Below are positions 1 to 64,000 of a stretch of DNA of 64,000 nt, one piece after another. Origin of the DNA: an uncultured Trueperaceae bacterium (lineage in GTDB: Bacteria; Deinococcota; Deinococci; Deinococcales; Trueperaceae). The stretch's first letter is position 1. Each line of letters begins with the position of its first letter. The stretch spans positions 128,001-192,000 of the forward strand of contig CAVSGP010000004.1 of NCBI GenBank assembly GCA_963727505.1, written 5' to 3'. The notes beneath the pieces were generated by a model that saw only the letters and a list, made by a program, of their open reading frames with translations, made no database searches and was not told the DNA's origin. A program made the position numbers and the translations under genes.

Positions 1-3000
1 ACGCCACCAGCTCGCGCGCGCCGGACTCGTCGGCCAGCTCGAACCGCGCCATCATCGTGCCCTTGCGCGTCGGACGCTTCACCACGTTCTGGAGCATGCC
101 GGCCAGGACCACACGCACCCGGCCGCCCGGCCGGTCCGGCGGGTGGGTACGGAAGTAACCCTCGATGGCGTCGACCTCACAGGTGGCGGCCTCGCCCAGG
201 CCGGGGTAGGAATTCATGGGGTGGGCGCTGATGTAGAGCCCCAGCGCCTCCTTCTCGAAGCGCAGCAGCTCGAGCTCGCCGAGCGGCTCGCCGGGGTCGA
301 GCGTCGGCGGCTTGATCTCCTCGGCGCCGAACAGGCTCGCCTGTCCCTGCGCCGCCTGCTCGCGCTGGGCCGCTCCCCACTTGAGGGCGGTCTCAAGGTT
401 GCGGAGCAGCACGTAGCGCTCGCCCAGCTGGTCGAACGCGCCGGCTTTGACGAGGTGTTCGACGGCACGCTTGTTCACCAGGGTGGTATCGACGCGCCGG
501 CAGAAGTCGAAGAGGTCGGCGAACGCGCCCGCCTGCTTGCGCTCGTCCAGGATGTGGTCGACCGCGTTGTCGCCGACGTTCTTGATGCCGTAGAGCCCGA
601 AGCGGACGAGGTCCCCTACCGGCGTGAAGTCGGCGTTGGACTCGTTGATGTCGGGCGGCAGCACGTCGATGCCCATGTGGCGCGCGTCGGCGACGTACTG
701 CGCCACCTTGTCCGAATTCGCGCGTTCGACGGTGAGCAGGGCGGCGGCGAAGGCCACCGGGTAGTGGGCCCTGAGGTAGGCCGTCTGGTACCCGAGCACG
801 CCGTAGGCAGCCGAGTGGGACTTGTTGAAGCCGTAGTTGGCGAAGCGCTCGAGGAGGTCGAAGATGCGATTGGCCTCGGCGGTCGGGATCCCCTTCGCGG
901 AGGCGCCGCGCTCGAAGATCTTGCGCTGCTTCTCCATCTCCGCGACCTTCTTCTTCCCCATCGCGCGCCGCAAGAGATCGGCCTGACCGAGCGAGTACCC
1001 GGCCACCGCCTGCGCGATCTGCATGATCTGCTCCTGGTAGACGGGGATGCCATACGTCTCTTCCAGGATGGGGGAGAGCAGTGCCTGCGCTTCCGGGAAA
1101 TCGGAGTAGTCGACGGCCTCCTCGCCGCGGTGACGCCGCAGATAGGCCGGGATGTTCTCCATGGGGCCGGGCCGGTACAGAGCGTTCACGGCGATCAGGT
1201 CGTGGATGCGGCGCGGCTTGAGCTTCTTGAGCGTGTCGACCATACCCGGCGACTCGAACTGGAACACGCCGGCGGACTCGCCGCGGGAGAGCATCGCGAA
1301 GGTCGCCGCGTCGTCCTGGTCGAAGGTGTCGGGATCGAGCTCGACGCCGTGCGCCGCGCGCACGATCTTCACGGCGGCTTCGATGAACGACAGCGTGCGC
1401 AGGCCGAGGAAGTCCATCTTGATGAAGCCGAGATCCTCGACCGAGCCCATGTCGTACTGGCAAACGACGGGACCGTCGCCGGCGCGGAATACCGGAGCGA
1501 GCTCCTGCACAGGGTTCCTGGAGATGATGACGCCGGCGGCGTGCACCGAAGCGTGGCGTGTCAAGCCCTCCAGGGTCTGGGCGACGTCGACGTACTCCTT
1601 GGCGCCCGCCTCGTACAGCTCCCGGAACTCCGGCACCTCTTCGCGGGCGCGCTCGATGGAGACGCTGCGCCCGAACACCACCGGCACCAGTTTGGAGATC
1701 TTGTCGGCGTCGGCAAAGGGGGCCTCCATCACGCGCGCGGCGTCCTTGATGGCAGCGCGCGACGCCATGGTGCCGAACGTGGCGATGTGGGCCACCTTGT
1801 CGTCGCCGTACTTCGCCCGCACGTAGTCGATGACCTCGCCGCGACGCACGTCGGAGAAATCGATGTCGAAGTCGGGCATGGAGATGCGCTCGGGATTGAG
1901 GAAGCGCTCGAACAGCAGCCCGAAAGCCAGCGGGTCGATGTTGGTGATGCGCAGCGCGTAGGCGACGATCGACCCAGCACCGGAACCGCGCCCGGGCCCG
2001 ACGGCGATGCCGTGATCCTTGGCCCAGTTGATGAAATCCGCGACGATGAGGAAATAGTCGGGGAAGCCCATCGCGATGATGACGCCGAGCTCGTACTCGG
2101 CACGCCGCAGCACGGTGGCCGCCCGGTCGTCGCGCCCTCCGGTGAAGGCCTCGAGGTGGGGGTAGGTGTAGCGGTCGTAGGTCTCGCCCTCGCTCTTGGG
2201 CCTGCGGCCGCGCTCGCCCTCTTCGGCCAGCGCCAGCAGCACGGCGTCGAAGTCCAGCTCGCCGGCCGCGTCGGCTCCGCGCGCCTCGGACAGGTAGGCG
2301 CGGAAGAGCGCCTCGTCCACGTCCTCGGGATAGCGCTGCATCAGCCCCCGGTAGCCATCGATGCGCAGCTGCTCCGCGAGCGTCCGTCCTTCGGGAAGAG
2401 GCAGCTCCGGCATCTGGTAGACGCGCTTGTCGCCGATGGGCAGATCGACGTTGCACATGTCGGCCACCGTGAGGCTGTTCTCGAGGGCGCCGGGGTACGT
2501 GCTCGCAGGCAGCGCGGCCGCCATCTCCTCGGGCGTCTTGACGTAGAACTCGTCGCAGGGGAAGCGGAACCGGTTCGGGTCGGAGAGCACCGTCTTGGTC
2601 TGGATCGACAACAGGGCCTCGTGGGCGCGGGCGTCCTCCTTGCGCACGTAGTGGCCGTCGTTGGTCGCCACCATGCCGAGCCCGTAGCGGTCCGCGAAGT
2701 CCTTCAGCACGGGGTTGAGGCGCTCCTGTTCCTCGAGGCCGTGGTTCTGCAGCTCCACGAAGAAGTCGTCGCCGTAGATGTCGAGGTAGGCCTGCAGCAG
2801 GCGTTCCCCCTCTTCGACGCCCACGTCGAGCACCGCCCGCGGGATCTGGGCGCCCAGGCAGCCGGAGAGCGCGATGATCCCCTCGCTGTGCTCGGTCAGC
2901 AGCTCGTGGTCGACGCGCGGCTTCATGTAGAAGCCCTCCAGGTAGGCGCGGCTGGAGAGCTTGCAGAGGTTCTGGTAGCCGGTGTAGTTCTTGGCGAGCA

Positions 3001-3301
3001 GGGTCAGGTGGTAGTAGCCGCCGTCGAGCGTACTCGACATGCGGCGCTTCTCGAAGCGCGAGCCGCTGGTGACGTAGGCCTCGAGCCCGAGGATGGGCTT
3101 GACGCCCTCGGCCTGCGCCGCCTTGTAGAACTCCACCGCGCCGTGCATGTTGCCGTGGTCGGTCATGGCCACCGCAGGGTCGCCGGGGGTGACCGAACGC
3201 ACCCAACGCATGAGGTCCTTGATGCGCGCGGCCCCGTCCAGGAGGCTGTAGGCCGTGTGCTGGTGGAGATGGGCGAAGGCGGGGGTCGGCTCGCTCGACA
3301 T
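1..3301 (-). CDS. dnaE: DNA polymerase III alpha subunit (3' end runs off the window)
   Basis: Manual minus-strand translation from ATG at 3301: MSSEPTPAFAHLHQHTAYSLLDGAA...TDHGNMHG (PHP), GPGRGSGAGS, PDFDIDF, KMDFLGL, YGFNKSH. Absent from the ORF track because it is truncated. Confidence 0.97.
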   Translation of the reverse strand, partial: MSSEPTPAFAHLHQHTAYSLLDGAARIKDLMRWVRSVTPGDPAVAMTDHGNMHGAVEFYKAAQAEGVKPILGLEAYVTSGSRFEKRRMSSTLDGGYYHLTLLAKNYTGYQNLCKLSSRAYLEGFYMKPRVDHELLTEHSEGIIALSGCLGAQIPRAVLDVGVEEGERLLQAYLDIYGDDFFVELQNHGLEEQERLNPVLKDFADRYGLGMVATNDGHYVRKEDARAHEALLSIQTKTVLSDPNRFRFPCDEFYVKTPEEMAAALPASTYPGALENSLTVADMCNVDLPIGDKRVYQMPELPLPEGRTLAEQLRIDGYRGLMQRYPEDVDEALFRAYLSEARGADAAGELDFDAVLLALAEEGERGRRPKSEGETYDRYTYPHLEAFTGGRDDRAATVLRRAEYELGVIIAMGFPDYFLIVADFINWAKDHGIAVGPGRGSGAGSIVAYALRITNIDPLAFGLLFERFLNPERISMPDFDIDFSDVRRGEVIDYVRAKYGDDKVAHIATFGTMASRAAIKDAARVMEAPFADADKISKLVPVVFGRSVSIERAREEVPEFRELYEAGAKEYVDVAQTLEGLTRHASVHAAGVIISRNPVQELAPVFRAGDGPVVCQYDMGSVEDLGFIKMDFLGLRTLSFIEAAVKIVRAAHGVELDPDTFDQDDAATFAMLSRGESAGVFQFESPGMVDTLKKLKPRRIHDLIAVNALYRPGPMENIPAYLRRHRGEEAVDYSDFPEAQALLSPILEETYGIPVYQEQIMQIAQAVAGYSLGQADLLRRAMGKKKVAEMEKQRKIFERGASAKGIPTAEANRIFDLLERFANYGFNKSHSAAYGVLGYQTAYLRAHYPVAFAAALLTVERANSDKVAQYVADARHMGIDVLPPDINESNADFTPVGDLVRFGLYGIKNVGDNAVDHILDERKQAGAFADLFDFCRRVDTTLVNKRAVEHLVKAGAFDQLGERYVLLRNLETALKWGAAQREQAAQGQASLFGAEEIKPPTLDPGEPLGELELLRFEKEALGLYISAHPMNSYPGLGEAATCEVDAIEGYFRTHPPDRPGGRVRVVLAGMLQNVVKRPTRKGTMMARFELADESGARELVA

Positions 3302-3418
3302 GCCCCATGCTAACGCGGGGTCGGGGGGGCGGCCGGGGAAGGGCGGACGTTCGGCGGGGCCGGTCGGTGGCCCCGCGGAACGGCCCGGCAGAGGGCGGCA
3401 GAGAGCGCCGCGAGCGCG

Positions 3419-3448
3419 TTGACAACGGAAAATCGGCCATGCTAGGCT
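3419..3448 (+). promoter_or_regulatory. sigma-A promoter of the tRNA pair
   Basis: TTGACA (3419-3424), 18-bp spacer, TGc-TAGGCT (3443-3448). Confidence 0.75.
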
Positions 3449-3492
3449 TTCCTAGCTCGGTGGCCCGACCCGGCGTCGGTCCGTGAGCGTGC

Positions 3493-3567
3493 GGCGCCGT
3501 AGCCAAGGGGTAAGGCAGAGGTCTGCAAAACCTCGATTCACCGGTTCGAATCCGGTCGGCGCCTCCA
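3493..3567 (+). tRNA. tRNA-Cys (GCA)
   Basis: Acceptor GGCGCCG/CGGCGCC, anticodon arm GAGGT-CTGCAAA-ACCTC, T-loop TTCGAAT, encoded CCA. Confidence 0.97.
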
Positions 3568-3581
3568 CCTCTTCCGACCAT

Positions 3582-3656
3582 AGGCGCGTAGCTCAGTGGG
3601 AGAGCGCTACATTGACACTGTAGAGGTCGGCGGTTCAATCCCGCCCGCGCCTACCA
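3582..3656 (+). tRNA. tRNA-Val (GAC)
   Basis: Acceptor AGGCGCG/CGCGCCT, anticodon arm CTACA-TTGACAC-TGTAG, T-loop TTCAATC, encoded CCA. Confidence 0.97.
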
Positions 3657-3674
3657 ACCGAACGCCGGCGTTCA

Positions 3675-3723
3675 CGCCGTAGGAAGGGGGTCGCCCATCA
3701 CGGGCGACCCCCTTCCTACGGCG
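3675..3723. terminator. Perfect 22-bp inverted repeat between tRNA-Val and the convergent GGDEF gene
   Basis: cgccgtaggaagggggtcgccc-atcac-gggcgacccccttcctacggcg. Confidence 0.7.
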
Positions 3724-3747
3724 CTGTGGAGCGGAGTGTGGCCGACC

Positions 3748-5871
3748 CTAGGCGAGGTGCGGGCGGCCGGCGGTGGTGAGATCGTCGCGCGCCAGCGGCT
3801 CTCCCAGGATGTGCGTGAATCCTACCGAGCGCAGATCGTCGATGCTGTGCGAGTCGCTGGGGCGTCCTTCTGCCACGAGCTTGAGTCCGGACTGGGTGAC
3901 GGAGGTGAACAGCGAGAGCGTCATTCTTCGGCTGAGTTCATCGCTCAGAGCGCGGTCGATGGCGCTGGGGTGCACGGTGACCCAGTGGTAGGGGAGTTCC
4001 TTGCCGCGGCGCGCGGGCGTACGGCCTTCGCCGGAGTGTTCGAGCATGAGCCCCACCCCGAGCTCCGCGCAACTTCGAGTGGCGCCCGCCAGACCGGGCC
4101 ACTCGACATCATCGTGGGCGTGCACGGAGATAATCAGGCGTGCGGGATCGAGCCCGCTCTCGGCAAGCAGGTCGCATAAGCGCTCGTGCCCCTCCCCGAA
4201 GACCTGTTGGGGTGTGACCGAGACGGCCAACGGAATGCGCAGCTCGGGCGAGCGCGACAGCTCGTCTACGACCTCGGTCAAGGTCCATGCGTAGAGATTC
4301 TCGGCGAGCCCCGTCTCGCGGGCGACGCGCTGCACCATGGCGGGGTCGACCGACCCGTAGCGAGGATGGTTCCAGCCCAGACCGACCTTGGCGATGACCG
4401 GCTCACCGCCGTCAAGCGCGCCGATGGGCGCGTAGCGCAGCGCCAGCTCGCCCCGCTCGAGGGCGTGGGGGAGGTCGCGCTCGAGGTGGATGACTTGACG
4501 GGCGGCCTCATCAACGGTGGTGCTGTACTCCACGAAGCGAGACTTGCCCTGCTCCTTAGCGTGACGCAGGGAAATATCGGCACGATCGAGCACGTCCTTG
4601 GGGTCGGTGTCGTCGCTCCGTACGGGTGTCAGGCCGACGCTGGCGCCGACGCGGATGGTGATCCCGTCGATCGTGAACGGTCGCCCCAGGACATCGACCA
4701 GGCGGTGCGCGACCGCGCCGGCGCGTCCCGAGGTGCCCACCCCGTTCAGGAAGGCGGCGAACTCGTCGCCCGCGAGCCGCGCGACAACGTCCTTGGAACT
4801 CACCGCGCCGACCATGCGGCGAGACGCCTCCACCAACAGTCGGTCCCCAGTGGCATGCCCGTAACGGTCGTTGACGCGCTTGAAGCCGTCCAGGTCAATG
4901 TAGAGCACAGCGTCATGGGAGGAGGGAGCGCCCGCCCCTCCCGTCCCGGCCTCGCGACGCTCCATCGCTGCCGCCAGGTGCTCCAGGAAGTAGCGCCGGT
5001 TCGGGAGGTCGGTCAGGGGGTCGTGCAAGGCTCGGTGCGCCAAGTCGCGTTCGCGCAGCTTGAGGGCGCTGATATCGGAGAACGACACCACCACGGCCCG
5101 CGGTTCGCTCTCGCTGGTGTCGAGCAGCTGCGCGTTGACACGAATCCAGCGGCTGACGCCGTCTCCCGCTTCGACGCGAAGCACCTCACCCATCCGCGGC
5201 CGACCGTCCTCCAACGTCCTCGCGAAGAGATAGCCATCGCGACTGACCAGATTGCCGTCCTCGTCGAGGATGCGCAGCGGGAGCCCGTCTTGCAGGTCAC
5301 CAATGCCGTTCAGGACGTCCTCGGACACCCCTAGGATCTCGCGGGCGCTGGGGTTGGACACCCTCACCCGGCCGGTAGCATCGATGACCACCAAGCCGTC
5401 GGCGAGCGTCTCGATGATCATGCGCTGGCGGTCCATGGCGCTATTCAGGTTCATCTCGGCATGTACGCGCGCACTGATGTCCTGGATCTGTTTGATGATG
5501 GCGAGGAGCTCGCCGTCCGGCGCGCGCACCGCCGTGACCCCGGCCACCGCATGCAGAACCGACCCGTGGCGCGTAACGTAGCGACGCGGGGTGCGGTCAT
5601 TGTCGAGGCGCCCCTCACGCATATGACCGTGGATGCGCTCCACCAACGCGTGGTCCTCGGGGTGGACGAAGTCGAGCAAGGATCGGCCGACGAGCTCTTC
5701 GGTACCGTAGCCGAGCATCCCGCAGAACGCATCGTTCACGTCCAAGATCGTGCTGTCGCGGCGAAGCAACGACGTCCCGAAGGCCCCTAGGACGAGCGCG
5801 GTACCGGACACGTCGGCGAGACGCAACGGTTCCGAGTGGGACGAGCCAGCGTGGGTGGTTTCGTCGTTCAA
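3748..5871 (-). CDS. PAS-PAS-GGDEF protein with degenerate EAL domain
   Basis: Two PAS domains; HDPLTDLPNR, IDLDGFKRVNDRYGH..GD, RLAGDEF; C-terminal EAL-like region lacks EAL and DDFG motifs. TTG start at 5871 follows a GGAGGAG RBS. Confidence 0.88.
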   Translation of the reverse strand: MNDETTHAGSSHSEPLRLADVSGTALVLGAFGTSLLRRDSTILDVNDAFCGMLGYGTEELVGRSLLDFVHPEDHALVERIHGHMREGRLDNDRTPRRYVTRHGSVLHAVAGVTAVRAPDGELLAIIKQIQDISARVHAEMNLNSAMDRQRMIIETLADGLVVIDATGRVRVSNPSAREILGVSEDVLNGIGDLQDGLPLRILDEDGNLVSRDGYLFARTLEDGRPRMGEVLRVEAGDGVSRWIRVNAQLLDTSESEPRAVVVSFSDISALKLRERDLAHRALHDPLTDLPNRRYFLEHLAAAMERREAGTGGAGAPSSHDAVLYIDLDGFKRVNDRYGHATGDRLLVEASRRMVGAVSSKDVVARLAGDEFAAFLNGVGTSGRAGAVAHRLVDVLGRPFTIDGITIRVGASVGLTPVRSDDTDPKDVLDRADISLRHAKEQGKSRFVEYSTTVDEAARQVIHLERDLPHALERGELALRYAPIGALDGGEPVIAKVGLGWNHPRYGSVDPAMVQRVARETGLAENLYAWTLTEVVDELSRSPELRIPLAVSVTPQQVFGEGHERLCDLLAESGLDPARLIISVHAHDDVEWPGLAGATRSCAELGVGLMLEHSGEGRTPARRGKELPYHWVTVHPSAIDRALSDELSRRMTLSLFTSVTQSGLKLVAEGRPSDSHSIDDLRSVGFTHILGEPLARDDLTTAGRPHLA

Positions 5872-6138
5872 GGCACTCTCCTCCCGACGACCCGCCGTGC
5901 CATCAGGCACTGTCGCAGCAGCTGTCCAAGCGCCGCGTGGCGCGCATGGCACCGTCGCGTTCCGGCGCTCGCTTAAGCTCCAATGATGTACCCCCGACCG
6001 GGTCCGCCAGGTCGTCCTCGCGTCATATCGCAGGCATCGTCCAGACGCTCCGTCTCACGATGTCTTGGCTCCCTGACACGATCAACAACCTCACATCGGC
6101 GAAACCATGAGAAGACCGTGAATGGGCAGCGACCGAAC

Positions 6139-6273
6139 TCACCTCGCCTCGACCTCGCCGACGAACCCCGGCAGCGTGATTCCCACCAAGCCCATCGACT
6201 CGAACACTCCGTGCGGAAGGCCGATGTCACCCACGAACAGGCGGCCCACCATGCCGCCGGGCGTGACGCCCTT
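6139..6273 (-). pseudogene. Orphan 3'-end fragment of nnrE (diverged duplicate of 9794-9928)
   Basis: Translates KGVTPGGMVGRLFVGDIGLPHGVFESMGLVGITLPGFVGEVEAR*, 32/44 aa identical and gap-free against the NnrE C-terminus. Confidence 0.9.
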
Positions 6274-6478
6274 CGGCCTCGGGAGAGGCCGCCCCTTCTA
6301 AGGGAACGTGCCCGATACCTGGCGAACGTCGGGCTCCTCAGGAAGGCTGCAGGGCGGCATGCGTAGCGTAGCGGTGCCGCCATGCATCGTCTCCAGCCGC
6401 GTCACTTTGTCGTTGCAGTGCCCGCGCGCGTCGCGCCAGACGGGTGGGCGCTCGCCTCGACGTGCCATGATCGCCGTG

Positions 6479-6943
6479 GTGAGCACCCGAAGCGCTGAAG
6501 CGTCGCGTCTGCGCGACCTCGCCAGGCTGCGCGGCGTGCGCGACCGGATCGACCGGGAGTACGCACGGCCGCTGGACCTCGAGGGCCTCGCGCGCGGTGT
6601 GCACATGTCGGCCGGACACCTCAGCCGGCAGTTCCGGCTCGCCTACGGCGAGTCACCCTACAGCTACCTGATGACGCGGCGCATCGAGCGTGCCATGGCG
6701 CTGCTGCGGCGCGGCGACCTCAGCGTCACCGACGTCTGCTTCGAGGTCGGCTGCTCGTCGCTTGGCACGTTCAGCACGCGCTTCAAGGAGCTCGTCGGCC
6801 TGTCGCCGAGCGTCTACCGCGCGCGCGAGGCGCAGGCGACCGTAGGGCTGGCGCCCTGCGTGGCGAAGCAGGTGACGCGACCCGTCCGGGAACGTGGCGG
6901 TCGGGAATCGAGAAGCGCTGCGCCGAGACCACCCCTAGAATGA
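6479..6943 (+). CDS. AraC-family HTH regulator
   Basis: RDRIDREYARPLD..MSAGHLSRQF..GESPYSYLMTRRIERA..GCSSLGTFSTRF. Start (GTG 6479 vs ATG 6467) uncertain. Confidence 0.9.
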   Translation: MSTRSAEASRLRDLARLRGVRDRIDREYARPLDLEGLARGVHMSAGHLSRQFRLAYGESPYSYLMTRRIERAMALLRRGDLSVTDVCFEVGCSSLGTFSTRFKELVGLSPSVYRAREAQATVGLAPCVAKQVTRPVRERGGRESRSAAPRPPLE

Positions 6944-6948
6944 CGGCC

Positions 6949-7359
6949 ATGGACATCACCATCCACGCGAGCATGCTCCCGCACGACGATCCGGACACCT
7001 CGATCGCGTTCTACCGCGACGCTCTCGGCTTCGAGGTCCGCGGCGACGTCGAGTACGGGGGGATGCACTGGATCACGGTCGGGCCGGCAGGGCAACCCAG
7101 CACCTCCATCGTTCTGTACCCGCCCGCCGCCACCCCGGGCATCACCGACGAGGAACGCCGAACCATCGCCGAGATGATGGCCAAGGGAACGTTCGCCAGC
7201 ATCAACCTGGCCACCACCGACCTCGACCGTGTCTTCGAGCGGTTGCAGGCCGGCGACGCCGAGGTCGTCCAGGAACCGACCGAGCAGCCGTATGGGGTCC
7301 GCGACTGCGCCTTCCGCGACCCCGCGGGCAACCTGATCCGCATCCAGGAGTTGCGCTGA
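6949..7359 (+). CDS. VOC/glyoxalase/bleomycin-resistance family protein
   Basis: FYRDALGF..EPTEQPYGVRDCAFRDPAGN; TAGAAT box 7 nt upstream of ATG. Confidence 0.92.
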   Translation: MDITIHASMLPHDDPDTSIAFYRDALGFEVRGDVEYGGMHWITVGPAGQPSTSIVLYPPAATPGITDEERRTIAEMMAKGTFASINLATTDLDRVFERLQAGDAEVVQEPTEQPYGVRDCAFRDPAGNLIRIQELR

Positions 7360-7381
7360 GCCAACCGGCGATGGAGGCACG

Positions 7382-9775
<2,394 letters not shown>

Positions 9776-9793
9776 GCGAGGAGAACCCCGGCG

Positions 9794-10507
9794 CTAGGCG
9801 CCGGTGATCTCGGTAAGGAAACCGGGAAGCTGCACGCCTGGTAAGCCCATCGACTCGAAAACGCCCTGCGGCAGCCCGATATCGCCGACGAAGAGCCGGC
9901 CTGCCATGCCGCCGGGCTGGACCCCCTTCTTGGGCAGCGCCACGGACAGCGTCATGCTGGCGTGCACGATGTCGCCAGGCACCTCGCCGTCGTCGACCAT
10001 CATGCCGGTGGGTGCGTCGAGGGAGATCACGCAGCAACCGTCACCCATGTTGTTCAGCACCGTGATCACGTCCTGGGTGCGGCCGCGCGGCGGCCCCTCG
10101 AGATTGGTGCCGATGGCGGCGTCGATGACGCACGCGAATTTCATCTTGGGAAGGCTCGTGCGCACCCGCACCTTGTCGAAGTGGCGCAGGTGCTCGAGCT
10201 GCTCCTTAGGGGTGCCGGAGTAGTTCTCGGCCTCGTGCGTGGGGACCACCCACACCCGATGACCCCGGGCACCCAGCAAGCGGGCGGCGGCGAGACCGCC
10301 ACTGCCGTTGTTGCCGCGTCCCGCGACCACCAGCACGGGCCCGTCACCTGCGAAGGCGTCCACGAGCGTGACCAGATTGCGGGCCGTGTGCTCGACGAGC
10401 ACGCGGTTGTCCAGACCGTACTTGCCGGTGGCGAGCATGATGAGCTGCTGCATCTGGGCAGCCGTAATCGCCGGGAGGTCATCCCAGGGCAGGACAGGAA
10501 AGCTCAT
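9794..10507 (-). CDS. nnrE: NAD(P)H-hydrate epimerase (stand-alone YjeF N-terminal domain)
   Basis: GRGNNGSGG, IDAAIGT, SLDAPTG, GDIGLP motifs. Confidence 0.85.
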   Translation of the reverse strand: MSFPVLPWDDLPAITAAQMQQLIMLATGKYGLDNRVLVEHTARNLVTLVDAFAGDGPVLVVAGRGNNGSGGLAAARLLGARGHRVWVVPTHEAENYSGTPKEQLEHLRHFDKVRVRTSLPKMKFACVIDAAIGTNLEGPPRGRTQDVITVLNNMGDGCCVISLDAPTGMMVDDGEVPGDIVHASMTLSVALPKKGVQPGGMAGRLFVGDIGLPQGVFESMGLPGVQLPGFLTEITGA

Positions 10508-10524
10508 ACCCCTCCCTCGTGAGG

Positions 10525-11253
10525 TCAGCCGACCAGCTCAGCGTGCTCCAGGTTGGCCGTGGAGAAGACGTTCTGTACGTCGTCGAGGTCTTCGAGCGCT
10601 TCGATGAACCGGACCACCTTGTCGGCGTCGCTGCTGTCCAGCTCCGTCTCGGTCTGGGCGAACTTGCTGAGCTGCGATACCTCCGGAGCGTGCCCAGCCT
10701 TCTGAAGGCCGTCCACCACGGCGTACAGTTCGGTGGGCGAGGTATAGATGGTGAGGCCGCCGTCGATGGGCTCGAGGTCCTCGGCGCCGAGATCGATGGC
10801 GAGTTCCTGCAGCGTGTCGTCCGCGGCGTCCAACACGATCACGCCCTTGCTCTCGAACTGCCAGGCCGTCGATCCAGACATGTTGCCGCCGTGCTTGGTG
10901 AACACATGTCGGACCTCGGACGCGGTGCGATTGCGGTTGTCGGTGAGCGCTTCCACCAGCACCGCAACTCCGGCCGGACCGTATCCCTCGTACAGAACGG
11001 GCTCGTAGTCCCCGCCCTCGCTGCCACCGAGGGCGCGTTCGATCGCGCGGTCGATGTTGTCCTGCGGCACGTCGTCCGTCTTGGCAGCCGCCAGGGCGTT
11101 CTTCAGGAACAGGTTGGCCGACGGGTCGCCGCCACCGCCCTCACGAACAGCAGACTGGATGGCCCGTATGTGCTTGCTGATGATCTTCCCGCGCTGACGG
11201 TCGTTGACCGCCTTCTTGCGCTTGATCTGTGACCACTTGTTATGGCCTGACAA
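10525..11253 (-). CDS. yebC: YebC/PmpR family protein
   Basis: MSGHNKWSQIKRKK, YEGYGPAG, TDNRNRT. Confidence 0.96.
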   Translation of the reverse strand: MSGHNKWSQIKRKKAVNDRQRGKIISKHIRAIQSAVREGGGGDPSANLFLKNALAAAKTDDVPQDNIDRAIERALGGSEGGDYEPVLYEGYGPAGVAVLVEALTDNRNRTASEVRHVFTKHGGNMSGSTAWQFESKGVIVLDAADDTLQELAIDLGAEDLEPIDGGLTIYTSPTELYAVVDGLQKAGHAPEVSQLSKFAQTETELDSSDADKVVRFIEALEDLDDVQNVFSTANLEHAELVG

Positions 11254-11466
11254 GGATGCTTCCTCCCGGTCTGCGCGCCTACTGCCTGAGAATGTCGCCG
11301 GACGGCGTAGTTGCCATTGTATCGCACGGCTACGCTCGGGACGGAGCCACTCCCGACCGAAGGGGGACTGCGCGCCGTCCGACCGTCATGCGGCGCCCGC
11401 AAGTGTTCGCTGCCCCACCTCTCGGGCGGGGCAGCGAACCGATCGTTCTAGACGTACGCGCGGACG

Positions 11467-11982
11467 TCAGCGGATGTACAGCGTCGTCACCGCCACGTCT
11501 CGCACCGGATAGCCCCTGATGTCGACCTCGATCGCGCTGGTCCAATCCCCTTCGCCGTGCCGTCCGCTGTAGCGGACGTGGCTGGGATCGGTCCGCGCCG
11601 ACGTGAACGACGCCCGGATCCGGTGAAGGCCGCGCGGGGGCGCCGCGCTGAAACTCACGCGCATCTCCGGGGTGGGAAGGATGACCGTCCGGTTGCCCGG
11701 CACGTAGATGTTGCGCGCGAAGACGTACACGCGCCCGTCCGGGTCCATGGCGGAGAGCGTCACGTAGCCAGTGTCGCTCGTTCGGATGCGGAACTCGATC
11801 CCGTCGCCGAGGAAGTAGTTGGCGCCCGAGCCACGTGTCGGCTCGAAGTAGGTGATGACGTTGTCGAGGGGAACGCCGACTTGCACGGACGTGCCGGGCC
11901 GCACGTAGATGCTGCACGCAGACAGCGCTAGACCCAACACCAGGACGACGGGTGCCAAACGGACGAGTCGATGGTGGCTCAT
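11467..11982 (-). CDS. Lipoprotein, DUF4384-like
   Basis: Lipobox LSAC, AAGGAG RBS; YFLGDGIEFRIRT..GYVTL pattern resembles DUF4384. Confidence 0.7.
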   Translation of the reverse strand: MSHHRLVRLAPVVLVLGLALSACSIYVRPGTSVQVGVPLDNVITYFEPTRGSGANYFLGDGIEFRIRTSDTGYVTLSAMDPDGRVYVFARNIYVPGNRTVILPTPEMRVSFSAAPPRGLHRIRASFTSARTDPSHVRYSGRHGEGDWTSAIEVDIRGYPVRDVAVTTLYIR

Positions 11983-12102
11983 GAGCGAATCTCCTTGCCC
12001 CCATGATACGCGAGGCGGGCCTCTTGCCCGTGCGTGACGCATTCATGGCTGCTTAAGGCAAGTGTGTCGCAGGTCACGCTTGCAGCCCTGGGGCGGCACC
12101 GG

Positions 12103-12459
12103 TCAGGGCGTCGACGTCGACGGTTGCTGGGCCCCCGGTTTGCTCCGATCGTAGGTCGTGAGGACGTAGGGCAGATCGGACTGGTGGTAGCGGCCGCGGT
12201 CGTCGTACCAGTAGATGTAGTAACCCTGTGAGTTGCCGCTGGTACCGCCCTCGGAAGCCGTGCTGGAGCGCGTCACCTTGCCGTCCACGACGCCGTCGAA
12301 GACGACCTTGCCATCGTAGGAGTAGAGCGTGATGTACATGCGCTGGTTGGTGAAGTCCTGGATGCTGCGACGGATCCGGTTCTGCGTCTCGTTGCGGCAA
12401 CCGGCCAGGCCGGCGAGCAAGACCACCGCGAGCACCACCAGGACGAGCGTCCTCTTCAA
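12103..12459 (-). CDS. Small hypothetical lipoprotein
   Basis: TTG start after GGAGGTG; signal peptide with lipobox LAGC. Confidence 0.75.
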   Translation of the reverse strand: MKRTLVLVVLAVVLLAGLAGCRNETQNRIRRSIQDFTNQRMYITLYSYDGKVVFDGVVDGKVTRSSTASEGGTSGNSQGYYIYWYDDRGRYHQSDLPYVLTTYDRSKPGAQQPSTSTP

Positions 12460-12558
12460 TGCGCACCTCCGCGCCTCGTGACCGCGAGGCGCGGTTCCCA
12501 GGATAGCACCGAGGGCTTGGGACCCCTTCGGTCGAGCCTGCTCCAACATGCCCCACGG

Positions 12559-12579
12559 GTTAACAAGGTCAGACTCAAG
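12559..12579. promoter_or_regulatory. Imperfect HAIR (HspR operator) candidate
   Basis: GTTAACA-N7-ACTCAAG versus consensus CTTGAGT-N7-ACTCAAG, upstream of dnaJ-hspR. Confidence 0.5.
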
Positions 12580-12610
12580 TTATGTATTATACCCCGTAGT
12601 GAGTCCCGTC

Positions 12611-13561
12611 ATGACCAACCCCTACGAGGTTCTTGGCGTCACGCCGGAGGCCAGCGCGGACGAGGTGAAGGCGGCCTACCGGAAGCTCGCGATGCGCTAC
12701 CACCCGGACCGCAACCCCGGGAACAAGGAGGCCGAGGAGCGCTTCAAGGAGATCTCCGAAGCCTACGCGGTGCTGCGCGATCCGGATGCGCGGGAGCGTT
12801 TCGATCGCTACGGGACCACCGGGAGCGGAGCGGCCGGGGCGCCGGACTTCAGCACCGTGGACTGGCGCACCATCTTCCGGGAGGCCGACATCCCCATCAA
12901 CTGGGACGGCCGCGAGGGGGCCCCGCACAGCGGCAACGCCGTGTTCGACGCGCTCTTCGGGATGATGACGGGGCTGTTCCGCAACGCCGGCCTGCTTCCT
13001 GGCGAGACCCGTGAGATCCGTGTCCAGGTGCCGTTGGCACTGGCACGCGCCGGAGGTCTTCGTCGAGTCCGCGTGCCCGGGACCAGTGTGTGCCCCACTT
13101 GCCGCGGGCAGCGCACGGTGTCCGGCGCGACCTGTCCCGATTGCGGGGGCGCGGGCGTGCGCAACGGCCGCGCCAACGTCGACGTACAGGTCCCGGCAGG
13201 CGTTCGCGACGGTACGCGTCTGCGCCTGCGCGGACTTGGAGGGCCCGGCAACCCGCCGGGCGACCTGTTCGTGAAGATCGGCGTGGCGCTGCCCGCCGGC
13301 GCACGCCTGCAGGGCGACGACGTGCTCGCCGACGTCCATGTGATGCCGGCAGAGGCCGCCCGCGGCGTGACCGCCCGCTTCGCCGGGGAGCCGGTGAACG
13401 TTCCGCCGGGAACGCCCAACGGCGGCAAGGTGCGTCTGCAGGGGCAAGGACTGGGGCGGGGCGACCTCGTCGTCACGGTGCACCACGACTTCTGGCGGGG
13501 CGCGGCCAGGGCCGCCTCGGACTGGCTGGGTAAGCTGACGGACGGAGGGACGGCGGCATGA
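12611..13561 (+). CDS. dnaJ: DnaJ-family co-chaperone
   Basis: J domain with HPD, two CxxCxG repeats, DnaJ C-terminal domain. Confidence 0.9.
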
Positions 13562-14046
13562 GCGCGGAGCGCAACCCCGAACCGAAGGACAAAGTGGCGG
13601 AGGACAGCGTGGCGGAGGACGACGCGACGGACCACGACGCGACGGAGGGCGAGACGCCCGAAGAACGCGCCGAGGGCATCGACAAGGACAAGCCGCTGTA
13701 CGTCATCAGCGTCGCCGCGGAACTCGTGGACATGCACCCCCAGACGCTACGGCTGTACGAGCGCAAGGGGTTGATCGAGCCGAGCCGAAGCGCGGGGAAG
13801 ACGCGCCTGTACTCCCAGCGCAACATCGAGCAGCTTCGCGAGATCCGTCGCCTGACCCAGGAGCTGGGCGTGAACCTGGCCGGAGTCGAGGAGATCATCA
13901 AGCTGAGGCGGCGCCTCGGCGAGCTCCAGTTCAGCATGGAGAACCGCATCTCCAACCTGCAGGTCCGTCTCAAGGATCACCTCGACATCATGCGTCAGCA
14001 GGCGCTTCCCTCGGGCGAGCAGGAGCCCGAGCAGGACGAGGACTGA
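13558..14046 (+). CDS. hspR: MerR-family heat-shock repressor HspR
   Basis: [33 protein letters not shown]; overlaps the dnaJ stop. Confidence 0.9.
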
Positions 14047-14071
14047 TCCCCGCACCGGTATACTCGCCGGC

Positions 14072-15439
14072 ATGTCGCTGACGGACTACCTGGAAGAGAA
14101 CCGCGAGCGCCACCTCAACGAGCTCTTCGAGTTCCTGCGCATCCCCTCGGTGTCCACCGACCCGGAGCGCTCGCAGGACGTGGCCGATGCCGCCGCCTAC
14201 GTAGCCGGCGCGTTGGATCGTGCTGGCCTGGAGGCCACGGTGGAGCCCACCGCTGGGCACGGCATCGTAGTCGCGCGCTCGCCCGAGGTTCCGGGCGCGC
14301 CGACGGTCCTGATCTACGGTCACTACGACGTCCAGCCGGCGGAACCGCTGGATCTCTGGGAGACACCGCCGTTCGAGCCGACCGTGATCGACGGGGACAT
14401 CCGGGCCCGGGGTGCGACCGACGACAAGGGTCAGGTGTATGCCCACATCAAGGGCGTCGAGGCGCTCGCCCGCGTGGATGGCGCCCTGCCCCTCAACGTG
14501 GTGTTCGTGGTCGAGGGCGAGGAGGAGATCGGAAGCCCGAGCCTGCGTCCCTACCTCGAGCGCAACGCCGACGCCCTGGCAGCCGACGTGGTCGTCATCT
14601 CCGACGGCGCCATGCTCGCACCGGACACCCCCACCCTGACCTACGGCCTCAAGGGTCTCGCGTACCTGGAGGTGCACGTGCGTGGCGCCGGCCGCGACCT
14701 GCACTCGGGCGCCTACGGCGGCGGCGTACCCAACGCCATCAACGCCCTGGCAGGCATGATCGCGGGCCTCAAGACCGGCGACGGACGGGTCGCCGTGCCC
14801 GGCTTCTACGACGCGGTGGTGCCGCTGGGCGACGAGGAGCGTGCGCGCATGGCGGCCGCTCCGTTCGACGAGGCCGCCTTCCGCGCCGACGCTGGCGTGA
14901 GCGCGACGCCGGGAGAGACCGGCTACAGCCTCATCGAACGGCTCTGGGGCCGGCCCACGCTCGATTGCAACGGCATCTGGGGCGGTTTCCAGGGGGAGGG
15001 CGCGAAGACCGTCATCCCGGCCACGGCCGCCGCCAAGCTCTCCTGCCGCCTGGTACCGGGCCAGGACCCGGACGACATCGCGGACAAGGTCACGCGTGCG
15101 CTGGAAGCGCTCGCCCCCGAAGGGATCGAGGTCGAGGTGAAGCGCCTGCACGGCGGCCGTCCCGCCTCCACGCCCATCGACTCCGCCAGCGTCCGCGCTG
15201 CCGCCGCGGCGCTGCGCGCTTCCTTCGGTCGCGAGCCGGTCTTCGCTCGCACCGGAGGCACGATCCCCGTAGTGGCCGACTTCCAGGAGCTGCTCGGCAG
15301 CGAGGTCGTGCTGGTGGGGCTGGGCCTGGAGGACGACCGCGCCCACGCGCCGAACGAGAAGTTCGCGGTGCGGGATTTCCTGCGCGGCATCCAGACAAGC
15401 GCGCGCCTGCTACGGGCCCTGGCCGGGCGCGCGGCGTGA
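14072..15439 (+). CDS. M20-family dipeptidase
   Basis: [27 protein letters not shown]. Confidence 0.93.
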
Positions 15440-15464
15440 GCACGGGGCCAGGGTAGACTGGCGC

Positions 15465-18400
15465 GTGCGCCTCACCTCCCTGTCGCTCCAGGGCTTCAAG
15501 AGCTTCGGGAATCGCGCGCTGGTCGAATTCGCTCCGGGCGTCACCGCCATCATCGGGCCCAACGGCTCGGGCAAGTCCAATCTGATCGACGCGTTGAAGT
15601 GGACCACCGGCGGCGGTCGCGCGCGGGAGTTCCGCGCCAGCGACAAGACCGACCTGATCTTCCACGGCGCCACGGGCAAGCGCGGCCTCAGCCTGGCGGA
15701 GGTCGAGGTGGAGCTTCGTGGCGACGGCCGGACCATCAAGGTCTACCGCAGCCTCGACCGCGACGGCACCACCCGCTTGCGGCTCAACGGTCGTAACGCC
15801 CGTTTCCTCGATCTCGAGGAAGCCCTGTCGGGCAGCGGGCTGGGCCGAGCGGGGGTCGCGCTCATCGGCCAGGGTGAGGTCAGCCAGGTGCTCATGGCGG
15901 ATCCGCCGAAGCTGCTGGAGTACGTCGCCGAAGTTGCCGGCGTGGGACGCATGAGCTCGCGTCGCGAGCAGACACAAGCCCGCCTGGAGACCGCGCGCGG
16001 CCACCTCGACCGGCTGCAGGACGTCCTGGTGGAGCTCGACGAGCGCTGCGTTCGCCTCGGAGAGGAGGCCGCCGACGCCGAGCGGCACGCCTCCCTGAGC
16101 GCCGAAGCGCTCCGTCTGCGCGTCACCGCCTCCCGCAGACGCGTGGACGCGCTGGAAGAGGAGATCGCGGGCCTGCAGGAGCGCCGTGCCGAGCTGACGG
16201 GAGCCATCCAGGAAGGACGCGAACGGCTTCAGGAGCTGCGTACCGAGCTCGAGAGCGCACGGCACACGCGCGACGTCAGGGAAGAGACCTACCGCAGCGC
16301 CCTGGCCGAAGCCGAACTCAAGCGCGGCGACCTTCGCGTGGCGGACGAGCGCGCGCAGCGCGCTGGCGAACGGTGGCAAGCGGCACAGGACGCCCTGGCG
16401 GCTGCGCACGAAGAGGCCCGCCGGCTAGAAGCGGGCGAGCCGCCGAGCGCTCCCGAAGGCGACCCAGCGCCGCTGGCCGAACGCGAGGCCTCGCTGAGCG
16501 AGGCGCTTCAAGGCTCCGATGCCGAGTTGGCCGAGGCGCGCGCCGCCCTCGAGGAGGCCGGCGGCGAGCTGGACCGGCTACGCGAGGCACAAGCGGCTGC
16601 CGAACGCAGTGCCGCCACCTTCGAAACGCAGCGTGCCGGACTCGAGAGCCAGGCACGCGAACTCCAGCAACGGCTGGATGCGCTCGTCGTAACGCCGCAG
16701 GAGGACCTGACGGCGCTCGAAGCCTCCGAGGCCGAGGCGCGCCGGCGCTCGGCGACGCTGGCCGCCGATCTGGAGACGGCACGCAAGCGCCTGGCCGAAG
16801 CGCATGAACGTCACGCCCACCTGGAGGCCGAACGGCAGGCGCTGGGTCGGGCGGCGCAGCGCCAGCGCGCAGCCTTCGAAGCACGGCGCGGGTACGCGCA
16901 GGGCCCCCGCAACGCCCTCACCTCGGGCATCGAAGGCGTCCTCGGCTCCGTCGGCGACCTACTCGACGTTCCGGAGCGCTTCCGCACGGCGGTGGCCGCC
17001 GCCCTCGGGCGGCGCGCCGAGTACGTCGTCGTCGATCATGCCGATACCGGGCGCAGGGTGCTGCGCTGGGTACGCGAGCACGGCGGCTTCGTCACGGTGC
17101 TCCCGCTCGACCTGCTACGCGACGACGGCCGCAGGCCCCCGCGCGAGCTGCTCGCTCAGGAAGGCGTCATCGGAGCCGCAGTCGACGTGGTGGAGGTCGA
17201 TGCGGCCTACCGTTCGGTCGCCGAGCAGCTCCTCGGCGGCACCGCACTGGTGGAGACGATGGAGCGGGCCACCGCGCTGGCGCGCGGGCGCGGGCCGCGC
17301 GCGCGGATGGTGGCACTCGACGGCGACATCCTGGAGGCGTCCGGAGCCATGAGCGGCGGGCGGCGTGGGCCGCAGTCGAGCGTGCTGGGCGCGGCTGCGG
17401 AGCTCGAGGAGGCCGAAGCGGCCGAGGAGCGTGCGAGCCGCCAGGCCGAGGTCGCCAGGGCGGAACTCGAGCGCGGGCAGCGGGACGTCCGGGAGCTGCA
17501 GGAGCGCCTGCCCGAGGCTGCTACGGCGCTGGAGGACGCGCGCACGCGCCTGGCAGAGGCGCGCGAGCGGGGCTCACGCCGGCAGGGGCTGCTCGAGGAC
17601 CTGCAGCAACGCGCCGTCGAGGTCGATCGCGCGCGCGACGCGCTGCAAGCGCCGCCCGATCCGCCGGACCCCCACCGGCTGGAGGCGGCCGCAGAAGCCG
17701 CCAGCAGCGCCGCCCAGAGCGTCGAAGACCTCCGCGACCGCGATGCCGAGCGCCGCCAGGAGCTGGCGGAGGTGCGGCAGCGTCGCCTGCTGCTGGAGGA
17801 GCGCCTGCGCTCGTACGCTTCGGCGCTCGAGCGCTTCCGGCAGGAGCGCTCCCGGGCTTCGGAGTTGCGCACCTCGATCGGTCGTCAGGAGCAGACGCTG
17901 GCGGACCTTCAGGAGGCGCTCGCCGCCGCGCAGGCCGCCCGGACAGAGGCCGAGGCGGCGCTGCCGACGGGGCTGGAGGAGGCGGAGGCTGCGCTGTCCG
18001 AGGTGCGCTCACAGAGCGACGCGTTCGAGGCGGCGTTGAACGAACTCACCGAGCACCAGGCAGGGCGCGGCCAGGAGCTCGAAGGGTGCAACGTTCAGCT
18101 CGCCCGCCGCGAGGCCGCACTCGAGCTCGCCGCCGAGGAGCTCCAGGGTTACCCCGAAGGCGCCGAGCCGCTCGAGCTGAGCGAGCGCGCCGCCAAGAGC
18201 AGGCTGCGTGAAGTCGAGACCGCCCTGGACGCGCTGGGCCCGGTCAACCACCGGGCGGCAAGAGACCTGCAGGAGTCCCGAGAGCGCAAGGAGGGACTCG
18301 AGGTCGAGGCGGTACAGGCCACGCTGGCCGTGACCGAACTGGAAGGCACGCTGGAGCGCATCGACCGCGAAACCACGGCGCGGCTGCACGCCGCGCTCGA

Positions 18401-18857
18401 ACGCCTCCGGGTCAGCTTCCGGGGACACGTCCAGCAGCTCTTCGGTGCCGAGGGTCAGGGCGACATCGACGTCGAGCATGACGAAGGCCGGCCGGTCGGC
18501 GTCCGCATCCGCCTGCAACCGCCCGGCAAGCAGACGCAATCGCTCCACCTGCTCTCGGTGGGGGAGCGAACCATGGGGGCGCTCGCTTTCCTGTTCGCGC
18601 TGATGGCCGACGGGAGCGACGGCGCGGGCCTCCCGATCGCCGTTCTGGACGAGGTCGACGCCCCGCTCGACGAGGCCAACATCCGGCGCTACTGTGCGTT
18701 CCTGGAGCGGCTCGCGAAGACCGGCACGCAGTTCGTGCTCATCACCCACCAGAAGGCGACCTTCGAGGTGGCCGACGTGTTGTGGGGGGTCACCACCGAG
18801 GACGGCGTGAGCCGGGTGTTCAGCATCCGTCGTGACGAAGTCGCTCCGGTAGGCTGA
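15465..18857 (+). CDS. smc: Chromosome segregation SMC protein
   Basis: GPNGSGKSN Walker A, long coiled coils, hinge, LDEVDAPLD Walker B/D-loop. Confidence 0.93.
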   Translation: MRLTSLSLQGFKSFGNRALVEFAPGVTAIIGPNGSGKSNLIDALKWTTGGGRAREFRASDKTDLIFHGATGKRGLSLAEVEVELRGDGRTIKVYRSLDRDGTTRLRLNGRNARFLDLEEALSGSGLGRAGVALIGQGEVSQVLMADPPKLLEYVAEVAGVGRMSSRREQTQARLETARGHLDRLQDVLVELDERCVRLGEEAADAERHASLSAEALRLRVTASRRRVDALEEEIAGLQERRAELTGAIQEGRERLQELRTELESARHTRDVREETYRSALAEAELKRGDLRVADERAQRAGERWQAAQDALAAAHEEARRLEAGEPPSAPEGDPAPLAEREASLSEALQGSDAELAEARAALEEAGGELDRLREAQAAAERSAATFETQRAGLESQARELQQRLDALVVTPQEDLTALEASEAEARRRSATLAADLETARKRLAEAHERHAHLEAERQALGRAAQRQRAAFEARRGYAQGPRNALTSGIEGVLGSVGDLLDVPERFRTAVAAALGRRAEYVVVDHADTGRRVLRWVREHGGFVTVLPLDLLRDDGRRPPRELLAQEGVIGAAVDVVEVDAAYRSVAEQLLGGTALVETMERATALARGRGPRARMVALDGDILEASGAMSGGRRGPQSSVLGAAAELEEAEAAEERASRQAEVARAELERGQRDVRELQERLPEAATALEDARTRLAEARERGSRRQGLLEDLQQRAVEVDRARDALQAPPDPPDPHRLEAAAEAASSAAQSVEDLRDRDAERRQELAEVRQRRLLLEERLRSYASALERFRQERSRASELRTSIGRQEQTLADLQEALAAAQAARTEAEAALPTGLEEAEAALSEVRSQSDAFEAALNELTEHQAGRGQELEGCNVQLARREAALELAAEELQGYPEGAEPLELSERAAKSRLREVETALDALGPVNHRAARDLQESRERKEGLEVEAVQATLAVTELEGTLERIDRETTARLHAALERLRVSFRGHVQQLFGAEGQGDIDVEHDEGRPVGVRIRLQPPGKQTQSLHLLSVGERTMGALAFLFALMADGSDGAGLPIAVLDEVDAPLDEANIRRYCAFLERLAKTGTQFVLITHQKATFEVADVLWGVTTEDGVSRVFSIRRDEVAPVG

Positions 18858-18862
18858 GAAGC

Positions 18863-19585
18863 ATGCCGCTCGCGATCGCGTTCCGCATCGAGGCGCACGC
18901 CTCGCTCCCGTCGACGCAGAGCGACGCCCGCCGGCGCCTGGAGGGCGGCGAGGACGTCGACGGCCTGGTGGTGCGCGCAGCTCGTCAGACGCAGGGGAGA
19001 GGACGGCGAGGCCAGTCTTGGGAGAGCGCCCCGGGGGGCAGCTACCAGACGCTGATCGTGCGCGACCCGGCACCGCCGTCGCTGGGCCGGGGCGGCGCCG
19101 CCGTCGCGGTGGCGGTCGGGATGGCGGAGTCCCTGTCCGAGGTCGGTGTCCGGGTCGCCCTCAAGTGGCCGAACGACCTGTTCTACCGGGGGCGGAAGCT
19201 CGGAGGCATCCTGACCGAGTACCTGCGCGGTCATCTGCTGGTGGGGGTGGGCGTCAACGTGGGCAACGAACCGCCTCCGGGCGGCGTAGCGCTGCGCGGC
19301 TGGGACCTGGAGGGCGTGCACGGCGCCGTGCTGGCCGGCATGCAGCGCGGTCTGGACGCCTGGGTGGACGACGTCGCGTCGATCCCCGAGCGATTCCGGG
19401 CGTTCGACGCTCTGGAGGGACGCCCGCTGCGCATCGAGACCGGCGGGCGCGTCCTCGAGGGCGTCGGCTGCGGCGTCGACGGGCACGGCTGCCTGCTACT
19501 CGAGGTCGAGGGCACGTTGCCCGGCGGCGACGCGCAGGCAGTGTGCTCGGGGAGCGTCCTGTTGGATGCGGGCCGGCTCCCCTGA
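18863..19585 (+). CDS. birA: Biotin protein ligase (no HTH)
   Basis: QTQGRGRRG, KWPND, KLGGIL, GVGVNV. Confidence 0.92.
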   Translation: MPLAIAFRIEAHASLPSTQSDARRRLEGGEDVDGLVVRAARQTQGRGRRGQSWESAPGGSYQTLIVRDPAPPSLGRGGAAVAVAVGMAESLSEVGVRVALKWPNDLFYRGRKLGGILTEYLRGHLLVGVGVNVGNEPPPGGVALRGWDLEGVHGAVLAGMQRGLDAWVDDVASIPERFRAFDALEGRPLRIETGGRVLEGVGCGVDGHGCLLLEVEGTLPGGDAQAVCSGSVLLDAGRLP

Positions 19586-19718
19586 GCGAACCGCCGCCGC
19601 CCAGCGGCAGGCGGGCTCGACGACCGCCCGCAACTCAGACCCGTTTCAGCTGGACCTCATCCGTGTGCGACGCATGTTCTCGCCCCGTCGTGCCACCGTG
19701 AACGTGGAGGTGAGGCGC

Positions 19719-20210
19719 ATGACCCGTCCCCGTTCGCTCCCCCGTATGGCGCGCACCACGGTCCGCAGGCTGGCGCTCCTGGCGCTCCTGGCGGTGCTGG
19801 CGCTCGCAGCGACCGCCGCCGCCCAGGCCACCCCTCTGAAGGTGTTCAGCGCGAACCTCAGCCCGAACAACGTCGTCCCGCCGGTCCACACGGGCGCCAG
19901 CGGCTTCGCGGTGGCCGTGCTGAACGGTCACCGGCTCGACGTCCTGGGGTCGTTCCTGGCCCTCTCCAGCCCGGTCGCCACCGAGCTGCGCGGCGGCGCC
20001 CACATCCATCAGGGCGGGCCGAACGACAACGGCCCGATCCTCTACGGCCTGAGCGTCGACGGGACCGTCGCAGGCAGCATCCGCGGCATCTTCGATCTCA
20101 CCGACGCGCAGGTGAAGGCGCTGGAGGCCGGTGACCTCTACGTGCAGATCCACTCCGAGCTGCACAAGCCCGGGGAGATGCGCGCCCAGCTCAAGCCCTT
20201 CAAGCCGTGA
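19719..20210 (+). CDS. Secreted CHRD-domain protein
   Basis: Signal peptide; AHIH..G, LYVQIHS..PGEMRAQL. Confidence 0.85.
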   Translation: MTRPRSLPRMARTTVRRLALLALLAVLALAATAAAQATPLKVFSANLSPNNVVPPVHTGASGFAVAVLNGHRLDVLGSFLALSSPVATELRGGAHIHQGGPNDNGPILYGLSVDGTVAGSIRGIFDLTDAQVKALEAGDLYVQIHSELHKPGEMRAQLKPFKP

Positions 20211-20216
20211 CGGCAG

Positions 20217-20263
20217 GCGGCGGTGGGGGGCCGCTCGGGATCTCGCGCGACCCCCACCGCCGC
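20217..20263. terminator. Hairpin between convergent CHRD and recombinase genes
   Basis: gcggcggtggggg ... cccccaccgccgc. Confidence 0.6.
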
Positions 20264-20276
20264 TCTCCCGGAGCCT

Positions 20277-21266
20277 TCACCAGTCGTCGATGTCCTCGCC
20301 GATCGCGTCCTGGTCGATCTTGGCGTAGATCCTGGTGGTCTGGATGTCGGCGTGCCGCAGGTGCGCCGCCACCCGGCCGAGGTCGTGGGTCTGCCGGTAG
20401 TAGCGCGTACCGGCCCCGTGGCGCAGGCCGTGCACGCCGGCCGAGGCGTAGTCGACGCCCGCGCGCTGGCACAGGGTGCGGAAGCGCTTACGGGTGTGAT
20501 CGGTGCCCCAGGGCAAGACCCACTCCGGGTCACGCTGGCGGCGCGCCGTAGCCCCGTCCGCCCGGAGTGCCTCGAGAGCCGCGCGCAGGCGGCGCGTCAT
20601 GCTCACGCGGGCGCTCTTGCCGCCCTTGCCGGACTCCACCCTGAGCTCGTTGCGAGCCAGGTCGAGATCACGCCAGCGCAGCGCCGTCATCTCGCTGATG
20701 CGCAACCCGGCGTGCGCGCCCAGCAGCACCACGACGCGTTCGGCTGGCTGGGCCAGGTCGAGAAGCCGTTCCACCTCCTTATCGCCGTAGGGGCGGCGCT
20801 TCTCCCACGGCGGCGTCGGGTCCTTGGCGATCCGTACGTTCTCGAACGGCCGTGCCTCCGTCGCGCCCGCCCAGCGCAGCGCCCGGTAGAGCGTGCGTGC
20901 CGCCGCCAGCTTCACCTGCAGCGTCGAGGGCTGCGGCCGCTCGCCCGAGGCCGCGCCGGGCGTGGACTCCAGTCGGCGGATGTAGAGCACGCCGGCGTCA
21001 CGGGTGGGCCGGAGCAGGTTCTCGTCCTGCCAGCCCTCGAGCAGGTCCGCGATGCCGCGCCGGTAGGTGCGGAGCGTATGACGGCTGGCGCGCGAGCCCT
21101 TGGAGCCGTGCAGGAACAGGTAGGCTTCGGTGAGCGCCCACAGCTCGCCCACATCGCGGGCATTGGCGGCACGCGCGGCCCGTCGCCGGAGCTCGTCGGT
21201 CGGCAGCGAGGCCCAGCCCTCGGCGCGGCTGAGCGCGTCGCCCTGGTAGCGTTGGAGGTCGCTCAC
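20277..21266 (-). CDS. Tyrosine recombinase (Xer-like)
   Basis: Complete catalytic set: GLRISE (R), GKGGK (K), HGLRH (HxxR), LRHADI (H), TRIY (Y). Start GTG 21266 preferred over 21311. Confidence 0.93.
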   Translation of the reverse strand: MSDLQRYQGDALSRAEGWASLPTDELRRRAARAANARDVGELWALTEAYLFLHGSKGSRASRHTLRTYRRGIADLLEGWQDENLLRPTRDAGVLYIRRLESTPGAASGERPQPSTLQVKLAAARTLYRALRWAGATEARPFENVRIAKDPTPPWEKRRPYGDKEVERLLDLAQPAERVVVLLGAHAGLRISEMTALRWRDLDLARNELRVESGKGGKSARVSMTRRLRAALEALRADGATARRQRDPEWVLPWGTDHTRKRFRTLCQRAGVDYASAGVHGLRHGAGTRYYRQTHDLGRVAAHLRHADIQTTRIYAKIDQDAIGEDIDDW

Positions 21267-21319
21267 GGCGCCACCGGACGGGCGTACAGGCGGTTTCTTG
21301 GGTTCGAGCACCCCTTCAT
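21263..21319 (-). CDS. Putative leaderless uORF coupled to the recombinase
   Basis: TATGAT-6nt-ATG; MKGCSNPRNRLYARPVAP*; its TGA overlaps the recombinase GTG (GTGA). Confidence 0.4.
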   Translation of the reverse strand: MKGCSNPRNRLYARPVAP

Positions 21320-21334
21320 GTCGGCATCATAGCG

Positions 21335-21362
21335 AGACCTGATAAGACGAGTTATCAGGTTT
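21335..21362. promoter_or_regulatory. dif-like tyrosine recombinase site
   Basis: AGACCTGATAA-GACGAG-TTATCAGGTTT: 11-6-11, arms 10/11 inverted, ATAA/TTAT core as in dif. Confidence 0.75.
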
Positions 21363-22126
21363 TTTACAGTTTCGAGCACGGCCGGAATGCCCTCGACCGG
21401 CTCGGCCGTCGTGCGTCGCTATGCTTCGTCGCCCCGTGTCGCATGACGCCCGGGCGCGGCCGACCAGCCACCGGCCCGGCGGGACCGCGGGCTCCGGCCG
21501 TGGCTCTCGCCTCCGGGCGCGCCGGCGAGCGGGCGCCCGCAACGCGTCGCGCTCCCGGCCCCGGCGCCCGGCTACGACCGGCGCCGCCCGGCACCGCGCC
21601 GCCGCCGACGGAGCGGCCGTCCGCCGGCGACCGCCCACGCATGCGTCCAGCCCACATCCGCCCACGGCTGCCGACGTCCGGTCCGCGCCGGCGCGCTCCC
21701 CGGTACCACCACCCTCTGGCTGCGGTCCACCTCGAGCCGGTCCCCCACGATCTCCTCGAACCCGCCGCGGACCGCCGCGTGGCGATGGTCCCCCAGGTCG
21801 CCCGTCCAGACGCACGGTCCCCGCCTCCGCCGGCGGCCACGCGCCTTCACCGGCGTGGCGATGCCCGCCGTACGTCCCTGACGCGAAGGGCGCCACGCGC
21901 ATCGTGCCAGCGGACGCGGCATCATGGTTGGTCCCGACCGGTCTAGCTGCACGTCGACACCTTCGCTAGAACGGTCTACCTTTCACGATGCGAGGGCCCT
22001 GCGCGCGGCGCGGCGGCGCTCCGACTTCGGGGGGACGGCGTGAAGCTGCGTCGGTCGTCCGTGGCGGTGGAAGCACGTCCCATCGATTTGATAATTCCCG
22101 AGCGGGCACGGACCCCTTCTTGCCGC

Positions 22127-23215
22127 TCAGGCACCGACGTGCTGACGCTTCGAAGCGAGATGCGCCACGACGTAGGCGGCGTCGCGGCCGACGCCCCCGA
22201 GCAACACCGAGCTCAGCGAGTGGAGGAACGGCAATCCCAGGAAGTAGAGTCCTGGACAGTACACCACCACGCCGCGCCGTGCGATGGGCAGGCCGGCCCG
22301 ATACCGCACCGGGAGCTCGATCCAGTCGTGCCGCAGGTGGTAGCCCGTGCACCACACGACGTTCGCGACATTGAGGACCGTACCGTCGGTCAGGACAGGG
22401 CGGCCGCCTTGCACGCCGGCCACGCGCGGAACCCTCCGGATGCCCGCGGCGGCGAAGTCCGCCCGCCGGACCCGGCCGAGCGGGACGCCTCGAGGCGGGT
22501 CCAGGAAGACGTCGCGGACCTTGCGGCCGATGGGCGTGCCCACCGTGAGGACGCGCGTGGCTGCGAACCAGAAGATCGGTGCGACCAGGCGGTGGCCGGG
22601 CGTCCCCGCCGCCGCGGGCTCCTGTCCCGTGTCCCGCCCCGACAGCGCCACCCGGTGGGTCCGCGCCAGCTCGACCGCGATCTCCGCGCCGGAGTTGCCC
22701 GCGCCCACGACCAGCACGTCGCCCCGCTGCAGCTGCGAGGGATTGCGGTAGGCCTTGGAGTGGAGCTGGACGATGCCCTCGTCCAGCTCGCCCGCGAACG
22801 GCGGGACCTTGGGCACGTGATAGGCCCCGGCGGCCACCACGACGTGGTCCGCCAGCCACCGTCCCCCGCCGTGCAGCACCTCGAAGCGCCCCTGCGCCGC
22901 GCGCAGCCGCTCGACCCGGACCCCGGTGCGCACGGGCAGGTCGAACGCACGCGCGTACGCCTCCAGGAACGCCGCAACCTCGTCCTTGCTCGGGTAGCTC
23001 CAACCCGCGGCGGGGAACCGCTTGCCGGGCAGCGCGTCGTAACGCGCGGGCGTGAACAGCCTGAGCGAGTCCCAGCGCTTGCGCCAGCTGTCGCCGACCC
23101 GTTCGTGGGCGTCCAGGATGACGAAGGGCAGCCCGCGACGCTTGAGGTGGTACCCCGCGGCCAGCCCGGCCTGTCCCCCGCCGATGACGACGGTCTCGAC
23201 GCGCTCGTCGCTCAC
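22127..23215 (-). CDS. Flavin-containing monooxygenase/oxidoreductase (CzcO/ArsO-like)
   Basis: GGGQAG, WRKRWDSLRLFTP, GAGNSG, WCTGY; GTG start after GGAGGAG. Confidence 0.9.
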   Translation of the reverse strand: MSDERVETVVIGGGQAGLAAGYHLKRRGLPFVILDAHERVGDSWRKRWDSLRLFTPARYDALPGKRFPAAGWSYPSKDEVAAFLEAYARAFDLPVRTGVRVERLRAAQGRFEVLHGGGRWLADHVVVAAGAYHVPKVPPFAGELDEGIVQLHSKAYRNPSQLQRGDVLVVGAGNSGAEIAVELARTHRVALSGRDTGQEPAAAGTPGHRLVAPIFWFAATRVLTVGTPIGRKVRDVFLDPPRGVPLGRVRRADFAAAGIRRVPRVAGVQGGRPVLTDGTVLNVANVVWCTGYHLRHDWIELPVRYRAGLPIARRGVVVYCPGLYFLGLPFLHSLSSVLLGGVGRDAAYVVAHLASKRQHVGA

Positions 23216-23278
23216 GGCTCCTCCTTCCCCTCGTCGGAATGGGTGGGCGGGGTGTGCGTGCGGCACCCGCGCCGGCCG

Positions 23279-23578
23279 TCAGCTCTCGATGCGGAAGATC
23301 TCGCGGCGGCCGCTCACCACCAGGTCGTGGTAGTCCGCCATCGCGCCGCGCACCCGTGCGTCGTCCATGAGCCTGCGCTCGAGGCCGAAGAAATCGTCGA
23401 TGCCCTCGACGCTCGCCTCGGCGACGAGCGTCCAGAAGGGCTCGCTCGCGACGTCGGTCAGGATGCGCAGCGGGCGCTCGCCCAGCTCCTCGAGCGCCGT
23501 CGACATCACCCGGAATTTCTCGGCAAGCGCCCGTACCCTTCCCGGCTTGCAGTTGAGGATCTCGCGCACGACGTACAT
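23279..23578 (-). CDS. Small NIPSNAP/dimeric alpha-beta barrel-like protein
   Basis: 99 aa MYVVREILNCKPG...GRREIFRIES with RBS; fold call tentative. Confidence 0.7.
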   Translation of the reverse strand: MYVVREILNCKPGRVRALAEKFRVMSTALEELGERPLRILTDVASEPFWTLVAEASVEGIDDFFGLERRLMDDARVRGAMADYHDLVVSGRREIFRIES

Positions 23579-23809
23579 GGTGCCCTCCCCTGGGGCGTTC
23601 GGTCCGGCCCGCCCCCGTGTGTGGGGGCACCGTAGCGCGACCGGCACGCCGCCGGCATCGGGGAGAACCCCCAAGACCGCCAACCCCGGCGTGCGTGGTT
23701 CCACCCACGCCGGGGCGCCCCGGTCGCGGGGGGACGGCGCCCCGTCCTGAGTATGGAACCGCACCCGCACGCGCGCAAGCACGCCGGCACCGCGGTCGCG
23801 CGGTCGCAC

Positions 23810-25201
23810 CTATAGCAGCGTGCCGGTCAGCAAGGTCGCGGCCACGGTGAAGAAGATGATGATGCCGGTGACGTCGACGATGGTCGCGACGAAGGGCGCC
23901 GACGACGACGCCGGGTCGGCGCCGATACGCTTGAGCACGATCGGGAGCAACGAGCCGGCCAGCGACCCCCAGAGCACCACGCCGATGAGCGAGAAGAAGA
24001 TCGTGCCGGCGATGAGCGGCCAGTGCGGGCCGTACATATCGAACGCCAGCGCCCACACGGTGATGCGCGCGAAGCCCACGGTGCCGAGGATGAGCCCGAG
24101 CGACAACCCCGCCACCAGCTCCCGGCGCATCACGCGCCACCAGTCGCGGACCGTCACCTCGCCCAGCGCCATGGCGCGCGTCACCAGCGTGGCGGCCTGC
24201 GAGCCCGAGTTGCCGCCGCTGGAGATGATCAGAGGGATGAACAGCGACAGCACCACGGCCTTGGCGATCTCGGTCTGGAAGAACCCCATCGCGGTAGCGG
24301 TGAGCATCTCGCCGATGAACAACATCACCAGCCACACCGCGCGCTTGCGCACCAGCGCGGGAATGCTGAGCCGCAAGTAGGGCTCGTCGAACGCCTCGAC
24401 ACCGCCGAGCTTGTGGAAATCCTCGGTAGCTTCTTCTTCGGCCACGTCCAGCACATCGTCCACCGTGACGATGCCAACGAGGATCCCGCCGGTGTCGGTG
24501 ACGGGGAGCGCGGTGCGGTCCAGCCTGCGGAAGGCGCTGACCGCCTCCTCCTGGTCCTGGGTGGCCTCCAGCGCCACGAACTGCCGGTCCATGAGCGCCT
24601 CGATGCGGGTCTCCGGATCGACGAGAAGCAGCTCACGCATCCGCAGGTCGTCGATGAGCCGCCCGCCCTTGGCCGTGACGTAGAGGATGTTGAGGGTCTC
24701 GGAGTCGCTGCCGAACTGCCGGATGTGCGCCAGGGCGTCCCCAACGGTCCAGTGCGGCTTGACCGCTACGTAATCGGGCGTCATCAGGCGGCCGACCGAG
24801 TCTTCCGGATAGCCGAGCAGGCGCGTGGCCACGCTGCGCTCGTCCGGCGAGAGCAGATTGAGCAGGCGCTTCGTCACCTTGCCGGGCAGCTCTTCGAGGA
24901 GCGCCGTGCGATCGTCCGGCGACATGTCGTTGAGGATGTGCGCCACGTCGCGGTCGCCCATCGCCCTGAGCAGGCGTTCCTGGGCGTCGACGCGCAGGTA
25001 CTCGAAGGTGTCGGCCGCCAGGTCGCGCGGCAGGATGCGGAACACCACCGCCTCCGCCTCGTGCGGCAGGTCGTCCATCAGCTCGGCGAGGTCGGGCGGT
25101 TCCCGGTCGCGAAGTCGCGTCCGGAGCTCCTCGAAACGCCGCGCCTCGACCAGCTCCAGGAGCTCGTCGCGCTGGGCCTCCAGATCGGGAGCCTGAACCA
25201 T
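23810..25201 (-). CDS. mgtE: Magnesium transporter MgtE
   Basis: MgtE N domain, CBS pair, SSGGNSGSQA, DPASSSAPFVATIVD. Confidence 0.96.
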   Translation of the reverse strand: MVQAPDLEAQRDELLELVEARRFEELRTRLRDREPPDLAELMDDLPHEAEAVVFRILPRDLAADTFEYLRVDAQERLLRAMGDRDVAHILNDMSPDDRTALLEELPGKVTKRLLNLLSPDERSVATRLLGYPEDSVGRLMTPDYVAVKPHWTVGDALAHIRQFGSDSETLNILYVTAKGGRLIDDLRMRELLLVDPETRIEALMDRQFVALEATQDQEEAVSAFRRLDRTALPVTDTGGILVGIVTVDDVLDVAEEEATEDFHKLGGVEAFDEPYLRLSIPALVRKRAVWLVMLFIGEMLTATAMGFFQTEIAKAVVLSLFIPLIISSGGNSGSQAATLVTRAMALGEVTVRDWWRVMRRELVAGLSLGLILGTVGFARITVWALAFDMYGPHWPLIAGTIFFSLIGVVLWGSLAGSLLPIVLKRIGADPASSSAPFVATIVDVTGIIIFFTVAATLLTGTLL

Positions 25202-25378
25202 GTGCCTCACCTCCGCCCGTCACCGACGCCGGGCGCGCATCTGGCGCGTCCGGGGCCAGGGAAGTCTACCAGCCGCGCGCCGCTCTCCCCCGCCGGCTGC
25301 GGCCGCCGCGTCGGCACCTCATGCGCACATCGTCACAAGCAATAAGCTCGTGCGTTTGTGACGGCGCGTGCCGAGGGC

Positions 25379-25960
25379 TCAGTTCAACTCGTCCAACGTG
25401 AGTTGGAAGCTCGGCACGAACGTCTCCAGGAAGTAGCCCACCTCGGGCTCCTCCACCGCCGCCAGATCGGCCCCGATGGCCTGCTCCGCGCGCACGAACT
25501 CCTCGTTGCCCGCCTTGGCCTCCTCCACACACTTGAGGTAGGCGGTGAGCTTGTCGGCGAGCTTCACCAGCCGCCACTCAGCGGCGTCGGCATCCGCCGG
25601 GAAGAACAGCTCGCGGTAGTCGGGCCGGAGTGCCGTGGGGAGCATCTTCAGCAGACGCTCGCGGGCCACGTCACGGATGCCGTCCATCGCCTCGGCGACC
25701 CGGGGGTTGAAATACTTGATGGGGGTAGGCACGTCGCCGGTGATGACCTCCTCGGCATCGTGGAACACGGCCAGCAACGCGGTCCGCTCGGGGTCTACCG
25801 AACCGCCGTAGAGCCGGTTGCGGATGACCGCCAGGGCGTGCGCCACCATCGCCACCTGCAAGCTGTGCTCCTGGGTGTTCTCGGGGCGCGTGTTGCGCAT
25901 CAGACCCCAGCGCAGGATGTATTTCAGGCGAGCCAGGTAGGCAAAGTAGTGGCTGCTCAC
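25379..25960 (-). CDS. yfbR: 5'-deoxynucleotidase (HD domain)
   Basis: RWGLMRN..ENTQEHS, FHDAEE..GDVPTPIKY, KLADK. Confidence 0.92.
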   Translation of the reverse strand: MSSHYFAYLARLKYILRWGLMRNTRPENTQEHSLQVAMVAHALAVIRNRLYGGSVDPERTALLAVFHDAEEVITGDVPTPIKYFNPRVAEAMDGIRDVARERLLKMLPTALRPDYRELFFPADADAAEWRLVKLADKLTAYLKCVEEAKAGNEEFVRAEQAIGADLAAVEEPEVGYFLETFVPSFQLTLDELN

Positions 25961-26018
25961 GCCGGATATCGTACCGTGGGCAGCGGAGGGGCCCGCCCGC
26001 AGGCTATGAAACATCGCA

Positions 26019-26047
26019 TTGACGCGTGGCGGTGCGCTCCGTACGCT
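26019..26047 (+). promoter_or_regulatory. sigma-A promoter
   Basis: TTGACG-17-TACGCT. Confidence 0.6.
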
Positions 26048-26068
26048 CTGGTGAACGAGGAGGAGACC

Positions 26069-26431
26069 GTGAAGCGTCTTGCCTGGATAGCGCTCGGGTT
26101 GCTGGCCATCACGCTCGCAGCGTGCGCACCCACCACCGCGGTGGAGACCAACGTGACCCCGACCCTGATCTCCGTCACGCCCCCGCAGTCGAGCGGCGGC
26201 ACCGTCGTGCTCCAGGGCCGCTACTTCGGCGACGGCCACGGCGGCACGGGGGCCAACAGCTACGTCCTTGTCGGGGCGAACATGAACCGCGAGGGCGGCA
26301 TGAAGGTGCAGTCGTCGTCGTGGAGCCCCAACCGTATCGAGTTCCCGGAGCCGCAGAACGCGGGGTACGGCTTCGTCTTCGTGGTCGTCAACGGCCAGCC
26401 GAGCAACGGCCTCCCCGCGAACTTCCCCTGA
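26069..26431 (+). CDS. Lipoprotein with IPT/TIG-like domain
   Basis: GAGGAGGAG RBS, lipobox LAAC, PTLISVTP..VVLQGRYFG..WSPNRI. Confidence 0.8.
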   Translation: MKRLAWIALGLLAITLAACAPTTAVETNVTPTLISVTPPQSSGGTVVLQGRYFGDGHGGTGANSYVLVGANMNREGGMKVQSSSWSPNRIEFPEPQNAGYGFVFVVVNGQPSNGLPANFP

Positions 26432-26540
26432 ACGAAGCGCTACGAGCGGCATCGAGCCGCTCACCGAGCCTGCGGGGTCGCCATCGGCGGCCCCGCTTCT
26501 CGTGGTGCGGGCGCTCAGACGCGCGGTAGACTCGGACCCT

Positions 26541-27800
26541 ATGAAACCGCAAGCCGTGAAGGGCACCCATGACGTCCTGCCCGACCAGCAGCCCCTCTGG
26601 CGGCACCTGCTGGGTGCGGTCGAGCGCGAGTTCTCGCGCTCGGGCGTCCGCCAGATCACCACGCCGGTGTTCGAGTACAGCGAGGTCTTCGACAAGTCGG
26701 TGGGCGATTCCGCCGATCTGGTCGTGCAGAAGGAGATGTACACGTTCGAGGACCGGGGCGGACGCAGCCTGACCTTGCGGCCGGAGTTCACGGCCGGGGT
26801 GCTACGCGCCTTCATCGAGCACGGCATGCACACCCTGCCGCGCCCCGTGAAACTGTGGAGCGCGGGTCCCCTGTTCCGCGCCGAGAACGTGCAGCGCGGC
26901 CGCTACCGCCAGTTCCACCAGATCAACCTCGAGATCGTGGGCCTCTCCCAAGCGCTCGCCGACGCCGAGGCGGTCCAGCTCGTGTATCGATCGCTGAAAC
27001 GCGCAGGGTTGCGGCGGCACCGCGTGCGGCTGGGGTCGGTGGGCGACCCCGAGGACCGCGCGGCCTACAACGCCTATCTGCGCGAGAAGCTCACCCCCCA
27101 TGCCGAAGCGCTCTCGGAGACGAGCCAGCGCCGGCTGGAGCTCAACCCCATGCGGGTGCTCGACAGCAAGTCCGAAGAGGACCAGGCGCTGCTGGAGGGC
27201 CTCAAGCGCCCGCTCGACTTCCTGGGGGAAGCGGCCCGCGCTCACCTGGACGAGGTCCGGCGTTACCTCGACGGATGGGACGTGCCCTACGAGATCGACC
27301 CCGCGATCGTGCGTGGGCTCGACTACTACCGCCGCACCGCGTTCGAGGTCCACTTCGAGGGCATCGGCGCCCAGTCCGCGCTCGGTGGGGGCGGCCGCTA
27401 CGACGGCCTCATCGAGAACCTCGGCGGGCCGGCGCTCCCGGGCGTGGGCTGGGCGGTCGGCGTCGAGCGGATCTTCGACGCCCTGGCGCAGGAAGGGATC
27501 ACCCCGACCGACGACAGCGGTCCGGCGCTCTACCTGGTGCCGCTCGACGAACCGGCGGTCCTCGAGGTGACGCGCCTGGCGAGCGCGCTGCGGGAGCAGT
27601 TCCGGGTCGAGCACAGCTACCAACCCCGCAACCCGGGCAAGGGCCTCAAGGAGGCCGACCGCAGTGGCGCGGCGTTCGCCGCCCTGCGCGGCAGCAGCGA
27701 GCGGGAGCGCGGCGTCGTGCAGCTCAAGAACCTGGCCAGCGGCGAACAGGCGGCGGTCGCCGAGGGCGACGTGATGCGCTACCTGCAGGAGCGCCTGTGA
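26541..27800 (+). CDS. hisS: Histidine--tRNA ligase
   Basis: [36 protein letters not shown]. Confidence 0.97.
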
Positions 27801-27879
27801 ACCGGCCGCCCACCTGCCCCGCCTGCCGGTCGGCGCACGCGGAGATGCCCGGGGGGCGCGCTCTGATAAGCTCACGGGC

Positions 27880-29658
27880 ATGAGACGGAGCCATTCCTGC
27901 GGGGCATTACGTGCCTCGCATGCCTCCCAGACCGTCGTCCTGCAGGGGTGGGTCAACCGCAGGCGCGACCTCGGCGGGCTGATCTTCTTCGACCTGCGCG
28001 ACCGCGAGGGCCTCACCCAGATCGTGGTGGAGCCCGACGACACCGAAGCCTTCGCCGCCGCCCAGGGCGTCCGCGGCGAGTTCGTGGTGGAGATCGAGGG
28101 CGAGGTGCGACTCCGCCCCGCCGACCAGCGCAACGACCGCAACGCGACCGGCGAGGTCGAGGTCGTGGCCAGGCGACTCGAAGTGCTCTCCCCCGCCCGT
28201 ACGCCGCCCTTCCTGGTCGACGGCAGCGTCGATGCCCGGGAGGTCAGCGAGGACCTGCGTCTCAAACATCGCTATCTCGACCTCAGGCGCCCGCAGGCGC
28301 TGGCGCCGCTGCGCGTGCGTCACCACGTGACCAAGGCGATCTGGGACTACCTCGACGACCGCGGCTTCATCCAGGTAGAGACGCCGCTGCTCACGCTGTC
28401 CACGCCCGAGGGAGCGCGCGACTTCGTGGTTCCGGCGCGCCTCAAGCCGGGATCGTTCTACGCGCTCCCGCAGTCGCCCCAGCTCTTCAAGCAGATGCTG
28501 ATGATGGCGGGCGTCGATCGCTACTTCCAGGTGGCGCGCTGCTTCCGCGACGAGGACCTCCGTGCCGACCGCCAGCCCGACTTCACCCAGCTCGACGTCG
28601 AGATGGCGTTCGTCGATCAGGACGACGTGCTAGAGCTCAACGAGGGGCTCATGGAAGCCGTCGTCAACGCGGCCACCGGCGCCGAGATCGCGACCCCGTT
28701 CCCACGCCTGAGCTACCGCGAGGCGATGGACCGCTACGGGAGCGACAAGCCCGACACCCGCTTCGGCCTGCCGCTTGCCGACGCCTCACCCGCGTTCGAG
28801 GGCACCGCGTTCCGGGGGTTCTCCTCGGTGCTCGACGCCGGTGGCGTGGTGAAGACTCTCCGCGTCCCCGCCTCCAACGCTGCGCCGTTGACGCGACGGG
28901 TGCTGGACGAGCTGGAAGCGCACGCGAAGCGTCACGGAGCCAAGGGGATGGCCTGGCTCCGGCGCGGCGGCCAGGGCGCCTTCAGCGGCCCGATCGCGAA
29001 GTTCCTGGGCGAGGGCGAGCGCATGCGGCTGCAGGAGCTGGCGGAGGACGAGGGTGACGTATTGCTCCTCGTCGCCGATCGTTGGAAGGTTGCCGGCACG
29101 GCTCTGGGCGCGGTGCGCAGCCGCCTCCCCGAGCTGCTCGGCATCGACCTTCCAGACAGGCTCGACTTCCTGTGGGTCGTGGACTTCCCGCTGCTGGAGC
29201 GGGACGAGGACAGCGGAGGCTGGACCTATATGCACCACCCCTTCACACGCCCCAACGAAGCCGACCTCGACCGCTTGGAGAGCGACCCGGGGTCGGTGCG
29301 AGCGCACGCCTACGACCTGGTCCTCAACGGTAACGAGATCGGCGGCGGCAGCCTGCGCATCCACCGTCTCGACGTGCAGCGCCGCATGTTCCGCGCGCTG
29401 GGCTTCAGCGACGACGAGGCCGAGCGCCGCTTCGGATTCTTCCTGGAGGCGCTCTCCTACGGCGCGCCCCCGCACGGCGGCATCGCCTGGGGGCTCGACC
29501 GGCTGGTGATGCTATTGAGCGGGGCCTCGAGCCTGCGCGACGTGATCGCCTTCCCGAAGAATCAGCGCGGCGGTGATCCACTCACCGGCGCTCCGTCGTC
29601 GGTGGACGAGGAGCAGCTCCGGGAGCTGGGGCTCGCCCTCGCAGGTGACCGCGCATGA
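27880..29658 (+). CDS. aspS: Aspartate--tRNA ligase
   Basis: [51 protein letters not shown]. Confidence 0.97.
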
Positions 29659-30467
29659 TCCCGGTCGTCGTTCTCGACCTAGACGGTACCCTCATCGGAT
29701 CGCAGGGCGTGGTGCAGTCGTGCGTGTGGGACGCTGCCGAGCGCGTGCGCGAGGCCGGCGTCAAGCTGGTGGTGTGCACGGGCCGGCCGGCGTTCGGCGT
29801 CGCGCAGCGCGTTGCGCGACGGCTAGGTCCGACGGCGCCGCACGTGTTCCAGTCGGGCGCGCACGTCGCCTACCCCGACGGTGAGACCCTCAAGGCATCG
29901 GCGCTCAAGGAGGCGGCCGCGCGGCGCATCATCGAGCAGGCGCGCAAGCTCGGCAGCGTGCTGGAGCTTTACACCCCGAGCAACCTGTTCGTCGAGCGCA
30001 AGACCGACATGAGCGAGGCGCACGCCAAGATGCTCGGCGTCAATGCCATCGTGCGCGACCTGGAGGACGTGGTGGCCAACGAGCCGGTCGTGCGCGCGCA
30101 GTGGATCGTGCCGCTCGACCTGGTCGCCACGGTCACGGGCCTGTCGGGCGACGGCGTGCAGGTGTCCACCGCGACCAGCCCGGCTCTGAAGAACACCGCC
30201 TTCGTGAGCGTCACACGGGAGGGCGTCTCCAAGGCGAGCGCCGTGCGGCATGTGGCGGAGGTGCTCCGGGTCCGACTCGAGGACATGATGGCGGTGGGCG
30301 ACAGCCTCGGCGACCTGTCGATGCTGGAGGCGGTCGGACACCCGGTGGTGATGGCGAACAGCGCGCCCGAATTGCTGGAGCGTTTCGCCCACGTGGCCGG
30401 CGACGTGGAGTCGTGCGGCGTGGTGGCAGCGCTCGACGAGGCCCTCGCGGCGTCGGGTCGGAGCTGA
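29655..30467 (+). CDS. Cof-type HAD hydrolase
   Basis: DLDGTL, CTGR, GDSLGD. Confidence 0.9.
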
Positions 30468-30506
30468 GCCGCGCCCGCCCCACCGGCCCCTGGTAGACTC
30501 GCACGC

Positions 30507-31805
<1,299 letters not shown>

Positions 31806-31913
31806 CCGCCTCCCCCAGAGGTCCGGCGCACCGTCAGCACCGGCCCGGCGGCCCTCCGGGCCGGCCTCTGGCTGGCCGCCGCCGTCCGCACGTCCGGGTC
31901 CGGAGGGCCAGGC

Positions 31914-32477
31914 TCAGAGAGCCGAGTCCACCGCTACGTGGCCGAGCAGCGTGTGCGCAGGCTGGCCTTCGCGAAGGAAGCGCACCTCGTCGGCGCCGTT
32001 GTTGAGCACGGTCTGCCGGATGGAGTGCAGGAGCTGCAGCTCCTCTCCCACCCCCACTGCGACCGGTGCGCTCTCCCGCAGATCGAGCACCGCCACCTGC
32101 TTGCGGTTGACCTGCTGGACGTACACCTCGGGAATCTCGAGTCCCTGCGGCCAGCTCCCGGCCTGACCCATCGCCTTGCGCAAGGCTCCCAGGATGCTCT
32201 GCAGGCGCTCGGCCGGGTCCGAAGACAGCGTCAAGGTCACGAAGTCGGGGCGTGCCAGACCACCGGGATCGACGAGCTCCAGACGCACTTCCTGGCTCTT
32301 CACCTGCACCTGCGGTTGCGCCGGCTTGATGTCGACGGGGCGCGGGTTGGCCACGTGCGCGCCGTGGCCGCCGAGGAAGAACACCAGGCTCGCCAGGAAG
32401 ATCAGCGCCGCCACTGCCACGAAGGGCGTCGCGAGCCGTCGCCAGCGGGCGAGCCCACGCCTTCTCGGCTCGCTCAC
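31914..32477 (-). CDS. GerMN-like membrane-anchored protein
   Basis: N-terminal TM; SIRQTVL..EVRFLREG..TLLGHV; follows the amidase. Confidence 0.7.
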   Translation of the reverse strand: MSEPRRRGLARWRRLATPFVAVAALIFLASLVFFLGGHGAHVANPRPVDIKPAQPQVQVKSQEVRLELVDPGGLARPDFVTLTLSSDPAERLQSILGALRKAMGQAGSWPQGLEIPEVYVQQVNRKQVAVLDLRESAPVAVGVGEELQLLHSIRQTVLNNGADEVRFLREGQPAHTLLGHVAVDSAL

Positions 32478-33865
32478 GGGGTGGCGCCTCCCGAGCCGAG
32501 CAGCGTCGTCAGCGCGCTCGCCAGATCGGCGGCGAGCCCGCTGGAGGCAAGATCCTGCGGGCTGAACTCGAGCAACATGCCCCTACCGGCCGCGCCGCCG
32601 AGCACGTACAGGGGCGCCCCGCCGGTGTCGCTGGACCGGTATCCGCCGTTCCGGAAGAGCTCGGTCCCCAAGCCTTCGGCGAAGCTCCGGCCGACGTCGA
32701 GCTGAGGCACCAGGCCGAGCAGGATCTTGCGGCGCAGGGCGTTCACGTCCTGGCTCTGGACCGCGCTCTGAGCGTTCTTGCGGATGGCGGCGTCGAGCGA
32801 GCTCACGCCGCTGGCGTCCGAGAGATAGTAGGCGTGGAACTGTCCCGCGGGAAGCACCGCAGCGTGGATGGAGACGAACAGGTCGGCGCCCACGCCGTCG
32901 CGTGAGCGCGTGGCGGCGTCGACCGTGAAGTCACCGGTGCGCGTCAGCGACACGTCGTATCCCCGTGCCTGCAGCGCCTTCTGGAGCTGGTCGGCGAAGG
33001 CCAGCGTGAGCGAGGCCTCGCTGCCGTACCCCGGGAAGTTGATGCCCGGGTCCTTCCCGCCGTGACCGGGGTCGATCACGATATGCGCACTCGTCTGTAC
33101 GGTCGTGCCCTTGGGCGTGAACGCAACCACCAGACGGAAGCCGTTGCCGTCCGGGAGGCTGTAGACCTGGTAGGAGGTGCCCGGCGCGAGCTGTACGCGC
33201 ACGTCCGTGCCTCCCCCCGAAGTTCCGGCGTCGGCCCGCACGAACGCGTCCCCGACCACTCCGCTCACGTCCGACGCGACGTCGGCGCGGTCGAAGTGGA
33301 GCTGCAACGTCGCCACCGGCTCGTTGAAGAAGGTCGAGGTACCCACGGGTGCCGACACGCGAACCACGAGCCGCTGCTGGGGACCGCTACCTTCCGTGGT
33401 GAGGGCGGTGATCTGCGCCCGGGGCTGGACCACGACGACCGTGTGGTCCTTCTGCAGATAGGCCACCTTGCCGCCGAGCGCCTCGGCGACCGGCTTGACC
33501 GGGACCAGCACATCGCCGCTCTGGAGTACGGCGGCCGGACCGTCGAGGGCTCTGCCGTCGAGGTGCAGTGCCGCGCCCGCGGCGCCGGCCTGGGCCGGAT
33601 CGCTCACGACCTTCACCGCAAGGACGTGTCCGCCGAGTTGGAGTGTGGCAACGGTGGTGTCGGCATCGGTGTAGAAACGGGCCCCGAGGGCGCTTGCCAG
33701 CGCCGCAGCGGGTGCGTAGCTGGTGCCCGCGACCAGCTCGGTGGTGTTGCCGTCGACCGTCACGCCGTTGACCACCAGGGTGTTCTGGGCGGCCGCCATC
33801 GCCGAGAACGCGAGCAACAGTCCCACGAGAAGGCGTGGAAGCCCGCGGCGAAGGCCGACCCTCAC
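32474..33865 (-). CDS. N-acetylmuramoyl-L-alanine amidase
   Basis: Signal peptide, IDPGHGGKDPG, E, FVSIHA, LLEF; GTG overlaps the smpB stop. Confidence 0.88.
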   Translation of the reverse strand: MRVGLRRGLPRLLVGLLLAFSAMAAAQNTLVVNGVTVDGNTTELVAGTSYAPAAALASALGARFYTDADTTVATLQLGGHVLAVKVVSDPAQAGAAGAALHLDGRALDGPAAVLQSGDVLVPVKPVAEALGGKVAYLQKDHTVVVVQPRAQITALTTEGSGPQQRLVVRVSAPVGTSTFFNEPVATLQLHFDRADVASDVSGVVGDAFVRADAGTSGGGTDVRVQLAPGTSYQVYSLPDGNGFRLVVAFTPKGTTVQTSAHIVIDPGHGGKDPGINFPGYGSEASLTLAFADQLQKALQARGYDVSLTRTGDFTVDAATRSRDGVGADLFVSIHAAVLPAGQFHAYYLSDASGVSSLDAAIRKNAQSAVQSQDVNALRRKILLGLVPQLDVGRSFAEGLGTELFRNGGYRSSDTGGAPLYVLGGAAGRGMLLEFSPQDLASSGLAADLASALTTLLGSGGATP

Positions 33866-34308
33866 GTTTCGCGCTCGCGGCGGCTCATGGCCCGATCGAT
33901 CTCGCGCTGCGCATCCTTCTTGGCCTCCGTGCGACGCTTGTCGTGCAGTTTCTTGCCGCGCGCCAGGCCGATCTCGATCTTGGCCCAGCCTTCCTTGAAG
34001 TAGAGCTTGAGCGGGACCAGGGTCAGCCCCTTGCGATCCAGTCCCCGCGCGATCTCGGCGATCTCGCGCCGTTTCAGCAGCAGCTTGCGGGCCCGCAGCG
34101 GTTCGTGGTTGTTGTAGCTCGCCTCGGTGTATACGGGGATCGTCATGCCCTCCAGGAACACCTCGCCGCCGCGGATGCGGGCGAAGGCCTCGGCGATGGA
34201 GCCGCCCCCCTGTCGCAGCGCCTTGACCTCGCTGCCGGTGAGCGCCATGCCCGCCTCGAAGCGCTCGAGGATCTCGAAGTCGTGGGTGGCGCGGCGATTT
34301 CTGAGCAT
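33862..34308 (-). CDS. smpB: SsrA-binding protein
   Basis: NRRATHDF, EAGMALTGSEVK, RKLLL, GKKLHDKR. Confidence 0.97.
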   Translation of the reverse strand: MLRNRRATHDFEILERFEAGMALTGSEVKALRQGGGSIAEAFARIRGGEVFLEGMTIPVYTEASYNNHEPLRARKLLLKRREIAEIARGLDRKGLTLVPLKLYFKEGWAKIEIGLARGKKLHDKRRTEAKKDAQREIDRAMSRRERET

Positions 34309-34453
34309 GGGGTAAGTCCGTTGCACATGATAGCCAGGGCGCGTGAGAAAGGCAAAGCGCGGCGCGCCTCCGAACCGAGGATTTCACGAGTTCACGAGCG
34401 CCGGACATGTACTCACGTTCACGAAGAGGGGCCGCCGACGCCGGCTACGCGCG

Positions 34454-36706
34454 TCACTCCAGCAACTCCCCAACGTCGCGCGGATCGACGTCCACGCGCA
34501 GACGGGCGCGCCCCATCCTGGGTGGAAGGCCCGCCAGGATCTGCTCCAGGCGGTCGGGAGCGGACAGGCGCAGCAGCACCTGGAAGGCATAGCGTCCCTT
34601 GAGGCGTGCCACCGGAGCGGGCGCCGGACCCAGCACCTCGTCCTCCTCGGCGCCCCGCCGACGCAGCTCCTCGGCCAGGGCGGCGGCGGCCTCGGCCGCC
34701 GCGCCCCGCTCCCGAGCGGCGAGCTGCAGCTTGGCCAACGCTCCGAAGGGCGGGTAGGCGAACCTCCGACGCCGCTCCAGCAGTTCGCCCACCAGAACCT
34801 CCACGGCCGGGTCCGGTGGATCGGCGGCGAGGGCCCGCAAGACGGGGTGCTGCGGTTGGTAGGTCTGGACCAACACCAGCGGGCGCCGGCGTGCCGAGAG
34901 CTCCCCCAGCTCCAGCAGCATCCGCAGCGCCTCCTCCTCTGCGCGAAAGTCGGCGAGGGACAGGTGCGTGTCGAACAGCGTCAGCGCCACAAGGGACAGG
35001 GAGGGAAGCGGCGGCAGTCGGAGCACCGCGGTCGTGCCCACCACCACGCCCGGCTCCCCCGCCAGCAGGGGCGAGAGGTCGTCGCGCCGATCCCTGTCGA
35101 AGCGCAGCACCTTCAGGCCATCCAGCATGCCGGCGAGCTGCTCGGCGACCCACTGCGTACCGGCTCCCCGCAACGGCGCCAGCACCGTCCCGCCGCAGGA
35201 GGGGCAGGCGGCGGGCGGGGCCTGCTCGTGGCCGCACTGGTGACAACGGAGCCTGCCGTCCTGGCGGTGATAGCGCAGGCTCAGGTCGCAGTTGGGGCAC
35301 TGCGCAGTCCAGCCGCACGCCTCGCAACCAAGCGCGGCCGAGAAGCCGCGGCGCGGCGCGATCAGCACCGCCTGCCGGCCACGCTCCCGCACCTGCTTCA
35401 GCACCCGCACCAGATCGGGATGCAGCGGCCAGTTCCCACTGCCCCCCATGTCGGCCGCATGCAGCCGCAGCCGCGGTAGCGGCAAGGTCCTGCGCGTGCC
35501 CTCGGGGAGGCGTACCAGCGTCTCCGGACCGGCGACCACATCGGTGAGCGTGAGCGCAGCGCCACTCGCACGGGCCAGCTGCGCGGCCGCGTCCGTGACG
35601 AAGAGCCGGGCACCCGCTTGCAGCTTGTAGCTGGCGCTGGCCGCCTCCGTGACGACCACCCGACCGAGGCGCGGCACCGGCGCCAGCAATGCCAGGTAGG
35701 TGCCGAGCACCACGACCGGTCCCGACGACGGCAGCTCTTCGAAGAGCCGCAGGCGCTGCTCGTCGTCGAGATCGCTGGAGAGCACGAACAGCGGGAGCGA
35801 CGCCAGCATCTCGGCGGCCTCGCTCAGGCGTACCTGCTCCGGCGCCAACACGAGCACGCTGCGCCCACCGTCGAGATCGCTGCGCAGGCGAGGCAGCAGC
35901 GCCGCCAGGCGCTGGCGGCGCAGGCCTCCGACCACCCCGCCGTCGCCGGCGGGCGGCACGGCGTCGGGAGGCGCCGGAGGCGGCGGCGGCGCGTCGAGCG
36001 AAGGACGCGGGAGGGTCGGCGGCGGGGCCTCCACCTCCCGGTAGGCGGCGTACCCCTTGCTCACCAGCGCCCGCACGGCGCTCTCGGGAACGTCGGCGTC
36101 GCGCGCCAGCTCCGCTGCGCTGTCGACCGTCTCCAGCTCCCACAGCCTGTGAAGCGCAACGCGCTGATTCGCGCGCCGTGCCCCCTGCAGCCCCTCATCC
36201 ACGGGCGCCACCGCTGCCAGCACGCGTACGGTGGGCCGGACGCGCACCACGTGCTCCTCGACCAGGCCCTGCGCGCGCAACCAGTCGAGGTGTTCGAGCG
36301 ACATCGTCGACGCCTCGACCCAATCGCCGTCGCGCTCCAAGCCCGGCACGTCCACCCCCGGCAAGGGCCGAACCAGGTGGCGTAGCGGGTCGCGGAACCC
36401 CCATGGCATGAGCGTGGCGAGCGCCACGCCGGCGGGAACGGCGGCGCGCCGCGCGATCTTCAGCAGCGCGTCGACCGCCTCGGGCGCCACGAAGGGATCG
36501 CGATCGAGCCCGTCGATCGCCTCACGGAGCTCCATGCCGCGGCCCGCAGGTACCTCGCGCCGCCCCACGATCAGCCCGACCCGGGCACCCCCCTGCCAGG
36601 GAACGGCCACGCGCCCGCCGACCGTCACGGGCTGCCCCGATGAGGGAGGCAGGTAGGTGAGCGGCTCGAGCGGGAGCGGCACGAGCACCTCGATCGCGGT
36701 GGGCAC
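34454..36706 (-). CDS. priA: Primosomal protein N' (helicase motifs degenerate)
   Basis: RRGFS, four CxxC pairs, VQTYQP, YPPF, GPAPAP, VDVDP. Confidence 0.92.
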   Translation of the reverse strand: MPTAIEVLVPLPLEPLTYLPPSSGQPVTVGGRVAVPWQGGARVGLIVGRREVPAGRGMELREAIDGLDRDPFVAPEAVDALLKIARRAAVPAGVALATLMPWGFRDPLRHLVRPLPGVDVPGLERDGDWVEASTMSLEHLDWLRAQGLVEEHVVRVRPTVRVLAAVAPVDEGLQGARRANQRVALHRLWELETVDSAAELARDADVPESAVRALVSKGYAAYREVEAPPPTLPRPSLDAPPPPPAPPDAVPPAGDGGVVGGLRRQRLAALLPRLRSDLDGGRSVLVLAPEQVRLSEAAEMLASLPLFVLSSDLDDEQRLRLFEELPSSGPVVVLGTYLALLAPVPRLGRVVVTEAASASYKLQAGARLFVTDAAAQLARASGAALTLTDVVAGPETLVRLPEGTRRTLPLPRLRLHAADMGGSGNWPLHPDLVRVLKQVRERGRQAVLIAPRRGFSAALGCEACGWTAQCPNCDLSLRYHRQDGRLRCHQCGHEQAPPAACPSCGGTVLAPLRGAGTQWVAEQLAGMLDGLKVLRFDRDRRDDLSPLLAGEPGVVVGTTAVLRLPPLPSLSLVALTLFDTHLSLADFRAEEEALRMLLELGELSARRRPLVLVQTYQPQHPVLRALAADPPDPAVEVLVGELLERRRRFAYPPFGALAKLQLAARERGAAAEAAAALAEELRRRGAEEDEVLGPAPAPVARLKGRYAFQVLLRLSAPDRLEQILAGLPPRMGRARLRVDVDPRDVGELLE

Positions 36707-36803
36707 GGGCCCCAGTCTACCCAGTCGCCAAGGCCGCTCTCGCCGCCGCCGGGCGCCCATCGGGGCCCCTCGGGCCCCGCCCGCGGTCGGTATAGTGTCG
36801 GTC

Positions 36804-37811
36804 ATGACCAGCACCAAGGGAGGCTACCGGGAGGCGGGCGTGGACCTGGCGTCGGCAGACGATGCCCTCGCTCGGGTCAAGGAGCTCGTGGCGAGCACCT
36901 ACACGCCTGGCGTCCTCAAGGGGCTCGGCGCCTTCGGTGGGCTGTTCGAGCTACCGCAGGGCCTGGAGCGCCCCGTGCTGGTGGCCTCGACCGACGGCGT
37001 CGGCACCAAGACCATGGTCGCCATGCGGCAGCGAGCCTACCCGGGGATCGGTCGCGATCTGGTCGATCATTGCGTCAACGACATCCTCGTCCAGGGCGCA
37101 AGGCCGCTGTTCTTCCTGGATTACGTCGCCAGCTCGAGGCTGGAACCGGCGGTGACGGCGGCGGTGGTGGAGGGCGTGGCCGACGCCTGCCGCGCCAACG
37201 GTGCTGCGCTGCTGGGCGGCGAGATGGCCGAGATGCCGGGCGTATACCGGGAGGGCGAGCTCGACGTGGTCGGCACCATCGTCGGCATCGTGGAACGGCG
37301 TGCCGTCGTCGACGGTTCGGCCGTTCGCGAAGGGGACGTCCTGCTGGGACTGGCGTCGGGTGGCTTGCAGACCAACGGCTTCAGTCTGGCCCGTCAGGTA
37401 CTGGCCGACGCCTTGGACGAACCCTTCGGAGACGGAACGGTCGCCGACGCTTTGCTGGCGCCGCACCGTAGCTTCCTCCCGGCCGTCACGCCGCTCCTCG
37501 ACGAGGCCGGTCTGGTGCACGCCATGGCGCACGTCACCGGCGGCGGCCTGCCGGGCAACCTGCCCCGCTCGCTGCCCGACGGGCTGGGCGCGGTGGTGGA
37601 CCGGGGGAGCTGGCAAGAGCCCGCCATCTTCGGGCTCATCCGTGAGCGCGGCGCCCTCGACGAGGACGAGATGGCGCGGGTGTTCAACCTGGGGGTGGGC
37701 TTCGTTCTGGTGGTGCCGCCCGAAGGTGTCGAGCAGGCGCGGCGCCTGTGCCCCGAGCCCCTGGTGCCCATCGGCCGCGTCGAGCGCGGCGCGGGCGTCC
37801 GCTTCCGCTAG
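36804..37811 (+). CDS. purM: AIR synthetase
   Basis: YREAGVD, TDGVGTK, PLFFLDY, AHVTGGG, FNLGVG. Confidence 0.96.
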   Translation: MTSTKGGYREAGVDLASADDALARVKELVASTYTPGVLKGLGAFGGLFELPQGLERPVLVASTDGVGTKTMVAMRQRAYPGIGRDLVDHCVNDILVQGARPLFFLDYVASSRLEPAVTAAVVEGVADACRANGAALLGGEMAEMPGVYREGELDVVGTIVGIVERRAVVDGSAVREGDVLLGLASGGLQTNGFSLARQVLADALDEPFGDGTVADALLAPHRSFLPAVTPLLDEAGLVHAMAHVTGGGLPGNLPRSLPDGLGAVVDRGSWQEPAIFGLIRERGALDEDEMARVFNLGVGFVLVVPPEGVEQARRLCPEPLVPIGRVERGAGVRFR

Positions 37812-37815
37812 TCCC

Positions 37816-38148
37816 TCACCGCAGCCAGGGGCCGGCCAGCGCCGCCCCGAGCATGTCGATCGACACCACCACGATGACGAGCAACAGGGCCTGGACACGG
37901 GCCGCACGGGTGCGGTGGCCAGCCAGTCTGACCGCCCACGCCAGGCCCGCGACCTGCGTCGCCGCCTGCCAGCGCGGGGCGCCGTGCAGCAGCAGCGCTC
38001 CTCCCACGACGAGCAGCCAGACGACCGTCGTCGCCCGCCAGGGAGCGACGGGGCGGCGCTCGGCGCGCGTGACGGCCGTGGGACCGTGTGCGACGGGGAG
38101 CGGAGGGTGGGGGTGGGGGTGGCTGGGTGCGGGCATGGGCTGCGCCAC
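37816..38148 (-). CDS. Hypothetical membrane protein
   Basis: 110 aa with hydrophobic segments; fills the gap between purM and the kinase. Confidence 0.45.
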   Translation of the reverse strand: MAQPMPAPSHPHPHPPLPVAHGPTAVTRAERRPVAPWRATTVVWLLVVGGALLLHGAPRWQAATQVAGLAWAVRLAGHRTRAARVQALLLVIVVVSIDMLGAALAGPWLR

Positions 38149-38245
38149 AGCGCCGCGACCCCTTCGGGGGGATCGCTGCAGCGGGCCCTCAGCCTAGGAC
38201 CGCACGCCCAACGGAACTCTTACGACCTTCAACGCAGACGAGCGA

Positions 38246-39745
38246 TCAATCGGCGTTGCGACGGCTCAAGACGCCGGGGCCGTCGCCAAGGGCGCCTCGC
38301 GTGGCCGGTGTCTCACTGAGCTTCGGGTTGAGGGCGGGCAGCGTTACCGTGAACACCGTTCCCTCCCCCACCCGGGACTCCACCGCTACGCTGCCGCCGT
38401 GCTGTTGCACGATCCAGCGCACGATGGCGAGCCCCAGACCGGAGCCGTTGCCACGTCCGCTGCGCGCGCCGTCCACACGGTAGAAGCGGTCGAACAGGTG
38501 CGGGATCGCTTCGGGTGGGATGCCGGGCCCGTCGTCCAGGATCTCCAGCTTCACCTCCTGCCGCTCCCGTGCCACCCCGATGGTGATGTGCTTGGCGCCG
38601 GCATTGATGGCGTTGTGGATGAGGTTGAGCACCACCTGCTTGAGGCGACTCTGGTCGCCGCGCACCTCGAGCACCGGCATGGCGGTGTCGACCTCGATGA
38701 CCGCGTCGCCGGCGACCGGAGCCACCTCCATGTGCACGGCTTCCAGCACCTCGATCAGGTTCATGGGCTCGAGCTGGATGGAGAACCCTGCGTCGGCCCG
38801 GGCGAGCTCGAGGAGGTCGTTGACGAGCTTCGCCATGCGCTCCGCCTCGCGGCGGATGACGGTCAAGGAATCGCTCTGCGCCTCGGTCGGATGGGTCCGC
38901 CTGAGCAGGTAGTTGGCGTGCCCGACGATGGCCGTCACCGGCGTGCGCAGCTCGTGGCTGGCGTCGGCGGTGAAGCGTCGCTGCGTCTCGAAGGACTCCT
39001 GCAGCCGGTCCAGCATGTTGTTGATGGTGACCGCCGTCTCGCGGATCTCGTCACGGCTGGTCGGGGTGGGAACGCGCTGCGAAAGGTCGCGCCCGGAGAC
39101 GCGGGCGGCCGCCGCCGTCACGCGCTTCAACGGTTGCAGGGCCCGGCTCGACAACAGCCACACCCCTGCTCCGAACGCCAGGAACGCCAGCAGGACCGTC
39201 AAGACCAGGTTGCGGGCGAGCTGGTCGAGCGTGCGGGCCACCGTGCTCGACGGGATGCCCACGAAGGTCACGGCTTCGAAGGTGCGCGACTGCGCCGGGA
39301 AGTAGAGCGTGCCGAGCTCCGCCAGCACGGTGAGTTGCTCCCCTCCCGCCAGCGACACCACCGAGGTGGCGTGCCCCTTGCCGAGCAGGTCGGAGAGCGC
39401 CGCATCGGGCATGAGCCCGACCAGCGAGTCCTCGGTCGGGTTGGCGCGAGGGTAGTCCGACGGGCGGTAGGGGAATCCGTCGCGGATTCCCTGCGGCGTC
39501 TCGGGGACCTTGTTGGCGGACCCCAACAGAATGATTTGATAATACGCGTCGCTGGGGAGCTTCTGCAGCCCCTCGCGCACCGGTACGGTGCCGCTCGTCA
39601 GGTCCGTCAGCGCCTGCTGGGCACGGTCTTCCAACGCCGAGGTCAGGGAGTGCTCGGTCAGGATGTAGACCGACACGGCCACGGCACCCAGGATCAGCGC
39701 GATGAACGCGCTGAAGAACAGTGTCAGGCGGAGGCGCAGGGACAT
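38246..39745 (-). CDS. HAMP sensor histidine kinase
   Basis: 2 TMs, HAMP, ADASHELRTP, N/G1/F/G2 boxes. Confidence 0.95.
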   Translation of the reverse strand: MSLRLRLTLFFSAFIALILGAVAVSVYILTEHSLTSALEDRAQQALTDLTSGTVPVREGLQKLPSDAYYQIILLGSANKVPETPQGIRDGFPYRPSDYPRANPTEDSLVGLMPDAALSDLLGKGHATSVVSLAGGEQLTVLAELGTLYFPAQSRTFEAVTFVGIPSSTVARTLDQLARNLVLTVLLAFLAFGAGVWLLSSRALQPLKRVTAAAARVSGRDLSQRVPTPTSRDEIRETAVTINNMLDRLQESFETQRRFTADASHELRTPVTAIVGHANYLLRRTHPTEAQSDSLTVIRREAERMAKLVNDLLELARADAGFSIQLEPMNLIEVLEAVHMEVAPVAGDAVIEVDTAMPVLEVRGDQSRLKQVVLNLIHNAINAGAKHITIGVARERQEVKLEILDDGPGIPPEAIPHLFDRFYRVDGARSGRGNGSGLGLAIVRWIVQQHGGSVAVESRVGEGTVFTVTLPALNPKLSETPATRGALGDGPGVLSRRNAD

Positions 39746-39752
39746 GGCGAGC

Positions 39753-40430
39753 CTATTCCTCGCGCAGCACGTAACCCACGCCGCGCACGGTGTGGATCAG
39801 CCGCCGTTCTCCTTCTTTCTCGAGCTTGCGGCGAAGGTAGCCAACGTAGACGTCCACCACGTTGCTCCCGCCGGTGTACTCGGGCCACACCTTCTCCTCG
39901 ATCTCGAAGCGGTTGAAGACCTTGCCAGGGTTGCGCGCGAAGAGCTCGAGCAGCTCGAACTCCTTGGCCGACAGCTCGATGCGGCGGCCGTCGCGGAACA
40001 CCTCACGACCGTCGAGGTTCATCACCAGATCGGCCACGCGGACCTCGCCCGTGACGGCGGGGTTCACGCGACGCAGGTGGGCGCGCACCCGGGCGAGCAG
40101 CTCCTCGATGCTGAAAGGCTTGACCAGGTAATCGTCCGCCCCCGAGTCGAGCCCGGTGACCTTGTCGTCCACCGAGTCCTTGGCCGTGAGGATGATGATC
40201 GGCGTGTTGCTCGTCTTACGGATGCGGCGCGCCACTTCCAGGCCGTCCAGCACCGGCAACATCAGGTCGAGCACCACCAGATCGGGGTTGAGCTCACGGA
40301 ACTTCGAGAGACCGGTGACCCCGTCGTACGTGACAACGGTGTCGTAGCTCTCGGCCTGGAGCTCCAGGTCGATGAACTTCGCGATCTCCTTTTCGTCTTC
40401 AACGATCAGGATGAGGGGTCTGCGCTCCAT
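39753..40430 (-). CDS. OmpR-family response regulator
   Basis: VEDE, LDLMLP, KPF, winged helix TVRGVGY. Confidence 0.96.
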
Positions 40431-40497
40431 GAAGGGCATTATGCCGCCCGTTCTCATGAGAGTCTTGATGAGCGCGACGTTCCCGGCGCGACGCGGC

Positions 40498-40995
40498 CTA
40501 CCCGGACGCCGTTCCGTGCTCCTGCAATGGGATGGTCTCCTGCACGATGATCGCCGTCTGGAGCACGCTTTCTGCCCACGCCTGCGCGCCCGGGAGCGAG
40601 TGGTCGCGCCAGTTGCCGCAGGTCTTCTCGCTGCATCCCGGGATGGGACCGTCGTGGCGGGTCACGTCCAGCAGCGCGGCCTCGAAGGCAACGCGGACCT
40701 GTTCGATGTCCGGCTCGCCCATGACCGTGAGGTAGAAGCCGGTGCGACATCCCATCGGGCTGGCGTCCACGATGGTGGCCGCCAGACGGTCGCGCAGGTA
40801 GCCCGCCAGCAGGTGCTCCATGGTGTGCAACGCGGCGGTCGGGACCTCGGCGCGGTTGGGTTGCACCAGGCGCAGGTCGAACTTCGAGACCACGTCGCCG
40901 TGCGGTCCTTGATAGTGGCCCGCGTGGCGCACGTACGGTGCGCGGACCCGGGTGTGGTCGAGGTCGAAACTGGCGACTCGGGTGACGGGTTCCAT
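40498..40995 (-). CDS. luxS: S-ribosylhomocysteine lyase
   Basis: [24 protein letters not shown]. Confidence 0.96.
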
Positions 40996-41120
40996 GCCGG
41001 CAGTATACGGGCCGCCCGCCCCGAGAGAACGGGCGCGGAACGGCCCCTAGCCAGAAAAGGCACCGCCGGTTACACTGGTCCCCGGCCCGACATCGGCAAG
41101 GCAGCGGCCTGGACACAACT

Positions 41121-41735
41121 ATGAGCACGCGATACGCACGGGGACGGAATCAGGGAGGCCGACGCAGCGCCAGCGTCGCGGCGGGGACCGACGAGCCCTA
41201 CCGCATCACGCCGACCGACGAGCGCGTCGCCATCTTCATCGACGGCAGCAACCTCTACAACGGCATGCGCGAGAACCTGCAGAACACGCGGGTCAACATG
41301 GCGGAGTTCATCGAGCAGCTCCGTCGCGAACGCCCGCTGTTCCGCACCTACTACTACAACGCCACCCTCACCGACGACTACGACGAGGACCTGCGCGACG
41401 GCCAGCAGCGCTTCTTCGAGTCGCTGCGGCGCATCCCCTACGTCACCGTGCGGCTCGGACGCCTGCACCGCAGGCAGGACGGCTCGCTGGTCGAGAAGGG
41501 GATCGACGTGGCGCTGGCCGTGGAAGCACTGGCGCTCGCCTACCAGGACGCCTACGACTCCGCCCTGCTGGTCTCTGGCGACGGCGACTACGTGGAGCTG
41601 GTCGAGGGCATCAAGCGCACCGGCAAGCACGTGGAGTGCGCCATGTTCAAGAACCAGTCGGCCGGCATCCTGCTCGAGTACGTGGACATCTTCCAACCGC
41701 TCGACGACCTCGACTGGTCCCACATCCTGTTCTGA
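41121..41735 (+). CDS. NYN/LabA-DUF88 domain protein
   Basis: FIDGSN, EKGIDV, SGDGDY. Confidence 0.92.
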   Translation: MSTRYARGRNQGGRRSASVAAGTDEPYRITPTDERVAIFIDGSNLYNGMRENLQNTRVNMAEFIEQLRRERPLFRTYYYNATLTDDYDEDLRDGQQRFFESLRRIPYVTVRLGRLHRRQDGSLVEKGIDVALAVEALALAYQDAYDSALLVSGDGDYVELVEGIKRTGKHVECAMFKNQSAGILLEYVDIFQPLDDLDWSHILF

Positions 41736-41802
41736 CCGCGAGCCCGCCGCACCCTTTCGTCGACTCCAGGGCTGACCGCCCGAGGGCGGGCTCGCGCCGC
41801 GT

Positions 41803-42939
41803 CTAGCTCCGCAGGCGGTCGACCACCGGCTCGAGCCCGCGGGCCTCGTCGATGAAGAGCTGCAGGTGCGGGAACGGGATCTGGATGCCCGCCCCGTCCA
41901 GGGCCTCCTTGGCGCCCTCGACCAGGCCGGAGCTCACCACCGGCTCGACGGCGATCGTCTCCGGCCCGATCCAGGCGAGCATCACCAGGTTCACCGACGA
42001 CGATCCCAATTCCTCCACCAGCACCGACGGCGCGTGCATGGCGTCCTGCAGCACCTGCGGGTGCTGCCGCAGCACCGGCATCAGCGCCTCGCGCGCGGCC
42101 CGCGCCGACTCCTTGTAGGCGATCCCCACCGGCACGCGCAGACGTAGTGGCCCGCCGGCTGACAGGTTGACGATCTCCGCCGACGCTACCTTGGCGTTGG
42201 GGATGGAGCTGTGCACGTTGTCGCGTGACACCACGCGGGTGGTGCGGAGACTGATGCGCTCGACCCGCCCCACCTTCCCGGCGAGCTCGACCCAGTCCCC
42301 GATCCGGAAGGGGCGCTCGATGAGCAGCGTGACGCCCGAGATGAAGTTCGACAGCGTGTCCTGCGCCGCGAACCCCACCGCGATCCCGACGACGCCCAGG
42401 GCGGTGATGACCCCCAGCACGTCGACGCCGAACTGGTCCATGACGGTGACCACCGCCAGGGCGGCAACGACCACGCCCACCACGTTGCGCAGGAGTTGCA
42501 CCAGAGAGCGGTCGAGCCCCGCGCGGGCGGTGGCGTTGGACAGCAACCGGTGCGTCATCAGCCAGGCCGCGTAGTAGACGAGCGCGAACAGCGCCGCGGT
42601 GGCGACGCGGCCGAGCACCGCGGTGGCGACGCCGAACTGCGCCAGCACCGCCAGCGACGCCAGCAGCGTGACGGCGTAGGCGAGCGCGCGCTGCAGCATC
42701 CTCACCAGGTCGGAGGGCACGCGCAGGCGCCGTCCCGCCACCTCGAACACGCGCGTCACGATGGCGTAGGCCGCCCCGAACAGCACCAGCAGCAACAGCG
42801 CCACGATCAGCCGGGTGGCGAGCGTGGCCAGCGCGCCTCCGCTGGCGACGCCCTGCGGCCCGAAGGGGCCGAGCGCCCGCAGCAGGCTCTGCCGAAGTTG
42901 CTCCCACACGCTGGCCAGGAAACCGCCGGCCCCGCTCAC
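41803..42939 (-). CDS. MscS mechanosensitive channel
   Basis: GFAAQDTLSNFISG, RPFRIGD, IPN, IPFP; start 42939 or 42978. Confidence 0.9.
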   Translation of the reverse strand: MSGAGGFLASVWEQLRQSLLRALGPFGPQGVASGGALATLATRLIVALLLLVLFGAAYAIVTRVFEVAGRRLRVPSDLVRMLQRALAYAVTLLASLAVLAQFGVATAVLGRVATAALFALVYYAAWLMTHRLLSNATARAGLDRSLVQLLRNVVGVVVAALAVVTVMDQFGVDVLGVITALGVVGIAVGFAAQDTLSNFISGVTLLIERPFRIGDWVELAGKVGRVERISLRTTRVVSRDNVHSSIPNAKVASAEIVNLSAGGPLRLRVPVGIAYKESARAAREALMPVLRQHPQVLQDAMHAPSVLVEELGSSSVNLVMLAWIGPETIAVEPVVSSGLVEGAKEALDGAGIQIPFPHLQLFIDEARGLEPVVDRLRS

Positions 42940-43055
42940 GCGGCCGCTCCGGTCGTGCTCGGCGGTCGGCCCCGGCACCGACAGCGCCGCGCCTTCGACC
43001 CCGTGACCCGGCCTCCGATCGGCGAGGTCAGCGCGCCTGTCAACGTCTGCGTCAT
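42936..43055 (-). CDS. Putative 39-aa ORF coupled to mscS
   Basis: TATACT box, GAGGAGGGG RBS, ATG; TGA overlaps mscS GTG. Confidence 0.4.
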   Translation of the reverse strand: MTQTLTGALTSPIGGRVTGSKARRCRCRGRPPSTTGAAA

Positions 43056-43134
43056 GACGTTCCCCTCCTCGCCGCGAGTATACGGGCGCGCCGAGGACCC
43101 GCGTCCGGGCCCGCGCGTGCTAAGATTTTCCTTC

Positions 43135-43545
<411 letters not shown>

Positions 43546-43548
43546 TAC

Positions 43549-43576
43549 GGGGCGATCCTTCGGGGTCGCCCCCTTC
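43549..43576 (+). terminator. rnpB terminator
   Basis: ggggcgatcc-TTCG-gggtcgcccc followed by cttct. Confidence 0.7.
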
Positions 43577-43626
43577 TCATGCCGTTTCCAGGCTCCCCAC
43601 CCGTAGCCGCGCGGTCCTCTACGCCG

Positions 43627-43671
43627 CACGGCCCTACGCAACACGGCCCTGCGCAACACGGCCCTGCGTCG
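43627..43671. repeat. 3 x 15-bp tandem repeat
   Basis: cacggccctacgcaa / cacggccctgcgcaa / cacggccctgcgtcg. Confidence 0.85.
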
Positions 43672-43791
43672 AACGCCTCCGACGGCCGTCGGGTACGAAG
43701 CGCTCCGGTGGGAGCGCCCGGGGGCTCGGCGCCGGCTCCGGCACGTCGGTGGGGGACCGGTGGGGAGGCCTTCGGCTAACGGGGTTATTTC

Positions 43792-43831
43792 GTGAGGAAC
43801 GGTGGGAGAACGTGGGAAAATGTGGTAGAAT
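43792..43831 (+). promoter_or_regulatory. MraZ-binding repeats and dcw promoter
   Basis: GTGAG/GTGGG/GTGGG/GTGGT at 10-bp spacing (43792, 43802, 43812, 43822) running into TAGAAT. Confidence 0.8.
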
Positions 43832-43894
43832 ATCCCGAAGCGGTTCGAGGCGGTGGGTACGCCGCAACCACGTGGAACGAGGAGCGACCAGGGC

Positions 43895-44323
43895 ATGCCG
43901 TTCGGGGAATTCCAGTACGCGGTGGACGACAAGGGCCGGGTGATCATGCCCCCCGCCTTCCGCGATTTCGTGGAGGATGGCATGGTCGTCACCCGCGGCA
44001 TGGAGGGTTGCCTCTACGTCTTCCCCGTGGCCTCCTGGCAGCGCATCGAGACCCGCCTCACCGAACTCCCCCTGACCGACCCGGAAGCGCGCAACTTCGT
44101 GCGCTTCTTCTATTCGGGCGCCGCCAAGGCGAAGCTCGACTCCGCCGGGCGCATCACCCTGCCCGCGACACTCCGCGCCTTCGCCGAGGTGGAGGGCAAC
44201 GTGGTGGTCGCCGGCGCACCCAACCGGCTGGAGGTCTGGAATGAGGACCGCTGGCTGAGCAACCTCACCGCCGTGCAGGCGCAACCGCCAGCACCCGACC
44301 TGCTGCGGGAGCTGGTGGGATGA
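43895..44323 (+). CDS. mraZ: Division/cell wall cluster regulator
   Basis: DDKGRV, LDSAGRI, LEVW. Confidence 0.96.
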   Translation: MPFGEFQYAVDDKGRVIMPPAFRDFVEDGMVVTRGMEGCLYVFPVASWQRIETRLTELPLTDPEARNFVRFFYSGAAKAKLDSAGRITLPATLRAFAEVEGNVVVAGAPNRLEVWNEDRWLSNLTAVQAQPPAPDLLRELVG

Positions 44324-45225
44324 GCGCCGCCGCGCAACAGGCCCACCGCCCCGTGATGGTGGCTACGGCTCTGGAATATCTGCAGCCGCGCGCCGGCGTC
44401 TGGGTGATCGACGCCACCTTCGGCGCCGGCGGGCATACCCGCGCCCTGCTCGAAGCGGGCGCGAACGTTCTCGGCATCGATCAGGACCCCCGGGCCGCCG
44501 ACCACGTCGGCAGTCTCACCGACGACGGCGCAGCCGTCGCGCCTCGCGACGCGTCGGGCGCCTTCCTGTTCGCCGCGGGCAACTTCCGCGACATGGAGCG
44601 GCTGGCACGATCGCACGAGCTCTCCGCCGTCGCCGGTGTCCTCCTCGACCTGGGGGTCTCGTCGATGCAGCTCGACGAGGGGGAGCGCGGGTTCGCCTTC
44701 CGCGCCGACGGACCGCTCGACATGCGCATGGACGGCACCGGTCCCAGCGCCGCCGACATCGTCAACGAGGCTCCCATGGAGGAGATCGCAGCGCTGGTGT
44801 GGCGCTACGGCGAGGACCGCTACAGCCGCCGCATCGCCCGCCGCATCGTGGAGGCGCGCGAGCGCGCGCCGATCCTAACCACCGGCCGCCTGGCCGAGGT
44901 GGTGGCCTCGGCCTACCCCGGCGGTCCCCGCCGCGCGCACCCGGCGCGGCGCACCTTCCAGGCTCTACGGATCCATGTCAACGACGAGCTCGGCGCCCTC
45001 CAGGAAGGCCTCGAAGCCGCTGCCCGGCTGCTCGAGCAAGGGGGTCGGCTGGTGGTCATCAGCTACCACTCGCTGGAGGACCGCATCGTGAAGCGCTTCC
45101 TGAACGACTCGCCCCGCATGCATGCGCTCACCAAGAAGCCCCTGACGCCCAGCGAGGCCGAGGTGGAGGCCAACCCGCGGGCACGTGCCGCCAAGTTCCG
45201 TGCCGGCGAGAGGACAGCGGCGTGA
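44320..45225 (+). CDS. rsmH: 16S rRNA m4C1402 methyltransferase
   Basis: HRPVM, DATFGAGGH, DLGVSSMQLD, SYHSLED. Confidence 0.96.
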   Translation: MSAAAQQAHRPVMVATALEYLQPRAGVWVIDATFGAGGHTRALLEAGANVLGIDQDPRAADHVGSLTDDGAAVAPRDASGAFLFAAGNFRDMERLARSHELSAVAGVLLDLGVSSMQLDEGERGFAFRADGPLDMRMDGTGPSAADIVNEAPMEEIAALVWRYGEDRYSRRIARRIVEARERAPILTTGRLAEVVASAYPGGPRRAHPARRTFQALRIHVNDELGALQEGLEAAARLLEQGGRLVVISYHSLEDRIVKRFLNDSPRMHALTKKPLTPSEAEVEANPRARAAKFRAGERTAA

Positions 45226-45542
45226 ATCGCATCGCCCGTCGCGCCGTTCCCCTCTACCTCGGCCTGCTGTTGCTGCTGAGCGCGGTCGGGTTGGTGAACC
45301 AGGGGCTCTACCACCACCAGATGAACCTGATCGACGAGCGCCAGACGCTGCTCGACTCGGTCGCCAACCTACAGCTCGAGGCCGCCGGCGTGAACGGGCC
45401 GCTTGCGGTCACGCAGTGGGCGGACGCGCACGGCATGGTGCCGGCGCCGGAAGCCTCCAACGTCGGCGCCGTCGCGCCCGGCCCCGCCCCCCGGCTCACG
45501 CTGCCCGACAGCGGTCTGGAGATCCGCACGGTATGGCACTGA
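45222..45542 (+). CDS. ftsL: FtsL-like cell division protein
   Basis: Single TM plus coiled coil, located between rsmH and ftsI. Confidence 0.6.
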   Translation: MNRIARRAVPLYLGLLLLLSAVGLVNQGLYHHQMNLIDERQTLLDSVANLQLEAAGVNGPLAVTQWADAHGMVPAPEASNVGAVAPGPAPRLTLPDSGLEIRTVWH

Positions 45543-46930
45543 ACGCGAGGAAGAAGAGCGATCCGTCGGAGCTGCGCTTCACGCGCCGCGGCCTCATGTC
45601 CGTCCTGCTGGTCGTGCCACTGCTGGCCGCTCTGTTCGGTTTCGCCAGTCAACAACATGGCGCTCCCAGCTTCCCGGCGCCGCCGGCCGACACCCCGGTG
45701 CGCGGCAAGATCCTCGCCTCGGACGGCACCGTGCTGGCCTATGGACCCGCCAACGACCGCCGCTACCCACAGGGCACGCTAGCGGCCAACCTGCTGGGAT
45801 TCACTGGCGCGATCCAGCCCGACGGGCGCTACGGACTCGAGGGCCTCGAATACCGCCTCGACCGTCGTCTCCAGGCCGGTCAGGACGTGCGTTTGACCAT
45901 CGACCCCACCCTTCAGGCCGCGGCCGAGACCAACCTGAAGCGTGTCGCCCAGAAGAACCAGGCAGCCGACGGCATGGCCGTCATCCTGGAGATCGGCACC
46001 GGGCGCATCCTGGCAGCGGCCAGCTACCCGAGCTTCGACCCCAACCACTGGCGCCAGGCGAGCAGCAACGACATGATGGACCGCCCCTTCGCGCAGGAGT
46101 ACGAGCCCGGCTCGGTCATGAAGCCGTTCGTGGTGGCCGGCCTCATCCAGGACGGCCTGCTGAGCCCGAACGAGACCATCGCGGCGCCCATGAGCGTGCA
46201 CGTGGGCGACAAGACCTTCCGGGACGTCGAGTGGCACAAACCGGAGCTGTCGATCCCCGACGTCCTGCGCTACTCCAGCAACGTCGGCATGATCCACCTG
46301 ACCTGGCGCTTCACGCCGCAACAGCTCCACGGCTGGCTGGCCCGCTACGGCTTCGGCCAGCCGCTCGACCTGACAAGCATCTACGCCACCTCCGGCATCC
46401 TCAACCCCTGGCAGAACTGGGTACCGCAGGACCAGGCCTCCAACACGATCGGTCAGAACGTCTCGACCACCACGGTCCAACTGGCCGCTGCCTACAGCAT
46501 CCTGGCCGACCGCGGAGTCTACGTGCCGCCCCGGCTGGTACAGGGGGCGAGCCTCCCGGCACCCCACCGCGTCCTCGACGCCAACGTGGCCGACACCGTC
46601 TTCAAGATGCTGGTGCACGTGGTGGACGCCAGCGATCTGAAGTACTCGAAGGTGCCCGGCGTGAGCGTAGCCGGCAAGACCGGTACCGCCGACATCTACG
46701 ATCGACGCCTCGGCACCTACCCCAAGGGCGAGTACTCGATCACCTTCGCGGGGGTCTTCCCCGCCGATCACCCCCGCGTGGTCACCATCGTCACCCTCCA
46801 GAAGCCGCAGGTGGGCAGCAAGACCAGCACCTGGGTCGCAGCGCCGCTGTTCCGCGCCATCGGGAGCGAGGTCGTGGCGCACTGGGGGTTGGCACCGGGC
46901 AGCGTCGCCCTCGCCGACAGCCGGCCGTGA
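45533..46930 (+). CDS. ftsI: Class B penicillin-binding protein
   Basis: EPGSVMK, SSN, KTGT. Confidence 0.9.
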   Translation: MALNARKKSDPSELRFTRRGLMSVLLVVPLLAALFGFASQQHGAPSFPAPPADTPVRGKILASDGTVLAYGPANDRRYPQGTLAANLLGFTGAIQPDGRYGLEGLEYRLDRRLQAGQDVRLTIDPTLQAAAETNLKRVAQKNQAADGMAVILEIGTGRILAAASYPSFDPNHWRQASSNDMMDRPFAQEYEPGSVMKPFVVAGLIQDGLLSPNETIAAPMSVHVGDKTFRDVEWHKPELSIPDVLRYSSNVGMIHLTWRFTPQQLHGWLARYGFGQPLDLTSIYATSGILNPWQNWVPQDQASNTIGQNVSTTTVQLAAAYSILADRGVYVPPRLVQGASLPAPHRVLDANVADTVFKMLVHVVDASDLKYSKVPGVSVAGKTGTADIYDRRLGTYPKGEYSITFAGVFPADHPRVVTIVTLQKPQVGSKTSTWVAAPLFRAIGSEVVAHWGLAPGSVALADSRP

Positions 46931-46994
46931 GCCAATGCCGTACGAGGGGGGTCGTGAGCGCGTTGTGTAAAGTAGTCATGATATGGACCCGCCC

Positions 46995-48373
<1,379 letters not shown>

Positions 48374-48377
<4 letters not shown>

Positions 48378-49285
48378 CCGTCCTGCTCGCGACGGTGGCG
48401 GGCCTGGTGCTGACCGGCGTCTTCATCCAGCTCGCCAAGCGCTTCGGCTGGGGCAAGGTCGTTCGCGACGACGGTCCGGGGACCCATCTCGTGAAGGCAG
48501 GTACCCCGACCATGGGCGGCCTGGCGATCCTGCTCGCAGCCGCCACGGTCTGGCTGCTGCGTAGCCCCGACCCCGCGGCGGACCTCCCCCTGGTGGCACT
48601 GATCGCGCTGAGCGGCACCCTCGGCCTCTACGACGATGTGCTGTCCTTGCGACGCAAGGCCGACGAGGCCAGCGGGCTCGAGCCCAGCACCGGGCTGCTC
48701 GCCCGCTACCGGCTGCTCGGCCAGACGCTGGTGGCCCTCGCCTTCGCACTCTACGCGGTGCGCGCGGGCGCCTCGATGTTCGGCGTCCCCGCTCTCGACG
48801 TGTTCGCCTTCGCCTTCGTGGTGGTGGGAAGCGTCAACGCGCTCAACTTCTCCGACGGCCTGGACGGACTCGCCGCCGGTCTGATGTGCATCATGCTGCT
48901 GCTGTTCGCCGGCTCGCCGGTGGCTGCAGCGTTGCTGGGAGCGCTGCTCGGCTTCCTCTGGTACAACGGCCATCCCGCCCGCGTGTTCATGGGCGGGGTC
49001 GGCTCCGAAGCGCTGGGGGCCGCCCTCGCCGGGCTCGCGATCCTGCATGGCTGGGTCTGGTACCTGCCGCTCGTGGCGCTGGTGCCGGTGCTCGAGGTCC
49101 TGTCGGTGGTCGTGCAGGTGCTCTACTTCCGCGCCACAGGCGGCAAGCGCCTGTTGCGCATGAGCCCCCTCCACCACCACTTCGAGCTCTCGGGCTGGAG
49201 CGAAACGCGCGTGGTGATGCGCTTCTGGCTGGTGACCGCCGCGACCACCGCGCTGACGGCAGCGCTGGTGGGAGCGTGGCCGTGA
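48374..49285 (+). CDS. mraY: Phospho-MurNAc-pentapeptide transferase
   Basis: KAGTPTMGG, YDD, NFSDGLDGL, PLHHHFE. Confidence 0.95.
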
Positions 49286-50631
49286 GGGTGTTGGTCTACG
49301 GCCTCGGGCGCAGCGGTCTGGCGGCGGCACGCCTCCTCGCCAGGCAGGGGCACACGATCGAGACCTACGACGTTCGGACCGAGGGCGAGGACATCGCCAC
49401 GGCACGCGCCCTGGGCTGGCCTCCCCTGCCGTCGATAGACGCCAGCACCTCCCGCCTGTGCATCGCGGCACCGGGCGTCCCGATCGACCACCCGGACCTG
49501 CAGCGGCTGCGCGAGCGCGGGGTGGAGGTCATCGGCGAGGTCGAGTGGGTGCAGCGCACCGTGCCGGCCACTCTGGTAGGCGTCACCGGCACCGCCGGCA
49601 AGGGCACGACCACCCGCTGGATCGCCGACACGCTCGCGGCCGCGGGCGTCGACGCCGTCGCCGGCGGCAACATCGACCCGGCGCTCTCCGCCGTCGCCCG
49701 ACCGGGCGCCACGCTGGTGGTCGAGTTGTCGTCGTTCCAGCTCGAGCGCTGCCCGACGCTCAAGCCGCGCGTGGCCGTGGCCCTCAATCTGGGCGAGGAC
49801 CACATCGATCGGCACGGCAGCGTGGAGGCCTATCACGCCGCCAAGCGCAACATGATCGCCCACCAGGACGAGAACGACACCTTCGTCTACAACGTCGACG
49901 ACCCGCTGCTGCGCGGCTGGGCGGAGCGGTCGCGCGCGCGCGCCCTTGTCTTCTCGCTCGAGCGCGAGGCCGACGCCCGTTACCTCCGTCGCGACGGCAC
50001 GCTGCTGCTGGAGGGCCGACCGCTGCTCACCGCCGACCAACTGCAGGTGCGCGGCGAGCACCAGATCGCCAACGCGCTGGCCGTGGCGCTCGCCTGCCGG
50101 GCGCTCGGGCTCGAGCGCGACGCCATCGCCCACGGCCTGCGCACGTTCGCGGGTCTTCCGGGGCGCTACGCGCCTGCCGGATCGGTGGGTGGAGTGCACT
50201 TCATCGAGGACTCCATCGCCACCCGCCCTCTGGCCGTGGCCGCCGCGCTGCGCGCCACGCCGGCACCGCTGGTGTGGATCGCCGGCGGGCGCGCCAAGGG
50301 CGCGTCGCTGGAGGCGCTGCGAGGGCTGGTGCAGGAGCGGGTCTCGCTGCTGATCGGCATCGGCGAGTCCGGCCCCGCCTTCGCGCGCGCCTTCGCGCCG
50401 GACACCGACACCGCCGTGTGCTCCGAAGCCGACGGCCCGGCCGCTCTGCGCTGCGCCGTCGAGGGCGCCCTGACCTACCTGCGCGAGCACCACGAGGGTC
50501 GCGGCCATGTACTGCTGGCGCCGCTGGCCGCGTCCTTCGATCAGTTCCGGGACTACGCGGACCGCGCGCGCGCCTTCCGCGACGTCGTTGCCGCGGCGGG
50601 GAGGGAGCCCTCGTGGACCGCCTCCTGCTGA
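49282..50631 (+). CDS. murD: UDP-MurNAc-L-Ala--D-Glu ligase
   Basis: GLGRSG, TGTAGK, ELSSFQL, DHIDRH, ASFDQF. Confidence 0.94.
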   Translation: MRVLVYGLGRSGLAAARLLARQGHTIETYDVRTEGEDIATARALGWPPLPSIDASTSRLCIAAPGVPIDHPDLQRLRERGVEVIGEVEWVQRTVPATLVGVTGTAGKGTTTRWIADTLAAAGVDAVAGGNIDPALSAVARPGATLVVELSSFQLERCPTLKPRVAVALNLGEDHIDRHGSVEAYHAAKRNMIAHQDENDTFVYNVDDPLLRGWAERSRARALVFSLEREADARYLRRDGTLLLEGRPLLTADQLQVRGEHQIANALAVALACRALGLERDAIAHGLRTFAGLPGRYAPAGSVGGVHFIEDSIATRPLAVAAALRATPAPLVWIAGGRAKGASLEALRGLVQERVSLLIGIGESGPAFARAFAPDTDTAVCSEADGPAALRCAVEGALTYLREHHEGRGHVLLAPLAASFDQFRDYADRARAFRDVVAAAGREPSWTASC

Positions 50632-51665
50632 CCGTCCAGCTCCTGCTCGGCGCGCTGGGCATCGTAGGCGTCACGGCGGCGGCGCCCGGCAGCGCCATCG
50701 AGCACGCCTTGCGCTTCGTCGCGGGCCTGCTGCTGACGATCCTGGTGGCGCGGGCGTCCCCCCGCCGCATCACGCGCTTGAGCCCCGTGGCCTACGTCAC
50801 CATGCTGGCGCTGCTGCTGGCGGTGCTGGTGATCGGCGTGTCTCCAGCGGGCTCGGAGAGCCGCCGCTGGATCCTGCTCGGCCCCATCGCGCTGCAGCCC
50901 TCCGAGTTCATGAAGGTCACGGTGATCGCCTACCTGACGGCCTTCTTCTACAACCACCTGGGCAACTGGCAGATCTGGCGGCCGATGGTCGTGATCGGCC
51001 TGGCCGCCGGCCTGATCGTGGCCGAGCCGGACGTGAGCACGGCACTGTTCCTGTTCGCGCTGGCCTTCGCGATCATGATGGCGGCCGGCACCACCATCGT
51101 CCGCCTCGTCTCCATCAGCACCGCCGCCGCCCTCATCGCGGTCCTCGTGGCCGGCCCCTACCTCAGCCAGTTCCACTACCTGCAGCGCCGCATCCAGGGC
51201 TTCGCCGACCTGTGGGGTGGACAGCACCAGACGGCCAGCACCAGCTACCAGGCCTACGCCGCGCGGCTGGCCCTCGCCAAGGCAGGCGTCACCGGGCTCG
51301 GTGCGGGCGAGCCCGTACAGGTGCCCGAGGCCGAGACCGACATGGTCGCGGTGGCGGTGGGGCAAGCGCTCGGGATCATGGGCATCCTCGCACTGGTCAC
51401 GCTCTATATCGTCCTGGTCGGCCGCGGCCTGCGGATCGCGTCTTCCCTGAGCGGCCCGGGCAGCCTGCTGGCGGCCGGGGCCAGCGCCTACATCGGCGGG
51501 CAGGCCTGTCTCAACCTGCTGGTGGCCGCCGGGCTGCTCCCGATCACCGGCGTGCCCTTGCCGTTCGTCAGCTACGGGCTCAACAGCATGCTGTCGGTAT
51601 CGATCGCCATGGGCTTCATCCACGCCGCCTACCGCCAGGCGCGCAGCGAAGGGGCGGTGCTGTGA
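50613..51665 (+). CDS. ftsW: SEDS peptidoglycan polymerase
   Basis: RRWI, QPSEFMK, PEAETD, GVPLPFVSYG. Confidence 0.93.
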   Translation: MDRLLLTVQLLLGALGIVGVTAAAPGSAIEHALRFVAGLLLTILVARASPRRITRLSPVAYVTMLALLLAVLVIGVSPAGSESRRWILLGPIALQPSEFMKVTVIAYLTAFFYNHLGNWQIWRPMVVIGLAAGLIVAEPDVSTALFLFALAFAIMMAAGTTIVRLVSISTAAALIAVLVAGPYLSQFHYLQRRIQGFADLWGGQHQTASTSYQAYAARLALAKAGVTGLGAGEPVQVPEAETDMVAVAVGQALGIMGILALVTLYIVLVGRGLRIASSLSGPGSLLAAGASAYIGGQACLNLLVAAGLLPITGVPLPFVSYGLNSMLSVSIAMGFIHAAYRQARSEGAVL

Positions 51666-52777
51666 GCGTCTTGCCGCGCGGCGTGGACCTGCTGTTCGCC
51701 ACCGGCGGCACCGGCGGGCACATCTACCCCGCGCTGGCCGTGGCCCGCGCCGCCCGGGCCCACGGCCTGCAGGTGGCGTTCCTCGGCCAGGCCGGCGGTA
51801 TGGAGGCCCGCCTGGTCCCGGAGGCTGGGCATCCCTTCCTGGGGATCGCCGCGGGCAAGTGGGACCGTCAGCGGCCCGACCCGCGCCAGGCCCTACGGGC
51901 GGCCCGCGGCCTTCTGAGTGCGGTGCGCGCCGTGCGCGCGGCCCGGCCGCGCCTGGTGGTCGGCTTCGGGGGGTTCGCCTCCTTCCCCGGCTGCGCCGCC
52001 GCCGTGCTGACCGGGACGCCTCTGGCCCTGCACGAGGGGAACGCGTTCCCCAGCCGCGTCAACCGCTGGTTCGCACCCCGCGCCCGGATCGTGGTGGTTG
52101 CCCAGCAAGCGGCCGGCGAGCACCTGGGGGCGCGCGCGCTGGCGGTCGCCCCGTTCCCGGTGCGCGAGACCCGACTCGAGCGCGCCGACGCGCGACGGGC
52201 CCTCGGCCTCGATCCCGACGCCATCGTCACCCTGGTGATGGGAGGTTCGCAGGGGTCTCTCACCCTCAACCGCGCCGTGCCGGACGCCTACCGCGCGCTC
52301 CGTCGCGCCGGCCTTCAGGTGCTCCACTCCAGCGGCCCCCGGTGGTCTGATACGCTGCGCGGAAGTGTGGCCGACCTCCCCGAGTACCATGTTCACCCCT
52401 ACCTGGACGCAGCCCAGGCCTTCGCTGCCGCCGATCTCGCCATCACCCGCGCCGGCGTCGGGACGCTCAGCGAAGCCGCCTTCCACGGCACCCCGCTGGT
52501 GATGGTGCCGCTGCCGAGCGCTGCGGAGGACCACCAGCGCCACAATGCCGAGGCGGTCGAGGCCGCCGGCGCCGGCATCACCGTGCTGGAGGCCGATCTG
52601 GCCGACCTGGCAGGTGCCTGGCGCGCCCTGCTCGAACCTACCCGACGCTTCACCGCCGCCGCCGCAGCGCTCCGCCGCAGCCCGGCCGGCGCGGCCGAGC
52701 GTATCCTCGGGCTGCTCTTGCCCTACCTCTCCCCTGACGGCAACGGCGCCAGTCGGTTGACAGGGTCGGTCTTATGA
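51662..52777 (+). CDS. murG: Lipid II GlcNAc transferase
   Basis: GGTGGHIYP, GGSQG, RAG, HQRHNA. Confidence 0.95.
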   Translation: MSVLPRGVDLLFATGGTGGHIYPALAVARAARAHGLQVAFLGQAGGMEARLVPEAGHPFLGIAAGKWDRQRPDPRQALRAARGLLSAVRAVRAARPRLVVGFGGFASFPGCAAAVLTGTPLALHEGNAFPSRVNRWFAPRARIVVVAQQAAGEHLGARALAVAPFPVRETRLERADARRALGLDPDAIVTLVMGGSQGSLTLNRAVPDAYRALRRAGLQVLHSSGPRWSDTLRGSVADLPEYHVHPYLDAAQAFAAADLAITRAGVGTLSEAAFHGTPLVMVPLPSAAEDHQRHNAEAVEAAGAGITVLEADLADLAGAWRALLEPTRRFTAAAAALRRSPAGAAERILGLLLPYLSPDGNGASRLTGSVL

Positions 52778-54252
52778 ACGCTCGTCACCTCCACTTCGTG
52801 GGCGTCGGCGGCGTCAGCATGCACGCGTTGGCGCTGTGGTTCGCGCGCGAGGGCTACCGCGTGAGCGGCTGCGACGCGCTGGGCGGCCCGGTGCTGGAGA
52901 TGCTGAGTGCGCGCGGAATCGAAGTGAGCGAGGGTCACGACACGGGGCAAGACGGCGCTCACCACGGGGGTCATGCCGACGACGCCGACGTCGTCGTGCA
53001 CAGCATGGCCATTCCCTTCGATCATCCCGAGCTGGTCGCCGCACGGAAGCGCGGCGCCCGCGTGATGAAGCGCATCGAGCTGCTGGCCGAGCTCTTCGCC
53101 GCCCGGCACACCATCGCCATCACCGGCACGCACGGCAAGAGCACCACCACCGGCATGGCGGCCACCGTCCTGCTGGGGCTGGGCGTCGACCCCTCGGTGC
53201 AGATCGGCGCCCGCCTGCCCGCCATCGACGGCAATGTCCGCTACGGCGAGGGCCCCGACCTGGTGGCCGAGGTCGACGAGTCGGACCCCGGCTTCGCCGA
53301 GCTCGCCGCCGCGGTCGCGGTGATGACGAATCTGGAGGACGACCATATCGCCGGTCCCTACGACGAGCGGCGCAACTACCATGCCAGCCTGGAGGATCTA
53401 CAGGCGGCCGCGCAGCGCTTCGCCGGCAACGGACGCACGCTGCTGTACTGCGGGGACTGGAGGGGGCTGGACGGGCTCTTCGCCGACCACCCGTGCGCGC
53501 TCACGTACGGCGAGGCCGCAGGCGCGGACTACCGCATCGACGGGCTCGAGCTGTCGGCCGAAGGCAGCCACTTCCACCTCACCCGCCCGGGAAGGCCGAC
53601 GCTCGAGGTGACCCTGACCGTGCCCGGACGCCATAACGCCCTCAACGGCGCGGCGGCCCTGGCGGCGGTCGAGCTGGCGGGCTACGACACCGCCGGCGGG
53701 CTGGCCGCACTCGCCGCCTACGGCGGCGTCGGGCGGCGCTGGGAACGCTGGGGTGAGCGCGGAGGCGCACTGATCGTCGACGACTACGCCCACCACCCCA
53801 CGGAGGTCGCCGCCACCCTGCGGACCGCCCGGGACACGGGCCGCCGCGTGCGCGCCGTGTTGCAGCCGCACCGCTGGGTGCGTACAGCGCGGCACTGGCG
53901 GGCCCTGGCCGACGCCGCGGCGCTCGCCGACGAGGTGATCGTCCTCGACATCTACGGCGCCGGCGAGACCCCCATCCCCGGTGTGTCGGTGGAGCCCATC
54001 GTGGCGCGCCTGCGCGAGCAGGGCGTGACGGCCTCGCATCACGACCTGGCCTCGGCCGAAGCCTACCTGGCCGACACGCTGGCGGCGGGGGACCTGATCG
54101 TCACGCTGGGTGCGGGCGACGTGTGGCACGTGGCCCGCACCCTCGCCTCGGGCCACGGCACAGCGAAACGCAACGCACCGAGCGATGCCGGGAACGACGG
54201 CAGCAGCGACGCCGGTCTCGACGATGACGGGGTGCCACGTGCCGCACGCTAG
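52774..54252 (+). CDS. murC: UDP-MurNAc--L-Ala ligase
   Basis: HFVGVGG, GTHGKSTTT, EVDESD, DDYAHHPTE, QPHR. Confidence 0.96.
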   Translation: MNARHLHFVGVGGVSMHALALWFAREGYRVSGCDALGGPVLEMLSARGIEVSEGHDTGQDGAHHGGHADDADVVVHSMAIPFDHPELVAARKRGARVMKRIELLAELFAARHTIAITGTHGKSTTTGMAATVLLGLGVDPSVQIGARLPAIDGNVRYGEGPDLVAEVDESDPGFAELAAAVAVMTNLEDDHIAGPYDERRNYHASLEDLQAAAQRFAGNGRTLLYCGDWRGLDGLFADHPCALTYGEAAGADYRIDGLELSAEGSHFHLTRPGRPTLEVTLTVPGRHNALNGAAALAAVELAGYDTAGGLAALAAYGGVGRRWERWGERGGALIVDDYAHHPTEVAATLRTARDTGRRVRAVLQPHRWVRTARHWRALADAAALADEVIVLDIYGAGETPIPGVSVEPIVARLREQGVTASHHDLASAEAYLADTLAAGDLIVTLGAGDVWHVARTLASGHGTAKRNAPSDAGNDGSSDAGLDDDGVPRAAR

Positions 54253-55069
54253 CGTCCGGACCGTCGAGCTGCGCGACCTCACGACCCTCAAGGTCGGCGG
54301 TCCCGCCGAGCTGTGGGAAGTCGACGACGCCGAGGGGCTGGCAGAGGCCACCCGCGAGCCCTACCGGGTGCTGGGTGCCGGCTCCAACCTGCTCGTCTCC
54401 GACGCCGGCGTCCCCGACCGGGTGATCCGGCTGGGCCGCGCCTTCAACGACCTGCGCAGCATCGACGGTTCGCCCGAGCTGTGGCTGGGAGCGGCCACGC
54501 CGCTCCCGGGCCTGGTGCGGCGTGCGCAGAAGCTCGGCCTCTCCGGCCTGGAGGGCCTGCTCGGCGTGCCGGCGGTGCTCGGCGGAGCGGTGGCGATGAA
54601 CGCAGGCACGCGCTTCGGGGAGCTCGGCGACACCCTGCAGGAGGTCGAGCTGTTCGTGAACGGTGCGCTCGAGCGCGTGCCTGCGAGCGCGTTGAATCTC
54701 GCCTACCGCCACACCGAGTTGCCCGACGGCGCCGTCGTGACGCGCGCCCGCCTGCGCCTCACGCCCTCGGAACCCGAGGCGGTGCAGGCACGCATGGCCG
54801 AGGTGGACGCCGCGCGCAAGGGGCAGCCCAAGATCAAGTCGGCCGGCTGCGCGTTCAAGAACCCTTCCGGCGACAGCGCGGGGCGGGTCATCGACGCCGC
54901 CGGCCTCAAGGGCCTGCGCGTGGGTGACGCCATGGTGTCCCTCGAGCACGGCAACTTCATCGTCAACCTGGGCAACGCCAGCGCCCGCGACGTGTGCGAG
55001 CTGCTCGAGCAGATCCGGCAGCGCACCCCGGTGCCGCTGGAGCTGGAGTGGCGACGGTGGGGGTTCTGA
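54239..55069 (+). CDS. murB: UDP-N-acetylenolpyruvoylglucosamine reductase
   Basis: LKVGGPA, GAGSNLL, MNAG, SAGCAFKNP, LELE. Confidence 0.95.
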   Translation: MPHASVRTVELRDLTTLKVGGPAELWEVDDAEGLAEATREPYRVLGAGSNLLVSDAGVPDRVIRLGRAFNDLRSIDGSPELWLGAATPLPGLVRRAQKLGLSGLEGLLGVPAVLGGAVAMNAGTRFGELGDTLQEVELFVNGALERVPASALNLAYRHTELPDGAVVTRARLRLTPSEPEAVQARMAEVDAARKGQPKIKSAGCAFKNPSGDSAGRVIDAAGLKGLRVGDAMVSLEHGNFIVNLGNASARDVCELLEQIRQRTPVPLELEWRRWGF

Positions 55070-55084
55070 GGTGGGAGGACCGGT

Positions 55085-55684
55085 ATGCGCGCACTGCTGA
55101 TCGCGCTGCTCGTGCTCGCAGCGGCCGCCCTGGTCACGAGCCGCTTCGTGCCCAGCATCGCTCGCGTCGAGGTGAGCGGCACCGAGCACCTGACGCGCGC
55201 CCAGGTGCTCCAACTCGCCGACGTGGCGCCCGGCGACCCCTTCCTGTGGGTGACCAGCTTCCGCCTGAGGCATCTGACGCACGCCGCCTGGGTGCGCAAG
55301 GCGCGCGTCATCCGGCACTGGCCCGACACCATCTCCATCATGGTGTGGGAGCGGCAGCCGGCCCTCACCGACGGCACCACCACCTGGGCCACCGACGGCA
55401 CGGCTCTCCCGGGCGTGCCGGCCGACGTGCGGGCCGCGCTACCCCGGCTCGAGGGCTGGGGACCGAAGCGTCTGGACGAAGCCATGACCCTCCTGCGCCT
55501 CCTGCATCCCTACGGGCCCAAGGTGATAAGCTACACGCCAGAAGGATTCGAGATTCAATTGACGGGGACGTCTCTTTTCACACCGAGTGCGGAGGCCTTG
55601 GAGAAGCAGTGGGCCGCCTTCGAGAGCCACCGCGGGGGGCGCGTCGCGGTGTACCCCTGGGGAGTGAGCAAGGCACATGAGTGA
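55085..55684 (+). CDS. ftsQ: FtsQ/DivIB POTRA protein
   Basis: TM plus POTRA (VEVSG..WV..WPDTISI..ER); position before ftsA. Confidence 0.85.
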   Translation: MRALLIALLVLAAAALVTSRFVPSIARVEVSGTEHLTRAQVLQLADVAPGDPFLWVTSFRLRHLTHAAWVRKARVIRHWPDTISIMVWERQPALTDGTTTWATDGTALPGVPADVRAALPRLEGWGPKRLDEAMTLLRLLHPYGPKVISYTPEGFEIQLTGTSLFTPSAEALEKQWAAFESHRGGRVAVYPWGVSKAHE

Positions 55685-56915
55685 CGAACGGATCATCGTC
55701 GGGCTGGACATCGGAACCACCAAGATCTGTACTGTGATCGGCGAGGTGGCCTCCGATGGCGTGCTCGACATCATCGGCGAGGGGACCGTGCCGAGCGACG
55801 GCCTGCGCAAGGGCGTGGTCGTGAACCTCGAGCGCACCATCGCCTCCGTCCGTCAGTCGGTGGCCGCCGCGCAGCGCGTGGCGGGCGTGCCCGTCACCTC
55901 GGCGTGGGTCGGCGTCGCCGGCAGCCACCTCAAGGCCCTCACCAGCCACGGCATGGCCGCGATCCGACGGGGGCAGCAGGTGACGCGCGCCGACATCGAG
56001 CGCACCATCGAGAACGCCCGGGCCGTTCCGCTCGAGGCCAACATGGAGATGATCCATGTCATCCCGCAGGAGTACGTGGTCGACGGCAACGACGGCATCA
56101 AGGATCCGGTCGGCATGTCGGGGGTGCGCCTCGAGGTCGACGTCCATATCGTCGCCGGCGCGCAGGGACCGCTGCAGAACCTGAAGCGCTGCGCGGGCGA
56201 TGCCGGGGTGGGCGTGGACGGTCTGGTCGTGCAGGCGCTGGCCTCCGGCCTGGCCGTGCTCAACGACAGCGAGCAGGAGCTCACCACCCTGTTGATCGAC
56301 GTCGGCGGCGGCACCACCGACGTCGGCGTGTTCCGGCGCGGCACCCTCGCCCACTCCGCGGTGATCCCGCTCGGCGGCGACCACATCACGCAGGACATCA
56401 GCCAGCTGCTGCGTATCCCACCGGACGAGGCCGAGCGTGTCAAGCGCCGCTACGGCGTGGCGCTGCCCGAGCTCGCCGATCGCGACGTCGAGCTGGAGGT
56501 CGCCAACCCGAGCTACACCGCCAGCATCTCGACGTTCGAGCTGGCGCAGGTCATCAAACCTCGCGTGATCGAGATCCTCGACCTCGTGAAGCGCAACATC
56601 GAGCAGCGCATGGGCGCGCTGGAGCTCCTAGCCGGCAATGTGGTGGTGACGGGAGGCGCCTCCCTGATGCCGGGGATCGAGCAGGTGGCGACCGATCGGT
56701 TCCGCCTGCCGGTGCGGATCGGCAAGCCGGAGGGGGTCTCTGGCCTGGCGGACGTCGTGGCCAGCCCGGCCCATGCCACTGCAGTCGGTCTGGTGCGCTT
56801 CGGGATGACGCAGCTAGGGACCCAACCCGCCAGTCCGCAGCGACACGCCAATGAGGACGATCGTGTGGGAGGCTTCTTTTCGAGCATCCGGAATATCCTG
56901 AAGGACTTCTTCTGA
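55677..56915 (+). CDS. ftsA: Cell division protein FtsA
   Basis: GLDIGTTKI, IDVGGGTTD, TGGAS. Confidence 0.97.
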   Translation: MSDERIIVGLDIGTTKICTVIGEVASDGVLDIIGEGTVPSDGLRKGVVVNLERTIASVRQSVAAAQRVAGVPVTSAWVGVAGSHLKALTSHGMAAIRRGQQVTRADIERTIENARAVPLEANMEMIHVIPQEYVVDGNDGIKDPVGMSGVRLEVDVHIVAGAQGPLQNLKRCAGDAGVGVDGLVVQALASGLAVLNDSEQELTTLLIDVGGGTTDVGVFRRGTLAHSAVIPLGGDHITQDISQLLRIPPDEAERVKRRYGVALPELADRDVELEVANPSYTASISTFELAQVIKPRVIEILDLVKRNIEQRMGALELLAGNVVVTGGASLMPGIEQVATDRFRLPVRIGKPEGVSGLADVVASPAHATAVGLVRFGMTQLGTQPASPQRHANEDDRVGGFFSSIRNILKDFF

Positions 56916-56942
56916 GCCGGTGGGGAGCGTGAGGACGTGAGT

Positions 56943-58007
56943 ATGAGCCATAGCGAGAACGCGGTCATTCGGGTCATCGGTCTGGGTGGGGGCGGCAACA
57001 ACGCCGTCAACCGCATGATCGAGACAGGCCTCAAGGGCGTCGAGTTCGTCGCCGCCAACACCGATGCGCAGGTGCTCGCCACCAGCCTGGCCGACACCCG
57101 CATCCAGATGGGCGACCACATCACCAAGGGTCTCGGCGCCGGGGCCAACCCGGAGATCGGCGAGCAGTCGGCCCTCGAGGACCGCGATCGCATCGCCGAG
57201 ACGCTCCGCGGCTGCGACCTCGTCTTCATCACCGCCGGTATGGGTGGCGGCACCGGCACCGGCAGCGCGCCCGTCGTGGCCGAAGTGGCCCGCGAGCTCG
57301 GGGCCCTAACGGTGGCCGTCGTCACCACACCCTTCATGTTCGAAGGGCCCAAGCGCATGCGGCAGGCCGACGAGGGCCTGCGCAAGCTCGAGGACAAGGT
57401 GGACGCGCTGATCGTGGTGGAGAACCAGCGTCTTCTGTCGGCCCTCGACCGCAAGGTCAAACTCACCGATGCCTTCCGCGTTGCCGATCGGGTGCTATAC
57501 CACGGCGTGCGCGGCATCAGCGACGTCATCAACATGCCCGGCCTGATCAACGTCGACTTCGCCGACGTCAAGACGCTGCTCCAGGGCGCGGGCACGGTGC
57601 TCATGGGCATCGGCGCCGGCCGCGGGGAGAAGCTGGCCGATGAGGCCTCGAACAGCGCCACCCACAGCCCGCTTCTGGCACGCGGCGTCGAGGGCGCACG
57701 GCACCTGCTCATCAACATCACCGGCTCCGAGGACCTGACGCTGTTCGACGCCCACGAGATCGTCGAGAAGATCAGCGAGGCAACCGAGGTCGAGGACGTC
57801 AACGTGCTCTTCGGCGTCACCTACGACGAGGACGCTGCCGACGAGGTGCGTGTCACCGTGATCGCGGCCGGGTTCGACCAGTCGCCGCAGGTGAAGGTGC
57901 TCCGCCCGACGCACCTGCGCGCCGCGGCCGGGGGCCGGAGCTACGACCCGAGCAACTACGACATCCCCGCCTTCCTGCGCTACAACCCGGACAGCCCGGA
58001 GAACTGA
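56943..58007 (+). CDS. ftsZ: Cell division protein FtsZ
   Basis: GGGGNNA, GMGGGTGTG, NVDFAD, DIPAFLR. Confidence 0.98.
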   Translation: MSHSENAVIRVIGLGGGGNNAVNRMIETGLKGVEFVAANTDAQVLATSLADTRIQMGDHITKGLGAGANPEIGEQSALEDRDRIAETLRGCDLVFITAGMGGGTGTGSAPVVAEVARELGALTVAVVTTPFMFEGPKRMRQADEGLRKLEDKVDALIVVENQRLLSALDRKVKLTDAFRVADRVLYHGVRGISDVINMPGLINVDFADVKTLLQGAGTVLMGIGAGRGEKLADEASNSATHSPLLARGVEGARHLLINITGSEDLTLFDAHEIVEKISEATEVEDVNVLFGVTYDEDAADEVRVTVIAAGFDQSPQVKVLRPTHLRAAAGGRSYDPSNYDIPAFLRYNPDSPEN

Positions 58008-58022
58008 GCTCACGCCCCACCG

Positions 58023-58054
58023 CGGTCCCCGGCGCGCGTTCGCGCCGGGGACCG
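58023..58054 (+). terminator. Hairpin after ftsZ
   Basis: cggtccccggcgcg-cgtt-cgcgccggggaccg. Confidence 0.65.
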
Positions 58055-58073
58055 TTCTGGTACGCTGACGGTC

Positions 58074-58565
58074 GTGCGCAACGAGGTCTTTCGCGGCAAG
58101 ATCATCACGGTTGCCGTACTCGACGAGCGTTGGGAGGTTGTCGAGCACCCGGACGCGGTGGCGGTGCTGGTGCAACGTGGGCCCAGTGTGCTGGGCGTGG
58201 TGCAGCGGCGCCCGGCCGTCGGCGCGGTCACCTGGGAGCTGCCGGCCGGCCTGATCGACCCCGGCGAGAGTCCCGAGCAGGCGGCCCGCCGCGAGCTCGC
58301 CGAGGAGACGCAGCTCGGTGGGCGCCTGACCCTCCTCACCCGCCTGTACGCCTCCCCGGGGTTCAGCGACGAGTGCATCCACCTGTTCGAAGCCCACGAC
58401 GTCCACAGCGTCCATGGCACCCCGGACGAAGGCGAGGAGCTGCGCGTCGAGTGGCGCGACGCCCTCGAGCTCTGGAACGCCGTGCGGGACGGGGAGCTCT
58501 CCACCAGCGGCGTGACACTGTTGGGCCTGCGCCACGCGCTGGCACGCCTCGGGGTCGAACCTTGA
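58074..58565 (+). CDS. Nudix hydrolase (ADP-ribose pyrophosphatase-like)
   Basis: ELPAGLIDPGESPEQAARRELAEE, SPG. Confidence 0.92.
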   Translation: MRNEVFRGKIITVAVLDERWEVVEHPDAVAVLVQRGPSVLGVVQRRPAVGAVTWELPAGLIDPGESPEQAARRELAEETQLGGRLTLLTRLYASPGFSDECIHLFEAHDVHSVHGTPDEGEELRVEWRDALELWNAVRDGELSTSGVTLLGLRHALARLGVEP

Positions 58566-59461
58566 AGGTGGTGGCGAGCCCGGACGACGCCGCGATCAAG
58601 GGCGCCATCGTCTCCATCGGGAATTTCGACGGGGTCCACCTCGGGCACCGCATGCTGCTGGGCCGCATGCGGGAGTTCGCCGACGCCAGCGGCCGCCCGG
58701 CGATGGTGCTCACCTTCTTCCCCCCGGCCAAGGTGTTGTTCGGGCATGCCACCTTCCTCAACAGCGCCGAGGAGAAGCTCGACCTGTTGCGGGCGTTCGA
58801 GCCCGACGTGGTGGCGATGATCCCCTTCTCGCGCGCCTACGCGCGTACCGATAAGGCACGCTTCGCCGACCAGCTCCGAAGGCTGGCGCCGCACGCCATC
58901 ATCGTGGGGGAGGACTTCCGGTTCGGCCACGACCGGGCCGGTGGACTGAACGATCTGTCCCCCATCCCCGACCGGCTCGAGGCCTTCGGCTTGAAGACCC
59001 TCGAGGGCGAGGTCGTGAAGTCGTCCCACATCCGCGATCACCTGTCCGCGGGGCGCATCGACCGGGCCAACGCCCTGCTCGGTGCTCCCTACCCGGCGCG
59101 CGGCGGCGTGATCCGCGGCGACGCGCGCGGCGCGACCATCGGCTTCCCCACCGCCAACGTACATACCGACGAACGCAAGGCCCTGCCGGTAGGGGTCTAC
59201 GCCGTGCGCGTGCAGGTTCCCCAGGGCACCTTCGATGGCATGGCCAACGTCGGGCCACGCCCGAGCTTCCCCGACGAGGCGCCCTCCCTCGAGGTCCACC
59301 TCTTCGATTTCGACGACGACCTCTACGGCAGCGAGATCACCACCCACTTCCACGCCTTCCTGCGAGGGCAACGCCGTTTCGAGGGCCTGGAGGACCTGAA
59401 GGCGCAGCTGGCACGCGACGCGGAGACCGCCCGCCGGGCGCTCCGGCCGCCGGCCCCCTGA
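58562..59461 (+). CDS. ribF: Riboflavin kinase/FAD synthetase
   Basis: IGNFDGVHLGH, GFPTAN, NVGPRP, EVH. Confidence 0.95.
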   Translation: MKVVASPDDAAIKGAIVSIGNFDGVHLGHRMLLGRMREFADASGRPAMVLTFFPPAKVLFGHATFLNSAEEKLDLLRAFEPDVVAMIPFSRAYARTDKARFADQLRRLAPHAIIVGEDFRFGHDRAGGLNDLSPIPDRLEAFGLKTLEGEVVKSSHIRDHLSAGRIDRANALLGAPYPARGGVIRGDARGATIGFPTANVHTDERKALPVGVYAVRVQVPQGTFDGMANVGPRPSFPDEAPSLEVHLFDFDDDLYGSEITTHFHAFLRGQRRFEGLEDLKAQLARDAETARRALRPPAP

Positions 59462-59477
59462 GCCGTATACTCTGCTC

Positions 59478-60218
59478 ATGCTCATCTACGGGCGAAGAGC
59501 CGTGCTGGAAGCACTCCGCGGGGGCACCGTGGAGCGAGTGCTGGTCGCGCGCGGCGTCAAACAGCAGACCCTCGCCGAGTTGCGCGCCGCCTCCGGGCGC
59601 GCTGGCGTGATACTCGACGAGGTACCCCGCATCGACCTCGACCGCGCGCTCAAGACCACCTCTCACCAGGGCGTGGCGGCGGAGTTGCCGGAACCTCGCA
59701 AGGGCACCCTCGACGACGTCTTCGCGCTGGCCGCGGACCGCAAGGAGCGCCTGCTGGTGATCCTGCTGGACCACCTCACCGACCCCCACAATGTGGGTGC
59801 CATCATCCGCAGCGCCGAGGTGCTCGGCGCACACGGCGTAGTGATGGAGGCCCGGCGCAGCGCGCCGCTCTCCCCCGTCGTGGTGAAGACGGCGGCCGGT
59901 GCGACCAGCCACCTGCCGCTGGTGACCGTGCCCAACCTGCCCCAGGCGATCGCCGACCTCAAGAAGCGCAACGTCTGGGTGTACGGAACCGACGCCGACG
60001 GAGCCCAGCTCCCGCACCAGGTGGACTGGAACCGCGACGCGGCGCTGGTGATCGGCTCCGAAGGGGACGGCCTGCGGCGCCTGGTGCGCGAACGCTGCGA
60101 CGACACCGTGCGCATCCCCGTTCGCGGCAGGATCGGGTCCCTCAACGCCTCGGTCGCGGCTGGGATCCTCGTCTACAGCGTCATCCAGGCGCGCGCCTCA
60201 GCGCCGCCGCAGCGATAG
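59478..60218 (+). CDS. rlmB: 23S rRNA Gm2251 methyltransferase
   Basis: HQGV, DPHNVGAIIR, GSEG, SLNASVA. Confidence 0.93.
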   Translation: MLIYGRRAVLEALRGGTVERVLVARGVKQQTLAELRAASGRAGVILDEVPRIDLDRALKTTSHQGVAAELPEPRKGTLDDVFALAADRKERLLVILLDHLTDPHNVGAIIRSAEVLGAHGVVMEARRSAPLSPVVVKTAAGATSHLPLVTVPNLPQAIADLKKRNVWVYGTDADGAQLPHQVDWNRDAALVIGSEGDGLRRLVRERCDDTVRIPVRGRIGSLNASVAAGILVYSVIQARASAPPQR

Positions 60219-60228
60219 GAGGCACGTC

Positions 60229-62178
60229 GTGCCACGTCGACTCGTCCCCCAGGACCTGCTCCGTCTCACCTTCGTGTCCGACCCACAGCTCTCCCACGAC
60301 GGGAGACTAGGCGCCGCCGTCACCACCCGCATCGTCGCCGGAGAAGGTGACGCGCCGCCGCGCTACCGGCCGCGCGTGGCGCTGATCGACCTGGACGGCG
60401 GCGGGGAGCGCCCGTTCACCACCGGTGCCTACGCGGACACCTCACCCCGCTTCGCCCCAGGCAAGGACCGCCTGGCCTTCCTGCGCAAGGCGAGCGAGAA
60501 GGGCAGGTCGCAGCTGGCTCTCGTGCCGCTCGACGGCGGCGAGGCCGAGGTCGTGACGGATTTCGAGGCCGGCGTCGCGGAGCTGTGCTGGCATCCCGAC
60601 GGCCGGCGCATCGCCCTTGCCACCCGCGGGAACTGGAAGGATGAGGCGGCCGAGCGCGGCCTGCCACGGCGCATCACGCGCCTCCACTACAAGGCCGACG
60701 GACAGGGCTTCCGACCCCAAGCTACTGCGCAGGTCCACCTCTACAGCCTGCGCAGTGGGCGCGCCCGCAAGCTCACCGACCTGCCGGTCGGCGCTGCGGG
60801 CCTGAGCTTCTCCCCCGACGGCGGCACCCTCTACTTCGTGAGCGCGACCGACGAGGACCAGGAGGACGTCTGGCGCGGCGGCATCTACGCGCTCGACCTG
60901 ACGAGCCGCGAGGTGCGCCCCGTGATCGCCGACCTGCTCAGCCCGGGCGCGCCCGTCCCCTCCCCCGACGGACGCCACCTGGCCTTCCTGGCGCCCTCGC
61001 TGCCCGAGGACTTCGCCAGCCCCATCGGGTTGTGGACGGTGTCCGCCGACGGAGGGCGGCCGCAACTGCTGACAGGCGGGCTCGACGCCGCAGCCTCCGT
61101 CAGCGGCGACTGCCGATACGGGACCTACCCTCAGGCGCCCGTCTGGGACGACGACACCAGTTTGATCTTCAACCTCAACCGGGAGGGCGCCAGCGGGCTC
61201 GCGCGCGTGGCGCTGGAGGGCGGTATCACCCCGCTGATGGACGGGCAACGCGCCGTGACCGCCTTCGCATACGGCGGCGGCCGGGCGCTGGTCACGGCCG
61301 AGACGCCCACCACGCCCGGCGAGCTCCTGCTGCGCGAGCCCGGCAGCCAGGAACGGCGCGTCAGCGGCTACAACGACGCATGGCTCGGCGAAGTGCGGCT
61401 CAAGCGGCCCTCCAACGCGGTGTCGTTCACCGCCGACGACGGCGTCGATCTGAGCTACTGGACGCTACCGCCCGTGCGCACCCGGCGGGACCGCGCGGCC
61501 GTGCTCGAGGTGCACGGCGGGCCGCACGCCAACTTCGGCTACGGCTTCACCTTCGAGTTCCACCTGCTCTCGGCCGAGGGCTACACCGTCGTCTACGGCA
61601 ATCCGCGCGGCGGGAGCTCGTTCGGCCCGGAGTTCTACCAGGCGGTCCTCGGAGACTATGGCGGTGGCGACGCCCGCGACGTGCTCGCCATCGCCGAGCA
61701 CGCCATGGAGCACCACCGCGATCCACGCGCGCCACTGCACCTCACCGGCGGCAGCTACGGCGGGTTCATGACCAACTGGCTGGTGACGCAGACCGACCGC
61801 TTCGCGAGTGCCGTCACCCAGCGCAGCATCTGCAACTGGCTGAGCTTCTACGGCGCCTCGGACATCGGCTACCGCTTCGCGGAGCGCGAGCAGGGCGGCC
61901 GGCCCTGGGAGGACACCGAACGTCTGTGGGACCAGAGCCCGCTCAAGCACGTCGCCAGCGTGACGACGCCGGTGCTGGTGATGCACTCCGAGCAGGACCA
62001 CCGCTGCCCCATGGAGCAGGCCGAGCAGTGGTTCACGGCTCTCAAGCGCCTGGGCCACGCCGAGGTGGAGTTCCTGCGCTTCCCCGACGAGGGACACGAG
62101 CTTTCGCGTTCCGGCAGACCCGACCGGCGCCTTGCCCGCCTCGACGCTCTTCTCGACTGGTTCGAGCGACACCCCTGA
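60229..62178 (+). CDS. S9 family (acylaminoacyl) peptidase
   Basis: Propeller, HGGP, GGSYGG, DHRC, HELSR. Confidence 0.93.
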   Translation: MPRRLVPQDLLRLTFVSDPQLSHDGRLGAAVTTRIVAGEGDAPPRYRPRVALIDLDGGGERPFTTGAYADTSPRFAPGKDRLAFLRKASEKGRSQLALVPLDGGEAEVVTDFEAGVAELCWHPDGRRIALATRGNWKDEAAERGLPRRITRLHYKADGQGFRPQATAQVHLYSLRSGRARKLTDLPVGAAGLSFSPDGGTLYFVSATDEDQEDVWRGGIYALDLTSREVRPVIADLLSPGAPVPSPDGRHLAFLAPSLPEDFASPIGLWTVSADGGRPQLLTGGLDAAASVSGDCRYGTYPQAPVWDDDTSLIFNLNREGASGLARVALEGGITPLMDGQRAVTAFAYGGGRALVTAETPTTPGELLLREPGSQERRVSGYNDAWLGEVRLKRPSNAVSFTADDGVDLSYWTLPPVRTRRDRAAVLEVHGGPHANFGYGFTFEFHLLSAEGYTVVYGNPRGGSSFGPEFYQAVLGDYGGGDARDVLAIAEHAMEHHRDPRAPLHLTGGSYGGFMTNWLVTQTDRFASAVTQRSICNWLSFYGASDIGYRFAEREQGGRPWEDTERLWDQSPLKHVASVTTPVLVMHSEQDHRCPMEQAEQWFTALKRLGHAEVEFLRFPDEGHELSRSGRPDRRLARLDALLDWFERHP

Positions 62179-62200
62179 GACCGGCCACCCGCCACCGACC

Positions 62201-62632
62201 TCAGGCGTCGGGAGCGTCGCTGAGCAACGTCGCCACCACGCGGCGCGGGCCGCCGCGATCCCGGAACTCGCAAAGGTAGATCCCCTGCCAGGTGCCGAGC
62301 GCTGGGCGCCCGTCGGCCACCGGCAGCAGCACGCCCACCCCCATCAGGCTGGCCTTGATGTGCGCGGGCATGTCGTCGTCACCTTCCAGCCGGTGGCGGA
62401 AGTACGTGGCGCCGTCCGGCACGGCGCGCGAGAACCAGCGCTCGAAGTCGCCGCGGACCTCCGGCGAGGCATTCTCATTGAGCGTCAGCGCAGCGGAGGT
62501 GTGCTGCAGGAACAGGTGCAGCAGCCCGGCGCGCACGCCACGCAGGTCCACCGCCTCCAGGACCTCGCGCGTCACGAGGTGGACCCCCCGCGTGCGGGCG
62601 TCGAGCGTCAGGGACCATTGGCGCGTCGTCAT
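62201..62632 (-). CDS. yjbQ: YjbQ/UPF0047 protein
   Basis: HTSA..NEN, AHIK, LGTWQGI..E. Confidence 0.93.
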
Positions 62633-62799
62633 GGTGCGAGCATACGGGCTGCCGACGCCGCGGTCACAGCGTGTCGCCGCCCCGTCGGCCAGGTAAACGA
62701 GGCCCTGGTATGCTACACTCCTACGTTGGTGTTCTGGCTCGGCATCGCCTCTATCACGCCGATCCGCGCTGGACCCACGCCTGGAAAGGGTTGGTATCT

Positions 62800-63069
62800 A
62801 TGACGATGGCACCTGCAACGAAACTCGAGGTCATCCGGAAGTACGGCCGCGACGAGAAGGACACCGGCTCCACCGCTGTGCAGGTGGCGCTGCTCACGGC
62901 CCGCATCGAGGAGCTGAGCCAGCATCTGCGCACCCACACCAAGGATCACCACAGCCGGCGCGGCCTGCTCAAGATGGTCGGTCAGCGCAAGCGCCTGCTC
63001 GGCTACTTGGAGCGCACTGATTACGACGGCTACAAAGAACTCATCGCGAGTCTCGGCCTGCGCCGCTGA
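62800..63069 (+). CDS. rpsO: 30S ribosomal protein S15
   Basis: [24 protein letters not shown]; start 62800 or 62806. Confidence 0.97.
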
Positions 63070-63339
63070 GGGGCCGCAAGCGAAACGCGTGACGCCCGAC
63101 CGCCCCGTTCAAGCCGCAACGCACACCACGTCGAAGGACGCTTCCGGCGAGGCCACGTTTGCCTCGCCGGTCGGCTGTGAGCCCGAAGAACGCTCACGAC
63201 CGGTCGCCCGCCGTGCCCGGGACCCACACCCGACGCGGGCGCCCGGACCGACCCGGCTCGCGAGGGGGCACGACACGACCGCGAGGACCAGGACGGCAAC
63301 GGCCACAGCCGTGACGAACCGGACCGTGAAGGAGAGACT

Positions 63340-64000
63340 GTGAACCTACCTAGCTACCGACGCTACGCCACACAACTCGGAGGGCGTGAGCTCGTCATCG
63401 AGACCGGCAAGTACGCCAAGCAGGTCTCCGGCAGCGTCACCGTACGCTACGGCGACACCCTGGTGCTGGTGACCGCCCACATGAACGACAGCGGCTCGCC
63501 GCTGCCGTTCCTGCCGCTCACGGTCGAGTACGAGGAGCGCCACTACGCCATCGGCAAGATCCCCGGATCGTTCCTGCGGCGCGAGGGCCGGCCCGGCCAG
63601 CGGGCGACGTTGAACGCCCGCATCACCGACCGCCAGATCCGGCCGCTGTTCCCCAAGCAGCTGCGCAACGAGGTGCAGGTCATCATCACCGTGTTGTCGG
63701 CCGACCAGAAGACCGAACCCGGCCCGCTGGCCGCCATCGGCGCTTCGGCCGCGCTATCGATCAGCGACGTGCCCTGGAACGGGCCCACGGCCTGCTGCGT
63801 GGTCGGCTATCGCGACGGCGAGTACCTCATCAACCCCTCGCTCGAGGAGCTGCAGAACGGCAGCTCGCAGCTCGAGCTCACCGTCGCCGCCAGCAAGGAC
63901 GCGGTGATGATGGTCGAGGCCGCCGCCGACGAGCTCCCCGAGGACGTCATGGTGGGCGCCATCGAGGCCGCTCACGAGGCGCTGAAGCCGGTCGTCGCGC
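63340..64000 (+). CDS. pnp: Polyribonucleotide nucleotidyltransferase (5' part)
   Basis: GTG after GAAGGAG; LGGRELVIETGKYAKQ, FLPLTVEYEE, GKIPGSFLRREGRP, DRQIRPLF. Confidence 0.96.
   Translation, partial: MNLPSYRRYATQLGGRELVIETGKYAKQVSGSVTVRYGDTLVLVTAHMNDSGSPLPFLPLTVEYEERHYAIGKIPGSFLRREGRPGQRATLNARITDRQIRPLFPKQLRNEVQVIITVLSADQKTEPGPLAAIGASAALSISDVPWNGPTACCVVGYRDGEYLINPSLEELQNGSSQLELTVAASKDAVMMVEAAADELPEDVMVGAIEAAHEALKPVVA

Follow-up and report, generated by a model that had tools for sequence, protein, structure and literature searches.

The stretch of DNA analysed here, a window of 64,000 nucleotides from an uncultured Trueperaceae bacterium, carries a solitary tyrosine recombinase gene with a palindrome upstream of it, which raises the question of whether the pair resolves chromosome dimers. 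Deinococcus and its relatives are models of extreme recombinational DNA repair, which must create such dimers. A search of the open-access literature found no described Xer/dif system for Deinococcota, Truepera or Thermus. Deinococcota are absent from the text and two supplements of the large 2011 dif survey (Kono 2011, PMC3025954). In the sections cited here, a 2022 paper on D. radiodurans FtsK lists six candidate recombinases and uses the E. coli XerCD/dif system instead (PMC9764985), and according to a 2026 survey no confident identification of polarized KOPS or of a canonical dif could be made in D. radiodurans (PMC13342612). The comparisons reported below make it highly probable that the Trueperaceae locus is a chromosome dimer-resolution module consisting of one Xer-type recombinase and its own 28-bp dif-type site. 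Conservation beside orthologues, single copy number and terminus position all support the original prediction of a one-protein Xer/dif-type module of Deinococcota. The features of the locus are collected in Table 1.

Table 1 Features of the recombinase locus (window coordinates)
Feature	Position	Strand	Remarks
Xer-type tyrosine recombinase gene	20277..21266	-	GTG start, 329 aa, stop codon included; PF00589 and PF02899
Upstream ORF, 18 codons (MKGCSNPRNRLYARPVAP)	21263..21319	-	ATG 6 nt after the -10 box
-10-like box TATGAT (TAnnnT type)	21326..21331	-	TAnnnT box and ATG spacing kept in 32 of 38 loci
Candidate dif-type site, 28 bp	21335..21362	.	Unique in the genome; conserved with spacer and orientation
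Distal flank, conserved	21363..21367	-	Columns kept in an alignment of 14 upstream regions

The encoded protein has the make-up of a simple Xer-like tyrosine recombinase (R-K-H-R-H/W-Y residues and a two-domain fold with no arm-binding domain). It matches PF00589 (1.9e-24) and PF02899 (5.9e-7) and consists of core-binding and catalytic domains without an arm-binding domain. The predicted intact R-K-H-R-H-Y set was borne out, as R189, K214, H279, R282, H305 and Y314 are invariant across a 27-sequence alignment. An AF2 model of the protein (mean pLDDT 84.2) gave XerA (5hxy) as the best Foldseek match (3e-11) and also matched IntI4 and XerH. The mechanically called ORF (20277-21311, GTG) proved too long: homology to relatives, which at the N terminus begins MSDLQRYQGDAL..., together with the conserved GTGA overlap described below set the start at GTG 21266. 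Measured from this start, the end of the palindrome is 69 nt upstream, in agreement with the distance of about 70 bp first given. The genome encodes only two PF00589 proteins, the other being a phage-type integrase with PF14659. No XerC/XerD equivalog was found in the genome, in which nothing scored above the XerD cut-off, nor was a serine recombinase (PF00239 resolvase) found there. An FtsK gamma domain is encoded on contig C14 (101756-101935, 86.7 bits). Note that same-genus relatives have a paralogue (45-49% identity) that is absent from this genome; upstream of that paralogue lies a conserved CATTTGATAA...TTCACA without a palindrome.

Re-reading of the sequence upheld the site as first described. 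On the + strand it reads AGACCTGATAA-GACGAG-TTATCAGGTTT (on the gene strand, AAACCTGATAA-CTCGTC-TTATCAGGTCT), with 11-bp inverted arms complementary at 10 of 11 positions and an asymmetric 6-bp spacer. This is the layout of dif-type sites, which are about 28 bp long and have two inverted arms of about 11 bp, a centre of 6-8 bp and an A/T-rich inner core. The 28-mer has no other match in the 3,261,185-bp genome even when up to six mismatches are allowed, neither 17-nt half (arm plus spacer) recurs within the 64-kb window at up to three mismatches, and the genome contains only 26 A/T-cored 10-6-10 palindromes in all, or about 1 per 125 kb. Chance origin of the site is therefore excluded, and the earlier statement that the window holds no second site stands. 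Adjoining the site on the gene strand is a GT followed by an A-run that leads into the outer arm (GTnAAAA[AG]); this distal flank may act like an UP element, may bend the DNA or may extend the recombinase-binding site. Further upstream the 14 aligned upstream regions could not be aligned. The ORFs in 21364-22126 lack both the GC1/GC2/GC3 pattern of coding sequence and tblastn matches among relatives; this stretch is unique in the genome and has weak simple repeats only.

The original prediction hinged on conservation of the palindrome beside orthologues, and TGATAA-N6-TTATCA was found just upstream of the gene at 13/13 orthologue loci (67-92% identity) with spacer length and orientation kept. 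It was also present at 15/15 Trueperaceae/Deinococcales MAG loci (partly the same genomes as the 13 orthologues), and in metagenome contigs having the flank signature the recombinase adjoins the site in all 17 assessable cases. The spacer is CTCGTC in 11 of 14 aligned loci and CTCGTG, CTAGTC or CTAGCC in the others, and the orientation of the site relative to the gene is constant across related loci. When 121 family genomes were searched, the site pattern was present in 25 and the reversed-pattern control in none. It is single-copy in 24 of the 25, and the two copies in the remaining genome (G017) are one site on overlapping contig ends. Hence the copy number is one per genome, as expected of a dif-type site, which is present once per chromosome. 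A metagenome pattern scan returned many unrelated low-GC contigs; one group with AACCTGATAACTCGAGTTATCAGGTT, which lay in ORF-poor DNA in the two contigs examined, was dropped as unrelated.

The inverted repeat could also be read as a hairpin in RNA or DNA, either structural or serving as an intrinsic terminator. The + strand can form a stem of about 10 bp followed by a T-run (T6), and in one orthologue (L013) both arms have changed together. However, a site bound by a homodimer would be just as likely to change symmetrically in both arms, and the spacer, which would form the loop, is conserved although a hairpin does not need this. Moreover, the + strand, antisense to the recombinase, has no gene ending at the palindrome; on the gene strand the stem is not followed by a T-run, and transcription probably starts downstream of the site. 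A terminator scan found none at the palindrome, and we regard the hairpin as scarcely credible.

The site varies with recombinase lineage within a constant architecture: xTAA-N6-TTAx, arms of 10-11 bp and a position beside the start codon. The lineage variants include CCGTTGATAA-TGCATG-TTATCATCGG, TTCCCGTTAA-TATCCC-TTAACAGGAA and GGAAACATAA-TGTGTA-TTATGATTCC, among others. Of 36 loci of more distant homologues, our filter picked out a palindrome no further than 100 bp from the start in only 16, and in neither of the two loci of family f5. In the sister genus GTTGATAA-N6-TTATCATC adjoins the recombinase homologue and overlaps the likely -10 element itself. The chromosomal form was found in 40 of 87 species of that genus and was antipodal to dnaA in 6/6 complete chromosomes tested. 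Recombinase homologues are also encoded on 58 Deinococcus plasmids (8 kb to 716 kb), 19 of which are predicted to be mobilizable. We lean slightly toward the view that an Xer/dif system spans the order Deinococcales, each replicon having its own recombinase-site pair with the site inside the recombinase promoter.

The TATGAT -10 box, with the site over the -35 zone, was confirmed on the gene strand. Of the 38 loci compared, 32 have a TAnnnT box with an ATG 5-7 nt behind it, and six have CAnnnT-like variants. A consensus scan for a standard sigma-70 promoter found no -35 hexamer. The ATG 6 nt past the -10 box has the spacing expected for a leaderless mRNA, and given the predicted transcription start the site would cover the -35 zone of a leaderless-type promoter. 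This ATG opens a short upstream ORF, the TGA stop of which overlaps the recombinase GTG start as GTGA. In all 16 loci of the genus-level clade an ATG out of frame with the recombinase keeps this distance and opens an ORF of 18-51 codons, which meets the recombinase reading frame in a (G/A)TGA overlap; the encoded peptides are not conserved among these loci. In 15 more distant loci the equivalent ATG is the recombinase start itself. In this genus translation would start on the leaderless 18-codon ORF and continue into the recombinase by way of the GTGA overlap. With the site over the -35 zone of the recombinase promoter, recombinase bound there probably represses its own transcription, and autoregulation of the recombinase gene through the site is probable.

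The same arrangement could be that of an operator only, a palindrome through which the recombinase or another dimeric regulator controls the gene without any recombination, the dimer-resolution site, if there is one, being elsewhere. A near-symmetric site over a promoter has the look of a plain operator. Here a conserved -10 box and start codon follow directly after the site, which covers the -35 zone, and in the sister genus the site overlaps the likely -10 element. The TGATAA half-sites presumably resemble Fur-type half-sites, and no natural recombination product was seen in viral_contigs or at 41 related loci. An operator, however, gives no reason for conservation of the 6-bp spacer in a fixed orientation, and the genome has no other dif-like candidate or Xer enzyme. 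With a single occurrence in the genome, the palindrome is no regulon box. Nor does an operator explain why in 9/9 complete chromosomes the module lies at 49-55% of the chromosome from dnaA, or why polar words switch strand there, as described below. We therefore consider the operator reading improbable.

Chromosomal position was assessed in a 15-contig draft genome, in which the site lies at 149,335-149,362 of a 1.08-Mb contig (C4). Strand-polar words were trained on the other contigs and then applied to C4. The cumulative forward-minus-reverse count of these words has its maximum at C4:151,239, within a plateau at 146,995-153,284. The polar words are only moderately skewed (251:78 for GGGGGAG on the training contigs). 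The change point of GGGGGAG falls at 146,560-147,737 (dLL 22.4), with 33 forward and 9 reverse copies to the left and 47 forward and 151 reverse copies to the right, and the 2-logL support interval, 142,992-153,285, contains the site. GGGNAGGG alone placed the change point at 131-132 kb with wide support (118-160 kb). The cumulative GC-skew maximum on C4 is in the 140-150 kb bin. GC skew shows no clean sign change at the site, being about 0 over 1-160 kb and clearly negative only from about 170 kb, which is 20 kb past the site on its right. The dnaA gene is on another contig, at a minus-to-plus skew switch. The site is thus placed as a dif-type site is, at a terminus or replichore junction where KOPS-like words converge, with the GC-skew switch only approximate.

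Complete chromosomes of relatives gave the same picture. The distance between the module and dnaA was 49.4-54.6% of the chromosome in 9/9 complete chromosomes (G020, 50.7%; G026, 50.2%; G030, 53.1%; G033, 50.9%; G166, 49.5%; G176, 49.4%; G178, 50.0%; G189, 54.6%; G163, 50.3%). These represent three families that have no common flanking genes within the 1.5-2 kb compared. The original prediction had doubted a terminus position, given the mostly + gene orientation to the right of the site, and had proposed GC skew and KOPS-like polarity as checks. The polar-word change point and the cumulative GC-skew maximum came out in favour of the terminus, and together with the antipodal dnaA distances they counter the doubt. 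Gene orientation is uninformative on this point, as genes in this genome do not favour either strand: the G-rich strand of contig C9 carries 52% of coding bases, and the + strand of C4 from 150 kb to its end carries 53%.

Terminus position also favours a chromosome dimer resolvase over the domesticated-element alternative contained in the original prediction. On this reading the gene and site would be an integrase/att pair or a Cre/loxP-like multimer-resolution cassette of plasmid type with no role in chromosome dimers. A gene-adjacent site is typical of element-borne recombinases, as noted in the portion of the XerS/difSL paper drawn on here (PMC1914069), and the homologues on Deinococcus plasmids, including the mobilizable ones, would suit such an origin. 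So would the lack of conservation among close relatives beyond the site, on the side away from the gene. Related strains in four sediment metagenome runs (one study) diverge just past the site (loose end at 21368), and the contigs of those four runs gave no informative joint at the site. In contrast, gene-side synteny (a CHRD protein and BirA) is kept within the genus and the terminus position is conserved. Recombinase identity falls with taxonomic distance, from 83-92% within the genus through 52-77% within the family to 31-48% in other families, and therefore fits vertical descent. There is one site, and degenerate or second copies (IMEX-type attL/attR) were found neither in the window or genome nor at any of the 41 related loci. 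A search for a phage or integrated element that carries or duplicates the site likewise gave none (0 viral_contigs hits; the same 41 loci). The plasmid copies fit a per-replicon resolution system, and we consider the mobile-element reading quite unlikely.

For the chromosome dimer-resolution module we propose that two recombinase monomers would bind the two near-identical 11-bp arms (CCTGATAA cores) and that two sister sites would synapse to form a tetramer. Tyr314 would then cleave at the edges of the 6-bp centre, CTCGTC, and two ordered pairs of strand exchanges via a Holliday junction would convert the chromosome dimer to monomers. Because the site is at a replichore junction with converging strand-polar G-rich words, FtsK, which is encoded with a gamma domain, could bring the sister sites together at the septum and would probably license the reaction.

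The module is a candidate for testing: its 28-bp site and its single enzyme are defined, GGGGGAG is a candidate polar word, and Trueperaceae would gain a terminus marker. The sibling site of the sister genus is testable in tractable Deinococcus strains. If the system does span Deinococcales, it would supply the dif that the 2026 study could not identify in D. radiodurans and would explain replicon-by-replicon dimer resolution in the multipartite, polyploid and recombination-prone Deinococcus genomes. The locus also adds an independent case of gene-linked single-recombinase dif modules, which bears on whether these are ancestral or were repeatedly recruited.

Among known systems, XerH/difH of Helicobacter and Campylobacter has a single Xer protein, and its dif is largely palindromic around a 6-bp centre. 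The XerH structures (5jjv, 5jk0) are similar in fold to the Trueperaceae recombinase (Foldseek 1.7e-7, TM 0.62), and no XerH chain at E <= 1e-5 was among the sequence matches listed. Archaeal XerA is described as FtsK-independent, whereas here an FtsK gamma domain and polar words are present. XerA (5hxy, 4a8e) is the best match in both sequence and structure (NF040815, 82.4 bits; phmmer, 1.8e-11; Foldseek, 3e-11), although the score is well below the equivalog cut-off of 220 bits and XerA is archaeal. From the part of the XerA work cited, the two systems are alike in having a single recombinase on a 28-bp-type dif (PMC3646895).

The XerC/XerD-dif system of E. coli and most bacteria shares the 11-6-11 layout, the ATAA/TTAT inner core, the single-copy site at the terminus and the convergence of polar words (PMC3025954, in the text and supplements named above). 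It uses two paralogues, whereas here one enzyme is encoded beside a site with nearly identical arms and scores far below the XerC and XerD cut-offs (TIGR02224, 79.0 versus 335 bits; TIGR02225, 57.0 versus 330 bits). Cre/loxP of phage P1 and plasmid resolution cassettes resemble the module in their symmetric site beside the recombinase gene and homotetramer-type reaction, which here is predicted from the sequence. Cre itself is only a remote fold match (Foldseek 9e-5), and the Trueperaceae module sits on the chromosome, is inherited vertically and is locked to the terminus.

XerS/difSL of streptococci and lactococci belongs to a different phylum, and the module described here differs in its leaderless-type promoter and start-coupled upstream ORF. 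The XerS equivalog (NF003462) was matched at 49.3 bits against a cut-off of 267 and in the C-terminal half only. In the sections cited of PMC5357621 the difSL site is 31 bp long, with unequal arms around an 11-bp centre, versus 28 bp, a 6-bp centre and near-identical arms here. The two systems are alike in having a single recombinase, a site immediately upstream of its gene, a terminus location and FtsK, and in the same portion of their paper the XerS/difSL authors speculated on promoter autoregulation and on protection against element insertion (Le Bourgeois 2007, PMC1914069).

The source genome, a draft assembly of an uncultured Trueperaceae bacterium (GCA_963727505.1; 3.26 Mb in 15 contigs, about 70% G+C, 97.4% complete), carries a 28-bp dif-type palindrome beside a minus-strand tyrosine recombinase gene. 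The G+C content at the site's stretch falls to 54% and no other stretch of the region is so low. No other copy of the 28-mer was found in the genome with up to six mismatches allowed and neither of its 17-nt halves recurs in the window with up to three, which bears out the original observation of no second site in the window. Palindromes of the 10-6-10 form with an A/T core are few, only 26 in the whole genome.

Features of the recombinase–site module and the second tyrosine recombinase gene of the source genome
Feature	Position	Strand	Basis
dif-type site, + strand reads AGACCTGATAA-GACGAG-TTATCAGGTTT	window 21335-21362	+ (as read)	sequence
-10 box TATGAT	window 21326-21331	minus (gene strand)	orthologue alignment
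upstream ORF MKGCSNPRNRLYARPVAP	window 21319-21263	minus	conserved ATG and stop/start overlap
recombinase, 329 aa	window GTG 21266 to 20277	minus	stop/start overlap and N-terminal homology
second tyrosine recombinase, 377-aa phage-type integrase	contig C4 474984-476117 (locus L031 2985-4118)	minus	PF00589, PF14659

Two other palindromes deserve mention. The sequence TATTATTATC-ATTCTC-GATAATGATA at position 50652 of contig C1, among only five 10-6-10 palindromes of the genome with no more than one mismatch, resembles a Fur-type box. A perfect palindrome having the arms of the site, AACCTGATAACTCGAGTTATCAGGTT, recurs in metagenome contigs of 38-47% G+C (L094, L096, L097, L102, L111, L120, L122, L127, L162 and similar), and both of those examined (L111 and L154) were ORF-poor. 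As no recombinase lies nearby, this palindrome probably belongs to a repeat family of some unrelated, perhaps eukaryotic, genome.

The recombinase matched the Pfam families PF00589 (1.9e-24) and PF02899 (5.9e-7), and missed by far the cut-offs of all the NCBIfam Xer equivalog models: XerA (82.4 versus 220), XerC (79.0 versus 335), XerD (57.0 versus 330) and XerS (49.3 versus 267). The catalytic hexad showed no variation among 27 aligned sequences. An AF2 model (pLDDT 84.2) predicts a two-domain simple recombinase with XerA as its closest structural neighbour, followed by IntI4, the Tn1549 and lambda integrases, XerH, XerD and Cre. By the models tested, the module lies outside the XerS, XerH, XerA and XerC/D families.

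The site was present at 13 of 13 orthologue loci in relatives (recombinase 67-92% identical), at all 15 loci taken from MAGs that are named as uncultured Trueperaceae, Deinococcales or Deinococci (the genomes being partly shared with the orthologue loci) and on all 17 assessable metagenome contigs having the flank signature; two more such loci stop at the contig edge. The metagenome set comprised 80 loci, the remaining matches being unrelated lower-GC DNA. The palindrome is thus conserved beside orthologues, as a one-protein Xer/dif module was expected to require. The orientation of the asymmetric spacer relative to the gene was constant at the related loci, none of which had a second copy. 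The core pattern was found in 25 of 121 family genomes (reversed control, 0), once in each except G017, where it appears twice because two contigs overlap at their ends. By genus the pattern was found in 8/9 (g1), 5/12 (g6), 3/3 (g9), 1/1 (g11), 6/11 (g12) and 1/1 (g32) genomes; the remaining genera of the family had none with the strict core pattern.

Synteny of the gene-side neighbours, which encode a CHRD-like protein and BirA, is confined to the genus and closely related taxa. The opposite flank is not conserved, and in other families no common flank was found in the DNA compared. The roughly 760 bp that separate the site from the next gene (window 21368-22126), which reach 87% G+C and are unique in the genome, contain no ORF having a coding GC1/GC2/GC3 pattern and are a variable, apparently non-coding flank not conserved in relatives. 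An SMC gene (1130 aa; window 15465-18857) lies 2.5 kb from the site and is followed by the BirA and CHRD-like protein genes. The window also holds ordinary RNA genes at 43136-43548 and 3493-3656: RNase P RNA class A (252.5 bits), tRNA-Cys and tRNA-Val. No natural recombination footprint was found at the site.

Alignment of the upstream regions of 14 orthologues gave a conserved block, GTnAAAA[AG][CT]CTGATAACT[CA]G[TC][CG]TTATCAG, with a short variable stretch, a TAnnnT box and, 6-7 nt further on, a conserved ATG downstream of it; further upstream nothing was alignable. The comparison was extended to 38 loci, counts of which are not independent because some metagenome loci are plainly from the same organisms as genome loci. 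At 15 loci, those of the more distant orthologues, the entire recombinase is read in frame from the conserved ATG. At the 16 loci of the source genome's clade this ATG is out of frame and opens an ORF of 18-51 codons, the stop of which overlaps, as GTGA or ATGA, a start codon in the recombinase frame. The N-terminus so obtained for the recombinase in the window, MSDLQRYQGDAL, aligns with homologue starts in other families. A CAnnnT-like box replaces TAnnnT in 6 of the 38 loci and one further contig is frameshifted. In metagenome contig L093 a frameshift splits one relative's recombinase gene after 177 codons, so that the gene is a pseudogene unless the contig is misassembled. The site occupies the position of the -35 element, and no -35 hexamer was found in the recombinase promoter. 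The promoter and ATG geometry would be of the leaderless mRNA type, given a transcription start that we infer from the sequence. In Deinococcus deserti 60% of mRNAs are reported to be leaderless (PMC4007540).

More distant homologues often have sites of their own. By our filter 16 of 36 loci had a 10-6-10 site adjoining the start codon. Examples of such sites are CCGTTGATAA-TGCATG-TTATCATCGG, TTCCCGTTAA-TATCCC-TTAACAGGAA, TTCCCGTTAA-GGGAAA-TTAACGGGAA, TTTCCCATAA-GTAAAA-TTATGCGAAA, GGAAACATAA-TGTGTA-TTATGATTCC and TTTCCAATAA-CGGATG-TTATGGGAAA. For the sister family, 40 of the 87 g17 genomes had GTTGATAA-N6-TTATCATC (one copy in 39, two in G200), as did none of 14 genomes from seven other genera (reversed control, 0/101), and the homologue starts 4-8 nt past this site in 18 of 19 loci. 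A PLSDB search (E <= 1e-20) returned 58 plasmid records, all from Deinococcus (L082, NC_000958.1 124398-125432; L083; L084; and 55 further records), with homologues of 40-47% identity on plasmids and megaplasmids that range from 8 kb to 716 kb. Several of these homologues are closely preceded by an imperfect ATAA-N6-TTAT site. An imperfect GTGATAA-TTCAAG-TTATAC lies about 45 nt upstream of the D. radiodurans MP1 homologue, and CCCCGGACAA-GTCTTG-TTATCCGGGG lies 20 nt upstream of that of D. grandis pDEGR-3. These pairings suggest a separate recombinase and site for each replicon.

On contig C4, cumulative GC skew is highest in the bin that runs from 140 to 150 kb. The switch is soft, as skew is about zero left of the peak and clearly negative only from about 170 kb. 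Strand-polar 7-mers were trained on contigs other than C4 (contigs C9, C5, C14, C8, C2 and C4 were used in the polar-word work). The most polar, GGGGGAG (251 leading versus 78 lagging in 1.57 Mb), is a candidate for the KOPS-like word that would orient FtsK in Trueperaceae; GGGNAGGG is less polar (251:149). Summed along C4, the orientation of the top 30 words reaches its maximum at 151,239 (plateau 146,995-153,284), and a two-segment likelihood placed the GGGGGAG change point at 146,560-147,737 (2-logL support 142,992-153,285; dLL 22.4). By itself GGGNAGGG gave 131-132 kb (support 118-160 kb). The site, at 149,335-149,362 of C4, thus falls within both the skew-peak bin and the GGGGGAG support. 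Coding strand bias is absent genome-wide, so word polarity is no proxy for gene orientation, and the doubt about a terminus position that had been drawn from gene orientation carries no weight. Relatives with complete chromosomes carry the module opposite dnaA, at 50.7% (G020), 50.2% (G026), 53.1% (G030), 50.9% (G033), 49.5% (G166), 49.4% (G176), 50.0% (G178), 54.6% (G189) and 50.3% (G163) of the chromosome from it. A 35%-identical homologue without this site, in G012, is at 43/57%.

The source genome has two PF00589 genes, including that of the module. The other encodes a phage-type integrase, which suggests an integrated element. No XerD-model match above cut-off and no PF00239 resolvase was found in the genome, which encodes an FtsK having a gamma domain. 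A second recombinase paralogue (43-49% identity; loci L032-L039, e.g. G002:C2:42408-43439) occurs in eight relatives, all but one of which belong to the same genus; the exception, G017, is from a sister genus. Upstream of the paralogue is a conserved CATTTGATAA...TTCACA, at times split by a 9-11-bp insert, and no palindrome. A homologue search found no such paralogue in the source genome, G003 or G004.

On sequence grounds the module is best read as one of the XerS/difSL type, in which a single recombinase would resolve chromosome dimers. This reading is based on a unique site having a spacer of fixed orientation, the strict linkage of that site to a catalytically complete simple recombinase, its replichore-junction position in three families without shared synteny, the lack of another candidate enzyme in the source genome and the presence of FtsK gamma. 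In the open-access literature searched we found no Xer/dif system described from Trueperaceae, Deinococcus or Thermus. According to PMC13342612 neither a canonical dif nor polarized KOPS was confidently identifiable in D. radiodurans, and PMC9764985 gives six candidate recombinases and no site. Deinococcota are unmentioned in the text passages and two supplements of Kono 2011, and likewise in the available portions of a 2017 review and a 2021 recombinase classification. Le Bourgeois et al. (PMC1914069) describe the same linkage for difSL and xerS, and speculate that it could serve autoregulation and guard against the insertion of elements. The module resembles that pair in its linkage, and the overlap of site and promoter is explicit in the promoter geometry of the module.
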